Source: Squalus acanthias
Taxonomy: Eukaryota
Length of the DNA: 64,000 nt
Assembly (NCBI GenBank): GCA_030390025.1
Contig: CM059431.1
Coordinates: forward strand, 96,164,001 to 96,228,000
Direction of reading: 5' to 3'
Position numbers and translations under genes: made by a program. Every line of letters starts with the position of its first letter. Within the stretch, counting starts at the first letter, position 1. Under the pieces are notes generated by a model. The model saw only the letters and a program-made list of their open reading frames with translations. It had not been told where the DNA came from and did no database searches. Positions 1 through 64,000 of this stretch are shown here, in pieces.

Positions 1-186
1 TTACAGCCAATGAAGTACTTTTGAAGTATAGTCACTGTTGTAATGTAGGAAACACGGCAATCAATTTGTGCACAGCAATCTCCCACAAACAGCAATGTGA
101 TAATGACCAGATAATCTGTTTCTTTAGTGATGTTGATTGAGGGAAGAATATTGGCCAGGACACCAGAGATAACTTCCCTGCTCTTG
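1..186 (-). mobile_element. Deu-domain tRNA-SINE fragment (3' part)
   Basis: Reverse complement matches the 3' half of the full SINE at 52376-52815 (gaagagcaggggagt...aagtacttcattggctgtaa). Confidence 0.8.
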
Positions 187-477
187 TAGATAGGGGGAAA
201 CTTTTTCCTCTAGTGGCGGAGTCCAGAACAAGGGGGCATAAAATTTGAGCTTGATTGTTGATGGGAGATGTCAGGTAGCAATTCTTCACCCAAAGGATAG
301 TGGAAATCTGGAACTCTCTCCCCCAAAAAGCTGTTGAGGTTGTTGTTAGGCAAGGGTATTAAGGGATATGGAACCAAGGTAGGTAAAAGAAGTTAAGATA
401 CAGATCAGCCATGATCCACTTGAATGGCGGAACATCCTCAAGCGGCTGAATGGCCTACTCCTGTTCCTATGTTCCTA
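187..477 (+). mobile_element. CR1 LINE 3' end
   Basis: Encodes FPLVAESRT...FFTQR..WNSLP remnants; 3'UTR gaatggcctactcctgttcctatgttc. Confidence 0.85.
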
Positions 478-659
478 AAAAGATGTAGAAATTCAGATGT
501 GCTGCAACTGTGGGAACATAGTATTGTTTCTTGCTATGAAAAATGCATAATATCAAGTGAGATACAAGAATTATGCTAAGTTATGGTTAGTACTAGAGAA
601 GAAAGTAGTACCAGAGGCGGAAGTAGCACCATATTAGTAATGAGCAGACTAAGAAAAAC

Positions 660-2750
660 TCAAAAATGGGTTTAGAATGCATGTACGTAAATGCACAAAG
701 TGTGGTGAATAAGGTTGGTGAGCTACAAGCACAATTAGCCATGTGGCAATATGATGTTGTGGCAATAACGGAAACATGACTTAAAAAAGGTGAGGACTGG
801 GCACTTAATATTCAAGGGTACAAGGGATTCAGAAAAGATAGGGAAGGAAAAAAGGGAGGTGGGGTGGCAGTGCTGATTAAGGAAGACATTGTAGTGTTGG
901 AAAGGGAGGATGTTCCAAGGACAGAATCCATTTGGTTAGAGTTCAGGAGCAAAAAGGGTATGATCATGCTATTGGGGGTATTCTACAGGCCTCCAAATAG
1001 TGAGAGGGAGGTAGAGGAGCAAATCTGCAGGGAAATTGGTGATATTGGCCCAATTAGGAAGGAGGCATTGCTGGATCTGGTGCTGGGGAATGAGGTGGGC
1101 CAGGTCGACCAAGTGTCTGTGGGAGAACACTTGGGTACAAGTAATCATCGTTTCATAAGATTTAGATTAGCAATGGAGAGGAGAAAGGAACAATCTAGAG
1201 TGGAACTTCTAAACTGGAATAGGGCTAACTTCAATGGGATGCGAAAGGATCTAGCCAGGGTAAAATGGAACCAAAAACTGACAGGAAAAACTGTAACAGA
1301 ACAATGGGAGATCTTTAAGGAGGAGATGTTCCAAGTATAGGCTAGGTACATTCCAACAAGAGGGAAGGGTAATGGAACCAAAACAAGGGCTCCTTGGATG
1401 ACGAGATAGAGATGACGATGAAACAAAAAAAGAGGGTGTATGATGCATGTCAGGTGAATTCTTCAAGGGAGAACCAGACCAAATACAATAAGTTGAGAGG
1501 GGAAGTGAAGATGAAAAGAAGATTGGCAAAGAGAGAATATGAGAGTAGAATGGTGGTTAACATAAAAGGGAAACCAAAAATCTTCTACCGGCATGTAAAT
1601 AGTGAGCAGGTAGTAAGAGGTGGGGTGGGGCCTATTTGGGACAAAGAAGGTGATATATGCTTAGAGGCGTAGGGCAAGGATAGAATACTCAATGAGTACT
1701 TTGTATCGGTGTTTACTAAGGAGGTGGATGCTGACAAAATATCAGTAGAAGTGGAAAAGGTAGAAGCAATGGAAGGGGTGAACATTGATAGACAGGATGT
1801 ACGAGAAAGGCTGGGTATGCTTAGAGTGGATAAGTCACCTGGTCCAGATGGCTTGCATCCCAGGTTGCTAAGGGAATTGGGGGAGGAGATAGCGGAAGGA
1901 CTTGCTATAATTTTCCAATCTTCGCTAGATGCGGGGAAGGTGCCTGAGGATTGGAAAGTGGCAAATGTGAAACCATTGTTCAAGAAAGGGTGTAAGGACA
2001 ATCCTAGTAACTACAGGTCGGTCAGTTTAACATCAGTGGTGGGTAAAGTTTTAGAAACAATAATCAAGGAAACAATTAACAGGCACTTGGAGAGATTTAA
2101 GCTAATTAAGGAGAGCCAACACGGATTTGTAAAAGGCAGATCGTGTTTGACTAATCTAATTGAATTTTTGATGAAGTAACAGGGAGCATTGATGAAGGGA
2201 ATGCAATGGATGTTGTCTACATGGATTTTCGGAAGGCATTTGACAAAGTACCTCATAGAAGGCTGGTTAACAAAATTGAGGCTCATGGAATAGGTGGGTC
2301 AGTTACAGCTTGGATAAGGAATTGGCTTAAGGACAGAAAACAGCGAGTTGTGGTAAATGGCTGTCTTTCAGACTGGAGGATGGTAGATAGTGGTGTTCCC
2401 CAAGGGTCAGTGCTGGGACCACTGCTTTTTTTGATAAATATAAATGACCTGGATATTGTAATACAGAGTAGAATTTCTAAATTTGCCGATGACACCAAAT
2501 TTGGGGGTGTGGCAAACAGTGATGATGATACCAATCGACTGCAACAGGACATAGAAAGGCTAGCAGAATGGGCAGACAAGTGGCAGCTGGAAGTGTGAGG
2601 TGATGTTTTTTGGCAGAAGGAACAAGGAGAGGCAATATACACTTAATGGCACAGTTTTAAAGAGTGTGCAGGGACAGAGGGACCTGGGAGTTAATGTGCA
2701 GAGGTCCCTGAAGGTGGCGGAACATATTGAGAGAGTGGTTAGCAAAGCTT
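660..2750 (+). mobile_element. Decayed CR1 ORF2 (APE endonuclease + RT), interrupted by an RTE and resuming at ~7046-7080
   Basis: ORF pieces with [36 protein letters not shown] and FADD motifs, broken by stops/frameshifts; after the RTE the sequence resumes with [11 protein letters not shown]. Confidence 0.95.
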
Positions 2751-4392
2751 GCCATTGGACCAAGACCTTGCTCTGTCAAGCCCATGTGTTAGCTGGTGTG
2801 CAACGGCCACCCCACGTTAAAAGAATTCACACACAGGCATCTTGCACCCTTTAAAATTAAGTTCAGGACCTGGAACGTCAGGACCCTCATGGACAACCCC
2901 AACAGTGACAGAACAGAACGCCGTACTGCTATCGTTGCCCGGGAGCTCAGACGTTTCGACATAGACATTGCTGCCCTAAGCGAGACTCGGCGGGCAGGGG
3001 AAGGCCAGCTCAAGGAGCAAGGCGGTGGCTACACCTTCTTCTGGAAAGGCAAAACTGAAGAAAAACGCCGCCTCCATGGGGTAGGCTTCACCATAAAAAA
3101 TGAGCTAGTTGGACATCTCAGAGGCTCCCTTTGCAGAATAAACGAATGCCTCATGACTCTTCGGCTCACCCAAGCCCGGAACCAGTGCGCTAAATTCATC
3201 AGTGCATACGCCCCAACACTGGAATCCACAGACAAGACCAAAGAGGAATTCTACTCCAGCCTCGAACAATCCCTGTCCTGAGTCCCAACGGGCGACAAGC
3301 TGATCCTCCTTGGCGACTTTAACGCCAGAGTTGGAAAGGACACAGATCTCTGGGGAGATGTGATCGGCAGAGAGGGGGTAGGGAAAGCCAACTCCAACGG
3401 TACCCTCCTCCTGACGAAATGCTTAGAACATGGTCTTGTCATAACCAACACCTTATTCCATCAGAGAGACAAGTACAAGGCTTCATGGCGACACCCTCGC
3501 TCCAAGCACTGGCATCTGCTGGACTACATAATCGTCCGAGCGAGCGACCGCAAGGACGTCCACATCGCCCGCGCCATGACAGGAGCTGACGACTGCTGGA
3601 CAGACCACCGTCTAATCCGCTCTGTCATCTCCATCAACGTAGCCCCAAAACAGTAGCGGCAGAAGAAGCAATGCCACAGTAAAATCAACGCTGGAGCACT
3701 CAAAGACCCTGCTAAGAATGCCCTATTCAGCCTGTGCCTCACAACCAACCTGGCAATTCCCAGTGATTCTGAGACACAGAGGGTTGGATTTTGAATCTGG
3801 GGTCGGGTTGGTGTCGGGAATCACACATTCTGGCTTGTGAACCCGCCTCCAACGAGATGTGGCCAACCCACTGTATTTTCCCTTGATTGACCTTGTTGAG
3901 CCCGCCCGGTGGGCTCAGCAGGCCAATTAAGGGCCACCCGGCAACAGGTGACGTCACAGATTGACATTTCATCTGTCAAGAGCTTTTGACAGATGAAATA
4001 TCAGCGTTTGACAGCTCTGTGAAGCTGTCAAACACTCACAATATGATTTCTAACTTCAGTCCTTCCTCTCAGGCTGAGTTAGAAATCATTCCAGCACAGA
4101 AAACAGAAGGCTGCAGTTTTTGACAGAACCACGGCTTTCCTGCTTTCTGTGCCGGTGAGATTTCTAACTCCCGAGAACTGAAGGGCTGACACCTGCAGGA
4201 GGAAGTTAAGGTAAGTAAAACTTTTTCCAACACTTAGCACTTACCTTACACACTTACCTCTGCACACATGCACCCATCACTCACCTGCCCATCAGACATA
4301 TCGACCCCTCCAACCCCTGCAGACCCACGGCCCGCCCCGATAACTTGGCGTGGCTGCCACCTGTCGGGAAGCCCACACTTTTCTTTTTAAAA

Positions 4393-4554
4393 GTGAGAAG
4401 TCGCACAACACCAGGTTATAGTCCAACAGTTTTATTTGAAATCACAAGCTTTCGGAGCGGCTGCTCCTTCGTCAGGTGAAGTAAAGGAATACAAATCGAC
4501 AAAGCATATTTGTCCTTTTGTCCACCCCAGTCCAACACCGGCATCTCCGCATCA
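4393..4554. mobile_element. 162-bp non-coding retro-insertion (Penelope-terminus-like) carrying a hammerhead motif
   Basis: Exact 14-bp TSD ttttctttttaaaa (4379-4392 / 4555-4568); contains an HHR core on the minus strand. The Penelope assignment is inference. Confidence 0.8.
4442..4479 (-). ncRNA. Minimal type-I hammerhead ribozyme motif
   Basis: Minus strand reads UCAC-CUGACGA-A-GGAGC(AGCC)GCUCC-GAAA-GCUU-GUGA: intact core, 5-bp helix II, palindromic AGCU helix III, 4-bp helix I. Confidence 0.8.
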
Positions 4555-7149
4555 TTTTCTTTTTAAAATAGGGATTATGCAAAAAACTGCCTGTTACTAA
4601 TCCCTTCCTGCCTCGGGGAGTCGGGTTCCAGCACGTCGGGTACCCGCCGCCAGAGAAACTGGCATGGAGGCGGGTTGGGGTCGGGACCCCCGAATCTGCA
4701 ACTTTAACCCCCCCCCGCCTCCAAAGGGCATTGAAAATCCAGCCCAGAGTGTCCACAGCGCCTGGTCTGCACTCAAGGCCTCCATAATCAGCACCTGTGA
4801 AGAGACGCTCGGTCACTCGACCAGGAAACACCAAGACTGGTTCGACGAGAACGACCAGGAGATCCAGGAGCTAATAAGCTGCAAGCACAAGACATTCCTG
4901 ATCTGGAAACAGCAACAGAACTCGAGAGCAAGAAAGCAGCTCTACAGACACCTGAAGGCCGAGTTCCAACAAAAATCTCGTGACCTAAAGAATAGATGGT
5001 GGGTGGAGAAAGCGCAGGAGATCCAGCAGCTAGCCGACAACCACGACGTGCGTGGATACTTTAGAGCAGTCAAGACCACCTACGGCCCAAGGTCCTACCC
5101 CATTGCGGGCCAAGAACGGAGAGGTACTCATCAAGGACAGAGAGGCAGTTAGTGCCCGCTGGAAGGTGCACTTCGAAGATCTCCTTAACCGAGACTCTGT
5201 CTTCGATGTGAGTGCCCTCAACTCCATCCCGCAGCATGCTGCCCGCCACCACCTCCGCACAACCCCAGCCCGGCATGAGGTTGAAAAGAGCATCTGACAA
5301 CTGAAGAACAACAAGGCCTCAGGAGCAGATGGATTCCCTGCCGAGGTGCTAAAGCATGGTGGCGAAGCACTATTGGCGTGAATACATGAACTCATTGCTC
5401 TTATCTGGAAGGAGGAGAGCATGCCAGGTGATCTCAGAGATGCTGTAATCGTGACCATCTTCAAGAAAGGTGACAAGTCCAATTGCGGTAATTAAAGAGG
5501 AGTTCCCCTGCTGTCTGCCACAGAGAAAGTCATCGCAAGAATCCTCCTCAATCGCCTTCTCCCAGTGGTAGAAGAGCTCCTCCCATAGTCGCAATGCGGA
5601 TTCCGCCCACTAAGGGGCACAATGGACATGATCTTCACCGCGCGTCAATTACAAGAGAAATGCAGGGAACAGCACCAACCGTTGTACATGGCCTTCTTTG
5701 ACCTCACAAAGGCCTTCGACATTGTCAACCGTGAGGGATTATGAGTGTCCTCCTCAAATTCGGCTGCCTCAAAAGTTTGTCACCATCCTCTGCCTGCTTT
5801 ACGACAACATGCAAGCCGTGATCCTGACCAATGGATCCACCACAGACCCCATTCACGTATGGACCTTGGTCAAGCAAGGCTGTGTCATCGCAGCAATGCT
5901 CTTCTCGATCTTTCTTGCTGCAATGCTCCATCTCACCCTCAGTAAGCTGGAATGGAGCTAATCTACAGAACAAACGGGAAACTGTTCAACCTCCGTCGCC
6001 TGCAGTCCACATCCAAGGTCGTCCCATCCTCTGTCGTTGAATTACAGTACGCAGACGATGCTTGGGTCTGCGCACACTCGGAGGTCGAGCTCCAAACCAT
6101 CGTTAACAGCTTCACCGAAGCATATGAGTGCATGGGCCTTACACTAAACATCCGTAAAACAAAGGTCCTCTACCAACCTGCCCCCGCCACACAGTACTGC
6201 TCCCCGATTATCAAAATCCATGACGAGGCCTTGGACAAGGTGGACCACTTTCCATACCTTGGGAGCCTACTGTCGACAAGGGCAGACGTCGATGACAAAG
6301 TCCAACACTGCCTTCAGTGTGCCAGTTCAGCCTTCGGTCGCCTGAGGAAGAGAGTGTTTGAAGGCCAGGACCTCAAACCCAGCACCAAGCTCATGGTCTA
6401 CAGAGCAGTAGTGATACCCGCCCTCCTGTATGCTTCAGAGGCATGGATCATGTACAGCAGGCACCTCAAATCACTGGAGAGGTACCACCAACGCTGCCTC
6501 CGCAAGAGCCTGCAAATCCATTGGCAGGATAGGCGCACCAACGTCAGTGTTCTCGGCAGGCCAACATCTCCAGCATCAAAGCTTTGACCACGCTCGATCA
6601 GCTCCGATGGACGGGCCACATTGTCCGCATGCCCAATACAAGACTCCCAAAGCAAGCACTCTACTCAGAGCTCCAACACGGCAAGAGAGCCAGGTGGGCA
6701 GAGGAAACGTTTCAAGGACACCCTCAAAGCCTCCTTGAAAAAGAGCAACATCCCCACCGACACCTGGGAATCCCTGGCCCAAGACCACACAAAGTGGAGG
6801 AGAAGCATCTGGGAAGGAGCCGAACACCTTGAGTCTCTTCACCGGGAGCAAGCGGAAGCCAAGTGCAAGCAGCGGAAGGAGCGCACGTCAACCCAAGAAC
6901 CCCACCCACCCGCCCCTTCAACCATCATCTGCCCCACCTGTGACAGAGATTGTAGGTCCCGCATTGGACTCATCAGTCACCTGAGAACTCATTTTTAATG
7001 TGGGAGCAAGTCATCCTCGGTTCCGAGGGACTGCCTAAGAAGAAGATAAAGCTCTGGTTAGACCCCATTTAGAATACTGCAATCAGGTCCTATCCCACCA
7101 GATTAAGGCCCACCTGCAATTCCTTCTCTACCCACTCCCGCATCATTAC

Positions 7150-9422
7150 CTTGAGTCCCTCAAGGATCTATCCTTGGCCCCCTCCTATTTCTCATCTACA
7201 TATAGCCCCTCGGCGATATCATCCGAAAACACATCAGGGTCCACACATACATTGACAACATCCAGCTCTACCTCACCGAGTTGCTAAACTGCTCCACTGC
7301 CTCTGATTTGTCACGCTGCTTGTACGACATCCAGTATTAGATGAGCAGAAATTTCCTCCAACTAAATACTGGGAAGACCTAAGCCATCGTCTTCAGTCCC
7401 CGCCACTAACTCTGTTCCCTAGCAACCGACCTCATCCTTCTCCTTGGTCACTGTCTAATGCTGAACCAGACCATTCACAACCTCTGCATCATATTTGACC
7501 CTGAGCTGAGCTTCCAAGCCCAAATCCTCTCCATCACCAAGATCGCCGACTTCCACCTTCATAACATCGCCCGTCTCCGCCCCTGCCTCACCTCATCTGC
7601 TGCAGAAACTCTCATCCATGCCATTGGCCCCCTCCTATTTCTCATCTACATACTGCCCCTCGGCGACATCATCTGAAAACACAGCATCAGTTTCCACATG
7701 TACACTGATGACACCCAGCTCTACCTCACCACCACCTCTCTCGACCCCTCCACTCTTCTTCTTCTTCTTAGGCAGTCCCTCAGAACCAAGGATGACTTGC
7801 TTCCACATTAAAAATGAGTTCTCAGGTGACTGATGAGTCCAATGCGGGACCTACAGTCTCTGTCACAGGTGGGGCAGACGGTGGCTGAAGGGGCGGGTGG
7901 GTGGGGTGCTTGGGTTGACGTGCGCTCCTTGCGCTTGGCTTCTGCTTGCTTCCGGCGAAGAGACTCGAGGTGTTCAGCGCCTTCTCAGATGCTTCTCCTC
8001 CACTTTGTGCGGTCTTGGGCCAGGGATTCCCAGGTGTCAGTGGGGATGTTGCACTTTTCCAAGGAGGCTTTGAGGGTGTCCTTGAAGCGCTTCCTCTGCC
8101 CACCTGGGGCTCTCTTTCCGTGTCAGAGCTCCGAGTAGAGCGCTTGTTTTGGGAGTCTCGTATCGGGCATGCGGACAATGTGACCCGTCCATCGGAGCTG
8201 ATCGAGCATGGTCAAAGCTTCGATGCTGGGGATGTTGGCCTGAGTGAGAACACTGACGTTGGTGCACCTAACCTGCCAATGGATTTGCAGGATCTTGCGG
8301 AGGCAGCGTTGGCGGTACCTTTCCAGTGCTTTGAGGTGCCTGCTGTACATGGTCCATGTCTCTGAGGCATACAGCAGGGCGGGTATCACTGCTGCTCTGT
8401 AGACCATGAGCTTAGTGCTGGGTTTGAGGCCCTGGTTTTCAAACACTCTCTTCCTCAGGCGACCAAAGGCTGCACTGGCACACTGAAGGCGGTGTTGGAT
8501 TCCGTCATCGACATCTGCCCTTGTTGACAGTAGTCTCCACTATCTCTAAATTGTCTAACTGCTTCTCCGACATCCCGTACTGGATGAGCAGAAATTTCCT
8601 CAAACTAAATATTGGGAAGACCAAATTCTTCGGTCCCCACCACAAATTCTGTTCCCTAGCCACCGACTCCATCCGTCTCCCTGGCAACTATCTGATGCTA
8701 AACCAGACTGTTCACACCTCGGTGTCGTATTTGACCCCGAGATGAACTTCCGACCACATACCCGCATCATCACTAAGACCGCCTATTTCCACTTCTGTAA
8801 CATCGCCCGACTCTGCTCTGCCTCAGCTCATCTGCTGCTGAAACCCTCATCCATGCCTCTAAACTTGACTATTCGAACGCATTCCTGGCCAGCCTCCCAC
8901 CTTTGCACTCTCCTTAAACCCGAGCTTACCCAAAGTTCTACTACCCATATCCTAACTCGTACCAAGTCCCGTCCACACATCACTCCTGTGCTCACTGACC
9001 TACAATGACTCCTGGTTAAGCAACGCCTCAATTTTAAAATTCTCATCTTGTTTTCAAATCTTTCCATGGCCTCACCCCATCCTATCTCTGTAACCCCTTA
9101 CAGCCCTCCGAGATCTCTGTGCACCTCCAATTCTGTCCTCTTGCGCATCCCTGATTAATTGCTCCACCATTGGTTGACAGGGGTCATGACATGACAACTA
9201 TCAGCTGTCGAGGCCGATGCTCTGAAATTCCCGCTGTAAATCTCTCTCCTCCTTTACGACACTCCTTAAAACCTACCTCTTTGTCCAAGCTTTTGGTCAC
9301 CTGTCCTAATATCTCCTTATGTGGCTCGGTTTCAAATTTTTTTGATCACGCTCCTGTGAAGCACCTTGGGACATTTTACTACATTAAAGGCGCTTTATAA
9401 ATGCAAGTTGTTGTTGTTGTTG
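7150..9422 (+). mobile_element. L2-clade LINE 3' portion (two tandem partial copies, split by an RTE)
   Basis: LGPLLFLIYILPLGDII and YxDDTQLY remnants; tail aaggcgctttataaatgcaag(ttg)n. Confidence 0.88.
7755..8534 (-). mobile_element. 5'-truncated RTE LINE
   Basis: Highly similar to the 3' part of the RTE at 2751-7045; (AAG)n tail; 7-bp TSD ctccact (7748-7754 / 8535-8541). Confidence 0.93.
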
Positions 9423-10634
9423 AGATGGCCTGGCACTACTTTCCTGCATGGACTTTATCATAATCATTAAATAACAAGGTTGTTAGGTTTTTCAAATGCA
9501 ATTTAATGTACTTGGAATACCAGTTTGGCTCATTTGGTAGTTAGTGGTCCAATTACATCCTTCCATTCTTTGAACAGCAGTCTGGCCCTTAACTCTTTGA
9601 TGGCATGGCCATGAATAGCACTACTGGGCATGAACCCAGAGTCTTACCTGAGTTGTATGGGTGTACTAGCACACTGATATCCTCACCTTTAATATATTTT
9701 CACTCTATTGCACCCTGATCCAGTTACTCTCATGTCCCCCACTTGGTGCCCAAGTCCGGTACAGTGGCAGACACATTGACAAGCCTATTATGTATTGAGC
9801 TAACTGCTGTGTTATATTCAGAACACTCTGTTGTCTATCTTTCATCTCTACTTTTCCTTCAAACAGCTGGACAGATGTATTTTTTCATATGATGACAATG
9901 AAGATCAGGAACTCAATGCTTAGGAAATTATTGGCTCAGATGTACATCCATCTCCATGGCACAATGCCAATGTATTTCTCCACCACACAGATCACACTCT
10001 CATTGATATCCTACTATCAACAGTGGTATACTATTCCTTTAAAGTGAAGCTTTTGCTCTCACGTTTGTGAGTTTTATTGTTCAGATTTTAACATTGACAG
10101 CAAGTGTACAGAACAATTTGTTAGAGATTTAATTATGCTTATTCCATTCAATTACCTTTTAATTCAGCAATCACAATGATCAGTGTAATTATACAGATTA
10201 TTTGGTCTTTATACACACTTGGCATTGTGGAAAGCCTTTAGGCAGGAAACTTTAACACAGGCAAGAGAGAAATATTCCAAAAAGAAAAATAAACAGCCAA
10301 CATACTGAGATCGGCTGCTTTTGTGCACTGATAAAGTGTCTTTAATGTATATAAACCATGTCAAAATGTTGATAATCTCCAGACTCCTTGGAATATTAAC
10401 AATTTTTTTTTATTTAAAAAAATATATTTTGCCATAATCTTAGAGTAATTTACTGCTTGAGCTGCAGTGCCTCTGCTCAGCAGTGTAACCTTTGACATTT
10501 AACACCAGCTCCAGCTTTGACTGATTAAGAGTATTTGATATTTAAGTAGATGTGGTCCTTGTTTGCCATTTTTGTCCTATATTCTAGACTAAATATGGCA
10601 AATGCAGCACTTAAAGTATATCTATTATCATGAA

Positions 10635-10800
10635 ATGAAAGCAGAAATGCACAGGAGGTCAACGAGTCACAGGAGGAGAAATGCTCTGCATCTGACTCCT
10701 CAACTGAGCAGTCTTGCTGTAGGATTAGGCCTGAGTCATCAACCTATCACTTTCAGATACTGACTGACCTGTTCATTTCCAGAACTTTCTGTTCTTACTT
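10635..10800. mobile_element. Highly degraded Penelope-terminus fold-back remnant
   Basis: Weak similarity to cagaaaatgctggaaatactcagcagg and its inverse (tgactgacctg...tttccag). Confidence 0.35.
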
Positions 10801-11287
10801 AAGACGAATAATTTGATCCATCCTAATGTACATTTTCCCTTCAGGCATGTGTAGAAAAGGTGCTCAAATAGGCAACACCTGTGGCTATTGGAAAATAACC
10901 AGACTGGGTTTCAGTTTCCCCCACTATTTGTCCATTCAACTGGCTTGATGACAGCTTCCATAAGCACATGGTATGCTTTTCGATCTGAAACCACTCTCGC
11001 TCTCTGCTACAGTGAGTTGGCATTGTTCAGGGCTAACATTTACCCGATTTAGCAGGATCACTGTAAATTGGAAGTTACGTAGGATTCCCACTATGTCTCC
11101 GGTCAATCCGGAAGGTGGAAAATATCAAACACTAGAACCATTTTATTCAGGTTGAAAGAACTTCTCAAATTTATTTACAATTACATGATTTACAGAAATA
11201 TATAGACAGATACAATACAGCACGATTAGTAATTTACAACTCATACAACTAGGACAGTTGTTTAAAAGGACTCGGTTGTTCTCCCGG

Positions 11288-12435
11288 CTCATGGTAATGG
11301 GGGTAATATATTAGCATGGCTTGAGGATTAGTTAATGGACAGAAAACAGAGAGTAGGAATAAACGGGACTCTTTCAGGTTGGCAGGCTGTAACTCGCGGG
11401 GTACCGCAAGGGTCAGTGCTTGGGCCTCAGCTATTCACAATCTACATCAATGATTTACAATCTATATTAATGACTTAGATGAAGGGACTGAGTGTATTGT
11501 ATCCAAGTTTGCTGATGATACAAAGTTAGGTGGGAAAGTAAGCTGTGAGGTGGATGCAAAGTGGTTGCAGAGAGATATAGACAGGTTGACTGAGTGGGCA
11601 AAAACATGGCAAATGGAATACAATGTGGGAAGTGGGAAGTTATCCACTTTGGTAGGAAAAACAAAAAAAGCAGAATATTTTTTGAATGGTGAAATACTGG
11701 GAAATGTTTGCACTCAGAGGGACCTGGGTGTCCTTGTACATGAATCACAGAAAGTTAACATGTAGGTACAGCAAGCAATTAGGAAAGCAAATTGTATTTT
11801 GTTACAAAGGGATTAGAGTAGAAGAGTAAAGAAGTCTTACTACAATTATATAGGACGTTGGTGAGGCCACACCTGGAGTACTGTGTACAGTTCTGGTCTC
11901 CTTACCGAAGGAAAGACATACTTGCCTTAGAGGGAGTGCAGTGTAGGTTCAAAGGACTGGTTCCTGGGATGAGGGGATTGCCCTGTGAGGAGAGATTGAG
12001 TAGACTAGGTCTATATTCCTTAGAGTTTAGAAGAATGAGAGGTGATCTAATTGAAACATATAAAATTCTTAAGGGGCTTGACAGGGTTAGTGCTGGGAAA
12101 ATGTTTCCCCTGGCTGGGGAATCTAGAACACGGGGTCACAGTCACAGAATAAGGGGTCGGCCATTTAGGACTGAGATGAGGAGAAATTTCTTCACTGAAA
12201 GGGTTGTGAATCTTTGGAATTCTCTACCCCAGACAGCTGTGGCTGCTCAGTCATTGAATATATTCTAGACAGTGGTCGATAAATTTTAGGGAACGAAGGA
12301 AATTAAGGGATATGGGAATAGTGCGGGAAGGTGGAGTTGAGGTAAAAGATCAGCCATGATCTTGTTGAATGGCAGAGCAGGCTTGAAGGACCAAATGACT
12401 TCCCCCAGCTCCTATTTCTTATGTTCTTATGTTCT
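11288..12435 (+). mobile_element. 5'-truncated CR1 LINE
   Basis: RT FADD through LVRPHLEYC and RNFFTERV; tail (ttcttatg)n. Confidence 0.95.
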
Positions 12436-12509
12436 GGGAAACTCTTGGAATGACACAATCTCTGGTTACAACACATAAGTCACAGAGTAAAATCCACCCA
12501 ATTATGTAC

Positions 12510-12601
12510 CAGCACTGTGACAGCACTGAAAGATTCTTGTGTTTTTCATGTTTAATTTCTTTGAGGCGAGGGCAGTTGGTTTGAAATAACACAAGTAGAA
12601 C
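12510..12601 (-). CDS. Candidate exon (92 nt) of an unidentified minus-strand gene
   Basis: Acceptor gttttgacttttaag|, donor |gtacat; open in two frames; lies in a non-repeat island. Confidence 0.33.
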
Positions 12602-12789
12602 CTTAAAAGTCAAAACGCCTTATTAGATAATGTGACCAAAATATGGGCCTAGAAATTCGGGTGCACCAACATTTGAGTACGCAGGGGCACAAGATGTTTG
12701 ACCAGTGCCTGATTGGTGAGGTCCGAGGCGAACCGGACATTGGGCTTCATTATAATGAAGCCTGTGACAGCCGGTGAAGAGGAGGGCAA

Positions 12790-14186
12790 GATCCCACAAA
12801 GAAAAAGGGTGGGACTCCCAAATCTAGAGCACCCTGGATGTCAAGGGGCATACAGGGTAGGATAAGGCAAAAATGGGAAGATTATGTCAGATACCGAGAG
12901 CAGAGAGGAGTATAGAAAGTGCAGGGGTGTAATTAAAAAGGAAATTAGGAAAGCAAAGAGAGGGCATGAAAAAATATTGGCAAGTAAAATCAAGGAAAAC
13001 CCAAAGATGTTTTATAAATATATTAAGAGCAAGCGGATAACTAAAGAAAGAGTAGGGTCTATTAGAGTCCAAAAAGGAAGCTTGTGTGGAGGCGGAAGAT
13101 GTGGGTATAGTTCTTAATGAATACTTTGCGTCTGTCTTTACAAAAAAGAGGGCCGATGCAGACATTGTAGTTAAGGAGGAGTGTGAAATATTAGATGAGA
13201 TAAACATAGTGAGAGAGGAAGTATTAACTGGTTTAGCATCTTTGAAAGTAGATAAATCGCCAGGCCCAGTAAATATATCCCAGGCTGTTAAGAGAAGCAA
13301 GGGGGACATAGCAAAGGGTCTGACCATCATTTTTCAATCTTCTCTGGCTACAGGTGTGGTGCTGGAGGACTGGAGGACTGCTAATGTTGTACCGTTGTTT
13401 AAAAAGGGAGAAAGGGATAGACCGAGTAATTACAGGCCAGTCAGCCTAACCTTGGTGGTGGGCAAGTTGTTGAAAGAAATTCTGAGGGACAGTATTAATT
13501 GTCATTTAGAAAGGCACGGATTAATCAGTCAGCATGGATTTGTTAAGAGGTCGTGTCTGACTAACTTGATTGAAATTTTTGAGGAGGTAACAAGGAGATG
13601 AGGGATGAGGGTAATGCGTTTGAATAAGTCTACATGGATTTTAGCAAGGCTTTTGACAAGGTGCCACATGGCAGACTGGTCAGAAAAGTAAAGGCCCATG
13701 GGATCCAAGGGAAAGTGGCAAGTTGGAGCCATAATTGGCTCGGTGGCAGGAAGCAAAGGGTAATGGTCGACGGATGTTTTTGTGACTTGAAAGCAGTTTC
13801 CAGTGGGGTTCCGCAGAGCTCAGTGCTGGGTCCCTTGCTTTTTGTGGTATACATCTATGATTTAGACTTCAATGTAGGTGGCATGATTATGAAGTTTGCA
13901 GATGATACAAAAATTGGCCATGTGGTTGATAGTGAGGAAGAAAGCTATAGACTGCAAGAAGATATGAATAGACTAGTTAGGTGGGCAGAAAAGTGGCAAA
14001 TGAAATTCAATTTGGAGAAGTGTGAGGTAATGCATTTGGGGAGCGCTAACAAGGCAAGGGAATACCCAAAAAATGATAGGATACTGAGAAGCGTAGAGGA
14101 ACAGAGGGACCGTGGAGTGCATGTCCACAGATCCCTGAAGGTAACAGGACAGGTAGATAAGGTGATTAAGAAGGCATATGGGATAG
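12790..14186 (+). mobile_element. CR1 ORF2 fragment
   Basis: ENPKMFYKYIK, KSPGP, AFDKVPH and FADD motifs; truncated at the Penelope junction. Confidence 0.93.
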
Positions 14187-14187
14187 T

Positions 14188-15078
14188 TTCAGAAAATGCT
14201 GGAAATACTCAGCAGGTCAGGCAGCATCTGTGGAGAGAGAAACAGAGTTAACGTTTCAGGTCGATGACCTCTCATTAGAACTGGAAAAAGTTAGAGATGT
14301 AACAGATTTTAAGCAAATGCAGGGAAAGGAGGAAAGAACAAAAGAGAAGGTCTGTGATAGGATGGAAGGCAGTTGAGATTAAATGACAAAAGGGATGATG
14401 GTGCAAGGCAAAAGGAGATGATAATGGGACAAGTTAAGAAACAAAAGATGAGTCTAGATGAGGTGTAAATGGAAATGGCAGAATCATCAACAGCTGCCAT
14501 GTGAAAAAATTGGGGCAGAGGTTATGGTCTGAAATTGTTGAACTCTATGTTGAGTCCAGAAGGCTGTAAAGTGCCTAATCGAAAGATGAGGTGCTGTTCC
14601 TCGAGCTTACATTGAGCTTCATTGGAACAGTGTAAGAGCCTGAGAACGGAGAGGTCAGAGTGGGAGTGGAGCAGAGAATTAAAGTGACAGGTGACCGGAA
14701 GCTCAGGGTCATACTTACGGACTGAATGGAGATGTTCCACAAAGCGGTCACCCAATCTGCATTTGGTCTCCCCAATGTAGAGGAGACCGCATTGTGAGCA
14801 GCAAATACAGTATACTAAATTGCAAGAAGTACAAGTAAATCGCTGTTTCACCTGGAAGGAGTGTTTGGGACCCTGGACAGTGGGAAGGGAGGAGGTAAAA
14901 GGGCAGCTGTTGCATCTCCTGCGCTTGCATGGGAAGGGGCCATGGAAAGGGGAGGGGGTGTTGGGGGTGATTGAGGAGTAGACCAGGGTGTCGCGGAGGG
15001 AGCGGTCCCTTCGGAATGCTGAAAGGGGAGGTGAGGGGAAGATGTGTCAGGTGGTGAGATCATGCTGGAGATGGCAGC
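14188..15078 (-). mobile_element. Penelope-like element 3' part (GIY-YIG endonuclease + terminal repeat)
   Basis: ORF 14522-14851 with LVYCICCSQCGLLYIGET...LGTLQPSGLN; same family as 21383-24345. Confidence 0.93.
14246..14282 (-). ncRNA. Hammerhead motif with core mutation (probably inactive)
   Basis: AGUU-CUAAUGA-G-AGGUC(AUC)GACCU-GAAA-CGUU-AACU; the core reads CUAAUGA instead of CUGANGA. Confidence 0.6.
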
Positions 15079-17256
15079 ATTGGGAAAATGCTGGAGTCTA
15101 TCATTAAGGAAGTGATAGCAGGACATTTAGAAAATCATAATATAGTCAAGCAGAGTCAGCATGGTTTTATGAAAGGGAAATCATGTTTGACAAATTTGCT
15201 GGAGTTCTTTGAGGATGTAACGAACAAGGTGGATAAAGGGGAACCAGTAGATGTTGTGTATTTGGATTTCCAGAAGGCATTCGATAAGGTGCCACATAAA
15301 AGGTTACTGCACAAGATAAGGGGCCAAAAATTCGGCACTTGCCGGGTGAGTACGCTGTGTACTCACCCGTAAGGCCTCCTAAAGAGCCGGTTTCCTGCAT
15401 GCACTGCGCATGCGTGGGAAACCGGAACTTCCGGTCTCATGAAGGGAGTGGTTCAGAGGTGAACCGCGTGCGCGGTAGAGGCTGCGCGCACGCAGCGAAC
15501 TTAGGTTTTTTTTCAGGTTTCTCCGGGAGGGTAAGTATTGAACAAGCTGCGCTTTTAAAAAGGAGGCGCAAGACCCGTTTTCAACAAGGTAAGTGGTTAA
15601 TTAATTACAATTTAAAAAAAATTTCTACAGGTTTATCTTTTTTAGATACTTTAAAGAAAGGTAAGTTTATTTTTAGCACTGTTAAAAAGTATTTTAATTT
15701 TTTCAAAAATTAAATTTTTGTTTAAAGTAGTTAATTTATTTAACTTATAGTTATTTTAAAAATGTGATCGTTTTTTAAAAAATGTATTTGAAGTTTAGGT
15801 GTTGTTTTGGGGCCAATTTCAATTCATAGATTTGACAGATCCTGTCAAATCTATGAATGAAAGATGGTCTGCTGCCATTGGCTCTCCATGGCCCACGTGA
15901 TCCCAGGGGACGCATCACACTAACTACGCCCCTGGGATACACAAGCACTGCGCGCCGGCAGTTGGGGGAGGCCCAGGAGCTGGAGTCCCCGTGGGCCCAG
16001 TGGCCAACGGCAGGCGCGGTAGGTAGGTGCGCGCGGGATCCTTGCACCCGCGGGAAGCCAGGGAGCCTAATTTCTGGGCCAAGAGCTCACGGGGTTGGGG
16101 GTAATATATTAGCATGGATAGAGGATTGGCTAACTAACAGAAAACAGAGAGTCGGGATAAATGGGTCATTTTCAGGTTGGCAAACTATAACTAGTGAGGT
16201 GCTGCAGGGATCAGTGCTGAGGCCTCAACTTTTTACAATCTATATTAATGAGACTTGGATGAAGGGACGGAGTGTAATGTAGCCAAATTTGCTGATGATT
16301 GAGGAGTGGACCAGGGAGGGAGCGGTCCCTTCGGAATAGGTGGGAAAGCAAATTGTGTGGAGGACGCAAAGAATCTCCAAAGGGATATAGATAGGCTAAG
16401 TGAGTGGGCAAAAATCTGGCAAATGGAGTTTAATGTGCGAAAATGCAAGGTTATCCACCTTGGTAGGAAAAATAAAAAAGCAAATTAATATTTAAATGGG
16501 GAGACATTACAAAATGCTGAGGTACAGAGGGATCTGGGGGTCCTTGTACATGAATCACAAAAAGTTAGCATGCAGGTGCAGCAAGTAATTCGGAATGCAA
16601 ATGGAATGTTGGCCTTTATTTCAAAGGGAATGGAGTATAAAAGTAGGGAAGTCCTGTTACAACTGTACAGGGCGTTGGTGAGACCACACCTGGAGTACTG
16701 CGTACAGTTTTGGTCTCCTTATTTAAGGAAGGATATACTTGCATTGGAGGCAGTTTCAGAAAAGGTTCACGAGGTTGATTCCGGAGATGAAGGGGTTGTC
16801 TTATGAAGAAAGGTTGAGCAGGTTGGGCCTATACTCATTGGAGTTTAGAAGAATGAGAGGGGATCTTATTGAAACATATAAGATTCTGAAGGGGCTTGAC
16901 AGGGTAGATGCAGAGAGGATGTTTCCCCTCGTGGGGGAATCTAGAACTAGGGGGGCATAATTTCAGAATAAGGGGAAACCCTTTTAAATCGGAAATGAGG
17001 AGGAATTTCTTCTCTCAGAGGGTCGTGAATCTTTGGAATTCTCTTCCCCAGAGAGCTGTGGAGGCTAGGTCATTGAATATATTTAAGATGGAGATAGACA
17101 GATTTTTGAAAGTTAAGAGAATCAAGGGTTATGGGGAACGGGCAGGGAAGTGGAGTTGAGGCCAAGATCAGATCAGCCATGATCTTATTGAATGGCGGAG
17201 CAAGCTCGAGGGGCCAAATGACCTACTCCTGCTCCTACGTCTTATGTTCTTATGTA
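15079..17256 (+). mobile_element. 5'-truncated CR1 LINE containing a MITE and a short Penelope-derived insert
   Basis: QHGFMKGKSCLTNL through GYGERAGKWS; tail (tcttatgt)n. Confidence 0.95.
15321..16080. mobile_element. Harbinger-like MITE
   Basis: TIRs gggccaaaaattcgg / cctaatttctgggcc (12/15) and AAG TSD; removal restores CR1 LLHKI|RAHGVGG, as seen uninterrupted in the copy near 58400. Confidence 0.88.
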
Positions 17257-18099
17257 TGGCGGAAATGGCAAAAATGGCAGTGAACATATCATCCTCCACC
17301 ATTTCCTCAGGTAAATGCGTCTGAGGGTTCGGTCCAGGAGAAAAGACTGGGAAGTTTAGGAGGCCGGTGGTCGGGAGGCCGGTGGTCGGGAGAGGAAGCG
17401 ATCATGGTGGGGGTGGGGTCAGGAGCATTGGAGATCTTTCATTAAATGTAGGGTCTGGATGTGCACTCCTGCTGCTCCAGATTCAGGTAGGTAAGTGTGA
17501 AAAACTTACTTTGTAGGTAGCAGGTGCTGGCACGGGCTGCCTCAGGGCAAACCAGTCTTGAAGTGGGTGTCTCAAATAGGTATTAAGCCCCTTATTTGCA
17601 TATATAAAGGACTTTCTTCAAGGGCGGGAAAAGGACGCCTATCTTTTTTCCTTTTCCAGTATGTCGGGCGACACACTTCCAGCAGGAAATGTGCGCGCGC
17701 TTCCTGCCCACCATATTGGCGGCTTAGTGGGTGCTGCGGGCCCGAATTTATAATCCATGATATTTTTGACTGTGTAGTTTACATAGCAAGAGTAACTAAA
17801 TTTAAAATGAACGCTGTTCCTTCGTTAACTTCAAAGTGGATCATTGGAGTCAGGTTGCAAGAATAGGTATGGTCCATTTGTTTAGGAATCAGCAAGATAA
17901 AGGCTGCCTTTGATGAGGATGGGGTATTTTAAATGCCAATTTAATGACCATAGGCACTGCAGATAGAAAATGTGTCCTGTGAGTTGGTATGGCCACCTCC
18001 CAATTATATATAAACCAAGTGGTGTTAAACCTGACAAGCTGAGGTGAAGGGCTGCCCACAGCTGTTGTGATCCTCGGATTCCAGGCAAGGTGCATCTAC

Positions 18100-18158
18100 C
18101 TTCTCATTAAGTACTTCATAGAAGCTGTTACGGGGCAAGCAAAGGTGCAACTTTCAGT
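18100..18158 (-). CDS. Candidate exon (59 nt; TESCTFACPVTASMKYLMR)
   Basis: Acceptor gcccccatacag|, donor aag|gtagat; open in phase 0, matching the end phase of the 19484 exon. Confidence 0.28.
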
Positions 18159-18433
18159 CTGTATGGGGGCAATACAACATTTGTTCTTTGATATTCAATT
18201 TAATCAAACTCTACGGGAGACCTCCATCTTGAATGGGGAAAGTATTCTTAAATGAGTGCTGCATTACTGGTTTGTCAGTGAGCTGATTCTGGAGCGAAGT
18301 GGAGTAGAGTCCCTGCAGTTTGCTTTGGATTCAGCGCTAGACATGGCACCCAATTTACACTTCACAAGTTTAGCAGTGCAAATCTAATCGATAACTATTT
18401 TCTGGGGTGATGTTCTGAGATTCCTGTCTCTAT

Positions 18434-19303
18434 GGGGGAAAAATTCAGTTGGTTGCGCCTCCCGTTAGCGCCTTAAGAGGGCGCAAAGCATCTAGGGGCC
18501 AGGCGCGGCGATGTTTGCGCCGCTCGCGAAATTAACTAGCCATTTTGCGGCGGCGCTAAACACTACCGCCACGATCTCCTGCGCTGGCAGATTGTGACGT
18601 CAGTCGAGTGCGCAATGCCCCGGTATCGTCTCGGAGCAGATATTGAGTGGCGCCCCCTGCCTTACCGCCTGACGCTAGTAACGACAGGTTGAGGGGAGCG
18701 TTTTGCAGTCATGAAGGGACTGGGGGAGCGCTATTTAAGGGCGACCGCTTCCTGCCTTTTATTGTTGGTGCCATTTTTGAACTACGCATTCTGAGAGAGA
18801 GAGACTTCTGGAGAGATTCAATGCTGTGTGAAGGAGTTTTGGGTACTGAGTAGCACTTTGCAGGTTCATTTTGATTTGCCATTTCTTGTATCGATTTAGA
18901 AGAGACTGTGGGGGCTGCACTCTAAGCTCTTTCCCTGGTACTCTCCATTGTTCTTTCCAGCAGATTTGATGTGCAGGTCTCTCCAGGCCGGGATTCAAGG
19001 CTGCAATGAGCAGGATGTGGATGGAAAGCAAGATCAACCATCCCCTTTAAGAACTGGCCATTGTGTGTGTGTTCCATTGCTGACTGACATCACATGAGCT
19101 TCGCCAGCGCTCTGAGGTAACGCCTCGCTCCTCGGCCTTTGCGCCTTAAGACAGGTGTGAAGCGCCTGATTTAGCGCTCCAATCACCTCCAGGGGCGATA
19201 AAAGTCAAGTTTGTAGTCGGTGGCAATAATTAGCGCCAGGCGCTAATCTTTGCGCCCGGCCGATAATTGCGCCCCAAATGGGGCGATACTGAATTTCTCC
19301 CCC
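18434..19303. mobile_element. Harbinger-like MITE (870 bp)
   Basis: TIRs gggggaaaaattcagt / actgaatttctccccc (15/16), TAT TSD, many subterminal GCGCC motifs. Confidence 0.9.
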
Positions 19304-19483
19304 TATAACTCTTATTAGAACATTAGAAAAGTTGCTACTGAGACACCACATCTTAAATGGTAAAAAGCAAAAATCTGCAGATGCTGGAAATCTGAAACAA
19401 AAACAAAAAATGCAGAAATCTTAGCGGCTTTCGGTTGCGAAAATTAAAGGCATCTTGATGGTCACATATCTATCGAATCTCAC

Positions 19484-19590
19484 CCAGGCCCAGATATCCC
19501 TCAATGAGAAGCTGGTGGCCTTGTAGTGACACTGAAGTTCCCTGGGCCCCTGATTGACAGGAGTCATGGAAGTGCTGTACAAATGTTCAT
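19484..19590 (-). CDS. Candidate exon (107 nt; EHLYSTSMTPVNQGPRELQCHYKATSFSLRDIWAW)
   Basis: Strong acceptor ttaatttctattgaattttag| and donor tgg|gtgaga; a single open frame; higher GC than its flanks. Confidence 0.5.
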
Positions 19591-19739
19591 CTAAAATTCA
19601 ATAGAAATTAATCTTTTATGAAATAACAAAAATATTATAAATAAAAAACATACAGACAAGGAATCATGAGTGGAATCATGTAACAGAGCATCTGAGTCAA
19701 GTAACGGACAGAATTAAACAGACAAATACATGTAAATAG

Positions 19740-19925
19740 CCAAGTGGCAGGCCTGGAGAGAAATGGGAGCAGATGGAAAACACAGAAAACCTGGGGGTCA
19801 GGTAAGGAATTAAAACAGGTTTGCAAATGAGGGTATAAAGTCTTAAGTTACTGAAGTCAGTGTTCAGACCAAACGTGCACAGGGTGGTGAGCAGAAAGAT
19901 GAGATATGACCCTCCCAGTCTCCAC
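19740..19925 (-). mobile_element. Old Penelope GIY-YIG C-terminal remnant
   Basis: Minus strand gives IFLLTTLCTFGLNTDFSNL, resembling LIFRLGTLQPSGLNIEFNDF. Confidence 0.5.
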
Positions 19926-19979
19926 GTTCACCAGAACACCTTCCACTATTACTGCCATCTACAACATCACCGTGGCGTT

Positions 19980-20223
19980 AAGGGAGGAATGTTGGCCAAG
20001 ATAGCGGAGGACCTCCCAGGTCTTCTTCAAATAGTGCCATAGCATTGTTGGGATCTTAGTTTACCGTCTCAGCTGGAGAACAGCACTTCTAACAATGCAG
20101 CACTCCCTTAGTACTGCACTGAAGTGTCAGCCTAGATGCTGTGCTCAAGCCATGAAGTGGAGCTTGAATCAACGATCTTCTGACTCAGAAGTGAGAGTGT
20201 GACCAAAGGAGGCAAGCAGACAC
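19980..20223 (-). mobile_element. Deu-domain tRNA-SINE, 5' part
   Basis: Reverse complement resembles 52376-52640 (tRNA head, gctgacact...cagtgcagtact.agggagtgctgc). Confidence 0.75.
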
Positions 20224-20226
20224 TAA

Positions 20227-21060
20227 GGGCTGACTTTTAATGGAGAAGGCGGGTTGGGAGCGAGGGAGGGGGTGTTCCGAGGCAGTCGCGAAACACAGGA
20301 GAACGGGTTTCCTGCAGGCCTTGCCGAATTTAATGGCATGGGAAGCCTCTGTTTCCCACCCACAACCAGCCAGATTGAGAGGCTGGCTGGCTCCGGGTGG
20401 GTAGGCCTGCACTAGGCCGCAGAGAGGAGGGATGGCATGGGAGCCGGGGAGCGGCCAGAGGAGCAGCGGGCCCATCGGATGAGGGTCAGGGGCCGGCCAG
20501 AGGAGCGGGGTGGGGAAAAAAAAAACAATCGCTAAAAGAGTGGGGGCCAGGAGCAGGGAGCAGCAGGGGGCTGGGGGTCGGGTGAGGATCAGGGACCAGA
20601 AGCAGCAAGGGGAGGGCCAGAGAAGCAGGGGGCTCTCAGCAAAGATCAGCAGCCGGAGGAGTGTGGAGGAGCCGGGAGGTTTGGGGGAGGCCTCATTGAG
20701 GGTGGGGGGGTTGGATCTCCAATTGTAGGGGGTGGGTTAGGTAGGGACGCTGGATTCAGGAGGTAAGTGTAAAGGCACTTACCTCCTGGATCCAGCAGTC
20801 TTCACCTTGCATTTGCTGGCAGGTTTCACGAGGCGTGCAAAACCGGACCAGCTAAAGTTAAACTCAAAATGAAGGTTAAAGCAGAAGCTTCCAGCCTCAT
20901 TAGAATATTGAAATAGAGGACCCTCCTCCTGGCAGCGGATTGGCTGCCCACTCCCCATCCCACCTCTGTTAAAACAGGTTCCGGTTGGGATTCAGATTTT
21001 TAACACTAACTTCCCACACGCCCCCAACCCATCCATTTTTTTTAGGTTAAAATTTCCCCC
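20227..21060. mobile_element. Harbinger-like MITE (834 bp)
   Basis: Ends gggctgacttttaa / ttaaaatttccccc, TAA TSD; homologous to 24422-24899. Confidence 0.85.
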
Positions 21061-21382
21061 TAAAATTGTATATTAACAGAATAACATGCCTTAAAATCAT
21101 TTAGTTGTTTCATCTCTTGAAACCTGCAACACTTTTGTATCACATAAAATTGCCTGTACTAATAATCTTTGGGCTCAAAAGATCTTCAAAAAAATGAGTG
21201 TTCAGGTTAAAATCTCCAATTCCAGTGGGTTTTGAAATGTGTTGTGCTGTTTAGTGTCTATTCATTGTGGAAATAAATAATAAATAAAACATCCCACTTC
21301 AAGGATAAAGTATTTTGGAGGGAGAGGAACTGGATCAAATAAATCAGCCCTTTTATTTTTAAGGCCGACAGTTCAATAATTG

Positions 21383-24345
21383 AAACAACAACAGAAAACG
21401 CTGGAAAAACTCAGCAGGCCAGGCAACATCCGTGGAGAGAGAAACAGAGTTAACGTTTCAGGTCGAAACCCTTCGTCAGAACTGAGAAAAAAGCAAGAAA
21501 TGAAACAGATAAAAAAGCAAGGGGGAGGCTGGGGGGAGGAATAAAAGAACAAAAGGGGTGGTCTATGGTAAGTAGAGACATTAAGAGATGCTCAAGGCAA
21601 GACGAGATGGTAATAGGACAGGTTAAGAAACAAAAGGTGGCTAGAAGTATGAAGTGTGAAATGCTGGCAGAATGAAAGACAGCTGCCGTGGGGGGAGAGA
21701 GAGAAAAATAAGGGAAAAGGCACAAACCAAAAGGGTGGATAAAATGTATATATGTGGTAGGGGCCGAGGTTATGATCTGAAATCGTTGAACTCGATATTG
21801 AGTCCGGAAGGCTGTAAAGTGCCTAATCGGAAGATGAGGTGCTGTTCCTCGAGCTTACGCTGAGCTTCCGTGGAACAATGCACGAGGCCGAGGACGGTGA
21901 GGTCTAAGTGGGCGTGGAGAGGTGAATTAAAATGACAAGCAACCGGAAGCTCGGGGTCACCCTTACGGACTGAACGGAGGTGTTCTGCAAAGCGGTCACC
22001 CAATCTGCGTTTGGTCTCCCCAATGTAGAGGAGACCACATCGTGAGCAGCGAATACAGTATACTAGATTGCAAGAAGTACAAGTAAATCGCTGTTTCACC
22101 TGGAAGGGGTGATTGGGCCCTGGAGAGTGGGAAGGGGGGATGTATAAGGGCAGGTGTTGCATCTCCTGCGCTTGCACGGGAAGGTGCCGGGCGAGGGGGA
22201 AGGGGTGCTGGGGGTGATAGAGGAGTGGACTAGGGTGTCTCGGAGGGAGCGGTCCCTACGGAATGCTGAAAGGGGAGGTGAGAGGAAGATACGTTTGGTG
22301 GTGGGATCACGTTGGAGGTGGCGGAAATGGCGGAGGATGATCCATTGAATGTGGAAGCTGGTGGGGTGAAAGGTGAGGACAAGGGGAACTCTATCGTGGT
22401 TCTGGGAGGGAGGGGCCGGGGTGAGGGCAGAAGTGCGGGAGATAGAACGGACACGGTCGAGGGCCGTGTCGACCACGGTGGAGGGGAATCCTCAGTTGAG
22501 GAAAAAGGAAGACATGTCGGCAGCACTGGTATGGAAGGTGGCATCGTCGGAGCAGATGCGGCAGAGACGGAGAAACTGGGAGAAGGGAATAGAGTCCTTA
22601 CAGGAGGCGGGGTGGGAGGAAGTGTAGTCCAGGTAGCTGCGGGAGTCAGTGGGCTTGTAGTGAATGTTGGTCAATAACCTATCCCCAGAGATGGAGACGG
22701 AGAAGTCGAGGAAGGGAAGGGAAGAGTCGGAGATGGACCATGTGAAGGTGAGGGAAGGGTGGAAATTGGAGGCAAAGTGAATGAAATTGTCTAGTTCAGG
22801 GCAAGAGCAGGAAACGGCACTGATACAGTCGTCAATGTACCGGAAAAAAGAGGTGAGGGAGGGGACCCGAGTAGGACTGGAACAAAGAGTGTTCCACATA
22901 TCCCACGAAAAGGCAGGCATTGCTAGGACCCATGCGGGTACCCATAGCAACACCTTTGATTTGGAGGAAATGAGTGGAGTCAAAGGAGAAGTTGTTCAAT
23001 GTGAGAACAAGTTCAGCCAGGCGGAGGAGGGTGGTGGTGGATGGGGACTGGTTGAGCCTCTGTTCAAGGAAGAAGCGGAGCGCCCTCAGGCCACACTGGT
23101 GGGGGATGGAGGTGTAGAGGGATTGTACGTCCATGGTGAAAAGGAGGCGGTTGGGGCCAGGAAACTGGAAACTGTTAAAGTGGCGGAGGGCGTCAGAGGA
23201 ATCGCGGATGTAGGTGGGAAGAGACTGGAGAAGGGGAGAAAAAATAGAATCGAGATAGGAAGAGATAAGTTCCGTGGGGCAAGAACAGGCTGAAACGATG
23301 GGTCTACCAGGGCAGTCCTGTTTGTGGATCTTGGGAAGGAGGTAGAAGCGGGCTGTGCGGGGTTGGGGATCTATGAGGTTGGCGGCTATGGAGGGAAGAT
23401 CTCCAGAGGAGATGAGGTCAGTGACAGTCTTGGAAACGGTGGCTTGATATTCGGTAGTGGGGTCATGGTCCAGGTGGAGGTAGGAGGAGGTGTCGGAGAG
23501 TTGGCGTTCAACTTCCGCTAGGTAGAGGTTGGTTCGCCAAACAACAACAGCACCACCCTTGTCAGCAGGTTTAATGACAATGTTGGGGTTGGATCGGAGA
23601 GAATGGAGTGCTGCAAGTTCAGAGGGAGGTAGGTTGGAGTGAGTGAGGGGAGCAGAGAAATTGAGATGGCCGATGTCACGGCGGCAGTTAGCAATGAAAA
23701 GATCTAGAGAGGGTAACAGGCCAGAGGGAGGGGTCCAGGTGGAACGAGAATTCTGAAAGCGGGAGAAAGGGTCAGCCGTGCGGGGGGGAAGACTCCTGGC
23801 CAAAGAAGTGGGCACGGAGACGAAGGCGGCGGAAAAAGAGCTCAGCATCGTGCCGAGCTCGAAATTCATTGAGGTGGGGGCGTAAGGGGATGAAGCTCAG
23901 GCCTTTGCTGAGGACTGATCGTTCAGGGTCAGAGAGGGGAAGGTCAGAGGGGATAGTGAAAACGCGGCAGGGGGTGATATTGGGAGAAGGGGGGTCAGAG
24001 GAAAGTGAAGGGGAAGAAGGTTCCGGAGGGGAGTTAGTGTCCAAGAGTTGTTGAAGCTTGCGATCCTTGACATCGGAAAGGAAGAAGAAAAGTTTGTTGC
24101 TGAAGCGTCGGATGAGTCTAAGGATGAAATGAAACTGTGGACCCGGATAGCTTTGAGATAGAGTGCGCCGGTGCTGCTGAAAAGTGAGGTCGAGAGTGTT
24201 CATGTGGCGCCGCATGGCGTTGAGCGTGGATCTCAAGATGTGGCGAGAGCAGTAGTTCGAGGAACGATGAATATCTTGGAGATATTTGTAATCCTGGGTG
24301 GATCCGAAACACGAAGGGTGAAAGTTTAGTTGGAATCCACGTGGG
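21383..24345 (-). mobile_element. Penelope-like retroelement, ~3 kb, frameshifted RT + GIY-YIG
   Basis: IKPADKGGAVV, RPIVS, DVQSLYTSIP, GVAMGT, RYIDD and GIY-YIG (LVYCI..YIGET) motifs; 7-bp TSD ataattg (21376-21382 / 24346-24352). Confidence 0.95.
21448..21483 (-). ncRNA. Minimal type-I hammerhead ribozyme motif in the Penelope terminus
   Basis: AGUU-CUGACGA-A-GGGU(UUCG)ACCU-GAAA-CGUU-AACU: intact core, palindromic ACGU helix III, helix I AGUU/AACU. Confidence 0.8.
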
Positions 24346-24368
24346 ATAATTGCTTTTTTCTGGTTTAC

Positions 24369-24394
24369 CTGTCGTGAGATCAGTATTGATCAGC
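24369..24394 (-). CDS. Candidate 26-nt micro-exon (LINTDLTT)
   Basis: ttccag|GCTG...ACAG|gtaaac; phase 2 to 1 links the 25105 and 19484 exons in frame. Confidence 0.38.
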
Positions 24395-24421
24395 CTGGAA
24401 TTAAGCCTTTTAAAAGTCATT

Positions 24422-24899
24422 GGGCTGGATTTTCATGGGGAAGGCGGGTTGGGGTGTGGGGGCTCCGATGCAGGCGGGAAACCAGGGAAAACGGGTTTCC
24501 TGCAGGCCCTGCCAACTTTAACGGCAGGGCCTGATTTTCAACTGAAGCCTCTGTTTAATGGCCGCAGCCAGCCAGATGGAGAGGTTGGCTGGCTGCGGGT
24601 GGGCAGGCCAGCACTAGGTCGCACAGAGGGGAGGGAGGGAGGGATCGGGTGGGAGCCTGTGCCAGCCTCCGGACAATGGGGCGAGGGGGGGGGGCGGAGC
24701 GGGTGGGGGGGGGGGGGAAAGAGAAGAGAAGAGAAGATCGAGGCCGGCGTAGGACTGGGGGTGGGGGGCAAAGATCGAGGCAGTTAAAACCGGAATTGGG
24801 AGGGTTAGAAGTGATTCAAGTCGGGTATCTGATTTTTAACAATTTAACTACCCCCACGCTCCAAACCCACACATTTTTATTTAGGTTAAAATTCCCCCC
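24422..24899. mobile_element. Harbinger-like MITE (478 bp)
   Basis: Ends gggctggattttca / ttaaaattcccccc, ATT TSD; shorter relative of 20227-21060. Confidence 0.85.
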
Positions 24900-25104
24900 A
24901 TTATCTTATTTTCATTGTATAATATCTGATATAATCTGAGTATGATGACAGCTTCAGTCAACAGTTAGGGAACATCAATTTCCAAATGAAAACTAATAAG
25001 TTAACTGAGTACTGCACTCCTGATAAGTTACAATGTCAATCCGATACCTTTACTTCTACTTTAATGGTTTATGTACCAAAATGTCTCAGTCTCCAAATGC
25101 TTAC

Positions 25105-25169
25105 AATATATTGTCATATTCCATCAATAAAGCTTTGCCACTCAATGTACGTGAATAGTGTTCACTCAT
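25105..25169 (-). CDS. Candidate first coding exon (MSEHYSRTLSGKALLMEYDNI)
   Basis: ATG at 25169 preceded by an in-frame TAA; strong donor |gtaagc; ends in phase 2. Confidence 0.38.
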
Positions 25170-25233
25170 TTACAGTTATTATAGTAAATTCAACTGGGAG
25201 CTGCATTTCACCAAACTTGACGAATTTCTTGGA

Positions 25234-25628
25234 TCACAGAATCAAAGAAACTTACAGTACAGAAGAGGGTCATTCGGTCCATCGTGTCTGTGCTGGCTCT
25301 TTGAAAGAGCAGTCGTGTTTAGTCCCACATCTTGTCTGTAACCCTGGAAGTTCCTCAAGTACCTGTCCAACTCCCTTTTAAAATTATTTATGGAAACAGC
25401 TTCCACCACTTTTTCAGGTACAGCGTTCCAGATCCTGACAACTCTCCGAGTGAAAACATTTCTTCTCATCTCCCCTCCAGATCTTTTGCCAATGTTTTGA
25501 ATCTATGACCTCTGGTTATTGACCCACTTGCCAGAGGGAATAATATTTATGTAATCTATTAAAACCTCTCATTATCTTGAAAACCTCTGATAGGTCACCT
25601 CTTAACCTTCTCTGTTCCAAGAAGAACA
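25234..25628 (-). mobile_element. CR1 3' end
   Basis: RRNVFTRRVVRIWN and a 3'UTR like that of 26066-27716. Confidence 0.88.
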
Positions 25629-25899
25629 GTCCTAAGTTTTCCAACCTCAAGCTGTGAAGTCATGCAAGGTGTCAAATGTTCTGTGGATCACTATGCTGAA
25701 GACTGGCACTCACACTATCACCCCAATGACAAAACCAGAAAATGAAGATTCCCCAAGCAATCCATGAAATTAAATAGCAAGCAATTCATGAAGGACTTGG
25801 AGCCCCACTCACAACTGATGAAATCAGAAGGGTGGTGCAACATATGAATAATAGTGGAAAATGGGCAAAGGAATGTGTGCCACAAGAGCTGAAGGACAT

Positions 25900-28050
25900 C
25901 AACATCTGAAAGCATAATGGGGGTCAGTCAAACTGCAACAACTATTGTGGCATCTCTCTTCTTGTGATTGCCAGCAAGATCCCCACCAGAGAACTCTTGA
26001 ACAGGGTCATCGTTCATACCTCCAGCATTTGTTCTGCCCGAGAATCTGTGTGGGTTCTGCATAAAACTGGAGAGGGAAGTTATAGACAGGATAAGTAATA
26101 GATAGATAGAGAAGACGTACTAAAAAGATTAGCATTACTGAAAGTTGGTAAGTCACTTGGTCCGAATGGAATGCATCCTAGGTTGCTGAAAGAAGCAACG
26201 GTAGAAATAGCAGAGGCATTGATCACAATCTTTCAATCCTCATTGGATACAGGAGTAGTGCCGGAGGACTGGAGGGTTGTTAATGTTATACCACTATTCA
26301 AGAAAGGGGAGAGGGATAAAGCAAGAAACTACAGGCTAGTCAGCCGAACATTGGTGGTGGGGAAGTTATTGGAAACGATGATCAGGGACAAAATAAACTT
26401 TCATTTGGAAAAGCATGGGTTAATCAAGGAGAGCCAGCATGGATTTTTTGAAGGTAAATCATGTCTGACTAACTTGATTGAATTCTTTGATGAGGTAGCA
26501 GAGAAAGTTGATCAACATGGAGCGGTAGATGTTGTATATCTGGATTTTTAGAAGGCAGTCGACAAAGTGCCACGCAGGAGGCTTATTAAGAAGATAGAAG
26601 CCCATGGAATTAAGGGGGAAGTGATTGTATGGATAACAAAATAAGCTCAGTGACAGGAAGCAAAGGGTGATGTTGGATGGATGTTTTTCAGACAGGGAGG
26701 TGGTTTGCAGTGGTGTTCCCCAAGAGTCAATTTTGGGTCTATTGCGCTTTTCAATTTTTATAAACAACCCAGACTCAGGTGTAGGGAGCAGCATTATAAA
26801 GTTTGCAGATTATACGAAACTTGGCAAAGTAGTGGATAGTGCTGAGGATAGTTATAGGCTTCAGGATGACAGACAGGATGGTGAAAATGGGCCGAAGCAT
26901 GGCAGATGGAGTTCAATGCGGAGAAGTGTGAAGTGATGCACTTTAGGAGGACCAACATGGAAAGACAGTATAATATAAATGGCACGATTTTGAAAAGTGT
27001 AGCTGAGCAGAGACCTTGGTGTCCATATACACAAATCCTTAAAAGGTGGCAGGGCAAGTTGATATGGTGGTTAAAAAAGCATATGGGTTACTTGGGTTTA
27101 TAAATAGAGAAATAGAATATAAAAGGAAAGAGATCATACTAGAACTTTATAAATCACTGGTTAGGCCTCAGTTGGAGTATTGTGGAAAATTCTGGGCACC
27201 ACACTTCAGGAAAGATGTAAAGGCCTTAGAAAGGATAAAGAGGAGGTTTACCAGGATGTTACCAGGGATGAGGAACTTCAGTTATGAGGAGAGGTTGGAA
27301 ATCTTAGGACTTAGTTAGAGAAGCTTAAGAGGTGACCTAATAGAGATAATGAGAGGCTTTGATAGAGTAGATTGAGAAATACTATTCACTCTGGCAAGTG
27401 GGTCAATAACTAGAGGTCATAGATTCAAAATCATTGGCAAAAGATCTAGAGGGGAGATGAGGAGAATTTTTTTTTTCCCCACTCAGGAGAGTTGTCAGGA
27501 TCTGGAACGCTCGACCTGAAAAAGGTGGTGGAATCTGATTCTATAAATAATTTTAAAAAGGGAGTTGGACAGATACTTGAGGATGAGAAACTCACAGGGT
27601 TACGGACAAAAAGCAGGGATATGGAACTAAACACGACAGCTCTTTCAAAGAGCCAGCACAGGCAAGATGGGCCGAATGGCCTCCTTCTGTGCTGTAACTT
27701 TCTGTGATTCTATGAACTTTGTCAACTGTAGCAGACAGCCACTGAGCAGAACTGAGACCTGAGCATTCAACAGTCAACAGACAAATATTGTGGGAGATCC
27801 TGGCAAAGTTTGTGTTTCCTGTCAAGCTTAACAGCACGCCAAAGGCTTCCACAATGGCATGCTCCTGAGTGTGATCTCAGATGGAGACTGTGCATAAACT
27901 TTACCAGTCACCACTGAAGAAAAACAAAAATGCAATTGCCTTTTATTCATAATATTCTTTTACTGCTATGTTGCAGGATGTAGAAACTCTTGCTGATAAT
28001 GCTAGCATCTATATCAGGTTCAACGTGAGTGGAAAACTGGATTGCTGAGG
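25900..28050 (+). mobile_element. Old RTE-like remnant (25900-26060 and 27720-28050) split by a CR1
   Basis: GISLLVIASKI and LPE...CGF remnants upstream; AFNSQ/RQILWEILAKF and FHNGM remnants downstream. Confidence 0.55.
26066..27716 (+). mobile_element. 5'-truncated CR1 LINE
   Basis: HPRLLKE...QHGF...GVPQES...LVRPQLEYC; tail gtgattctatga. Confidence 0.93.
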
Positions 28051-28074
28051 ACAATATAAAGAAAATATGAGGGG

Positions 28075-30598
28075 GGAAAGGGTGAGTCACGAACTAAGAT
28101 TTTAAATTTAGGAATGGCAGACTTGAGGGATGAAGCAGAAATTGATCATAGTAGACTGGGCAGAACTATTAGCAGATAAAAATACAGGTGAACAGTGGGA
28201 GGTATTCAAAGAAGTATTTGGTTCAATACAAGACCTGTACATACCCCAAAAGAGTAAGAGCAATACTTGTGTAAGTAAACAACCTTGGTCAACAAGAGCA
28301 GTGAGAGATAGTGTAAAATTAAAAGAAAGGGAAAGGGCAAAGAACGGTAGAGATGCAGGTGACAATGTAATTGAAAATCAGCAAATGTCAGACTTGGTAA
28401 ATATTTACTTTGTATTGGTCTTCACAGTAGAGAATGAGGATAAAGTAACAGAGATATGAGGAAAACTAACAAGTCAAGGGGAGGAACTTACTAGAATTAA
28501 TAAAAGTAAAAAATCGTAATGGAGAAAATACGAGAACTGGAAATGGTAAGGGAAAACCTAGCTAACAGTGATCATAACATGATTGAATTTGATATTAGGT
28601 TTTAAAAGGAAAAAGGCAAATCAAGGTTTTAAATTTAGGTACGGCTGACTTTGAAGGGATGAGGTAGAACTGTTAACAGGTAAAAATACAGATGGACAGT
28701 GGGAGATATTCAAAGAAGTACTTGATTCAATACAAGACCTCGAATAGGCAAGAGCTCCAATTGTGTAATTAAACTACCCTGGTCAACAAAGAAGAAGTGA
28801 GAGGTAGTATAGAACTAAAGGAAAGGGCTTATACAAATGCAAAGAACAATGGAGATCCCATGGACTGGGAGAGATGGAAAGCACAGCAAAGCGATGCAAA
28901 AAAGTAGCTAGAACTTCAAAAAGGGAATATGAGATAAAACTTGAGGGATAGCAAGGACAGCACTTACTACAACAACAACTTGCATTTATATAGTGGCTTT
29001 AACGTAGTAAAATGTCCTAAGGTGCTTAGGTTTTTACAAATATATTAAGTGAAAGAGGGTGGCTGAGAGCAATGTGAGCCCCTTAAGGACAGATTCATGT
29101 GATATAGTAATTGACAATCAGGAAATGGCAGACGTGCTAAATATTTACTTTGTACCGAGAATGAGGATAAAGTACCTTTTATCCTAAAGGAAAAGTAAAA
29201 ATAAATCAAGTGGAGGAACTTACTAGATTTAATATAAGTAACAAAAATGGTGGAGAAAATAAGGAGACTAAAGATAGATAAATCTCCAGGACCTGATGGT
29301 TTCCACCCCAGCATATTAAAAGAAGTAGGTGAGAAAATTGTAGATGGTGTATTAAAGATCTTCCAAAATTCTCTTGATTTAGGAATTGTCCACTTGGATT
29401 GGGAAATTGAGTGTCACATTACTTAAGACGGGTAGGGGAGATAAACTAGGAAATTATAGGCCTGTTAGTCTAACATCTTTTGTGGGGAATTACTAGAATT
29501 TGTTATTGGGGACAGAGGGACTGAGCACTTGGACAAACATGAACTGATCAGAGAGAGCCAGCATGGATTTGTAAAGGGCAAATCATGTCTAACAAACCTA
29601 GTTGAATTTTTTGAGGAGGTAACCAATGTAGTAGATAAGGGAGTATCTATGGATGATATTTATATGGACTTCCAGAAGGTAGTTGATAAGGTTCCACATA
29701 AGAGATTGTTAACAAAAATGAGAGCACATGTCCAACTTTGCAATTTCCCAATCCAAGTGGATAATTCCTAAATCAAGAGAATTTTGGAAGATCATGAATA
29801 CACCATCTACAATTTCCTCACCTCTTTTAAGACCCAAGTTAGGTGGCACAGTAATTAGTGTCGATGGGAGCAGATAATTACAAAGGGACATTGATAAAGT
29901 GAGTGCGCAAAACTGTGGCAGATGGAGTTCAATGTGGGGAAGTGTGAGGTCATCCACTTTGGATCTAAGAAAGATAGATCAGAGTATTTTCTAAATGGTG
30001 AGAAGCTAGGAACAGTGGAGGTGCAGAGAGATTTAGGGGTCCAAGTACAGAAATCACAAAGCTAATGGACAGGTACAAAAAATATTTAAAAGATTAATGG
30101 AATGTTGGTCTTTATTTCAAGGGGCTGGAATACAAAGGAGTGGATGTTATGTTACATTTATATAGATTTCTGGTTAGACCCCATTTAGAGTACTGCATTC
30201 AGTTCCGGGCACTGCACCTTGAAGCATATATTGACCTTGGATGGGTGCAGCGCAGATTCACCACAATGATACCGGGGCTAAAAGGTTTAAATTATGAGGA
30301 CGGGTTGTATAGACTAGTCTTGCATTTCCTTGAGTATAGAAGGTTAAGTGGTGATCTAATTGAGGTGTTTAAGATGATTAAAGGAATTAATGCGGTAGAT
30401 AGAGAGAAAGTATTTCCTCTGGCGAGAGGAGTCCAGAACAAGGGGGTATAACCTTAAAGTTAGAGCTGGCTGTTCAGGGGTGATGTCAGAAAGCACTTCT
30501 TCACACAAATGGCAATGGAAATCTGGACCTCTCCCCCCCTGAAAGCTGTTGAGGCTAGGTCAATTTAAATTTCAAAACTGAGATTGATAGATTTTTAA
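28075..30598 (+). mobile_element. Rearranged CR1 copy/copies (internal duplication, antisense L2-type tail, internal inversion)
   Basis: CR1 ORF2 remnants; homologous to 53373-55338. Confidence 0.88.
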
Positions 30599-30600
30599 TA

Positions 30601-30722
30601 ATAAACAGAAAATGCTAGAAACACTCAGCAGGTCAGGCAGCATCTGTGGAGAGAGAAACAGAGTTACTGTTTCTGGTTAATGAAAGGTAATCGAACTGAA
30701 ACATTAACTCTGTTTCTCTCTG
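30601..30722. mobile_element. Penelope-terminus fold-back fragment with degenerate hammerhead
   Basis: gagagaaacagagtta ... taactctgtttctctc inverted arms; taatgaaaggtaatcgaactgaaa remnant. Confidence 0.7.
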
Positions 30723-31269
30723 TCTTTCAATTTTCCTTTTTCCAAGTTCTATCCCATCCATCAACCACAAATGCTTCTTAATTTATCTTCCAAGATTCAG
30801 GTCCTGTAACCTCGATTGACCTGAATACTAGTAATATATTAAACGTCTTGCGTATAGCAGCATTTCTTACATCACACTTAATTCCTCCACACTTTCCCTG
30901 CCACATTTTGTTAATAACACCCACACTGTTATAAAACAGTATATCCTATGATTCAATGAGTTAATAATATTGTATAAAATTGAGAGACCCACACCAGTGT
31001 AGACTCAATGGAGCAGTAATGTAGATGTCAGAGGAAATTCCTTGAACTATGACACTGCCAGTTTTGACTAGCTCAGCAGATTAAGAGAACAAACTTTTCT
31101 GCTGAAAGTGATCGTCACATTTGCATTTTTTTTTGTAATTTAAAAAATCAGTTAAAACAAGGTATGATGCCATGCATACTACAGCAGCAGGAGGAACGAG
31201 GGCCTCATCCTCCCACACCACTGAGGGTGCAGATCTGAGTCTCAATGCACTAGGACAGAAGGATGCTAC

Positions 31270-32130
31270 TGTTTCACATCTCCTTACACCCAGCTGGTGC
31301 ACGTGGGGCAATCTCGTCCGAACTGACCCCCGTTCGGACGGAATTCCTCATCGGCGCCCGGCCCCGAAACCCCTCTCGGGAACCGGCGCCTCACAACTTG
31401 AGCCATCTCGGGGAAATGCCCTCCGTGTCGTTTCATTCTGCACGGAGGGGTTTCCTGTACGGGCTGCTCCTGCACACTCTCCACTTTGCCATCTTCGTCT
31501 GCCATCCAGACACGCCTTGGCGTGCCATCTTGCTGTCCGGCGGAGGTCCCCAATGGAGGGCTCTCTATGCAGGAGTCTTCCCTTTATCTATTGGGGACTT
31601 GGCCTGGAGGGTGTTGCACAGAGCAGTCCCGTGCAATAAGGTTTTAAGTCGGTTCACGGACTCCCAGGCCGCCTGCCTTTTCTGCGGCCTAGAGGATTCC
31701 ATTTTCCATATATACGCTGAATGTGAGAGGTTGCAGCCCCTCTTTCATTATTTGAAGGGGCTGCTCCTCGATGCTTGGCTTCACTTCAGTCCCACGCGCC
31801 TGATCTTTGGTCACCCGGTGCGGAGGGGAGCGGGCAGATCGGAGGACCTCCTCGTAGGACTGCTCCTGGGCCTGACCAAAAAAGCCATTAACTGGTCCAG
31901 ACAGCGGGCGGTCGAGGGGGTCTTTCGGCCCGATTGCCTGCCTCTCTTCCGCGGCCATGTTCACGCCCGGGTGGCCCTGGAGATGGAGCAAGCGGTGTCC
32001 GCCGGCACGCTTGAGGCTTTCCGCGACCGGTGGGCGCCGCAGGAACTGGAGTGCATCATCACCACGGCCAATTAAATTTTAATTTAATTTGTTAAGGTTT
32101 ATTTAAAGTTTTTAAGTTACAGACAATTTG
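31270..32130 (+). mobile_element. Tx1/L1-clade LINE 3' end (zf-RVT region)
   Basis: DLAWRVLHRAVP..CLFCG..DSIFHIYAEC (CxxC..H...C zinc-binding motif) in ORF 31263-32075, followed by an AT-rich 3'UTR. Confidence 0.85.
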
Positions 32131-32897
32131 TTTAATCACCCCACTAAGAAGAGTACACCCAGCTGGTAGCAAACAGGCTGCCTTTTGGCCTTTTTAATTG
32201 ACAGAAGTGAGTGGTCCAGGAAAAAATGTACAAATTCATGCCCTCCAAAAGATAAATCACGAATAGTAAAAGGCAAATTCTTCATACAAAGAGCAATTAA
32301 TACATGAAGCAGACTCCAGGATAAAATGAAGGTGAAAATCCTAAACATGACTTCTACAAATGACATTGCATTTACTTTATAAAGGATGCGTCCCCTTTTT
32401 TGGTTGTGGCTTTGTGCCAGCAGCTGTTGTGCGACAAGTTCCAAGAACCAGGAAGCCACCCGTGAGGTGGGGAAACCAAGGTTAGGGAAAGAGATTCACA
32501 GAGGGGAATCCAGAGGTGGAAGGAACTTTGATTCCACCAGTATTTAATGGTAACTCACTGAAATTGCCCTGTTAATTTAATAGTAATCGTGGCAACACTC
32601 AGATTCCCTTAATAACCAACAGTAACTCAGTGTTACCCCGCACCCCGCCCCCCCCCGTTTCAGAGGACCCTCATTCCTGACTTCACCCCGATATCCTACT
32701 TGTAACTAGTAACAATCCTGTAACCCACTGATATTCACCCTGAAACCACAGCCAGAATCCCCCTGCACTGCACTACAGATGGTGCAATCAGGCTCCCCAG
32801 TCGATGCCACTTTTAACAGACCCGATCTCTCTCCCTATCTCCATGAATTCTGATTTGGACTCTGGTTCTGTATGAAAGTGACAACTCTGAAAGGAGA

Positions 32898-32992
32898 ATA
32901 AAAACAGAAAATGCTGGAAATACTCAGCAGGTCAGGCAGCATCTGTAGAGAAAGAAACAGAGTTAACGTTTTAGGTCGATGACCCTTTGTCC
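32898..32992 (-). mobile_element. Penelope terminal fragment (truncated hammerhead)
   Basis: Near-identical to 14190-14270. Confidence 0.8.
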
Positions 32993-33371
32993 CTCTGAAA
33001 GGGGAACCGCAGTCACAGTTGGTCGGTACTGGACTTCATACGTTAAAACCAGGCAGCACAGACGGACCTGAACCAAACCAAGAAATCGCATAAAGGGCAG
33101 TGGGCTCAGTGCTTGGGTGTTTCTCACAGGGCACATTGTTCTAAATTCAGCTCAGCACCCACATTTCTAAACCACTCCCTAAGCTTGAACTCAATAAAAG
33201 GAGAGTTTTCATAGAATTATAGAAATTACAGCACAGGAGGCTTTCACTATTTACCCACAGTAAGGTCACCAGGTTTCTCTTACACCTTTACTGGCTGCTC
33301 CTCTCTCAGTACTGCTCCCACTCATCATGTTACTGCTGCTGCTCCCGGAGAAAATGCGGAGTTACAACAAC

Positions 33372-34965
33372 CACACTCCCCCGTCTCCACCTCTCCCCCC
33401 CACCGCCGAGCCCCCACTCCCCCGTCTCCACCTCTCCCCCCCCCCGCCACCGAGCCCCCACTCCCCAGTCTCCACCTCTCCTCCCCCACCGCCGAGCCCC
33501 CACTCCCCGTCTCCACCTCTCCCCCCCCCCCCGAGCCCCCACTCCCCCGTCTCCACCGAGCCCCCCCCCGCCGAGCCCCCACTCCCCCGTCTCCACCTCT
33601 CCCCCCCCCCCGAGCCCGCACTCCCCCGTCTCCACCTCTCCCCCCCCCGAGCCCCCACTCCCCCGTCTCCACCTCTCCCCCCCGAGCCCCCACTCCCCCG
33701 TCTCCACCTCTCCCCCCCCCCCCGAGCCCCCACTCCCCCGTCTCCACCTCTCCCCACCCCCGAGCCCCCACTCCCCCGTCTCCACCTCTCCCCCCCCCCC
33801 CGAGCCCCCACTCCCCCGTCTCCACCTCTCCCCCCCCCGAGCCCCCACTCCCCCGTCTCCACCTCTCCCCCCCACCCCGAGCCCCCACTCCCCCGTCTCC
33901 ACCTCTCCCCCCCACCCCGAGCCCCCACTCCCCCGTCTCCACCTCTCCCCCCGAGCGAGCCCCCACTCCCCCGTCTCCACCTCTCCCCCCACCTCCACCT
34001 CTCCCCCCGAGCGAGCCCCCACTCCCCCGTCTCCACCTCTCCCCCCCCCCGAGCCCCCCACTCCCCCGTCTCCACCTCTCCCCCCCCCCCGAGCCCCCAC
34101 TCCCCCGTCTCCACCTCTCCCCCCGCCAGCCCCACACTCCCCCATCTCCACCTCTCCCCCCGCCAGCCCCACACTCCCCCATCTCCACCTCTCCCCCGTC
34201 TCCACCTCTCCCCCCGAGCGAGCCCCCACTCCCCCGTCTCCACCTCTCCCCCCGAGCGAGCCCCCACTCCCCCGTCTCCACCTCTCCCCCGTCTCCACCT
34301 CTCCCCCTGAGCGAGCCCCCACTCCCCCGTCTCCACCTCTCCCCCCCCCCCGGAGCCCCCACTCCCCCGTCTCCACCTCTCCCCCACCCGAGCCCCCATT
34401 CCCCCGTCTCCACCTCTCGCCCCCGAGCCCCCACTCCCCTGTCTCCACCTCTCGCCCCCGAGCCCCCACTCCCCCGTCTCCACCTCTCACCCCCCGAGCC
34501 CCCACTCCCCCGTCGCCACCTCTCGCCCCCGAGCCCCCACTCCCCCGTCTCCACCTCTCGCCCCCCGAGCCCCCACTCCCCCGTCGCCACCTCTCGCCCC
34601 CGAGCCCCCACTCCCCCGTCGCCACCTCTCCCCAGTCTCCACCTCTCCCCCCGAGCCCCCACTGCCCCGTCTCCACCTCTCCCCCCGGGCCCCCTCTCCC
34701 CCATCTCCACCTCTCCCCCCGGGCCCCCACTCCCCCATCTCCACCTCTCCCCCCGGGCCCCCACTCCCCCATCTCCACCTCTCCCCCCGGGCCCCCACTC
34801 CCCCATCTCCACCTCTCCCCCCAGGCCCCCTCTCCACCTCTCCCCCCGGGCCCCATCTCCACCTCTCCCCCCATCTCCACCTCTCCCCCCAGGCCCCCTC
34901 TCCACCTCTCCCCCCGGGCCCCCTCTCCACCTCTCCCCCCGAGCCCCCACTCCCCATCTCTCCCC
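33372..34965. repeat. C-rich minisatellite, ~30-bp unit CCGAGCCCCCACTCCCCCGTCTCCACCTCT(C)n
   Basis: About 50 directly visible tandem units with variant blocks. Confidence 0.97.
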
Positions 34966-35039
34966 CAGTTTGCTCAGAGCCCCCATTCTCCAGTCTCCCT
35001 CTCTTCTTCCCCACCCCGCCCCCCAATTTCAGAGGCTCC

Positions 35040-36470
35040 TCATTCCCGACTCTTCACCCCACCCCCCCCATTCCCGACTCTTCACCCCCCATCACCCCAC
35101 TCTTCACCCCCCATCCCCCACACTTCACCCCCCATCCCCCACACTTCACCCCCCCATCCCACCACTCTTCACCCCCCCACTCTTCACCCCCCCCAAAACC
35201 CACCACACTTCACCAACCATTCCCCCACTCTTCTCCCCCCCCCATCCCACCACTCTTCTTCTCTTCTTAGGCAGTCCCTCGGAACCGAGGATGACTTGCT
35301 TCCACATTAAAAATGAGTTTGCAGGTGACTGATGAGTCCAATGCAGGACCTACAGTCTCTGTCACAGGTGGGGCAGATGGTGGTTGAAGGGGCGGGCGGG
35401 TGGGGTGCTTGAGTTGACGCGCGCTCCTTGCGTTGCCTGTGCTTGGCTTCTGCTTGCTTCCGGCGAAGAGACTCGAGGTGTTCGGTGCCTTCCCGGATGC
35501 TTCTCCTCCACTTTGTGCTGTCTTGGGCCAGGGATTCCCAGGTGTCAGTGGGGATGTTACACTTTTTCAAGGAGGCTTTGAGGGTGTCCTTGAAGCGTTT
35601 CCTCTGCCCATCTGGGGCTCTCTTGCAGTGCCGGAGCTCCGAGTAGAGCGCTTGTTTTGGGAGTCTCGTATCGGGCATGTGGACAATGTGACCCATCCAT
35701 CGGAGCTGATCGAGCGTGGTCAAAGCTTCGATGCTGGGGATGTTGGCCTGAGCAAGAACACGGACGTTGGTGCGCCTATCCTGCCAATGGATTTGCAGGA
35801 TCTTGCGGAGGCAGCGTTGGTGGTACCTCTCCAGTGCTTTGAGGTGCCTGCTGTACATGGTCCATGTCTCTGAGGCATACAGGAGGGCGGGTATCACTGC
35901 TGCTCTGTAGACCATGAGCTTAGTGCCGGGTTTGAGGCCCTGGTCTTCAAACACTCTCTTCCTCAGGCGACCGAAGGCTGCACTGGCACACTGAAGGCGG
36001 TGTTGGACTTCGTCGTCGACGTCTGCCCTTGTTGACAATAGGCTCCCGAGGTATGGAAAGTGGTCCACGTTGTCCAAGGCCTTGTCGTGGATTTTGATAA
36101 TCGGGGAGCAGTACTCTTCACCCCGCCCCCATCCCACCACTCTTCACCCCGCCCCCATCCCACCACTCTTCACCCCGCCCCATCCCACCACTCTTCACCC
36201 CGCCCCCATCCCACCACTCTTCACCCCGCCCCCATCCCACCACTCTTCACCCCGCCCCCATCCCACCACTCTTCACCCCGCCCCCATCCCACCACTCTTC
36301 ACCCCGCCCCATCCCACCCCACTCCCCCCCAAACCCACCACTCTTCACCCCGCCCCATCCCACCACTCTTCGCCCCGCTCCCCCCCAAACCCACCACTCT
36401 TCACCCCGCCCCATCCCACCACTCTTCGCCCCGCTCCCCCCCAAACCCACCACTCTTCACCCCGCCCCGC
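35040..36470. repeat. Second C-rich minisatellite, ~25-bp unit CTCTTCACCCCGCCCCCATCCCACCA, split by an RTE
   Basis: Units at 35040-35258 and 36113-36470. Confidence 0.92.
35259..36112 (-). mobile_element. Young 5'-truncated RTE LINE
   Basis: Uninterrupted reading frame through the C-terminal zinc finger; actcttc duplicated at 35252-35258 and 36113-36119. Confidence 0.95.
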
Positions 36471-36477
36471 TCCATTC

Positions 36478-36660
36478 CCGCCGTCACTCCCCGCAGTGGC
36501 GGCTCTGCGGCGGTGGCCGGGTCACTGAGCCGGCGGCCTCTCTGACAGCAGCCGGTGACGCACTGCAGCTGGAAGTTTCAATCGCTGATCCCCCGAGCTG
36601 CTGGAGGACCTCGGAGAGGAATCCCCGATTCCGGAAAACTCCTGGTTATTCCAGGAGGGT
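36478..36660. promoter_or_regulatory. CpG-rich non-repeat segment; possible promoter/first exon
   Basis: Dense CpG, TGACG (CRE half-site) and CCGGAA (ETS-like) motifs; no TE similarity seen. Confidence 0.35.
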
Positions 36661-38305
36661 TGAGAATTCTAACTGCAATGGAAGGACTTTAAGCTCATTG
36701 TAGATGAATAAACTAAAATGGGTCAAATAGCCGTTCTCACCCATAATTATCTTGTGAAAAGCAAACAATCAATTAATCAGTTGAAATGAATGAGATTGGA
36801 TTTACTTCAGCTTCAGCTGACGATTCCCATACAAAGATAATGCAGAAATCACTTGTAGCTTGTACAACCCTTTCCATTGGGCAATTTAAAAAAATCACTA
36901 ACAAACTAACCATCACAGTACAAGGAAAGAAAATATTTAGTGTCCAGACTTCTAAACCTTACTGATTCACTTAATCAGCTTCAACAAGGGCAATGCCACA
37001 GTCGGAATGACTTGTGTTTGCTCTGATTTTTAGTAGCACTAGCTGTGATTTCTTTCCCCCCAACCCTCCCGTTTATTTCTTGATTGTTGTAATGTATTAA
37101 GCAGGAACGTCATTTGTTTTTCATCGTGGTATATCTTGGGGTCAATCATTCCAAATTATATCAATCTATTTGATGCACAGTGGGGGCAAAATGGCACCAA
37201 TAAGATAATTCGGTGAGTACCGCTGACGCACGAAGTCAGCAGTCGAGCTTCAGAACAGCCCGAATGTTTTTCCCATGGATTCTGCTGTTTTATGTAAATC
37301 ATGCAATTTACATTATCCGATTCAAAGGCTTGCAGTCACCCGAGACTAACATTTATGATGCAAAACATAAATGAAGCACAAAAATAACTGATAAGGTGGG
37401 CGAGGCGAAATGATTCTGAATTCATGAAATAGTAATTTATTAGTACTGTTAAATTATGGATGGCAAAAAGGGTTGCAATTAGGCTCATTATAGTGCAGTA
37501 TAATTAGTCACAGATGTTTTCATATTTAAAAGCATGGGGGGAGGAGCTTGCAAAAGGGCAACCAGTTGGCAGAGTAACGGAGTCCCTGTATGGTGTGCCC
37601 CACTCTAGACGTTGTATTAACATAACGGTGTAATGATATTGCAATGAAACCTGAACCTTTCAGCAGCTCTTGTATTTAGTGTCACCTTCAGAAACAGGTC
37701 CCTAGGCTAAATGATTCACAATCTTCAGGAAAAAAGTTAGCTGTTTAAATACCAATAAAAGAAATTCCCCCTCCTTGACCCCAATCTATCTCATCCTATC
37801 TTTGGATAAATACTGAGGAGCCTCACAGGCTAGATTTTTCTAAAGCCCCCTCAACACGACAGAATTGCCTCCAATGTCAGGCACGGTGGCAGCAACAGTC
37901 CTGCAATATAAACAACCCAATGCTCTCACATGAGGTTGTCTTTGCTTCTGACCCAAACTACCACCAACAGCAAATATAAAGAAGTTGCATTGATATAGCA
38001 CCTCATCACGAGCACTTTATACTCGGTCAACGATGACAAAGCCCCATTAAACTGACAAACATTTTTTTGAAAAGCAATAAATCCTAAAGGAAATCTCATG
38101 GGATACAAAACACATGGGATGCACTGTGTCTGTCAGAGCCTGTAGATGCAGTGCTGGGTAAGGCAGTCGGCAATCTTCAGGATTAGCCATCTCCAACAAT
38201 CTTACAAACCACTTCTGCGACTTGACTTAATAAGAATGGAAGAGGCTGGATTTTGAGGAACCTGTTTGTGGCTTTACGTGGCATCACAGAATGTTGCACG
38301 GGCAG

Positions 38306-41300
38306 ATACATAGGATATACAGCACAGAAACAGGCCATTCGGCCCAACCAGTCCATGTCGGTGTTTATGCTCCAATCGAGCCTCCTCCCGTCTTTCCTCA
38401 TCTAAATCTATCAGCTTAACCCTCTATTCCCTTCTCCCTCATATGCTTGTCTAGCTTCCCCTTAAATGCATCTCTACTATTTGCTCCAACCATTCCCTGT
38501 GGTAGCGAGTTCCACATTCTCACCACTCTTTGGGTAAAGAAGTTTCTTCTGAATTCCCTATTGGATTTCTTGGTGACTATCTTATATTGATGGCCTCTAG
38601 TTATGCTCTTTCCCACAAGTGGAAACATTCTCTCTGTATCCACTCTATCAAAATTTTTCATAATTTTAAAGACCTCTATTAGCTCACCCCTCAGCCTTTT
38701 TTCAAGAGAAAAGAGACCCAGCATGTTCATCCTTTACCCTCGCATTTCTGGTATTATCCTTGTAAATCTTCTCTGCACCCTCTCCAGTGCCTCTATATCC
38801 TTTTTATAATATGGCGACCAGAACTGTACACAATACTCTAAGTGTGGTCTAACCAAGGTTCGATACAGGTTTAGCATAACTTCCCTACTTTTCAATTCTA
38901 TCCCTCTAGAAATAATCCCTAGAAATAAACCCTAGTACTTGGGTTTGCTTTTTTTATGGCCTTGTTAACCTGCATTGCAACTTTTAGTGATTTGTGTATT
39001 TGTACTCCTAGATCCCTTTGTTCCTCTACCCCACCTAGACTCGCACCCTCCAAGTGATAAGTGACCTCCCTATTCTTCCTACCAAAATGTAATACCTCAC
39101 ATTTATCTGTGTTGAACTTCATTTGCCAATTATATGCCCATTCTGCAAGTTTATTAATGTCCTCCTGTAACTTGTTGCATTCCTCCTCAGTATTGGCTAT
39201 CAACGCTCACCCCCCCCACCCCCCAATTTGGTGACATCCAAATTTAGAAATTGTGTTTTTGATTCCTAAGTCTAAATCGTTAATGTAAATTGTGAGCAGC
39301 AGTGGTCCCAGCACTGATCCTTGTGGAACACCACTACCCACCTTCTGCCACTGTGAATAGCTACCCTTTACTCCTATTCTCTGCTTTCTGTCCTGAAGCC
39401 ATCCAGCTATCCATTCTGCTTCTTGTCTCCTGACTCCGCATTCGCTGACCTTATTCATCAGTCTATTATGGGGTACCTTATCAAAGGCCTTTTGAAAATC
39501 TAGATAAATTACATCTACTGCATTACCATTATCTACTCTCTCTGTTACCTCTTCAAAAAATTCAATAAGGTTGGTCAAGCAAGACTTTCCCTTTTGAAAT
39601 CCATGTTGACTATTCATTATTATATTGGTTTCTAGATGTTCTTCTATTTTCTCTTTTAGTAGGGATTCCATTATTTTCCCTATCAGCTGACTGATCTATA
39701 ATTCCCTGGACAAGTTCTATCCCCCTTCTTAAATATAGGTATTACGTTAGCTATCTGCCAGTCCTCTGGGCACTATACCCTTTTCCAATGAATTATTAAA
39801 TATGTGTAGTAATACCTCTGCTATCTCTTCCCTAGGTTATTTTATAATGCGTGGAGGCAATCCATCCGGACAAGGGGTTTTATCCGCTTCGAGTTTCATT
39901 AATTTATTTAATATATCCCATTTTTAAATTTTAAATGCACTTACCTCATTACTAATCTCATCATCCAATGTCATGTCCACCTGTTCTATCTCCCTGGTAA
40001 ATACTGAAGCAAAATAATTATTTAATATTTCTGCTATCTCTCAATACCGGTGGTATTGTCCTGACTATCACTTAATGGCCCTATTTCCATCCCAAACTTC
40101 CTTTTTTTATTGATGTGCCTATAAAATATTTTACTATTTTGTTTTATGTTCCTTGATAATTTAATTTCATAGTTCCTCTTTGCCTCCCTAATTGTTTTTT
40201 TGATTTCTCTCCTAATCTGTTCGTATCTTCAATAGTAAGGAAGGGTATTAGCTCTGATGATGTGGAATCTGTATGGGTAGAGCTGAGAAATACCAAGGGG
40301 CAGAAAACATTATTGGGAGTTGTATACAGACCCCCAAACAGTAATGCTGAGGTTGGGGATGGCATTAAACGGGAAATTAGAGACGCATGCAATAAGGGCA
40401 CAGCAGTTATCATGGGTGACTTTAATCTACATATAGATTGGGCTAACCAAATTAGTAACAATACTGTGGAGGAGGAATTCCTAGAGTGTATACGGGATGG
40501 TTTCCTGGACCAATATGTCGAGGAACCAACTAGAGATCAGGCCATCTTAGACTGGGTATTATGTAATGAGAAAGGATTAATTAGCAATCTTGTTGTGTGA
40601 GGCCCCTTGGGGAGGAGCGATCATAATATGATCGAATTCTTCATTAAGATGGAGAGTGAAGTAGTTGACTCAGAGACTAGGGTCCAAAATTTAAATAAAG
40701 GAAACTACGATGGTATGAGGCGCGAGTTGGCTAGGATGGATTGGGGAACGTTACTTAAAGGGTTGATGGTGGATAGGCAATGGCAAACATTTAAAGATCG
40801 CATGGATGAACTACAGAATTTGTTCATCCCTGTTTGGCATAAAAATAAAATAAAAAAGGTGACTCAACCGTGGCTAACAAGGGAAATTAGGGATAGCATA
40901 AGATCCAAGGAGAGGACATATACATTGGCCAGAAAAAGCAGCAAACCTGAGGATTGGGAGCAGTTTAGGATTCAGCAAAGGAGGACAAAGGGATTAATTA
41001 AGAGGGGGAAAATAGAATATGAGAGTAAGCTTGCAGGGAACATAAAAACTGACTGTAAAAGCTTCTATAGATATGTGAAGAGAAAAAGATTGGTGAAGTC
41101 AAGCATAGGTCCCTTGCAGTCAGAATCAGGGGAATTTATAATGGGGAACAAAGAAATGGCAGATCAATTAAATACATACTTTGGTTCTGTCTTCACAAAG
41201 GAGGACACAAATAAACTCCCAGAGATGTCGGGGAACATAGGATCTAATGAGAGGGAGGAACTGAATGAAATCAGTATTTGTAGGGAAATGGTGTTAGGGA

Positions 41301-43616
41301 AATTGATGGGATTGAAGGCCGATAAATCCCCAGGGCCTGATAATCTACATCCTAGGGTACTTAAGGAAGTGGCCCTAGAAATAGTAGATGCATTGCTGGT
41401 CATCTTCCAAAACTCTATAGACTCTGGAACAGTTCCCATGGATTGGAGGGTAGCTAATGTAACCCCACTATTTAAAAAAGGTGGTAGAGAGAAAACGGGG
41501 AATTATAGACCGGTAAGCCTGACATCGGTAGTGGGGAAATGCTAGAGTCCATTATGAAAGATGTAATAGCAGAGCACTTGGAAAACAGTGACAGGATCGT
41601 ACAAAGTCAACATGGATTTACAAAAGGTAAATCGTGCTTGACTAATCTACTGGAATTTTTTGAGGATGTAACTGGTAGAATAGATAAGGGAGAACTAGTG
41701 GATGTGGTGTATTTGGACTTTCAGAAGGCTTTCGATAAGGTCCCACATAAGAGATTAGCGTGCAAAGTTAAAGCACATGGAATTGGGGGTAAGGTACTGA
41801 CTTGCATACAGAACTGGTTGGCAGACAGGAAGCAAAGAGTTGGAATAAACGGGTCTTTTTTCCGAGTGGCAGGCAGTGACTAATGGGGTACCACAGGGAT
41901 CGGTGCTAGGACCCCAGTTATTCACAATATATATTAATGATCTAGACGAGGGAACTAGATGTCATATCTCCAAGTTTGCAGACGACACAAAGCAAGGTGG
42001 ACGTGTGTGCTGTGAGGAGGATGCAGAGAAACTCCAGTATGATTTGGACAGGTTGGGTGATTGGGCAGATGCAGTATAATGTGGATAAATGCGAGGTTAT
42101 CCACTTTGGTGGCAAAAACAGGAAGGCAGATTATTATCTGAACGGCAATAGATTGGGAAAATTGGAAGTGCAACGAGACCTGGGTGTCCTTGTGCACCAG
42201 TCGCTGAAGGTAAGCATGCAGGTGCAGCAGGCGGTTAAGAAGGCAAATGGTATGTTGGCCTTCATAGCGAGAGGATTCGAGTACAGGAGCAAGGATGTCT
42301 TGTTGCAGTTGTACAGGGCCTTGGTGAGACCAAACCTTGAGTATTGTGTGCAGTTTTGGTCGCCTTATCTGAGGAAGGATGTTCTTGCCATGGAGGGAGT
42401 GCAGCGAAGATTCACCAGACTGATACCTGGGATGGCAGGAATGACGTATGAAGAGAGATTGGGTCGATTGGGCTTGTATTCGCTAGAGTTTAGAAGAATG
42501 AGAGGGGATCTCATTGAAACTTATAAAATTAAAACAGGACTAGACAGACTAGATACAGGAAGGATGTTCCCGATGGCGGGGGAGTCCAGAACCAGGGGTC
42601 ACAGTCTAAGGATAAGGGGTAAGCCATTTAGGACTGAGATGAGGAGGAATTTCTTCACCCAGAGAGTGGTGAACCTGTGGGATTCTCTACCACAGAAGGC
42701 AGTTGAGGCCAATTCATTAAATATATTCAAGAAGGAGTTAGATATATTTCTTAAGGCTAAAGGGATCAAGGGATATGGGGAGAAAGCAGGGACAGGCTAC
42801 TGAATTTGGATGATCAGCCATTATCTCATTAAATGGCGGAACAGGCTTGAGGGGCCGAATGGCCTTCTCCTGCTCCTATCTTCGATGTTTCGATGTTTCT
42901 ATGTATTCTCTCTTACCATGCACTCCCCTGCTGTCTGTGTTCTTAATGTATGCCTCTTTCCTTACGCTCAATTGTTCCCTTCTTGCTTTATTCATCCATG
43001 GAGACTCATTATTGTTTAGTTTGTTCTTTCCTTTTAGCGGAATATATTTTTCCTGCACTCTGTTGAACACCATTTAAAATGTTTCCCATTGCTGTTCTAC
43101 ATCGTTGTTTGCCAATATTGTTGCCCATTTTTGTTTCCCAAGTTCTATTCTCAGCCCCTCAAAATTAGCTTTTCTCCAATCTATTAACCTGGTTTTCGTC
43201 ATATTTATGTCCTCAATTATCATCTTAAAGCGTATTATATGATGGTCACTATTGCCTATATGTTCCCCTACCTTTACTTCTCTTATCTGCTCTGGTTCAT
43301 TCCCCATTACTAGATTCAATATCGAATCCTCTCTTGTTGGGCTTTTTATATATTGGGTTAGAAAGGAGTCCTGTACACATTGTAGGAACTCCATTCCCTT
43401 ATCCCCTTTACCTACCTCTTCTGTCCAATTAATATCGGGGTAATTGAAATCCCCCATGATTATTATTCTATGTTTTTTACTCATTTCCCTAATTTGTCTG
43501 CATATTTGTTCCTCCAACACCCTTCCACCAATAGGTGGTCTATAAACTACACCTATTATTGTGATTGATCCTTTATTATCTTTTATCTCTATCCATATGG
43601 ATTCTATTTTTGTCAT
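38306..43616 (-). mobile_element. CR1 LINE (minus), split by a younger plus-strand CR1
   Basis: APE ORF 43074-43616 and RT/3' pieces 38306-40230 are collinear. Confidence 0.92.
40231..42904 (+). mobile_element. Young CR1 LINE with nearly complete ORF2 and few disablements
   Basis: Successive ORFs 40262-42803 cover APE to C-terminus; tail (ttcgatgt)n. Confidence 0.96.
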
Positions 43617-43762
43617 GCGATCTACTTACATCAATTCCCGTCAGGCTTTCAACCAAGTACCTCCAGCGGTCCTAATGAAAAAGTTAGAAGGTATTGAAGT
43701 ACACAATCGGTTCTTCATTTATCCAGGATCTTTAATCTAGCTCGTGGATCAGTGTAAGAGTT

Positions 43763-44554
43763 GATGGAAAATTCACTGGCCGTCAGCGGCAAAGCAAAAG
43801 CGTTCGCCTCTGGCCCCGAAGTATGCTTCGCACAAGGATCCTGCGATCCCTGTGTCGAGAACTTCGGGTTTTATGACAGTCAATTCAAATCAACGGAAGC
43901 AATTGGGGATTCCCTTCTGCGAGCCACTGTAACGTCAACAAGCTGTCTAAGCAGCCAATCAAAATGCAGAATTCTCACAGACAGCGAACAAGTCAGTAAG
44001 CTCTTAAAATTCTAACTTTTGAAAAATGTTAGTGAGAGCAAAACAAAGATTGGGGCTCTCACATGCGGAAAAGGCAAACCTGAACTAAAGATGAACAAAC
44101 TTTAAAAAAAAATGTAATTCTTTTTTAAAGTTGCTTAAAAATTTGAATTTTTATTAAAATGGACAAATTTCACACTGCACAAAATTAAAATTAGTTTTTC
44201 AGGCCCTTAACCTTTGTTTAGCAGTCAATACCCTGTTAAAACCCCAGTTACACCTAATCCCTTTGGGTCTAACTTTTAGTGGGGAATTTAACAGCGTAAT
44301 TACTGCGGAAGACCCGAAGTTTGTCAGTTTCCCTGATTTGGGTAATTACACTGATTGTCGGCTCTGTGGGGAGGAGGGAGGGGAGGCAGCGCACAGCATA
44401 GCCTGTGTCGGAGCAGTGAACGACAGACCGCAACTTCAGAATTTCCGCACACACCTAGCACAAGCGCCAAATCTCGAAGTTGCAGTCAGTTTCAACGGCC
44501 GAATGACGGCGAACAGTGCCAGTTTGGTGTCATCCCGACCGCAAATTCCGGACC
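43763..44554. mobile_element. Probable MITE within an old LINE RT remnant
   Basis: GC-rich ends with an AT-rich core as in 15321-16080; right end gcaaattccggacc; TSD not clear; flanks give AFNQVP..KKL and ILFNAFINDV..HFAGD remnants. Confidence 0.5.
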
Positions 44555-44893
44555 ACTGAAATTATCTCTCTCAAAAGAGGATGACGCAAGTTTGTCCATT
44601 ACCCATCCTATTCAACGCCTTCATCAATGATGTGTTGGTCTCAACACGCGGGGACGAACTTCCGGGCATTTCAGAAAGGATGTCACTGCTCCATTTTGCA
44701 GGCGATGTTTGTTGTTGGCAAACTCATTGGCGGATCTAATTTGGTATAATGAACACAATTCAATGACCATTGCCCTGGGTAATCTAAGATGCATGCATGC
44801 AATGCCCTGCAGCTGTATCCAAGCAGTTACTTCTGAGGCGGTAGACCCATTACTATTGGCGTCCGATGCCTGTGGCTGTCAGTGGTCTATGTA

Positions 44894-45022
44894 ATAAAAA
44901 CAGAAAATGCTGGAAATACTCAGCAGGTCAGGCAGCAGATGCTGCCTGACCTGATGAGTATTTCCAGGATTTTCTGTTTTTATTTCAGATTTCCAGCATC
45001 CGCAGTATTTTGCTTTTGTATT
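44894..45022. mobile_element. Penelope-terminus fold-back mini-element
   Basis: ~45-bp inverted arms; exact 13-bp TSD agtggtctatgta (44881-44893 / 45023-45035). Confidence 0.88.
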
Positions 45023-45046
45023 AGTGGTCTATGTAGCCCGCGCTTA

Positions 45047-47855
45047 GAATCATAGAATGATACAACACAGAAGCAGGCCATTCAGCCCTTCGTGCTCTTT
45101 GGTAGAGCTAAGAACATAAGAATTAGGAGCAGGGGTAGGCCATACGATCCCTCGAGCCTGGCTGACCTTCGACCTCAACTCCACTTTCCCACCCAATCTC
45201 CATATCCCTTGATCCGCCATGAGTCCAAAAAATCTATCTATCTCAGCCTTGAATATACTCAACGACTCAGCATTCACAGCCCTTTGGGGTAGAGAATTCC
45301 AAAGATTCACAACCCTCGGAGTGGAGAAATTCCTCCTCATCTCAGTCTTAAATGGCCGACACCTTATCCTAAGACTATGCCCCCTAGTTCTAGACTCTCC
45401 AGCCAGGGGAAACAACCTCTCAGCATCTACCCTGTCAATCGCCCTCAGAATCTTATATGTTTCAATGAGATCACTTCTCATTCTTCTAAACTCCAGAGAG
45501 TGTAGGCCCAATTAGTCCTACTCTCCTGCCCTTTCCCTTTTGAAAGTTACTATTGAATCTGCTTCCACCATCCTCCAGCAGTGCATTCCAAATCACAACA
45601 ACTCGCTGTGTAAAAAAATGTTTCCTCATGTCACCTCTGGTTCTTTTGCTAATCACCTTAAATCTGTGTCCTCTAGTTACCGACCCTTCTGCCACTGGAA
45701 ACAGTTTCTCCTTATTTACTCTTTTAAAACCCTTCATGATTTTGAACGCTTCCATTAAATCTCCCCTTAACCTTCTCTGCACTAAGAAGAACAACACCAG
45801 CTTCTCTCGTCTTTTCACATAACTGAAGTCCCTCATCCCTGATACCATTCTAGTAAAACTCTTCTGCACCCTCTCTAAGGCTTTGTAATTCTTGGCACCA
45901 CACTTTAGGAAAGATGTCAAAATATTTATAACACAGAAACAGGCCATTCGGCCGAAAAAATCCATGACGGTAGAACACAATAGGTAGAATTGAACACAAT
46001 ACTCCAGCTGAGAACTAACCAGTGTTTTATAAAGGTTTAGCATAACTTCCTTGCTTTTGTACTCTATCCCTCTCTTAATAAAGCCAATGGTCATAAAATC
46101 ATAGAATAGTACAGCACAGAAGGAGGCCATTCGGCCCATTGAGTCTGCATCACCTCTTTTGAAGAGCAATCCAGTTATCCCACTCCCCTGCTCTTTCCCC
46201 AAATCCATACAATTTTTTCTCCTTCAAGTATTTATCCAAGTCCCTTTTGAAGGCTACTATTGAATCTGTATCCATGACTATCAGGCAGTGCATTCCAAAT
46301 CCTGAATTTTTTCCTCGTGTCGCCTCTGGTTATTTTTCCAATCACCTTAAATCTGTGCCCTCTGGTTATCAACCCTTCAGCTAGTGGAAACTGTTTCTCT
46401 TTATTTACTCTATCTAAATCCTTTATGACTTTAAACTCCTCTTAATGTTCTCTGTTCTAAGGAGAACAACCCCAGTTTCTCCAGTCTATCCACATAACTC
46501 TAATCCCTCATCTCTGGAATCGTTCTAGTAAATCTCTTCTGTACCCTCTCCAAAGCCTTCAAGTCCTTCCTAAAGTGTGGTGCCCAGAATTGGACACAAT
46601 ACTCCAGCTGGGGTTTTATATAGGTTTCCCATATGCTTTTTTAACAGCCTTCTCAAATTGTCCTGCCACTTTCAAAGACTTATGTACAGACACTCCCAGG
46701 TCTCTCAGTTCCTGCACCCACATTAAAATTGTATAATTTGGTTTATATTGCCTCTCCTCATTCTTCCTTTCAAAATGCATCACTTCACACTTCTCTGCAT
46801 TAAATTTCATCTACCATGTGTCTGCCCATTTCACCAGTCTGTCCTCCTGAAGTCTGTTACTATCCTCCTCATTGTTTACTACATTTCCAAGTTTTGTGTT
46901 AACTGCATACTTTGAAATTATGGCCCGTATACTCAAGTCCAGGACATTAATATATATCAAAAAGAGCAGTGGTCCTAATATCGACCCCTGGGGAACACCA
47001 CTGTATACTTCCCTCCAGTCTGAACAACTGTTCACCATTACTCTCTGCTTTCTGTCCCTTAGCCAATTTTGTATCCACACGACCACTGCCCCTTTAATCC
47101 CATGGGGTTTAATTTTACTAACAAGTCTATTATGTGGTACTTTGTCAAATGCCTTTTGAAAGTCTATATACACAACATCAACCAAACTATCCTCATCAAC
47201 CCTTTCCGTTACTTCAAAGAACTCATTCAAGTTAGACAAACACAATTTGTTTTTAACAAGTCTGTGCTGACTTTCATTTATTAGCCCATACTTTTCCAAA
47301 TTAATTTTGCGGATTATTGTCTCTAAGTTTCCCACCATGGCGTTAGGCTGACTATCTTGTACTTGCCGGGTTTATCCCTTTTCCCTTTTTAAACATTGCA
47401 ACATTTGCAATCCTCCAATCTTCTGGCAATACCCTCATATCCAAGGAGGATTGGAAGATTGTGGCCAGAGCCTCCGCAAGTTCCACCTTTACTTCCCTCA
47501 GTAACCTAGGATGCATCCCATCTGGACCGGGTGACTTTTCTACTTTGAGGACTGCCAACCATTTACATACCTCCTCTTTATCTATTTTATCCTATCCAAT
47601 ATCGCTATTAGCCCCCACTTTACTGCTACATTGGCAGCATCCTTTTCTCTAGTGAAGACAGATGCAAAGTACTTATTTAGCACCTCAGCCATGTCCTCTG
47701 CCTCCACAAGAAGTTTTCCTTTTTGGTTTCTAATCAGCCCCATACTTCCTTTGATTACCCGTTTACTATTTATATGTTTATAAAAGACTTTTCGGCTCCC
47801 TTCTATGTTAGCTGCTAATCTATTCTCATACTTTGTCTTTGCTCCTCTTATTCCC
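45047..47855 (-). mobile_element. Stack of several minus-strand CR1 fragments
   Basis: Repeated 3' ends (45047, 45108, 46092) and RT motifs. Confidence 0.9.
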
Positions 47856-50800
47856 TGGACAAGGTGCAAAAAAGATTTACTAGAATGATACCAGAACTGA
47901 GAGGTTTTTCCCATCAGGAAAGACTAAACAGGCTAGGGCTATTTTCCCTTAAAAAGAGAAGACCGAGGGGTGACCTGATACAGGTCTTTAAGATTATGAA
48001 AGGGTTTGATAGCAACAGGACATAGAAAGGCTAGTAGAATGGGCAGACAAGTGGCAGATGGAATTTAATAGAGAGAGGTGTGAGGTGATGCATTTTGGCA
48101 GAAGGAACAGGGAGAGGCAATATACAGGAAACTCTCTTTTAACCGGCACCCAAATAACCGGAAATCTCTCTTAACCGGCAAAATTCTTGAGTAGGTAACC
48201 GGGGTTTTTCTTCATCTCTCCTTTAAAAATAACTTTAAAAAAAACCCGAGGCGTTTGCCTTGTATCGGAGCATGTAGATTGGGAGGGGAATGTGCAGCCC
48301 GGGTAGGCAGCGGACACGACAGATGGTCAGCTGGCGGTCCCCGGGGAGACGGAGCTCCGAATGCAGGCGCATGTCAGTGTGTACGGGGCTCTCGTACGTT
48401 GGGAGATATAACTCTCCATTATCCGGACTTTTTGATTAACCGGCACCACGCCGGTCCCGTCGGTGGCGGTTAATAAAGAGTTTCCTGTACACTTAATGAC
48501 ACCGTTTTAAAGAGTGTGCAGGGACAGAGAGACCTGGGAGCTAATGTGCATAGGTCCCTGAAGTGGCAGGACATATTGAGAGAGTGGTTAGCAAAGCATA
48601 TGGGATCTTGGGTTTCATAAATGGAGGTATTGAGTACAAAAGTAGATAATTTATGCAGAACCTTTATAAAGTGCTGGTTAGGCCACAACTGGAGTATTGC
48701 GGCCAGTTCTGGTCACCACACTTTAGGAAGGATGTGAAGGCCTTTGAGAGGGTGCAGAGGAGATTTACCAGAATGGTTCTGGGGATGGGGGATCTTAGCT
48801 ACAAGGACAGGTGGGAGCAGCTGGATTTGTTTTCATTAGACACGGATTAATCAAGGATAGTCAGCACGGATTTGTTAAGGGAAGGTCGTGACTGACAAAC
48901 TTGATTGAATTTTTTGAGGAGGCAACAAGGAGGGTAGATGAGGGTAGTGCATTTGATGTAGTGTATATGGTCTTTAGCAAGGCTTTTGATAAGGTTCCAC
49001 ATGGCAGACTGGTCACGAAGTTAAAAGCCCATGGGATCCAGGGCAAAGTGTCAAGTTGGATTCAAAACTGGCTCGGAGACAGGAAGAAGAGGGTAATGGT
49101 TGATGGGTGTTTTTGTGACTGGAAGGCTGTTTCCAGTGGGGTTCCGCAGGGCTCAGTACTAGGTCCCTTGCTTTTTCTGGTATATATCAATGATCTAGAC
49201 TTGAATATAGCGGGTATGATTAAGAAGTTTGCAGAGGATACTAAAATCGGCTGTGTGGTTGATACTGAAGAAGGAAGTTGTAGACTGCAGGAAGATATCA
49301 ATAAATTGGTCAGGTGGACAGAACAGTGGCAAATGGAATTCAATCCGGAGAAGTAATGCATTTGGGGAGGGCTAACAAGGAAAGGGAATACACATTAAAT
49401 GGTAGGACACTGAGTAGTGTAGAGGAACAAAGGGACATTGGAGTGCATGTCCACAGATCCCTGAAGGTAGCAGGCCAGGTCGATGAGGTGGTTAAGAAGG
49501 CATACGGAATGCTTGCCTTTAATAGCCGTGGCATAGAATGAGCAGGGGGGTTATGCTTCAACTGTATAAAACACGAGTTAGGCCTCAGCTAGAGTACTGC
49601 GTGCAGTTCTGGTCACCACATTACAGGAAAGAAGTGATTGCACTAGAGAGGGTACAGAGGAGATTTACAAGGATGTTGCCGGGAGTAGAGAATCTTAGCT
49701 ATGAGGAAAGACCGGATAGGCTGGGTCTGTTTTCCTTGGAACAGAAGAGGCTGAGGGGAGACCTTATTGAGGTATATAAAATTATGAGGGGCATAGATAA
49801 AGTGGATAGAAAGGACCTATTTCCCTTAGCAGAGGGGTTAAAAACTAGGGGGCACAGATTTAAAGTAATTGGTGGAAGGTTTAGAGGGGATTTGAGGGGA
49901 AATTTCTTCACCCAGAGGGTTACGGGGGCTGGAACTCACTGCCTGAAAGGGTGGTAGAGGCAGGAACCCTAACTACATTTAAAAAGTACTTGGATGTGCA
50001 CTTGGGATGCTGTAACCTGCAGGGCTACGGACCAAGAGCTGGGAAGTGGGATTGGGCTGGATAGCTCTTTGTTGGCCGGCGCGGACACGATGGGCCGAAA
50101 TGGCCTCCTTCCGTGCTGTAACTTTCTATGATTCTATGATTAGAGCAAAGGAGTTTGAGGGGTGATTTGATAGAGGTGTACAAGATTATGACGGGTTTGG
50201 ATAGGCTAGACGGGGAAAGGCTGTTCCCACTTATTGATGGTACGAGGACTAGGGGACACAGATTTAAGGTTTTGGGCAAGAGATACAGGGGGGATGTGAG
50301 GAAAAACTTTTATGCACAGCGAGTGGTGAGGAACTGGAACTCGCTACTGACGGAAGTGGTGGAAGTGAACACACTCAATGTTTTCAAGGGGAGACTGGAT
50401 AGGCACTTGAGGGAAATAAACTTGCAGGGCTACAGAGATAGAGCGGGGGAATGGGACTGACTGGATTGCTCTAGAGAGCCAGCACGGACTCGATGGGCTG
50501 AATGGGCTCCTTCTGTGCCGTTATGACTCTATGATAGGTAGACATGGAGAAAATGTTTCCACTTGTGGGGGAGACCAATAATAGAGGTCATAAATATAAG
50601 ATCATCACTAATAAATCCAATAGGGAATTCAGGAGAAACTTCTTTACCCAGAGAGTGGTTAGAATGTGGAGCTCGCTACCACTTGGAGTAGTTGAGGTGA
50701 ATAGCATAGATGCATTCAAGGGGAAGCTAGATAAGCACGGGGGAGAAAGGAATAGAAGGAAATTTTGATAGGGTTAGATTAAGAGGGATGGAACGAGGCT

Positions 50801-50875
50801 CGTGTGGAGCATAAACCTATTATGCGTGGACCTATTGGGCCGAATGACCTATTTCTGTGCTGTAAATACTTTGTA
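47856..50875 (+). mobile_element. Stack of several plus-strand CR1 fragments
   Basis: RT and C-terminal motifs; 3' tails at ~50140, ~50535 and ~50875. Confidence 0.9.
48125..48487. mobile_element. Tc1/mariner-superfamily (Tigger/pogo-like) MITE
   Basis: TIRs caggaaactctcttttaaccg / cggttaataaagagtttcctg (19/21), TA TSD; removal restores CR1 ERQY|TLN. Confidence 0.92.
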
Positions 50876-51579
50876 ATAATTTTTAAGAAGGTTAATCCCA
50901 TTCCACTCTGGTGAACTGCATCGCTCCCCACACCAAACGGGTGCCTGAAACACATGTAAGACATCTGCCAATCAGAGTGAACGATGTTTGCCTCGCCTGT
51001 CAGCAGTGTATATACTTGGTGGGGTAGTTTTGCAAATTAACACTTCCAGCACAGCTTCACATGATGGGTGTGCAAGCTGAGAATGTGGATGCTTTGATGA
51101 ATCATGCTAGATGTGCCGACTTCAGTGTCTGATTTCCCAATAGGGCCAATGTTACAATCCTGGTTGCTGTCAGGGAACTTCACCCACCACCAGCAGTGAA
51201 AACCCAAATTAATTTCAACAGTCACGACATAATGAGAATTAATTTCAACTGTCAGGAAATTGTGGCTTGCACAATTTTCAGACAGGCGTTTCCAGCCAGC
51301 GAAGACCACCCTCTTTTTGGTAATGGGGACACGTAAAATCACCCTCTGGAGATTCGGACACTGAGGCGAGCGCACCCCACACAATTTTCCATCCATCCGA
51401 ATTTGCGATCTGCGTTCTCACGGTTTGTGCTGGAAGCACTAATTCATCAAATATATGCTGTGTAGTCTTGTACAGCCAGCCCTTGTATGTGATCCCATCG
51501 CACAATGCTCTGTGCCAGCAGTGTTAACTCTACCCTTTCAGAAGTTTACATCAGCTATAGGCAGTGCATTTTTTTCAAA

Positions 51580-51960
51580 ATTCATTCTCAGGATGTGGGT
51601 GTCACTGGCAAGGCTGGCATTTATTGCCTATCCCTAGTTGTCCTGAGTAGGGGGTGGTACAACCGAATGGCTTACTACCCCACTTCAGAGGGCAGTTAAG
51701 ATTCAACTACTTTGGTATGGGACTAGAGTCACATATAAGACAGACCAAGGACGGCAGGTTTCCTTCGCTAAAGGACATTGATGAACCAGTTGGATTTTAC
51801 TAAAATCAACAGCTTTTCATGGGTCAATTTTACTGATACCAACTTTTTATTTCCAACTTTTTTTTTAAAAACCGAAATAAAAACTCAAACTGCCATGGCA
51901 GGATTCGAACTCATATTCTCTTGATTACTTGTATAGTAACATAACCACTCCACTACCATA
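51580..51960 (-). mobile_element. tRNA-derived SINE with a LINE-derived 3' tail
   Basis: A-box-like TGGAGTGG and B-box GTTCGAATCC on the minus strand; tail matches the LINE 3' end at 61400-61455. Confidence 0.8.
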
Positions 51961-52375
51961 ACCAGTGCAAATAGCACAGCCCCAAACTTATACACACCGT
52001 GATCCGGGCACTGGATCATGCCCTCCAGTGTTGAATCTGGCAGAGTTTGGATTGTCAGTGGGAGGGCACCTCATCTACAGGGGGCCAACGGGCCACTACA
52101 GGGCACATCCCAGCTGCCTGTGCAGCCCATGCTGTTATAAATTTTGGCAGCCACTATCTATCCGGAGAGGGCATTGTTCCAGGTCCTCGCCACACCTCAG
52201 TTACTGCTCCTTCGGCCCTCTGTGTAAGGTTGCTGATACAAAAACTTTTTGTAAAGAAAATTTGGCTCCCTTGGCCTCGACCCTCAGCCCTGTTGGAGCC
52301 CACGTGTGCTCTTATAGAGTTCGGTACATCTGGGTCAGAGTACCAGCCTCTAGAAATAGGTCAGGACCCTTACAT

Positions 52376-52815
52376 GTGTCAGCTGTAGCTCAGTTGGTAG
52401 CACACTCGTTTCTGAGTCAGAAGGTTGTGGGTTCAAGTCCCACTCCAAGGACCTGCGCACATAAAGCAAGGCTGACACTCCATTCCAGTGCAGTGCTGAG
52501 GGAGTGCTGCACTATCGGAGGTGCCGTCTTTTGGATGAGACGTTAAACCGAGGCCCCGTCTGCTCTCTCAGGTGGACGTAAAAGACCCCATGGCACTATT
52601 TCGAAGAAGAGCAGGGGAGTTGTCCCTGGTGTCTTGGCCAATATTTATCCCTCAATCAACATAACAAAAGCAGATTATCTGGTCATTATCACATTGCTGT
52701 TTGTGGGAGCTTGCTGTGCGCAAATTGGCTGCCGCGTTTCCCACATTACAACAGTGACTCCACTTCAAAAGTACTTCATTGGCTGTAAAGCGCTTTGAGA
52801 CATCCGGTGGTTGTG
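52376..52815 (+). mobile_element. Near full-length Deu-domain tRNA-SINE (SacSINE1/AmnSINE-related)
   Basis: tRNA head tagctcagttgg...ggttcaagtccc; central ggatgagacgttaaaccgaggccc...ccatggcactattt segment; L2-like tail start gtaaagcgcttt. Confidence 0.85.
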
Positions 52816-53071
52816 AGTCTTTCCATTTTTTTTACGGGCCAGAGAAGCAGAAACTCCCATTGCAGGGAATCCCCGTCCCGAGCCCCACTTCAATCTGACA
52901 TGGCTCTCCCTGTAGGGATAGACAGCGGCTCCGCCTCTTTGGTGTGCTTGATAACAGCATTGCATCAACATAAAAAAAATGTTAATCCAGGAACCTTGAA
53001 AATGCTAGATATAACCAATTCATGAATATTTAGAATTTTTAAGATAGAAGAAATGGTATTCCTATGGCCCC

Positions 53072-53372
53072 TTTCACAACCTCAGGACACCCCAAAGCGA
53101 TTTACAGCCAATGAAGTACTTTTGAAGTGTAGTCACTGTTGTAATGCAGGAACCAGGGCAGCAAATTTGCACACGGCAAGGTCCCAGAAACAGCAATGTG
53201 ATAAATGACCGGTTAATCTGTTTTTTTTTTAAAAAGATGTTGGTTGAGGGAAAATATTGGCCAGGACACAGTGAAAACTCCCCTGTTCTACTTCAAAATA
53301 GTGCCATGGGATCGTTTACGTCCACTTGAGAGGGCAGACAGGGCCTCAGTTTAATGCCTCATCCGAAAGACA
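53072..53372 (-). mobile_element. Deu-domain SINE 3' part
   Basis: Reverse complement of 52530-52815. Confidence 0.82.
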
Positions 53373-55338
53373 GGAACAGGAGTAGGCCATTCTGCCCCTC
53401 GAGTCTGTACCGCCATTCAGTTAGATTATGGCTGATCTGTATCTTAACTCCAACTACCCGCCTTGGTTCCATCACCCTTAATTCCCATGCCTGGTAAAAA
53501 TCTATCGATCTGAGTTTTGAAATGTTCAATTGACCTAGCCTCAACAGCTTTTTGGGGGAGAGTGTTCCAGATTTCCACTATGCTTTGTGTCAAGAAGTGC
53601 TACCTGACATCACCCTTGAATTGCCTAGCTCTATTTTTAATGATATGCCCCTTATTCTGGATTCCCCCACCAGAGGAAATAGTTTCTCTATCTATCATAT
53701 CAAATCCTTTAATCATCTTAAATACCTCAATTAGATCATACCTTAGTCTTCTATATTCAAGGGAATACAAGCCTAGTCTATGCAACCTGTCATCATAATT
53801 TAACCCTGTTAGCCTCGGTATCATTGTGGTGAATCTGCGCTGCACCCAGCCAAGGCCAATATATACTTCCTGAGGTATGGTAGTCAGACTGAACATAGTA
53901 CTCTAAATGGGGTCTAACCAGACATCTATACAACTGTAACATAACTTCAACCCCTTTGTATTCCAGCCTCTTGAGATACAGGCCAAAATTCCATTAGCCT
54001 TTAAAATTATTTTTTGTACCTGTCCACTAGCTTTTAGTGATTTCTGTACATTGTCCTCTAAATCTCTCTGCTCCTCCACAGTTCCTAGCTTCTCACCATT
54101 TAGGAAATATTCTGATCTATCTTTCTGCTCCCATCTACACTATTTACCGTGCCAGCTAAATTAGTGTCGTCAGCAAACTTGGATATATGGCTCTCTATTC
54201 CTTCATTTATAAATATCGTGAAAAGTTGAGGCCTGAGTACAGATCCCTGGGGGACCCCACTAGTCACATCCTGCCAAATTTGAGTGCATATCCAGTATCG
54301 TACTCTCTGTCTCCTACCTCCAAGCCAATTCCCTAACCATGTCAGCAGGTTACCTCCAATTCAATAAGTTCTCATTTTTGTTAATAGTCTGTGTGAAACA
54401 TTATCGAATGCATTCTGGAAGTCCATACAAATAATATCCATAGATACACTCTTATCCACCACGTTAGTTACCACCTCAAAAAATCCAACTAGGTTTGTGA
54501 TACATGAATAACCCTTCACAAAAAGAGTAGATCATGTCTCGAGCATCTACAATTTCCTCACCTACTTATTTTAATACCCTGGGGTAGAAACCATCAGGTC
54601 CTGGAGATTTATCTATCTTTAGTCTCCTTATTTTCTCCATTACCATTTTTGTTACTTATATTAAATCTAGTAAGTTCTTCCACTTAATTTATTTTTTACT
54701 TTTCCTCATGTCTCTGGTATTTTATCCTCATTCTAGACTGTGACGACCGATACCAAGTAAATACATAGCACGTCTGCCATTTCCTGATTGTCAATTATTA
54801 TATCACATGCGATTGACCTTAAGGGGCTCACATTAATCTCAGCCACTCTCTTTCTCTTAATCTACCTGTAAAAACCTATGCGCCTTAGGACATTTTAATA
54901 CGTTAAAGGTGCTATATAAATGCAAGTTGTTGTTGTTGATATCCCCCATGTTTTTTCTCATATACCCTTTCTGCAGTTCTACTTTCTTTGTATCCCTTTG
55001 CTGTGCTTTCCATCTTTCCTAGTCCATGGATCTCCATTGTTCTTTTCATTTGTATGAGCTCTTTCCTTTAGTTTTATACTACCTCTCACTTTTTTTGTTG
55101 ACCAGGGTAGTTTAATTGCACAAGTAGGGCTCTTGCCCTTTAGGGGTCTTGTATTGAACCAAATACTTTTTTCAATATCCCCCAATGTTCATCTGTATTT
55201 TTAACTATCCCTTCAAAGTCAGCCTTACCTAAATTTAAAACCTCGACTCACCCTTTTCCTTCTAAAACCTAATATCGAATTCAGTCATGTTATGATCACT
55301 GTTAGCTAGGTTTTCCCTTACCGCTTCCAGTTCTCGTA
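53373..55338 (-). mobile_element. Rearranged CR1 copy with antisense L2-type tail
   Basis: Homologous to 28528-30598, including the same embedded tail. Confidence 0.88.
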
Positions 55339-55960
55339 AATTTTTGCAATCGGAAAACAAAATTACGGGTGTAGGCAACTTTGCTGTACAAGTTCATTAG
55401 CCTTCCAATCACAAGGCACCTGCAATAATGATGCATTATATCTTCTCAAGCAGCTAACGATCCATGTAACGAGTATAATTGGCAAGGCTGTTGCCAGCTG
55501 GCTACTCCTCAGCATGGAACACTGGGGCCTCTTGAGTTCCTAACTGATGCAAAATTCTTCAAATAAGATGTGAGAGTGAAACTGACACAATCATTTCATC
55601 AATCTTCCCTGGGGCATATTGAAATGCATTCCCCTCTTTTCCCCCCACCCACTGACTGATCTAAGCACCTCAAATACTGCCCAGGTACTTCACTTTCTGC
55701 TGGGTCTTGTGCAAATGTGCCAGCACCTGTGCTGCGTCATCCATCCTTCCTTCTCCAGAGAGCTGTGTCACATTTTGATATCGATGACGCCCAAGAAACA
55801 AGTACTGGTGAGGTCACATACCATTGGTGGAATAATGATCCAATAATATTTGCATTTAGGTAGCCATATGATATGTACAGTCAGTGATGCCCAGTGCCTT
55901 GGCAAAGCCACTCATTTGGAAAAGCATTAACTGCCATTACAGCTGCTGATTGATGCCAAA

Positions 55961-57217
55961 TAAGAACATAAGAAATAGGAGCAGGAGTAGGTCATTTGGC
56001 CCTTCGAGCCTGCTCTGCCATTCAATAAGAACATGGCTGATCGTCTACTTCATCTCCACTTGCCTGCACTATCTCCATATCCTTTGATTCCCTTAATATT
56101 CAAAAATCTATCGATCTCTGTCTTGAATATATTCAATGACTGAGCCTCCACAGCCCTCTGGGGTAGAGAATTCCAAAGATTCACCACCCACTGAATGAAG
56201 AAATTTCTCCTCATCTCAGTTCTAAATGGTCGACCCCTTATTCTGAGACTGTGACCCCTGGTTCTAGACTCCCCAACCAGGGGAAACATCCTCCCTGCAG
56301 CTACCCTGTCAAGCCCTGTAAGAATTTTGTATGTTTCAATGAGATCACCTCGCATTCTTCTAAACTCTAGAGAATACAGGTCTAGTCTACTCAATCTCTC
56401 CTCATAGGACAATCCCCCCATCCCAGGAACCAGTCTGGTGAACCTTTGTTGCAATTCCTCTATGGCAAGTATATCCTTCCTTAGGTAAAGAGACCAAAAC
56501 TGTACACAGTACTCCAGGTGTGGTCTCACCAGGGCCCTATAAAATTGCAGTAAGACGTCTTTACTCTTATACTCAAATCCTCTTGTAATAAAGACCAACA
56601 TACCATTTGCTTTTCTAATTGCTTGCTGTACCTGCATGTTAACTTTCAGTGATTCGTGTACAAGGACACCCAGGTCCCTCTGATCACCAACATTTCCCAA
56701 TCTCTCACCATTTAAAAAATACTCTGCTGTTCTATTTTCCTACCAAAGTGGATAACTTCATATTTTTCCACATTATATTCCATTTGCCATGTTCTTGCCC
56801 ATTCACTTAGCCTGTCTATATCCCCATGAAGCCTCCTTGCATCCTCCTCACAACTTACATTCCCACCCAGCTTTGTATCATCAGCAAACTTGGATATATT
56901 ACATTTGGTCCCGTCATTCAAATCATCCAAATCATCCACTAGTTACAGCCTGCCAACCCGAAAGTGACTCGTTTATTCCTACTCTCTGTTTTCTGTCTGT
57001 TAACCAATCCTCAATCCATGCTAGTATATTACCCCCAATCCCAAGAGCCCTAATTTTGTTTAATAACCTCTTGTGTGGCACCTTATCGAATGCCTTCTGA
57101 AAATCCAAATACACCACATCCACTGGTTCCCCCTTATCTATTCTGCTAGTTACAATGCCAAAAAACTCTAACAGATTTGTCAAACATGATTTCCCTTTCA
57201 TAAATCCGTGTTGACTC
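55961..57217 (-). mobile_element. 5'-truncated CR1 LINE
   Basis: ORFs 56050-57217 with RT motifs. Confidence 0.95.
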
Positions 57218-57265
57218 TTACCAAAATGGTATAGAGGTAAATGCATTATGAAACAGGGCTTCTTT

Positions 57266-60200
57266 AAGAACATAAGAACATAAGAAATAGGAGCAGGAGT
57301 AGGCCATTTGGTCCCTCGAGCCTGCTCTGCCAATAAATAAGATCATGGCTGATCCGATCTTGGCCTCAACTCCAATTTCCTGCCCACTCCCCATAATCCT
57401 TGATTCCCCTGAAGTTCAAATATCTGTCTATCTCTGCCTTGAATATATTCAATGACTCCGCCTCCACAGCTCTCTGGGGTAGAGAATTCCAAGTATTCAC
57501 GACCCTCTGAGAGAAGAAATCCCTCCTCATCTCCGTTTTAAATGGGCGACCCCTTATTCTGAAATTATGCCCCCTAGTTCTAGATAACCCCACGAGGGGA
57601 AACATCCTCCCTGCATCTACCCTGTCAAGCCCCCTCAGAATCTTATATGTTTCAATAAGATCACCTCTCATTCTTCTAAACTCCAATGAGTATAGGCCCA
57701 ACCTGCTCAACCTTTCCTCATAAGACAACCCCTTCATCCCAGGAATCAACCTCGTGAACGTTCTCTGAACTGCCTCCAATGCAAATATATCCTTCCTTAA
57801 ATAAGGAGACCAAAACTGCACGCAGTACTCCAGATGTGGTCTCACCAGCACCCTGTACAGTTGCAGCAAGACTTCCCTACTTTTATACTCCATCCCCCCT
57901 GCAATAAGGGCCAACATTCCATTTGCTTTCTTAATTACTTGCTGTACCTGCATGCTAACATTTTGTGTTTCATGTACAAAGACCCCCAGATCCCTCTGTA
58001 CCGCAGCATTATGTAGTCTCACTCCATTTAAATAATAATTTGCTTTTTCATTCTTCCTTCCAAAGTGGATAACCTCACATTTTCCCACATTATACTCCAT
58101 CTGCCATATTTTTGCCCACTCACTTAACTTATCTATATCCCTTTTCAAACTCTGTGTGTCCTCCTCACAACTTGCTTTCCCACCTATCTTTGTATCATCA
58201 GCAAATTTGGCTACAGTACACTCGGTCCCTTCATCCAAGTCATTAATATAGATTGTAAATAGTTGAGGCCCCAGCACTGATCCCTGTGGCACGCCACTAG
58301 TTACAGTTTGCCAACCTGAAAATGACCCATTTATCCCGACTCTCTGTTAGTTAGCCAATCCTCTATCCATGCTAATATATTACCTCCAACCCCGTGAGCT
58401 CTTATCTTGTGCAGTAACCTTTTATGTGGCACCTTATCGAATGCCTTCTGGAAATCCAAATACACTACATCTACTGGTTCCCCTTTATCCACCCTGCTCA
58501 TTACATCTCAAAGAACTCTAGTAAATTTGTCAAACACGATTTCCCTTTCATAAAACCATGTTGACTCTATTTGATTGTAGTATGATTTTTTAAATGTCCT
58601 GCTATTACTTCTTTAATAATGGATTCCAGCATTTTCCCAATGACAGATGTTAGGCTAACTGGCCTATAGTATCCTACTTTCTGTCTCCCTCCTTTCTTGA
58701 ATAGGGGTGTTACATTTGCGGTTTTCCAATCCGCTGGGACCTCTCCAGAATCCAGGGAATTTTGGTAGATTACAACCAACAGATCCACTATCTCTGCAGC
58801 CACTTCTTTTAATACCCTAGGATGCAGGCCATCAGGTCTAGGGGATTGTCGGCCTTTAGTCCCATTAGTTTGCTGAGTACTTTTTCTCTCGTGATAGTCA
58901 TTGTTTTAAAGTTCCTCCCTCCCTATAGCCCCTTGATTATCTATTATTATTGGGATGCTTTTAGTGTCTTCTACCGTAAAGACCGATACAAAATATTTGT
59001 TCAAAGTCTCTGCCATTTCCCTGTTTCCCATTATTAATTCCCTCGTCTCATTCTCTAAGAGACCAACATTTACTTTAGCTACTCTCTTCCTTTTTATATA
59101 CCTGTAGAAGCTCTTACTGTCTGTTTTTATATTTTTTACTAGTTTACTCTCATAATCTATCTTCTCCCTCTTTGTTATTTTTTTGGTCATCCTTTGCTGG
59201 TTTCTAAAAATTTCCCAATCCTCTGGCCTACCACTAATCTTCATAACATTGTATGCCTTTTCTTTCAATTTGATACCATCCTTAACTTCCTTAGTTAGCC
59301 ACGGATGGTTCATCCTTCTCGTAGAGTCTTTCTCACTAACCTTTGCTGAGAGTTATGAAATATCTCCTTAAATGTCTGCCATTGCTTATCTACCGTCTTA
59401 CCCTTTAATCTATTTTCCCAGTCCACTTTAGCCAACTCTGTCTTCATACCTTTGTAATTGCCTTTATTTAAGTTTAGGACACTAGTTTCAGACCCAAGTT
59501 CTTACCCTCAAACTGAATTTGAAATTCTATCATGCTATTATCACTCTTCTCCTTTACAATGAGATCATTAATTAATCCGGTCTTATTACACATTACACAT
59601 TACCAGATCTAAAATAGCCTGCTCCCTGGTTGGTTCCACAATGTATTGTTCGAAGAAACTATCCCGAATACATTCTATGAACTCGTCCTCAAGGCTACCC
59701 TTGCCAATTTGATTTGTCCAACCTATATGAAGATTAAATCGGCCATGATTATTGCAGTACCTTTCTTACAAGCCCCCATTATTTCTCGATTCATACTCTG
59801 TCCTACAGTATAGCTACTGTTCGGGGGTCTATAGACTACTCCCACCAGTGACTTCTTTCCCTTACTATTTCTTATCTCCACCCAAACTGATTCTACATCT
59901 TGAACTTCTGAGCCAATATCATTTCTCACCACTGCACTGATCTCATCCTTTATTAACAGAGCTACCCCACCTCCTTTTCCTATCTGCCTATCCTTCTGAA
60001 ATGTCAAATACCCCTGAATATTCAGTTCCCAGCATTGGTCACCTTGCAACCACTTCTCTGTAATGGCTATCAGATCATGCCCATTTATTTCTATTTGTGC
60101 CGTCAACTCATCTATCTTGTTACGAATGCTGCGTGCATTCAGATAAAGCACCTTTAATTTTGTCTTTTTACCATTTTTCTCTACTCTGACTCTATTTGCT

Positions 60201-60550
60201 GTTGCACTCTTAAGTTTGTACGCTCTGTCTCTTCCTGTCACACTCTGGTTATCATTACTCCTATCGCTACTCTGTACTATTGCCTTCTCCTTTCTCTTTG
60301 ACTTTCTAAATTCCACTTCACCTGAACCCTCCCCCCCACTTTTTAGTTTAAAGCCCTATCTACAGCTCTAGGTATTCGATTCGCCAGGACACTGGTCCTA
60401 GCATGGTTCAAGTCAAGCCCGTCCCAACGGAACAGCTACCTCCTTCCCCAGTACTGGTGCCAGTGCCCCATGAATTGAAACCCATCGAAACCAATCTTTG
60501 AGCCACACATTCCACTCTCTGATCTTATTGACCCTATGCCAATTTGCTCA
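57266..60550 (-). mobile_element. Long CR1 LINE: end of ORF1 (esterase-like) plus complete but disabled ORF2
   Basis: FQFMGHWHQYW..WDGL.LN..VLANRI remnants at 60345-60550; ORF2 from YLNARSI to GNWS. Confidence 0.93.
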
Positions 60551-60721
60551 CATTGAATAATTGCAGCACAAGAGAATAACTAAGGAAAGAGTAGGGGCTA
60601 TTTGAGACTAAAAAGGTAACCTATGTGTGGAGGCGGAAGACGTGGGTATGGTTCTTAATGAATACTTTGTGTCTGTCTTCACAGAAGAGAGGGTCGATGT
60701 GGACATTGTAATTAAGGAGCA

Positions 60722-61471
60722 ATGACTATCTCCAACAAGCGAGAGTCTAACCACCTCCCCTTGATATTCAACAACATTACCATCACTGAATCCCTCACCA
60801 TCAACATCCTGGGGGTCACCATTGACCAGAAACTTAACTGGACCAGCCACATAAATACTGTGGCAACAAGAGCAGGCTAGGTATTCTGTGGCGAGTGTCT
60901 CACCTCCTGACTCCCCAAAGCCTTTCCACCATCTACAAGGCACAAGTAAGGAGTGTGATGGAATACTCTCCACTTGCCTGGATGAGTGCAGCTCCAAGAA
61001 CACTCAAGAAGCTCGACACCATCCAGGACAAAGCAGCCCGCTTGATTGGCACCCATCCACCACCTTAAACATTCACTCCTTCCACCACCGGCGCACCGTG
61101 GCTGCAGTGTGTACCATCTACAAGATGCACTGCAGCAACTCGCCAAGGCTTCTTCGGCAGCACCTCCAAACCTGCGACCTCTTCCACCTAGAAGGACAAG
61201 GGCAGCAGGCGCATGGGAACACCACCACCTCCAAGTTCCCCTCCAAGTCACACACCATCCTGACTTAGAAGTATATCGCCGATCCTTCATCGTCGCTGGG
61301 TCAAAATCCTGGAACTCCCTCCCTAACCGCACTGTGGGAGTACCTTCACCACACGGACTGCAGCAGTTCAAGAAGGCGGCTCACCAACACCTTCTCAAGG
61401 GCAATTAGGGATGGGCAATAAATGCTGGCCTTCCCAGCGATGCCCACATCCCTTAAACAAATAAAAACAAA
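60722..61471 (+). mobile_element. 3' end of a distinct CR1-superclade LINE family
   Basis: ILGVTIDQKLNWTSHI and IYKAQVRSVMEYS remnants; A-rich tail; gagca duplicated at 60717-60721 / 61472-61476. Confidence 0.85.
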
Positions 61472-62357
61472 GAGCAGGGGCGTGAAATATTAGATGGAAT
61501 AAACATAGAGAGGAAATATTAAGAGGTTTAGCATCTTTGAAAGTAGATAAATCCCCAGGCCTGGATGAAATGTATCCCATGCTGTTAAGAGAGGTAAGGG
61601 AGGAAATAGCAGAGGCTCTGACCATCATTTTCCAATCCTCTCTGGCTACAGGTGTGGTGCCAGAGGACTGGAGGACTGCTAATGTTGTGCTACTGTTTAA
61701 AAAGGGGGAAACGGATTAGACCGAGTAATTCCAGGCCAGTCAGGCTAACCTCGGTGATGGGAAAATTATTGGAAAAAATTCTGAGGCACAGTATAAATCA
61801 TCATTTAGAAAGTCACGGATTAATCAAGGACAGTCAGCATGGATTTGTTAAGGGAAGGTTGCGTCTGACTCATTGATTGAATTTTTTGAGGAGGTAACGA
61901 GGAGAGTCAATGAGCGTAGCGCATTTGATGTAGTCTACATGGATTTTTAGCAAGGCCTTTTGACAAGGTCCAACATGGCAGGTTGGTCAAAAAAGTAAAA
62001 GCCCATGGGATCCAAGAGAAAATGGCAAATTGGATCCAAAATTGGTTCAGTGGCAGGAAGCAAAGGGTAATGGTCGATGGATGTTTTTGTGACTGGAAGA
62101 TGTTTTGAGTGGGGTTCCACAGGGCTCAGTACTAGGTCACTTGCTTTTTGTGGTATATATCAATGATTTAGACTTCAATGTAGGGGGCATGATTAAGAAG
62201 TTTGCAGATGACACAAAAATTGACCATGTGGTTGATAGTGAGGAAGATCGCTGTAAACTGCAGGAAGATATCAATGAACTGATCAGGTGGGCAGAAAAGT
62301 GCCAAATGGAATTCAAGTGTGAGGTAAAGCATTTGGGGAGGGCTAACAAGACAAGGG

Positions 62358-63868
62358 CATCTTGTCATCTTCCAAAATTCGATAGATTATGGAACAGTTC
62401 CTGCAGATTGGAGGGTGGCAAATGTAACCCCACTATTTAAAAAATGAGGGAGAGAGAAAACAGGGAACTACAGACCGGTTAGCCTAACATCAGTAGTGGG
62501 GAAAAAGCTAGAGTCTATTATAAAGGATGTGATAACAGGACACTTAGAAAATATCAACGGGATTAGACAAAGTCAACATGGATTTATGAAAGGGAAATCG
62601 TGTTTGACAAACCTACTGGAGTTTTTTGAGGATGTAACTGGTAGAATAGATAAGGGAGAACCAGTGGATGTGGTGTATTTGGATTTTCAGAAGGCCTTTG
62701 ATAAAGTCCCACATAAGAGGTTAGTGTGCAAAATTAAAGCACATGGGATTGGGGGTAATATACTGGCATGGATTGAAAATTGGTTAACAGACAGGAAACA
62801 GAGAGTAGGAATAAATGGGTCTTTTTCGGGGTGGCAGGCGCTGACTAATGGGGTACCGCAGGGATCAGTGCTTGGGCCCCAGCTATTCACAATATATATC
62901 AATGATTTGGATGAGGGAACCAAATGTACTATTTCCAAGTTTGCTGATGACACAAAACTAGGTGGGATTGTGAGTTGTGAGGAGGATGCAAAGAGGCTTC
63001 AAGGCGATTTAGACAAGTTGAGTGAGTGGGCAAATACATGGCAGATGCAGTATAACGTGGATAAATGTGAAGTTATCCACTTCGGTAGGAAAAACAGAAA
63101 GGCAGAGTATTAATTAAATGGTGATAGATTGGCAAATGTTGATGTACAAAGGGACCTGGGTGTCCTTGTACACCAGTCACTGAAAGCAAACATGCAGGTG
63201 CAGCAAGCAGTTAGGAAGGCAAATGGTATGTTGGCCTTCATTGCAAGAGGATTTGAGCACAGGAGCAAGGATGTCTTACTACAGTTGTACAGGGCCTTGG
63301 TGAGACCACACCTGGAGTACTGTGTGCAATTTTGGTCTCCTTACCGAAGAAAGGATATACTTGCCATAGAGGGAGTGCAGCGAAGGTTCACCAGACTGAT
63401 TCCTGGGATGGCAGGACTGTCGTATGAGGAGAGATTGGGTCGACTAGGCCTGTATTCACTAGAGTTTAGAAGAATGAGAGGGGATCTCATTGAAACGTAT
63501 AAAATTCTGATAGGGCTAGACAGACTGGATGCAGGGAGGATGTTTCCCCTGGCTGGGGGGTCTAGAATGAGGGGGTCAAAGTCTCAGGATACAGGGTAGG
63601 ACATTTAGGACTGAGATGAGGAGAAATTTCTTCACTCAGAGGGTGGTGAACCTGTGGAATTCTCTACCACAGAAGGCTGTGGAGGCCAAGTCACTGAATA
63701 TATTTAAGAAGGAGATTGATAGATTTCTAGACACAAAAGGCATCAAGGGGTATGAGGAGAGAGCAGGAAATGGTATTGAGATGGAGGATTAGCCATGATC
63801 ATATTGAATGGCGGAGCAGGCTTGAAGGGCCGAATGGCCTACTCCAGCTCCTATTTTTCTATGTTTTC
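62358..63868 (+). mobile_element. 5'-truncated CR1 LINE
   Basis: ORFs 62496-63599 with RT motifs and a CR1 3'UTR. Confidence 0.95.
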
Positions 63869-64000
63869 TACACGGAATAAATGGTAGGATACTGCGAAAT
63901 GTAGAAGAACAGAGGGACATTGGAGTGCATGTCCACAGATCCCTGAAGGTTGCAGGACAGGTAGATAAGGTGGTTAAGAAGGCATACGGGATACTTTCCT

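Follow-up and report, generated by a model that had tools for sequence, protein, structure and literature searches.

A 162-bp hammerhead-bearing insert of Squalus acanthias as a probable two-armed, 5′-truncated insertion of a Penelope-like element

In the genome of the shark Squalus acanthias (assembly GCA_030390025.1), a 162-bp sequence carrying a hammerhead ribozyme motif interrupts an older repeat at positions 4393–4554 of the stretch of contig CM059431.1 that we analyzed (64,000 nucleotides, positions 96,164,001 to 96,228,000 of the forward strand; hereafter, the window, to which coordinates refer). We conclude that this insert is very probably an extremely 5′-truncated, dead-on-arrival insertion of a Penelope-like element (PLE) that is young and autonomous, and that it consists of two arms whose 3′ ends point outward.

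The insert is non-coding and is enclosed by exact 14-bp duplicates, TTTTCTTTTTAAAA, at 4379–4392 (left copy) and 4555–4568 (right copy) of the window. The boundary is ambiguous by one base, as the T at 4555 possibly corresponds to the T of the element's ATG. At the 3′ end of the left copy, the sequence AAAA adjoins the arm that begins at the internal U-tract of the element. The flanks of the insert belong to a high-copy repeat (5986 first-look candidates in the genome search), and in all nine paralogous copies retrieved by BLAST the left- and right-flank alignments overlapped by exactly 14 bp. All nine paralogues were uninterrupted and contained the 14-mer a single time; the six that were aligned read ...CCCACACTTTTCTTTTTAAAATAGGGATTATGC... 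continuously, without the insert. The empty paralogous sites show that the insertion is real, as is its target-site duplication (TSD), and that the arrangement did not arise by chance. In contigs of public runs (4 of 20 runs), a joint that skips 176 letters and has 14 shared letters corresponds to the empty form, which in these data is inseparable from the 98–99%-identical paralogous copies. Among the pieces listed from these contigs (4 of 20 runs), none spans the stretch of the insert, and none of the 20 runs contained more than 0.61 of the sampled words.

The host repeat at the insertion point lies between the endonuclease part (2793–3656, Pfam Exo_endo_phos) and the reverse transcriptase (RT) part (5946–6587, RVT_1) of a plus-strand LINE copy. 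This host LINE extends over approximately 2793–7000 on the plus strand. When the stretches 3900–4392 and 4555–4750 were compared with paralogues, the sequence to the left of the insertion showed 97–99% identity to more than 40 paralogues, and the sequence to the right showed only 72–85%, with indels. Approximately 20 extra bases (ACTACCTGTTAACAGGCAGTTAATTG...) are present in the paralogues and absent from the window copy.

The 162 bp are composed of two arms of a PLE and a short filler. Arm 1 (4393–4509, minus strand) is the final 117 nt of the 3′ UTR/pLTR of the element without the tail; it ends with ...GCGACTTCTCAC at 4393, and its 3′ end faces the left TSD copy. Arm 2 (4515–4554, plus strand) is the 40-nt PLE "tail" (CTTTTGTCC...CCGCATCA), with its 3′ end facing the right TSD copy. 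The 5-nt filler TTGTC (4510–4514, no strand assigned) lies between the arms; because it repeats the TTGTC of the neighboring tail, microhomology or slippage is suggested as its origin. A genome search with the insert gave 849 candidates, of which 40 were scored, and the 30 best-scoring loci, which are a non-random sample, were retrieved. Bases 1–117 of the insert were 100% identical at 37 of the 40 scored places, and bases 123–162 were 100% identical to 15 copies of the tail that lay in the opposite orientation directly before base 1. The sequence past base 117 continued into a common PLE body in 27 of the 30 retrieved loci. Two alternative 3′ termini were observed in the source family: one with the tail (16 of 30 loci), in which the inverted 40-mer precedes base 1 at the 3′ end of the element, and one without it (14 of 30), in which the element ends at ...CTTCTCAC and is followed by unrelated A/T-rich flank (AAAA in 7 of the 14).

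The element from which the arms derive was found in the same genome. In the loci L032 and L031, an RT/GIY-YIG open reading frame (ORF) lies upstream of the arm-1 sequence, and the L032 ORF matched Pfam RVT_1 (E 1.3e-8). Pfam GIY-YIG gave no direct match to the source ORF at E≤1e-3; the ORF's C-terminal part shared 40% identity (E 4e-16) with the GIY-YIG domain of the other PLE of the window, which is itself Pfam GIY-YIG-positive. Locus L031 contains two same-strand copies of the 3′ end (pLTRs) 3.1 kb apart, with the ORF between them, and its order is pLTR end (...CTTCTCAC), 40-mer tail and ATG of the ORF (MATIDTTNCRLK...), with no gap before the ATG. An RT and C-terminal GIY-YIG ORF, a pLTR or inverted copy, a tail at one end and a variable TSD in an AT-rich target, all of which identify a PLE fragment, were found together. 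Open frames of 920–921 aa, with no stops in the match, were present at at least 9 of 86 scored places, and on account of these frames the source family is young and probably retains autonomous members. The genome-wide search with the source RT/EN protein gave 70,288 first-look candidates. The data suggest that the source PLE population is very large and possibly still active. When the contigs of runs X6 and X9 were compared with window positions 4250–4700, those of a run labelled as a second organism matched the 3′ end and the tail of the PLE with a likeness of at least 97% and a high word depth. It follows that at least one other species carries the source PLE family or one very close to it.

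Arm 1 carries a minimal type-I hammerhead on the minus strand at 4442–4479, which reads, from 4479 to 4442, UCAC-CUGACGA-A-GGAGC-AGCC-GCUCC-GAAA-GC-UU-GUGA. Helix I has 4 bp (4479–4476 with 4445–4442) and helix II has 5 bp (4467–4463 with 4458–4454), closed by G10.1-C11.1; the two conserved boxes are CUGACGA (4475–4469) and GAAA (4453–4450). The GC at positions 15.2/16.2 (4449–4448) is palindromic, within A-GC-U and without a helix III loop, and it is followed by UU (4447–4446); cleavage is predicted after the triplet CUU, where 4446 meets 4445. A single unpaired A (4468) lies between A9 and helix II. This nucleotide was absent from the initial description of the motif, and an unpaired nucleotide at this place is conserved in PLE minimal hammerheads (PMC4209133). 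A descriptor of this architecture gave two matches in the window (minus strand, 4475 and 21479) versus none in 50 shuffles, and the stricter pattern CTGAYGAAGG..CCGAAASSTT gave 37,995 matches in the genome (approximately 10 per Mb) versus one in the reversed control. The sequence-only reading had described a Penelope-type minimal type-I core with a palindromic AGCU on the minus strand, and each of these parts could be read. It had also named the Rfam hammerhead models as a check. With Rfam 15, neither a hammerhead nor any other family was detected in the whole window at the gathering score, nor in 4300–4650 at E≤10; in our reading, the Rfam models probably expect a helix III, which minimal motifs do not have.

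Covariation of the helices across genomic copies, a property by which that reading proposed to judge the motif, was seen. We compared 18 motif instances, from 14 loci chosen for helix II diversity among the first 100 matches and from the two motifs of the window. Helix I occurred as UCAC/GUGA, UUAC/GUAA or AGUU/AACU (at least 3 bp in 17 of 18 instances), helix II as GGAGC/GCUCC, GGAGUU/AACUCC or GGGUC/GACCC, or with G-U wobbles, and helix III as GC or CG, so that helices I, II and III covary. Judged by its sequence, the motif is a genuine PLE minimal hammerhead whose catalysis is predicted, and the hammerhead is selectively maintained in the source family. The expected helices I and II were formed when a 62-nt monomer was folded. 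In the lowest-energy dimer cofold, helix II rather than the AGCU helix III was exchanged between the two molecules, and the folding therefore gives an active dimer no support. Published minimal hammerheads showed no activity as monomers and little as dimers (PMC4209133), and the hammerhead of the anole element PAc was cleaved only in the presence of protein (PMC11167929). In the same anole PLE, the hammerhead was protein-assisted and dispensable for insertion in vitro (PMC11167929). Because the hammerhead at 4442–4479 is a single copy without the partner copy needed for a dimeric helix III, it is most likely an inert passenger. It lies on the strand opposite to that of the host LINE, and the insert most likely has no function at this locus. 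In the library searched, we found no paper on PLE hammerheads of sharks; a review on Penelope hammerheads uses the word "shark" for the shape of the motif only.

The second hammerhead of the window (21442–21483, minus strand, core CTGACGA from 21479) reads AGUU-CUGACGA-A-GGGUU-UC-GACCU-GAAA-CG-UU-AACU. A degraded minus-strand PLE with broken frames, in which a GIY-YIG part (21770–22255) and an RT part (22832–23896) were recognized, occupies approximately 21.4–24.4 kb, and the hammerhead is located 3′ of it. The source family of the 162-bp insert shares 40% (EN) and 41% (RT) amino acid identity with this PLE, and the helices of the two hammerheads differ. On these comparisons the insert belongs to a PLE family distinct from that at 21–24 kb, as had been proposed from the letters alone.

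Considering that the insert is non-coding, flanked by a TSD and endowed with a hammerhead, it might represent a distinct non-autonomous mini-retroelement, retrozyme-like or a mini-PLE, moved as a 162-nt unit by a PLE. This was the principal proposal of the sequence-only reading, and animal non-LTR retrozymes are argued to derive from PLE pLTRs, with monomeric derivatives, in the available part of a recent preprint (Li et al. 2026, 10.64898/2026.07.22.740005). We regard it as very unlikely. The 35-base internal junction occurs a single time in the 3.7-Gb genome when up to three mismatches are allowed (one forward, none reverse, none in the control), and Tandem Repeats Finder returned 0 rows for 3800–5200, that is, no tandem arrangement. 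Only 3 of the 40 scored places cover both halves of the insert, and the other two, L003 and L002, have different junctions, with breaks at other points and microhomologies of 4 nt and 2 nt, respectively. L003 is an independent 154-bp insertion with its own 11–12-bp TSD and a junction 9 nt from that of the window, and in L002 the tail runs on into the ORF. In addition, both arms are 100% identical to an autonomous element, and the hammerhead, which has neither helix III nor loop-loop contacts, is of the minimal PLE type. The origin of retrozymes from PLE pLTRs, as put forward in the available part of the preprint, changes nothing for a junction that exists in a single copy. Of the earlier proposal, then, the non-coding 162-bp insert with its exact 14-bp TSD and the retroelement origin were borne out, and the alternative of a collapsed Penelope terminus, offered in the same place, came close to the truth. 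The autonomous partner that had been envisaged was recovered as an RT/GIY-YIG PLE with 100%-identical termini. A propagating mini-retroelement or retrozyme did not survive the comparison, as the junction was unique and not in tandem, and similar small products had other junctions and their own TSDs.

The architecture of the insert is shared by other copies of the family. Seven two-armed insertions were hand-picked among the best-scoring loci, and are thus a non-random set: L003 (154 bp), the window insert (162 bp), L020 (323 bp), L014 (995 bp), L034 (1937 bp), L033 (2449 bp) and L032 (3709 bp). All seven contain inverted arms, a TSD of 8–14 bp and a tail at one end only. The 323-bp insertion L020 (G000:C6:16930465-16930787) carries two hammerheads, one per strand, and its TSD (GTGTTTTATGCT) has 12 bp; four extra bases, AGAA, are found between the left TSD copy and the arm. 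The first 100 of the 37,995 motif matches, which are listed on G000:C1:0.23-9.87 Mb, contained 13 pairs within 200 bp; in our reading of these 100 matches, all 13 pairs are arranged minus-then-plus, with 3′ ends outward, and none plus-then-minus. No same-strand pairs within 1 kb were present among the same first 100 matches. Head-to-head pairs 36–183 bp apart hold 26 of these 100 matches. In the public-run contigs, several joints from 4414–4480 to 4515–4537 possibly represent further junctions between arm and tail, although their sides of 20–26 letters are not long enough for them to be counted.

These longer relatives raise the question of whether the window insert was once larger. A longer two-armed or full-length PLE could have been cut to 162 bp at a later time by internal deletion or by recombination between inverted arms; the end product would look identical, two-armed insertions of 995–3709 bp with matching ends exist, and a 5-nt filler with local microhomology fits end-joining. 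We nevertheless consider such a history improbable. With dozens of copies, both arms share 100% identity, which leaves little time since insertion, short two-armed products are common (the 13 close inverted pairs among the first 100 matches and the 154- and 323-bp insertions), and strong 5′ truncation is known for PLEs from the available part of Craig et al. 2021 (PMC8557442).

An element mobilized at the DNA level, such as a MITE or a solo terminal repeat, would likewise be small and flanked by a TSD. The ends of the insert (GTGAGAAG... and ...CCGCATCA), however, do not form a pair of inverted repeats, each half is a terminus of a PLE that encodes an RT, and the TSD length varies from 8 to 14 bp among copies, as would suit target-primed retrotransposition but not the action of a transposase. 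The MITE and solo-LTR readings were rejected for the non-inverted ends, the PLE termini and the variable TSD. A chance resemblance is countered by the absence of the motif from the 50 shuffles and by its 37,995 genome matches against a single control match, and we hold either possibility to be extremely remote.

An early-aborted PLE insertion can be understood from what is known of PLE integration. In the available part of Craig et al. 2021 (PMC8557442), PLE insertions are described as highly 5′-truncated, often with an adjacent inverted 5′-truncated copy and with a 30–40-bp tail often at one end only. The purified PLE protein of an anole cleaves and extends both DNA strands and prefers AT-rich DNA (Frangieh et al. 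2024, PMC11167929), and reverse transcription of this element begins at two adjacent internal sites, the tail being the stretch between them (PMC11167929). From the structure of the window insert, we infer the following order of events, with priming from both strands. The PLE endonuclease would make staggered cuts 14 bp apart in the AT-rich target, and both 3′-OH ends would then prime reverse transcription of the PLE RNA at the two alternative start sites of the element. Priming by the bottom strand would take place at the distal site, located at the ORF's ATG or beside it, and only the tail would be copied; the top strand (...AAAA-3′) would prime at the proximal site, UUUU just after ...CUUCUCAC, and 117 nt would be copied. 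The two short cDNAs would be joined via the 5-nt filler or microhomology, and gap repair would then yield the TSD. If both cDNAs are aborted at an early stage, the model of Frangieh et al. predicts a product such as this insert.

The AAAA of the left TSD copy is able to pair with the UUUU of the proximal site. For the anole element, the start site was reported to share no homology with the DNA that is cleaved (Frangieh et al. 2024, PMC11167929), and either the A/U microhomology seen here is coincidental or the source family differs in this respect. We put at about even the chance that the 162-, 154- and 323-bp products are in vivo records of single events primed from both cut strands, and that they map both RT start sites to the base. 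If so, the start sites would be the UUUU that follows ...CUCAC and the ORF's ATG, in a probably active shark PLE, and the proximal start may exploit microhomology between the A-tract of the target and the U-tract of the element. The insertions would then back the in vitro model of Frangieh et al. 2024 with a record from in vivo events and would refine it.

As a whole, the insert is an ordinary by-product of PLE insertion and not a new mini-element, and descriptions from PLEs already exist for its ribozyme motif, its tail, its inverted arm and its TSD. Truncated PLE copies number tens of thousands in this genome, and this one has little importance alone. Its value is that of a clean minimal example, in which both termini, the junction and the intact target duplication are contained within 190 bp, and such mini-insertions could be used to test in vivo the model of two start sites and two-strand priming that came from in vitro work. 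For genome annotation, the example shows that fragments of this kind are to be masked as PLE sequence, without a new SINE-like or retrozyme family being named for them.

In L1 "twin priming", an inverted upstream segment is joined to a direct 3′ segment and the whole is flanked by a TSD. The window insert resembles such products in that the inverted segment is the stretch of RNA immediately 5′ of the direct one and that a TSD flanks the whole. It differs from them in the enzyme, which is a PLE RT/GIY-YIG protein, in having no poly(A), and in a second start site that is fixed, in contrast to the arbitrary position in L1.

Retrozymes, as described in the available part of Cervera & de la Pena 2020 (PMC7229834), contain canonical type-I hammerheads in tandem units of 150–450 bp. 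According to the portions available of this paper and of Li et al. 2026 (10.64898/2026.07.22.740005), metazoan non-LTR retrozymes share with the insert a small non-coding sequence, a type-I hammerhead and kinship with PLE pLTRs, but the insert is non-tandem, has a single-copy junction and carries one motif that is minimal and not canonical. The tandem units, the canonical type-I motif and the recurrence by which retrozymes are recognized in those portions are thus all absent from the insert.

The hammerhead agrees closely with the minimal motifs described from PLEs of metazoans (Cervera & de la Pena 2014, PMC4209133), with which it shares the CUGANGA and GAAA boxes, the unpaired nucleotide between A9 and G10.1, the G10.1-C11.1 pair, the palindromic 15.2/16.2 without a helix III loop and the 4-bp helix I. 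Those motifs, too, number in the thousands in a genome; most stand alone in truncated PLEs, and dual motifs lie on opposite strands (PMC4209133). Helix II has 7–8 bp in the Schistosoma families (PMC4209133) and 5 bp here, and Xenopus contains approximately 9,000 minimal hammerheads (PMC4209133), fewer than the 37,995 descriptor matches of the shark genome.

Among the PLEs themselves, the anole element PAc has its RT start sites 111–118 nt inside the ORF (PMC11167929), whereas the tail of the shark element is located immediately upstream of the ATG, where it ends. The window copy stands at the small extreme of the canonical PLEs, since one of its arms is the tail alone. In other respects, the source element and its insertions correspond to the canonical EN+ PLEs, Penelope, Poseidon and Neptune, as these are described in PMC11167929 and in the available part of PMC8557442: they share the ORF with an RT plus a GIY-YIG at the C-terminus, the direct pLTRs, the adjacent inverted 5′-truncated copy, the 40-nt tail at one end, the AT-rich targets, the variable TSDs and the pLTR hammerhead.

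Follow-up and report, generated by a model that had tools for sequence, protein, structure and literature searches.

Minimal type-I hammerhead motifs (min-HHRs) of Penelope-like elements (PLEs) were defined by Cervera & De la Pena in 2014 (Mol Biol Evol; PMC4209133). In the passages of that paper drawn on here, the motifs have CUGANGA and GAAA boxes, a single unpaired nucleotide between A9 and 10.1 and a short helix I (4-5 bp), and helix III is reduced to a palindromic 15.2-16.2. They lie in the pseudo-LTR (pLTR) of an element with RT and GIY-YIG, and occur as thousands of mostly solitary copies with some close opposite-strand pairs; several consensus families with compensatory changes may be found in one genome. 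Processing of PLE transcript ends by the hammerhead was put forward in the same passages as a hypothesis. An extra residue between A9 and 10.1 is also present in viroid hammerheads (De la Pena & Flores 2001, as cited in PMC4209133). Unlike the motif described below, these come from circular RNA pathogens rather than retroelements, belong to type III and have complete helices together with tertiary contacts. The Rfam hammerheads (type I/III, HH9, HH10 and type II) have the catalytic core consensus in common with our motif, but the Rfam models are built around a closed helix III, loop-loop contacts or both, and the motif has neither. The elements themselves, when EN-bearing (EN+), are characterized in the relevant parts of PMC8557442 by pLTR tandems, heavy 5' truncation, inverted 5'-truncated neighbours and an optional 30-40-bp tail; PLE clades that lack hammerheads are described there as proliferating well. 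The only PLE tested biochemically is Poseidon PAc of Anolis (Frangieh et al. 2024, Mob DNA; PMC11167929), in which cleavage was protein-assisted, with C3/G8 rescue. Mutants of its hammerhead left insertion in vitro unaffected, and none of the RNA-seq reads had an end at the cut site.

The window analyzed here, a stretch of 64,000 nucleotides from Squalus acanthias, contains a min-HHR motif at 21448..21483. It is read on the minus strand, in the direction of its element, from 21483 to 21448 as AGUU-CUGACGA-A-GGGU(UUCG)ACCU-GAAA-CGUU-AACU; the reverse complement of 21448-21483 in DNA letters is AGTT CTGACGA A GGGT TTCG ACCT GAAA CGTT AACT. From its 5' end, the motif comprises the 5' strand of helix I (21483-21480), the CUGACGA box (21479-21473), an unpaired A (21472), helix II with its loop (21471-21460), the GAAA box (21459-21456), C15.2, G16.2 and U16.1 (21455-21453), U17 (21452) and the 3' strand of helix I (21451-21448). 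The predicted cut falls between 21452 and 21451. Order and spacing of the two boxes are right for a PLE min-HHR. Helix I (AGUU/AACU) has 4 bp, with mismatches at the next two positions, and helix II (GGGU/ACCU) has 4 bp including a G.U pair and carries the loop UUCG. Helix III is not closed; the motif has only a self-complementary ACGU stub, followed by U17. Since the core, the extra A, the palindromic stub and U17 all belong to the published definition, as given in the passages of PMC4209133, the motif is a further member of a class that is already known. A sequence-only reading of this DNA had proposed a hammerhead-type motif in PLE sense, downstream of a GIY-YIG ORF, and its sequence, strand and register were confirmed. 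Its assignment as a hammerhead-type motif belonging to a PLE is thus supported.

A second PLE family (family 2, the family of the motif at 21448..21483 being family 1) is represented by a min-HHR at 4442..4479, also on the minus strand: TCAC CTGACGA A GGAGC AGCC GCTCC GAAA GCTT GTGA. Its helix I pairs TCAC with GTGA, its helix II has 5 bp (GGAGC/GCTCC), and its stub is AGCU, with U17 coming next. As had been noticed from the letters, the two motifs differ in helix I, helix II and 15.2/16.2 but keep the core, the extra A and U17. Between the families all helix pairs are held by different sequences; protein identity is only 24-41%, and the pLTR DNA cannot be aligned beyond words of 8-12 nt. In a count of helix pairs, 98.7% of cells were paired and 8 of 11 pairs had changed on both sides, for rows that were chosen by a descriptor requiring pairing and that represent two lineages. 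The covariation claimed earlier amounts essentially to one contrast between two lineages rather than to a series of independent changes. This comparison of sequences supports the view that the min-HHR architecture has been kept between deeply diverged PLE families.

Some positions vary within this architecture. In the parts of PMC4209133 concerned, G10.1-C11.1 is highly conserved, although not absolutely so, whereas the 4-bp helix II of the window motif starts with G.U and lacks this usual G-C pair; family 2, with its 5-bp helix, has G-C, and other family-1 subfamilies have A-U or G.U. Both the window motif and family 2 have A as the single unpaired nucleotide between A9 and 10.1, where other subfamilies have either G or A. 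Folding energies were also computed. The lowest-energy fold of the 36-nt window motif is not a hammerhead but a UGACG/CGUUA pairing of -6.7 kcal/mol that buries the core and the cut site, compared with -3.5 kcal/mol for helices I and II together. The motif has a folding z of -0.11 (81 of 200 shuffles fold as well), and the helix II region, 24 nt from CUGACGA to GAAA, is weak at -2.5 kcal/mol (z +0.44). For the family-2 motif the most stable fold consists of helices I and II, with z -2.06. Plain cofolding of two window motifs gave an extended duplex rather than a hammerhead dimer; as such a dimer is pseudoknot-like for the folding program, energy was taken for the helix III stub duplex only, which is -3.5 kcal/mol for ACGU of the window and -4.3 kcal/mol for AGCU of family 2.

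The PLE copy that carries the window motif runs from 24349 to 21382 on the minus strand and is 5'-truncated and frameshifted. Its coding region, RT with a C-terminal GIY-YIG in overlapping broken frames, was delimited by BLAST and Pfam at 21770..24349. It is followed by 286 nt of non-coding pLTR between the ORF stop and the hammerhead (21484..21769) and, from the predicted cut site to the 3' end of the insertion, by about 70 nt (21382..21451), the BLAST alignment with a full-length unit ending at 21382. Identity to a full-length genomic copy is 95.8% over unit positions 470-3420 (BLAST). The minus-strand ORF at 21770-22255 matches Pfam GIY-YIG (E 5.7e-05, 23.8 bits against a cut-off of 22.6), and the RT-like ORF matches RVT_1 with E 0.03. 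With the latter ORF, a PDB sequence search returned nothing at E<=1 and the ESM Atlas returned DUF8422/RVT_1 clusters only. Homologues at E<=1e-10 number 974 and have RVT_1, PF28514 (DUF8422), PF26215 and sometimes GIY-YIG. The ATG of the element (21429-21427) and its first codons lie inside 21382..21451, a segment that the copy profile shows to be common to nearly all truncated copies. By analogy with the internal RT initiation of the Anolis PLE (PMC11167929), reverse transcription likely initiates in this segment. The window copy is truncated at unit position 470, its ORF is split by frameshifts, and there is no intact partner motif nearby. It is a dead relic that is not itself under selection, and its motif is most probably inert. 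The earlier interpretation, a structure under selection that probably processes transcript ends, is supported in part only.

Full-length tandem units of the window family are about 3,193 nt long, with same-strand motif pairs 3,193-3,195 nt apart. Loci L063, L064 and L065 are such units, with the motif in both repeats. At L064 the ORF stop precedes the motif by 279 nt, and the next ATG follows it at 22 nt. The ORF there is uninterrupted over 955 codons, and its 955-aa product matches RVT_1 (E 5.1e-05, residues 478-605) and GIY-YIG (E 6.8e-04, residues 857-892), both below the Pfam cut-offs. A single ORF with RT and then a C-terminal GIY-YIG is the canonical EN+ PLE layout, and partial tandems or pLTRs, 5' truncation, adjacent inverted copies and an optional tail, also canonical traits of these elements, are all present. 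Insertions of the family stop about 70 nt beyond the predicted cut site, so that every 3' fragment carries the motif. In both families the copy profile shows a common 3' end with an optional extension of about 25-36 nt, which about half of the copies have, and the copies show a gradient of 5' truncation. Among the first 100 family-2 places listed, 16 head-to-head (-,+) pairs within 2 kb were counted by hand, versus 0 (+,-) pairs. PAc (PMC11167929) likewise has its motif at the pLTR-ORF junction, and the ends of its insertions lie beyond the motif at a short, fixed distance, with two alternative ends or an optional tail. In PAc, however, the ORF starts inside the motif, in stem II, and the cut falls 26 nt after the start codon, whereas here the ATG comes after the cut site, by 22 nt in family 1 and 91 nt in family 2. 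The insertion end lies 111-118 nt into the ORF in PAc, compared with a calculated value of about 46-75 nt here.

Other copies in the window, noted earlier at 14246, 30677 and 32960, had been taken for decayed ones, and core or box mutations and overlapping inverted wrecks bear this out. The minus-strand copy at 14246..14282, from a related subfamily with helix II AGGTC-ATC-GACCT, has CTAATGA (G5->A) and ends an older PLE fragment (about 14190-15083). The copy at 32961..32998, also on the minus strand, has lost the 5' box and has AAAA for GAAA (G12->A). At 30662..30709 two decayed, 5'-truncated copies stand head-to-head, at 30662-30699 on the minus strand and 30672-30709 on the plus strand, their arms overlapping in the helix II region. 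As several inversion junctions fall inside helix II, a side reading is that the helix II hairpin may serve as a fold-back or template-switch point that creates head-to-head inverted copies.

Motif occurrences were counted with descriptors of differing stringency. A strict descriptor (4 bp in helix I, 4 bp or more in helix II, Watson-Crick 15.2/16.2, U16.1 and H17) matched the window exactly twice, at 21448-21483 and 4442-4479, and gave 68 matches in the 265,579 bases examined, whereas none of 20 shuffles gave any. With the loose pattern CTGANGA-N(8-30)-GAAA alone there was no enrichment: it occurred 9 times in the window, where 5.79 were expected, and 18 of 100 shuffles reached 9. In the 3.7-Gb genome, the 28-mer haplotype of the window motif has 1,433 exact copies and 5,704 matches at <=3 mismatches, versus 0 for a reversed control, and the family-2 motif has 17,168 matches at <=3 mismatches, versus 0 for its control. 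A genome-wide pattern with A/T at 15.2/16.2 showed no enrichment (5,345 versus 4,930 for the reversed control), and its few hammerhead-like matches were decayed family-1 copies. Rfam gave no hammerhead match in the whole window at the gathering score and none to hammerhead families in 21380-21560 at E<=10; weak matches to Hrs1, TMV_UPD-PK3 and SMAD5-AS1_2 in that interval were rejected as noise. The family consensus was checked for the boxes and keeps CUGAYGA and GAAA, so that the hammerhead assignment is not undone by their loss. In the first 100 copies listed, taken by a downstream anchor only, a hand count found the box intact in 68.

A sister lineage with the core change U4->C has 1,831 exact copies, versus 1,433 for the canonical sequence, and has thus out-amplified it. 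The two lineages are otherwise nearly identical, with linked diagnostic substitutions in the C4 lineage. Full-length tandem units occur in the C4 lineage, among them L064, whose ORF proved on checking to be the uninterrupted one described above. The main-paper passages of PMC4209133 report U3-A8 core covariation and make no mention of U4C. According to the portions of PMC3088659 that bear on it, U4C 'considerably decreases activity in vitro', and a natural U4C viroid stayed infectious, so that the change need not abolish function. If the C4 lineage has transposed, canonical catalysis might be dispensable for PLE spread, or protein-assisted PLE hammerheads might tolerate C4, although this core change cripples ordinary hammerheads, a tentative proposition that we consider somewhat improbable. 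If catalysis were dispensable, the motif would be kept for another job, for example as an RNP landmark close to where RT begins.

The window motif is the min-HHR of an EN-bearing PLE pLTR, surviving in the 3' portion of a dead copy. An explanation that combines this identity and place with paired or protein-aided cleavage is the best overall, and we regard it as highly probable. In its favour are the register of the core positions, the PLE context, the tandem units with a motif in each repeat, the common 3' end with its optional extension, the excess of head-to-head pairs, the architecture kept between the two families and the C3/G8 rescue in Anolis. Against it stand the lack of Rfam hammerhead matches, the alternative lowest-energy fold, the G.U at 10.1-11.1, the more abundant U4->C lineage, the negative insertion and read-end results from Anolis, the hammerhead-free PLE clades that spread well, and the descriptor-based choice of the two-lineage rows in the pair count. 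As the motif is without a helix III of its own and has only the ACGU stub, cleavage after GUU would need two paired copies, in tandem units or in two RNAs, or else the protein of the element. It would presumably process multimers and read-through transcripts at a point directly 5' to the ORF. Public runs for the species, 17 in number and one of them recorded as RNA, were available as assembled contigs. In the four that were compared with the motif region, depth followed how many copies there are of the common 3' module, and neither joints nor accumulations of ends appeared; as such contigs cannot show RNA ends, this outcome is neutral on cleavage and expression.

Of the alternatives, the one that survives best is that the motif is kept non-catalytically, as an RNA landmark bound by RT/EN or as an ORF leader 22 nt upstream, with cleavage incidental or absent. 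The greater abundance of the U4->C lineage, with its full-length tandem units and one uninterrupted ORF, is in line with this, as are the spacing of roughly 70 nt that every copy keeps between motif and insertion end, the weak thermodynamics of the window variant and the reduced in vitro activity of U4C cited above from PMC3088659. The protein dependence of cleavage in Anolis, where hammerhead mutants do not alter insertion (PMC11167929), points the same way. However, the catalytic boxes are exactly what is kept at 24-41% protein identity while the helices change, which is the signature of a ribozyme and not of a protein-binding hairpin. The C3G/G8C rescue in the Anolis PLE (PMC11167929) likewise speaks for real ribozyme chemistry, and the infectious U4C viroid of PMC3088659 weakens the argument from C4. 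On this evidence non-catalytic retention appears rather unlikely.

We consider it very improbable that the locus is an active retrozyme-like unit giving small circular RNAs by hammerhead cleavage and ligation. Non-LTR retrozymes have been proposed, in the sections of bioRxiv 10.64898/2026.07.22.740005 relevant here, as derivatives of PLE pLTRs and are recorded there in one chondrichthyan genome sampled; elsewhere in this genome, L005 has a tandem motif pair 363 nt apart. The motif at our locus, however, stands alone, the nearest same-strand copies being decayed and 7-11 kb off, and loop-loop contacts such as canonical type-I retrozyme hammerheads possess are absent from it. The assembled contigs showed neither circular nor joined forms. 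Short tandem repeats, each with a complete type-I hammerhead, are not present at this locus, where a 131-nt query has no second copy nearby. L005 was rejected as a retrozyme; by BLAST it consists of two adjacent partial units (unit positions 65-404, then 43-236), a single case with no family. The weakest reading, a chance hammerhead look-alike without structural meaning in a hitch-hiking repeat, is hardly credible, for although neither the loose two-box pattern in the window nor the A/T pattern genome-wide is enriched and Rfam gives no match, the full descriptor far exceeds its shuffles over 265 kb, an identical architecture occupies the identical place in two unrelated-looking pLTRs, and the motif fits four features that, by the passages of PMC4209133, were no part of the search criteria used in 2014.

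Since hammerheads in PLEs were described in 2014, the window motif is real but ordinary. It adds one genome and two families to that class, and it independently confirms the class hallmarks: one additional nucleotide after A9, a palindromic stub standing in for helix III, a location where pLTR and ORF meet and a constant spacing from the insertion end. Of wider bearing are only the U4 and C4 sister lineages, which constitute a natural experiment, offering matched substrates with which to ask whether PLEs need cleavage or only the fold.

The motif at 21448-21483, which the sequence-only reading had placed in the element's sense, was borne out: the plus strand reads agttaacgtttcaggtcgaaacccttcgtcagaact, and the minus strand, AGTT-CTGACGA-A-GGGT-TTCG-ACCT-GAAA-CGTT-AACT, is identical to the RNA version proposed there. 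CUGACGA (21479-21473, minus strand) occupies hammerhead positions C3 to A9 and is followed by an extra A (21472, minus strand). Helix II has G.U, G-C, G-C and U-A pairs closed by the loop UUCG, GAAA supplies G12-A14 and A15.1, C15.2 and G16.2 are neighbours with no loop between them and are followed by U16.1 and U17, and helix I is the 4-bp AGUU/AACU. Exactly such minimal hammerheads were defined in pseudo-LTRs of metazoan Penelope-like elements (PLEs) by Cervera and De la Pena in 2014 (PMC4209133). In the available part of that paper, helix I has 4-5 bp and a palindromic 15.2-16.2 replaces helix III; the motifs occur in thousands of copies per genome, mostly solitary and very variable, in hosts that include fishes, coelacanth, Xenopus and reptiles; and the families are "full of covariations", with close pairs on opposite strands. 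Every feature stressed in the sequence-only reading, the extra A included, belongs to the definition as given there. The motif is therefore another member of a kind known since 2014, its sole departure being G.U in place of G10.1-C11.1. Rfam hammerhead models gave no score for it, as expected since it lacks a closed helix III.

The two boxes by themselves show no enrichment in the window (9 matches, with 5.79 expected; 18 of 100 shuffles give 9 or more). The full descriptor required helix I paired at 4/4 positions, a helix II no shorter than 4 bp whose loop did not exceed 8 nt, Watson-Crick 15.2/16.2, U16.1 and H17. In the window it matched only 21448-21483 (family 1) and 4442-4479 on the minus strand (family 2; TCAC-CTGACGA-A-GGAGC-AGCC-GCTCC-GAAA-GCTT-GTGA), and it found 68 places in 265,579 bases against none in 20 shuffles. 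In the 3.7-Gb assembly the family-1 28-mer had 5,704 matches at up to 3 mismatches, 1,433 of them exact, and the family-2 30-mer had 17,168 at up to 3 mismatches; both reversed controls gave 0. Copies were also sampled by anchor only, with 22 free positions before the downstream anchor GAAACGTTAACT, giving 70,521 matches against 394 for the control. In a hand count of the first 100 listed, CTGANGA was intact and in register in 68, so the family consensus retains both CUGANGA and GAAA, whose absence would have told against the sequence-only reading. Among the other 32, 5 carried U4->C, 7 had CTGACAA, as CpG decay would produce, about 8 lay at truncation or inversion junctions, and the remainder had scattered changes. 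A genome pattern search found no other large families with A or T at 15.2/16.2.

The decayed copies reported earlier are also present: 14246-14282 (minus strand, CTAATGA), 32961-32998 (minus strand, 5' box gone and AAAA instead of GAAA) and two copies overlapping head-to-head at 30662-30709. The first terminates an older fragment of a related PLE, 14190-15083 (minus strand), with 70-87% identity to positions 2487-3410 of the full-length unit. The near-identical sequences at 11512-11537 (plus strand) and 58176-58201 (minus strand) match CTGATGA…GGGAAA but lack helix II; rather than hammerheads, they are copies of a different repeat.

Around the window motif, ORF pieces run from 24389 to 21770 (minus strand) in several overlapping frames. 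The last matches Pfam GIY-YIG above threshold, and a 354-residue piece has a weak RVT_1 match (E 0.03) and a protein-atlas lead to DUF8422/RVT_1 clusters. Elsewhere in the genome, two same-strand motif pairs 3,193-3,195 nt apart (loci L063 and L064) are full-length tandem units. The L064 ATG-to-stop ORF is uninterrupted over 955 residues, and L063 has a 998-codon stop-to-stop frame across the matching region. In L064, RVT_1 (E 5.1e-05) and GIY-YIG (E 6.8e-04) both fall below Pfam's own cut-offs; the ORF has 974 homologues at E<=1e-10, bearing RVT_1, DUF8422, PF26215 and in part GIY-YIG, and its best named homologue is an uncharacterised carpet shark protein (71% identity). The L063 frame continues without a stop for 43 codons 5' of the ATG, through the hammerhead (…SDEGFRPETLTLFL…; compare window 21427-21483, minus strand), which may be chance. 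The window element (24349 to 21382) aligns to unit 470-3420 at 95.8% identity and is a 5'-truncated copy missing the upstream repeat and ~96 codons (about 290 nt) from the start of the ORF. The stop-to-hammerhead distance is 286 nt in the window and 279 nt in the unit, and an ATG (21429-21427) lies 22 nt past the predicted cut site. Copies share sequence until ~70 nt beyond the cut, and about half run 25-30 nt further. The nearest same-strand relatives of the window motif are decayed and 7-11 kb away, and the window copy is best seen as inert.

Family 2 has the same build, with a full-length candidate (L065) whose motifs are 3,120 nt apart, an ATG 91 nt past the cut, a common end ~57 nt past it and an optional extension of ~36 nt. 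The partial tandems, 5' truncation and optional tail of both families resemble the PLE anatomy described in the available part of PMC8557442, where 5' truncation is heavy, and so do the head-to-head pairs: among the first 100 listed family-2 places, a hand count found 16 (-,+) pairs within 2 kb and 0 (+,-). The fixed distance from motif to insertion end is consistent with reverse transcription starting internally, as demonstrated for an Anolis PLE (PMC11167929). Head-to-head copies are very frequent (in the window, 30662-30709 and 44909-44967). In several pairs, for example C1:1437235/1437251, 4009535/4009561 and 4077993/4078015, the two arms overlap within helix II or immediately 5' of it, which suggests that insertion involves fold-back or template switching at its hairpin. 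Immediately upstream of the minus-strand family-2 copy, the optional ~36-nt tail of family 2 (4519-4555, plus strand) points the opposite way, which puts the tail at the other insertion end; the call was made by eye from the copy profile. At L005:1431-1968, two canonical motifs lie on one strand 363 nt apart, in two adjacent partial units (unit 65-404, then 43-236); the pair could be an internally deleted mini-element. The available part of a 2026 preprint (bioRxiv 10.64898/2026.07.22.740005) puts the mean consensus length of retrozymes at 363 bp in the only chondrichthyan genome it sampled, a match that may be fortuitous.

The family-1 ORF and the family-2 element have only 24-41% amino-acid identity, and comparison of their non-coding repeats found nothing in common beyond 8-12-nt words. 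At the equivalent place, both families share the boxes, the extra A, a self-complementary stub (ACGU versus AGCU) and U17. The covariation claimed between them holds in that pairing is kept: 14 distinct variants have 98.7% of cells paired, versus 71.4% when shuffled and 14-50% with slid partners, and 8 of 11 pairs are altered on both sides. The rows were picked by a descriptor that requires pairing and stand for two lineages, so the count amounts in essence to a single deep contrast with a few minor ones, such as, in helix I of family 2, TCAC/GTGA versus TTAC/GTAA and, at 10.1-11.1 of family 1, A-U versus G.U. The claim of a selected structure is partly supported: the motif is conserved at family level, but the window copy itself is not under selection.

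What the motif is, where it sits in the element and that every 3' fragment inherits it are established. Cleavage would occur after GUU once the 4-bp stubs of two copies have paired, in a duplex predicted at only -3.5 kcal/mol, or with the element's protein aiding, and would release an RNA starting 22 nt before the ATG. The processing of transcript ends put forward in the sequence-only reading had been proposed, with a circular-RNA role, by Cervera and De la Pena, whose paper, in its available part, reports low in vitro activity by dimers or trimers only (PMC4209133). The Anolis hammerhead cleaved only with protein, with C3G/G8C rescue (PMC11167929). Several observations count against a catalytic role. 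The predicted lowest-energy fold of the window motif pairs UGACG with CGUUA across the cut site, hiding both core and cut site (-6.7 kcal/mol versus -3.5 for helices I and II; z -0.11); these modelled thermodynamics look unconvincing for a ribozyme, whereas the family-2 motif is predicted to fold into helices I and II (z -2.06). The alternative hairpin, predicted to be stabler than the hammerhead helices, could be an off-state or a mere sign of a poor ribozyme. In Anolis, hammerhead mutants left insertion in vitro unchanged and RNA-seq showed no reads with ends at the cut site (PMC11167929), and PLE clades lacking hammerheads thrive, according to the available part of PMC8557442. The 17 sequencing runs, all assembled contigs and one recorded as RNA, are neutral on cleavage: the four mapped gave only a copy-number profile of the shared module, with no ends or joints.

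The closest sister lineage (loci L051-L064) also counts against catalysis. It carries CCGACGA, a U4->C change, with linked diagnostic substitutions, and its exact 28-mer copies outnumber the canonical ones (1,831 versus 1,433). Both full-length tandem units examined belong to it, with CCGACGA in both repeats; among the first 100 listed of the 1,433 canonical places, no pair lay at the ~3.2-kb unit spacing. The abundance of this lineage means either that the core change is tolerated or that catalysis is not needed, because U4C considerably lowers activity in vitro and yet still permits viroid infectivity, as reported in the available part of PMC3088659. Among these findings, only the U4 and C4 pair of sister lineages merits follow-up at the bench.
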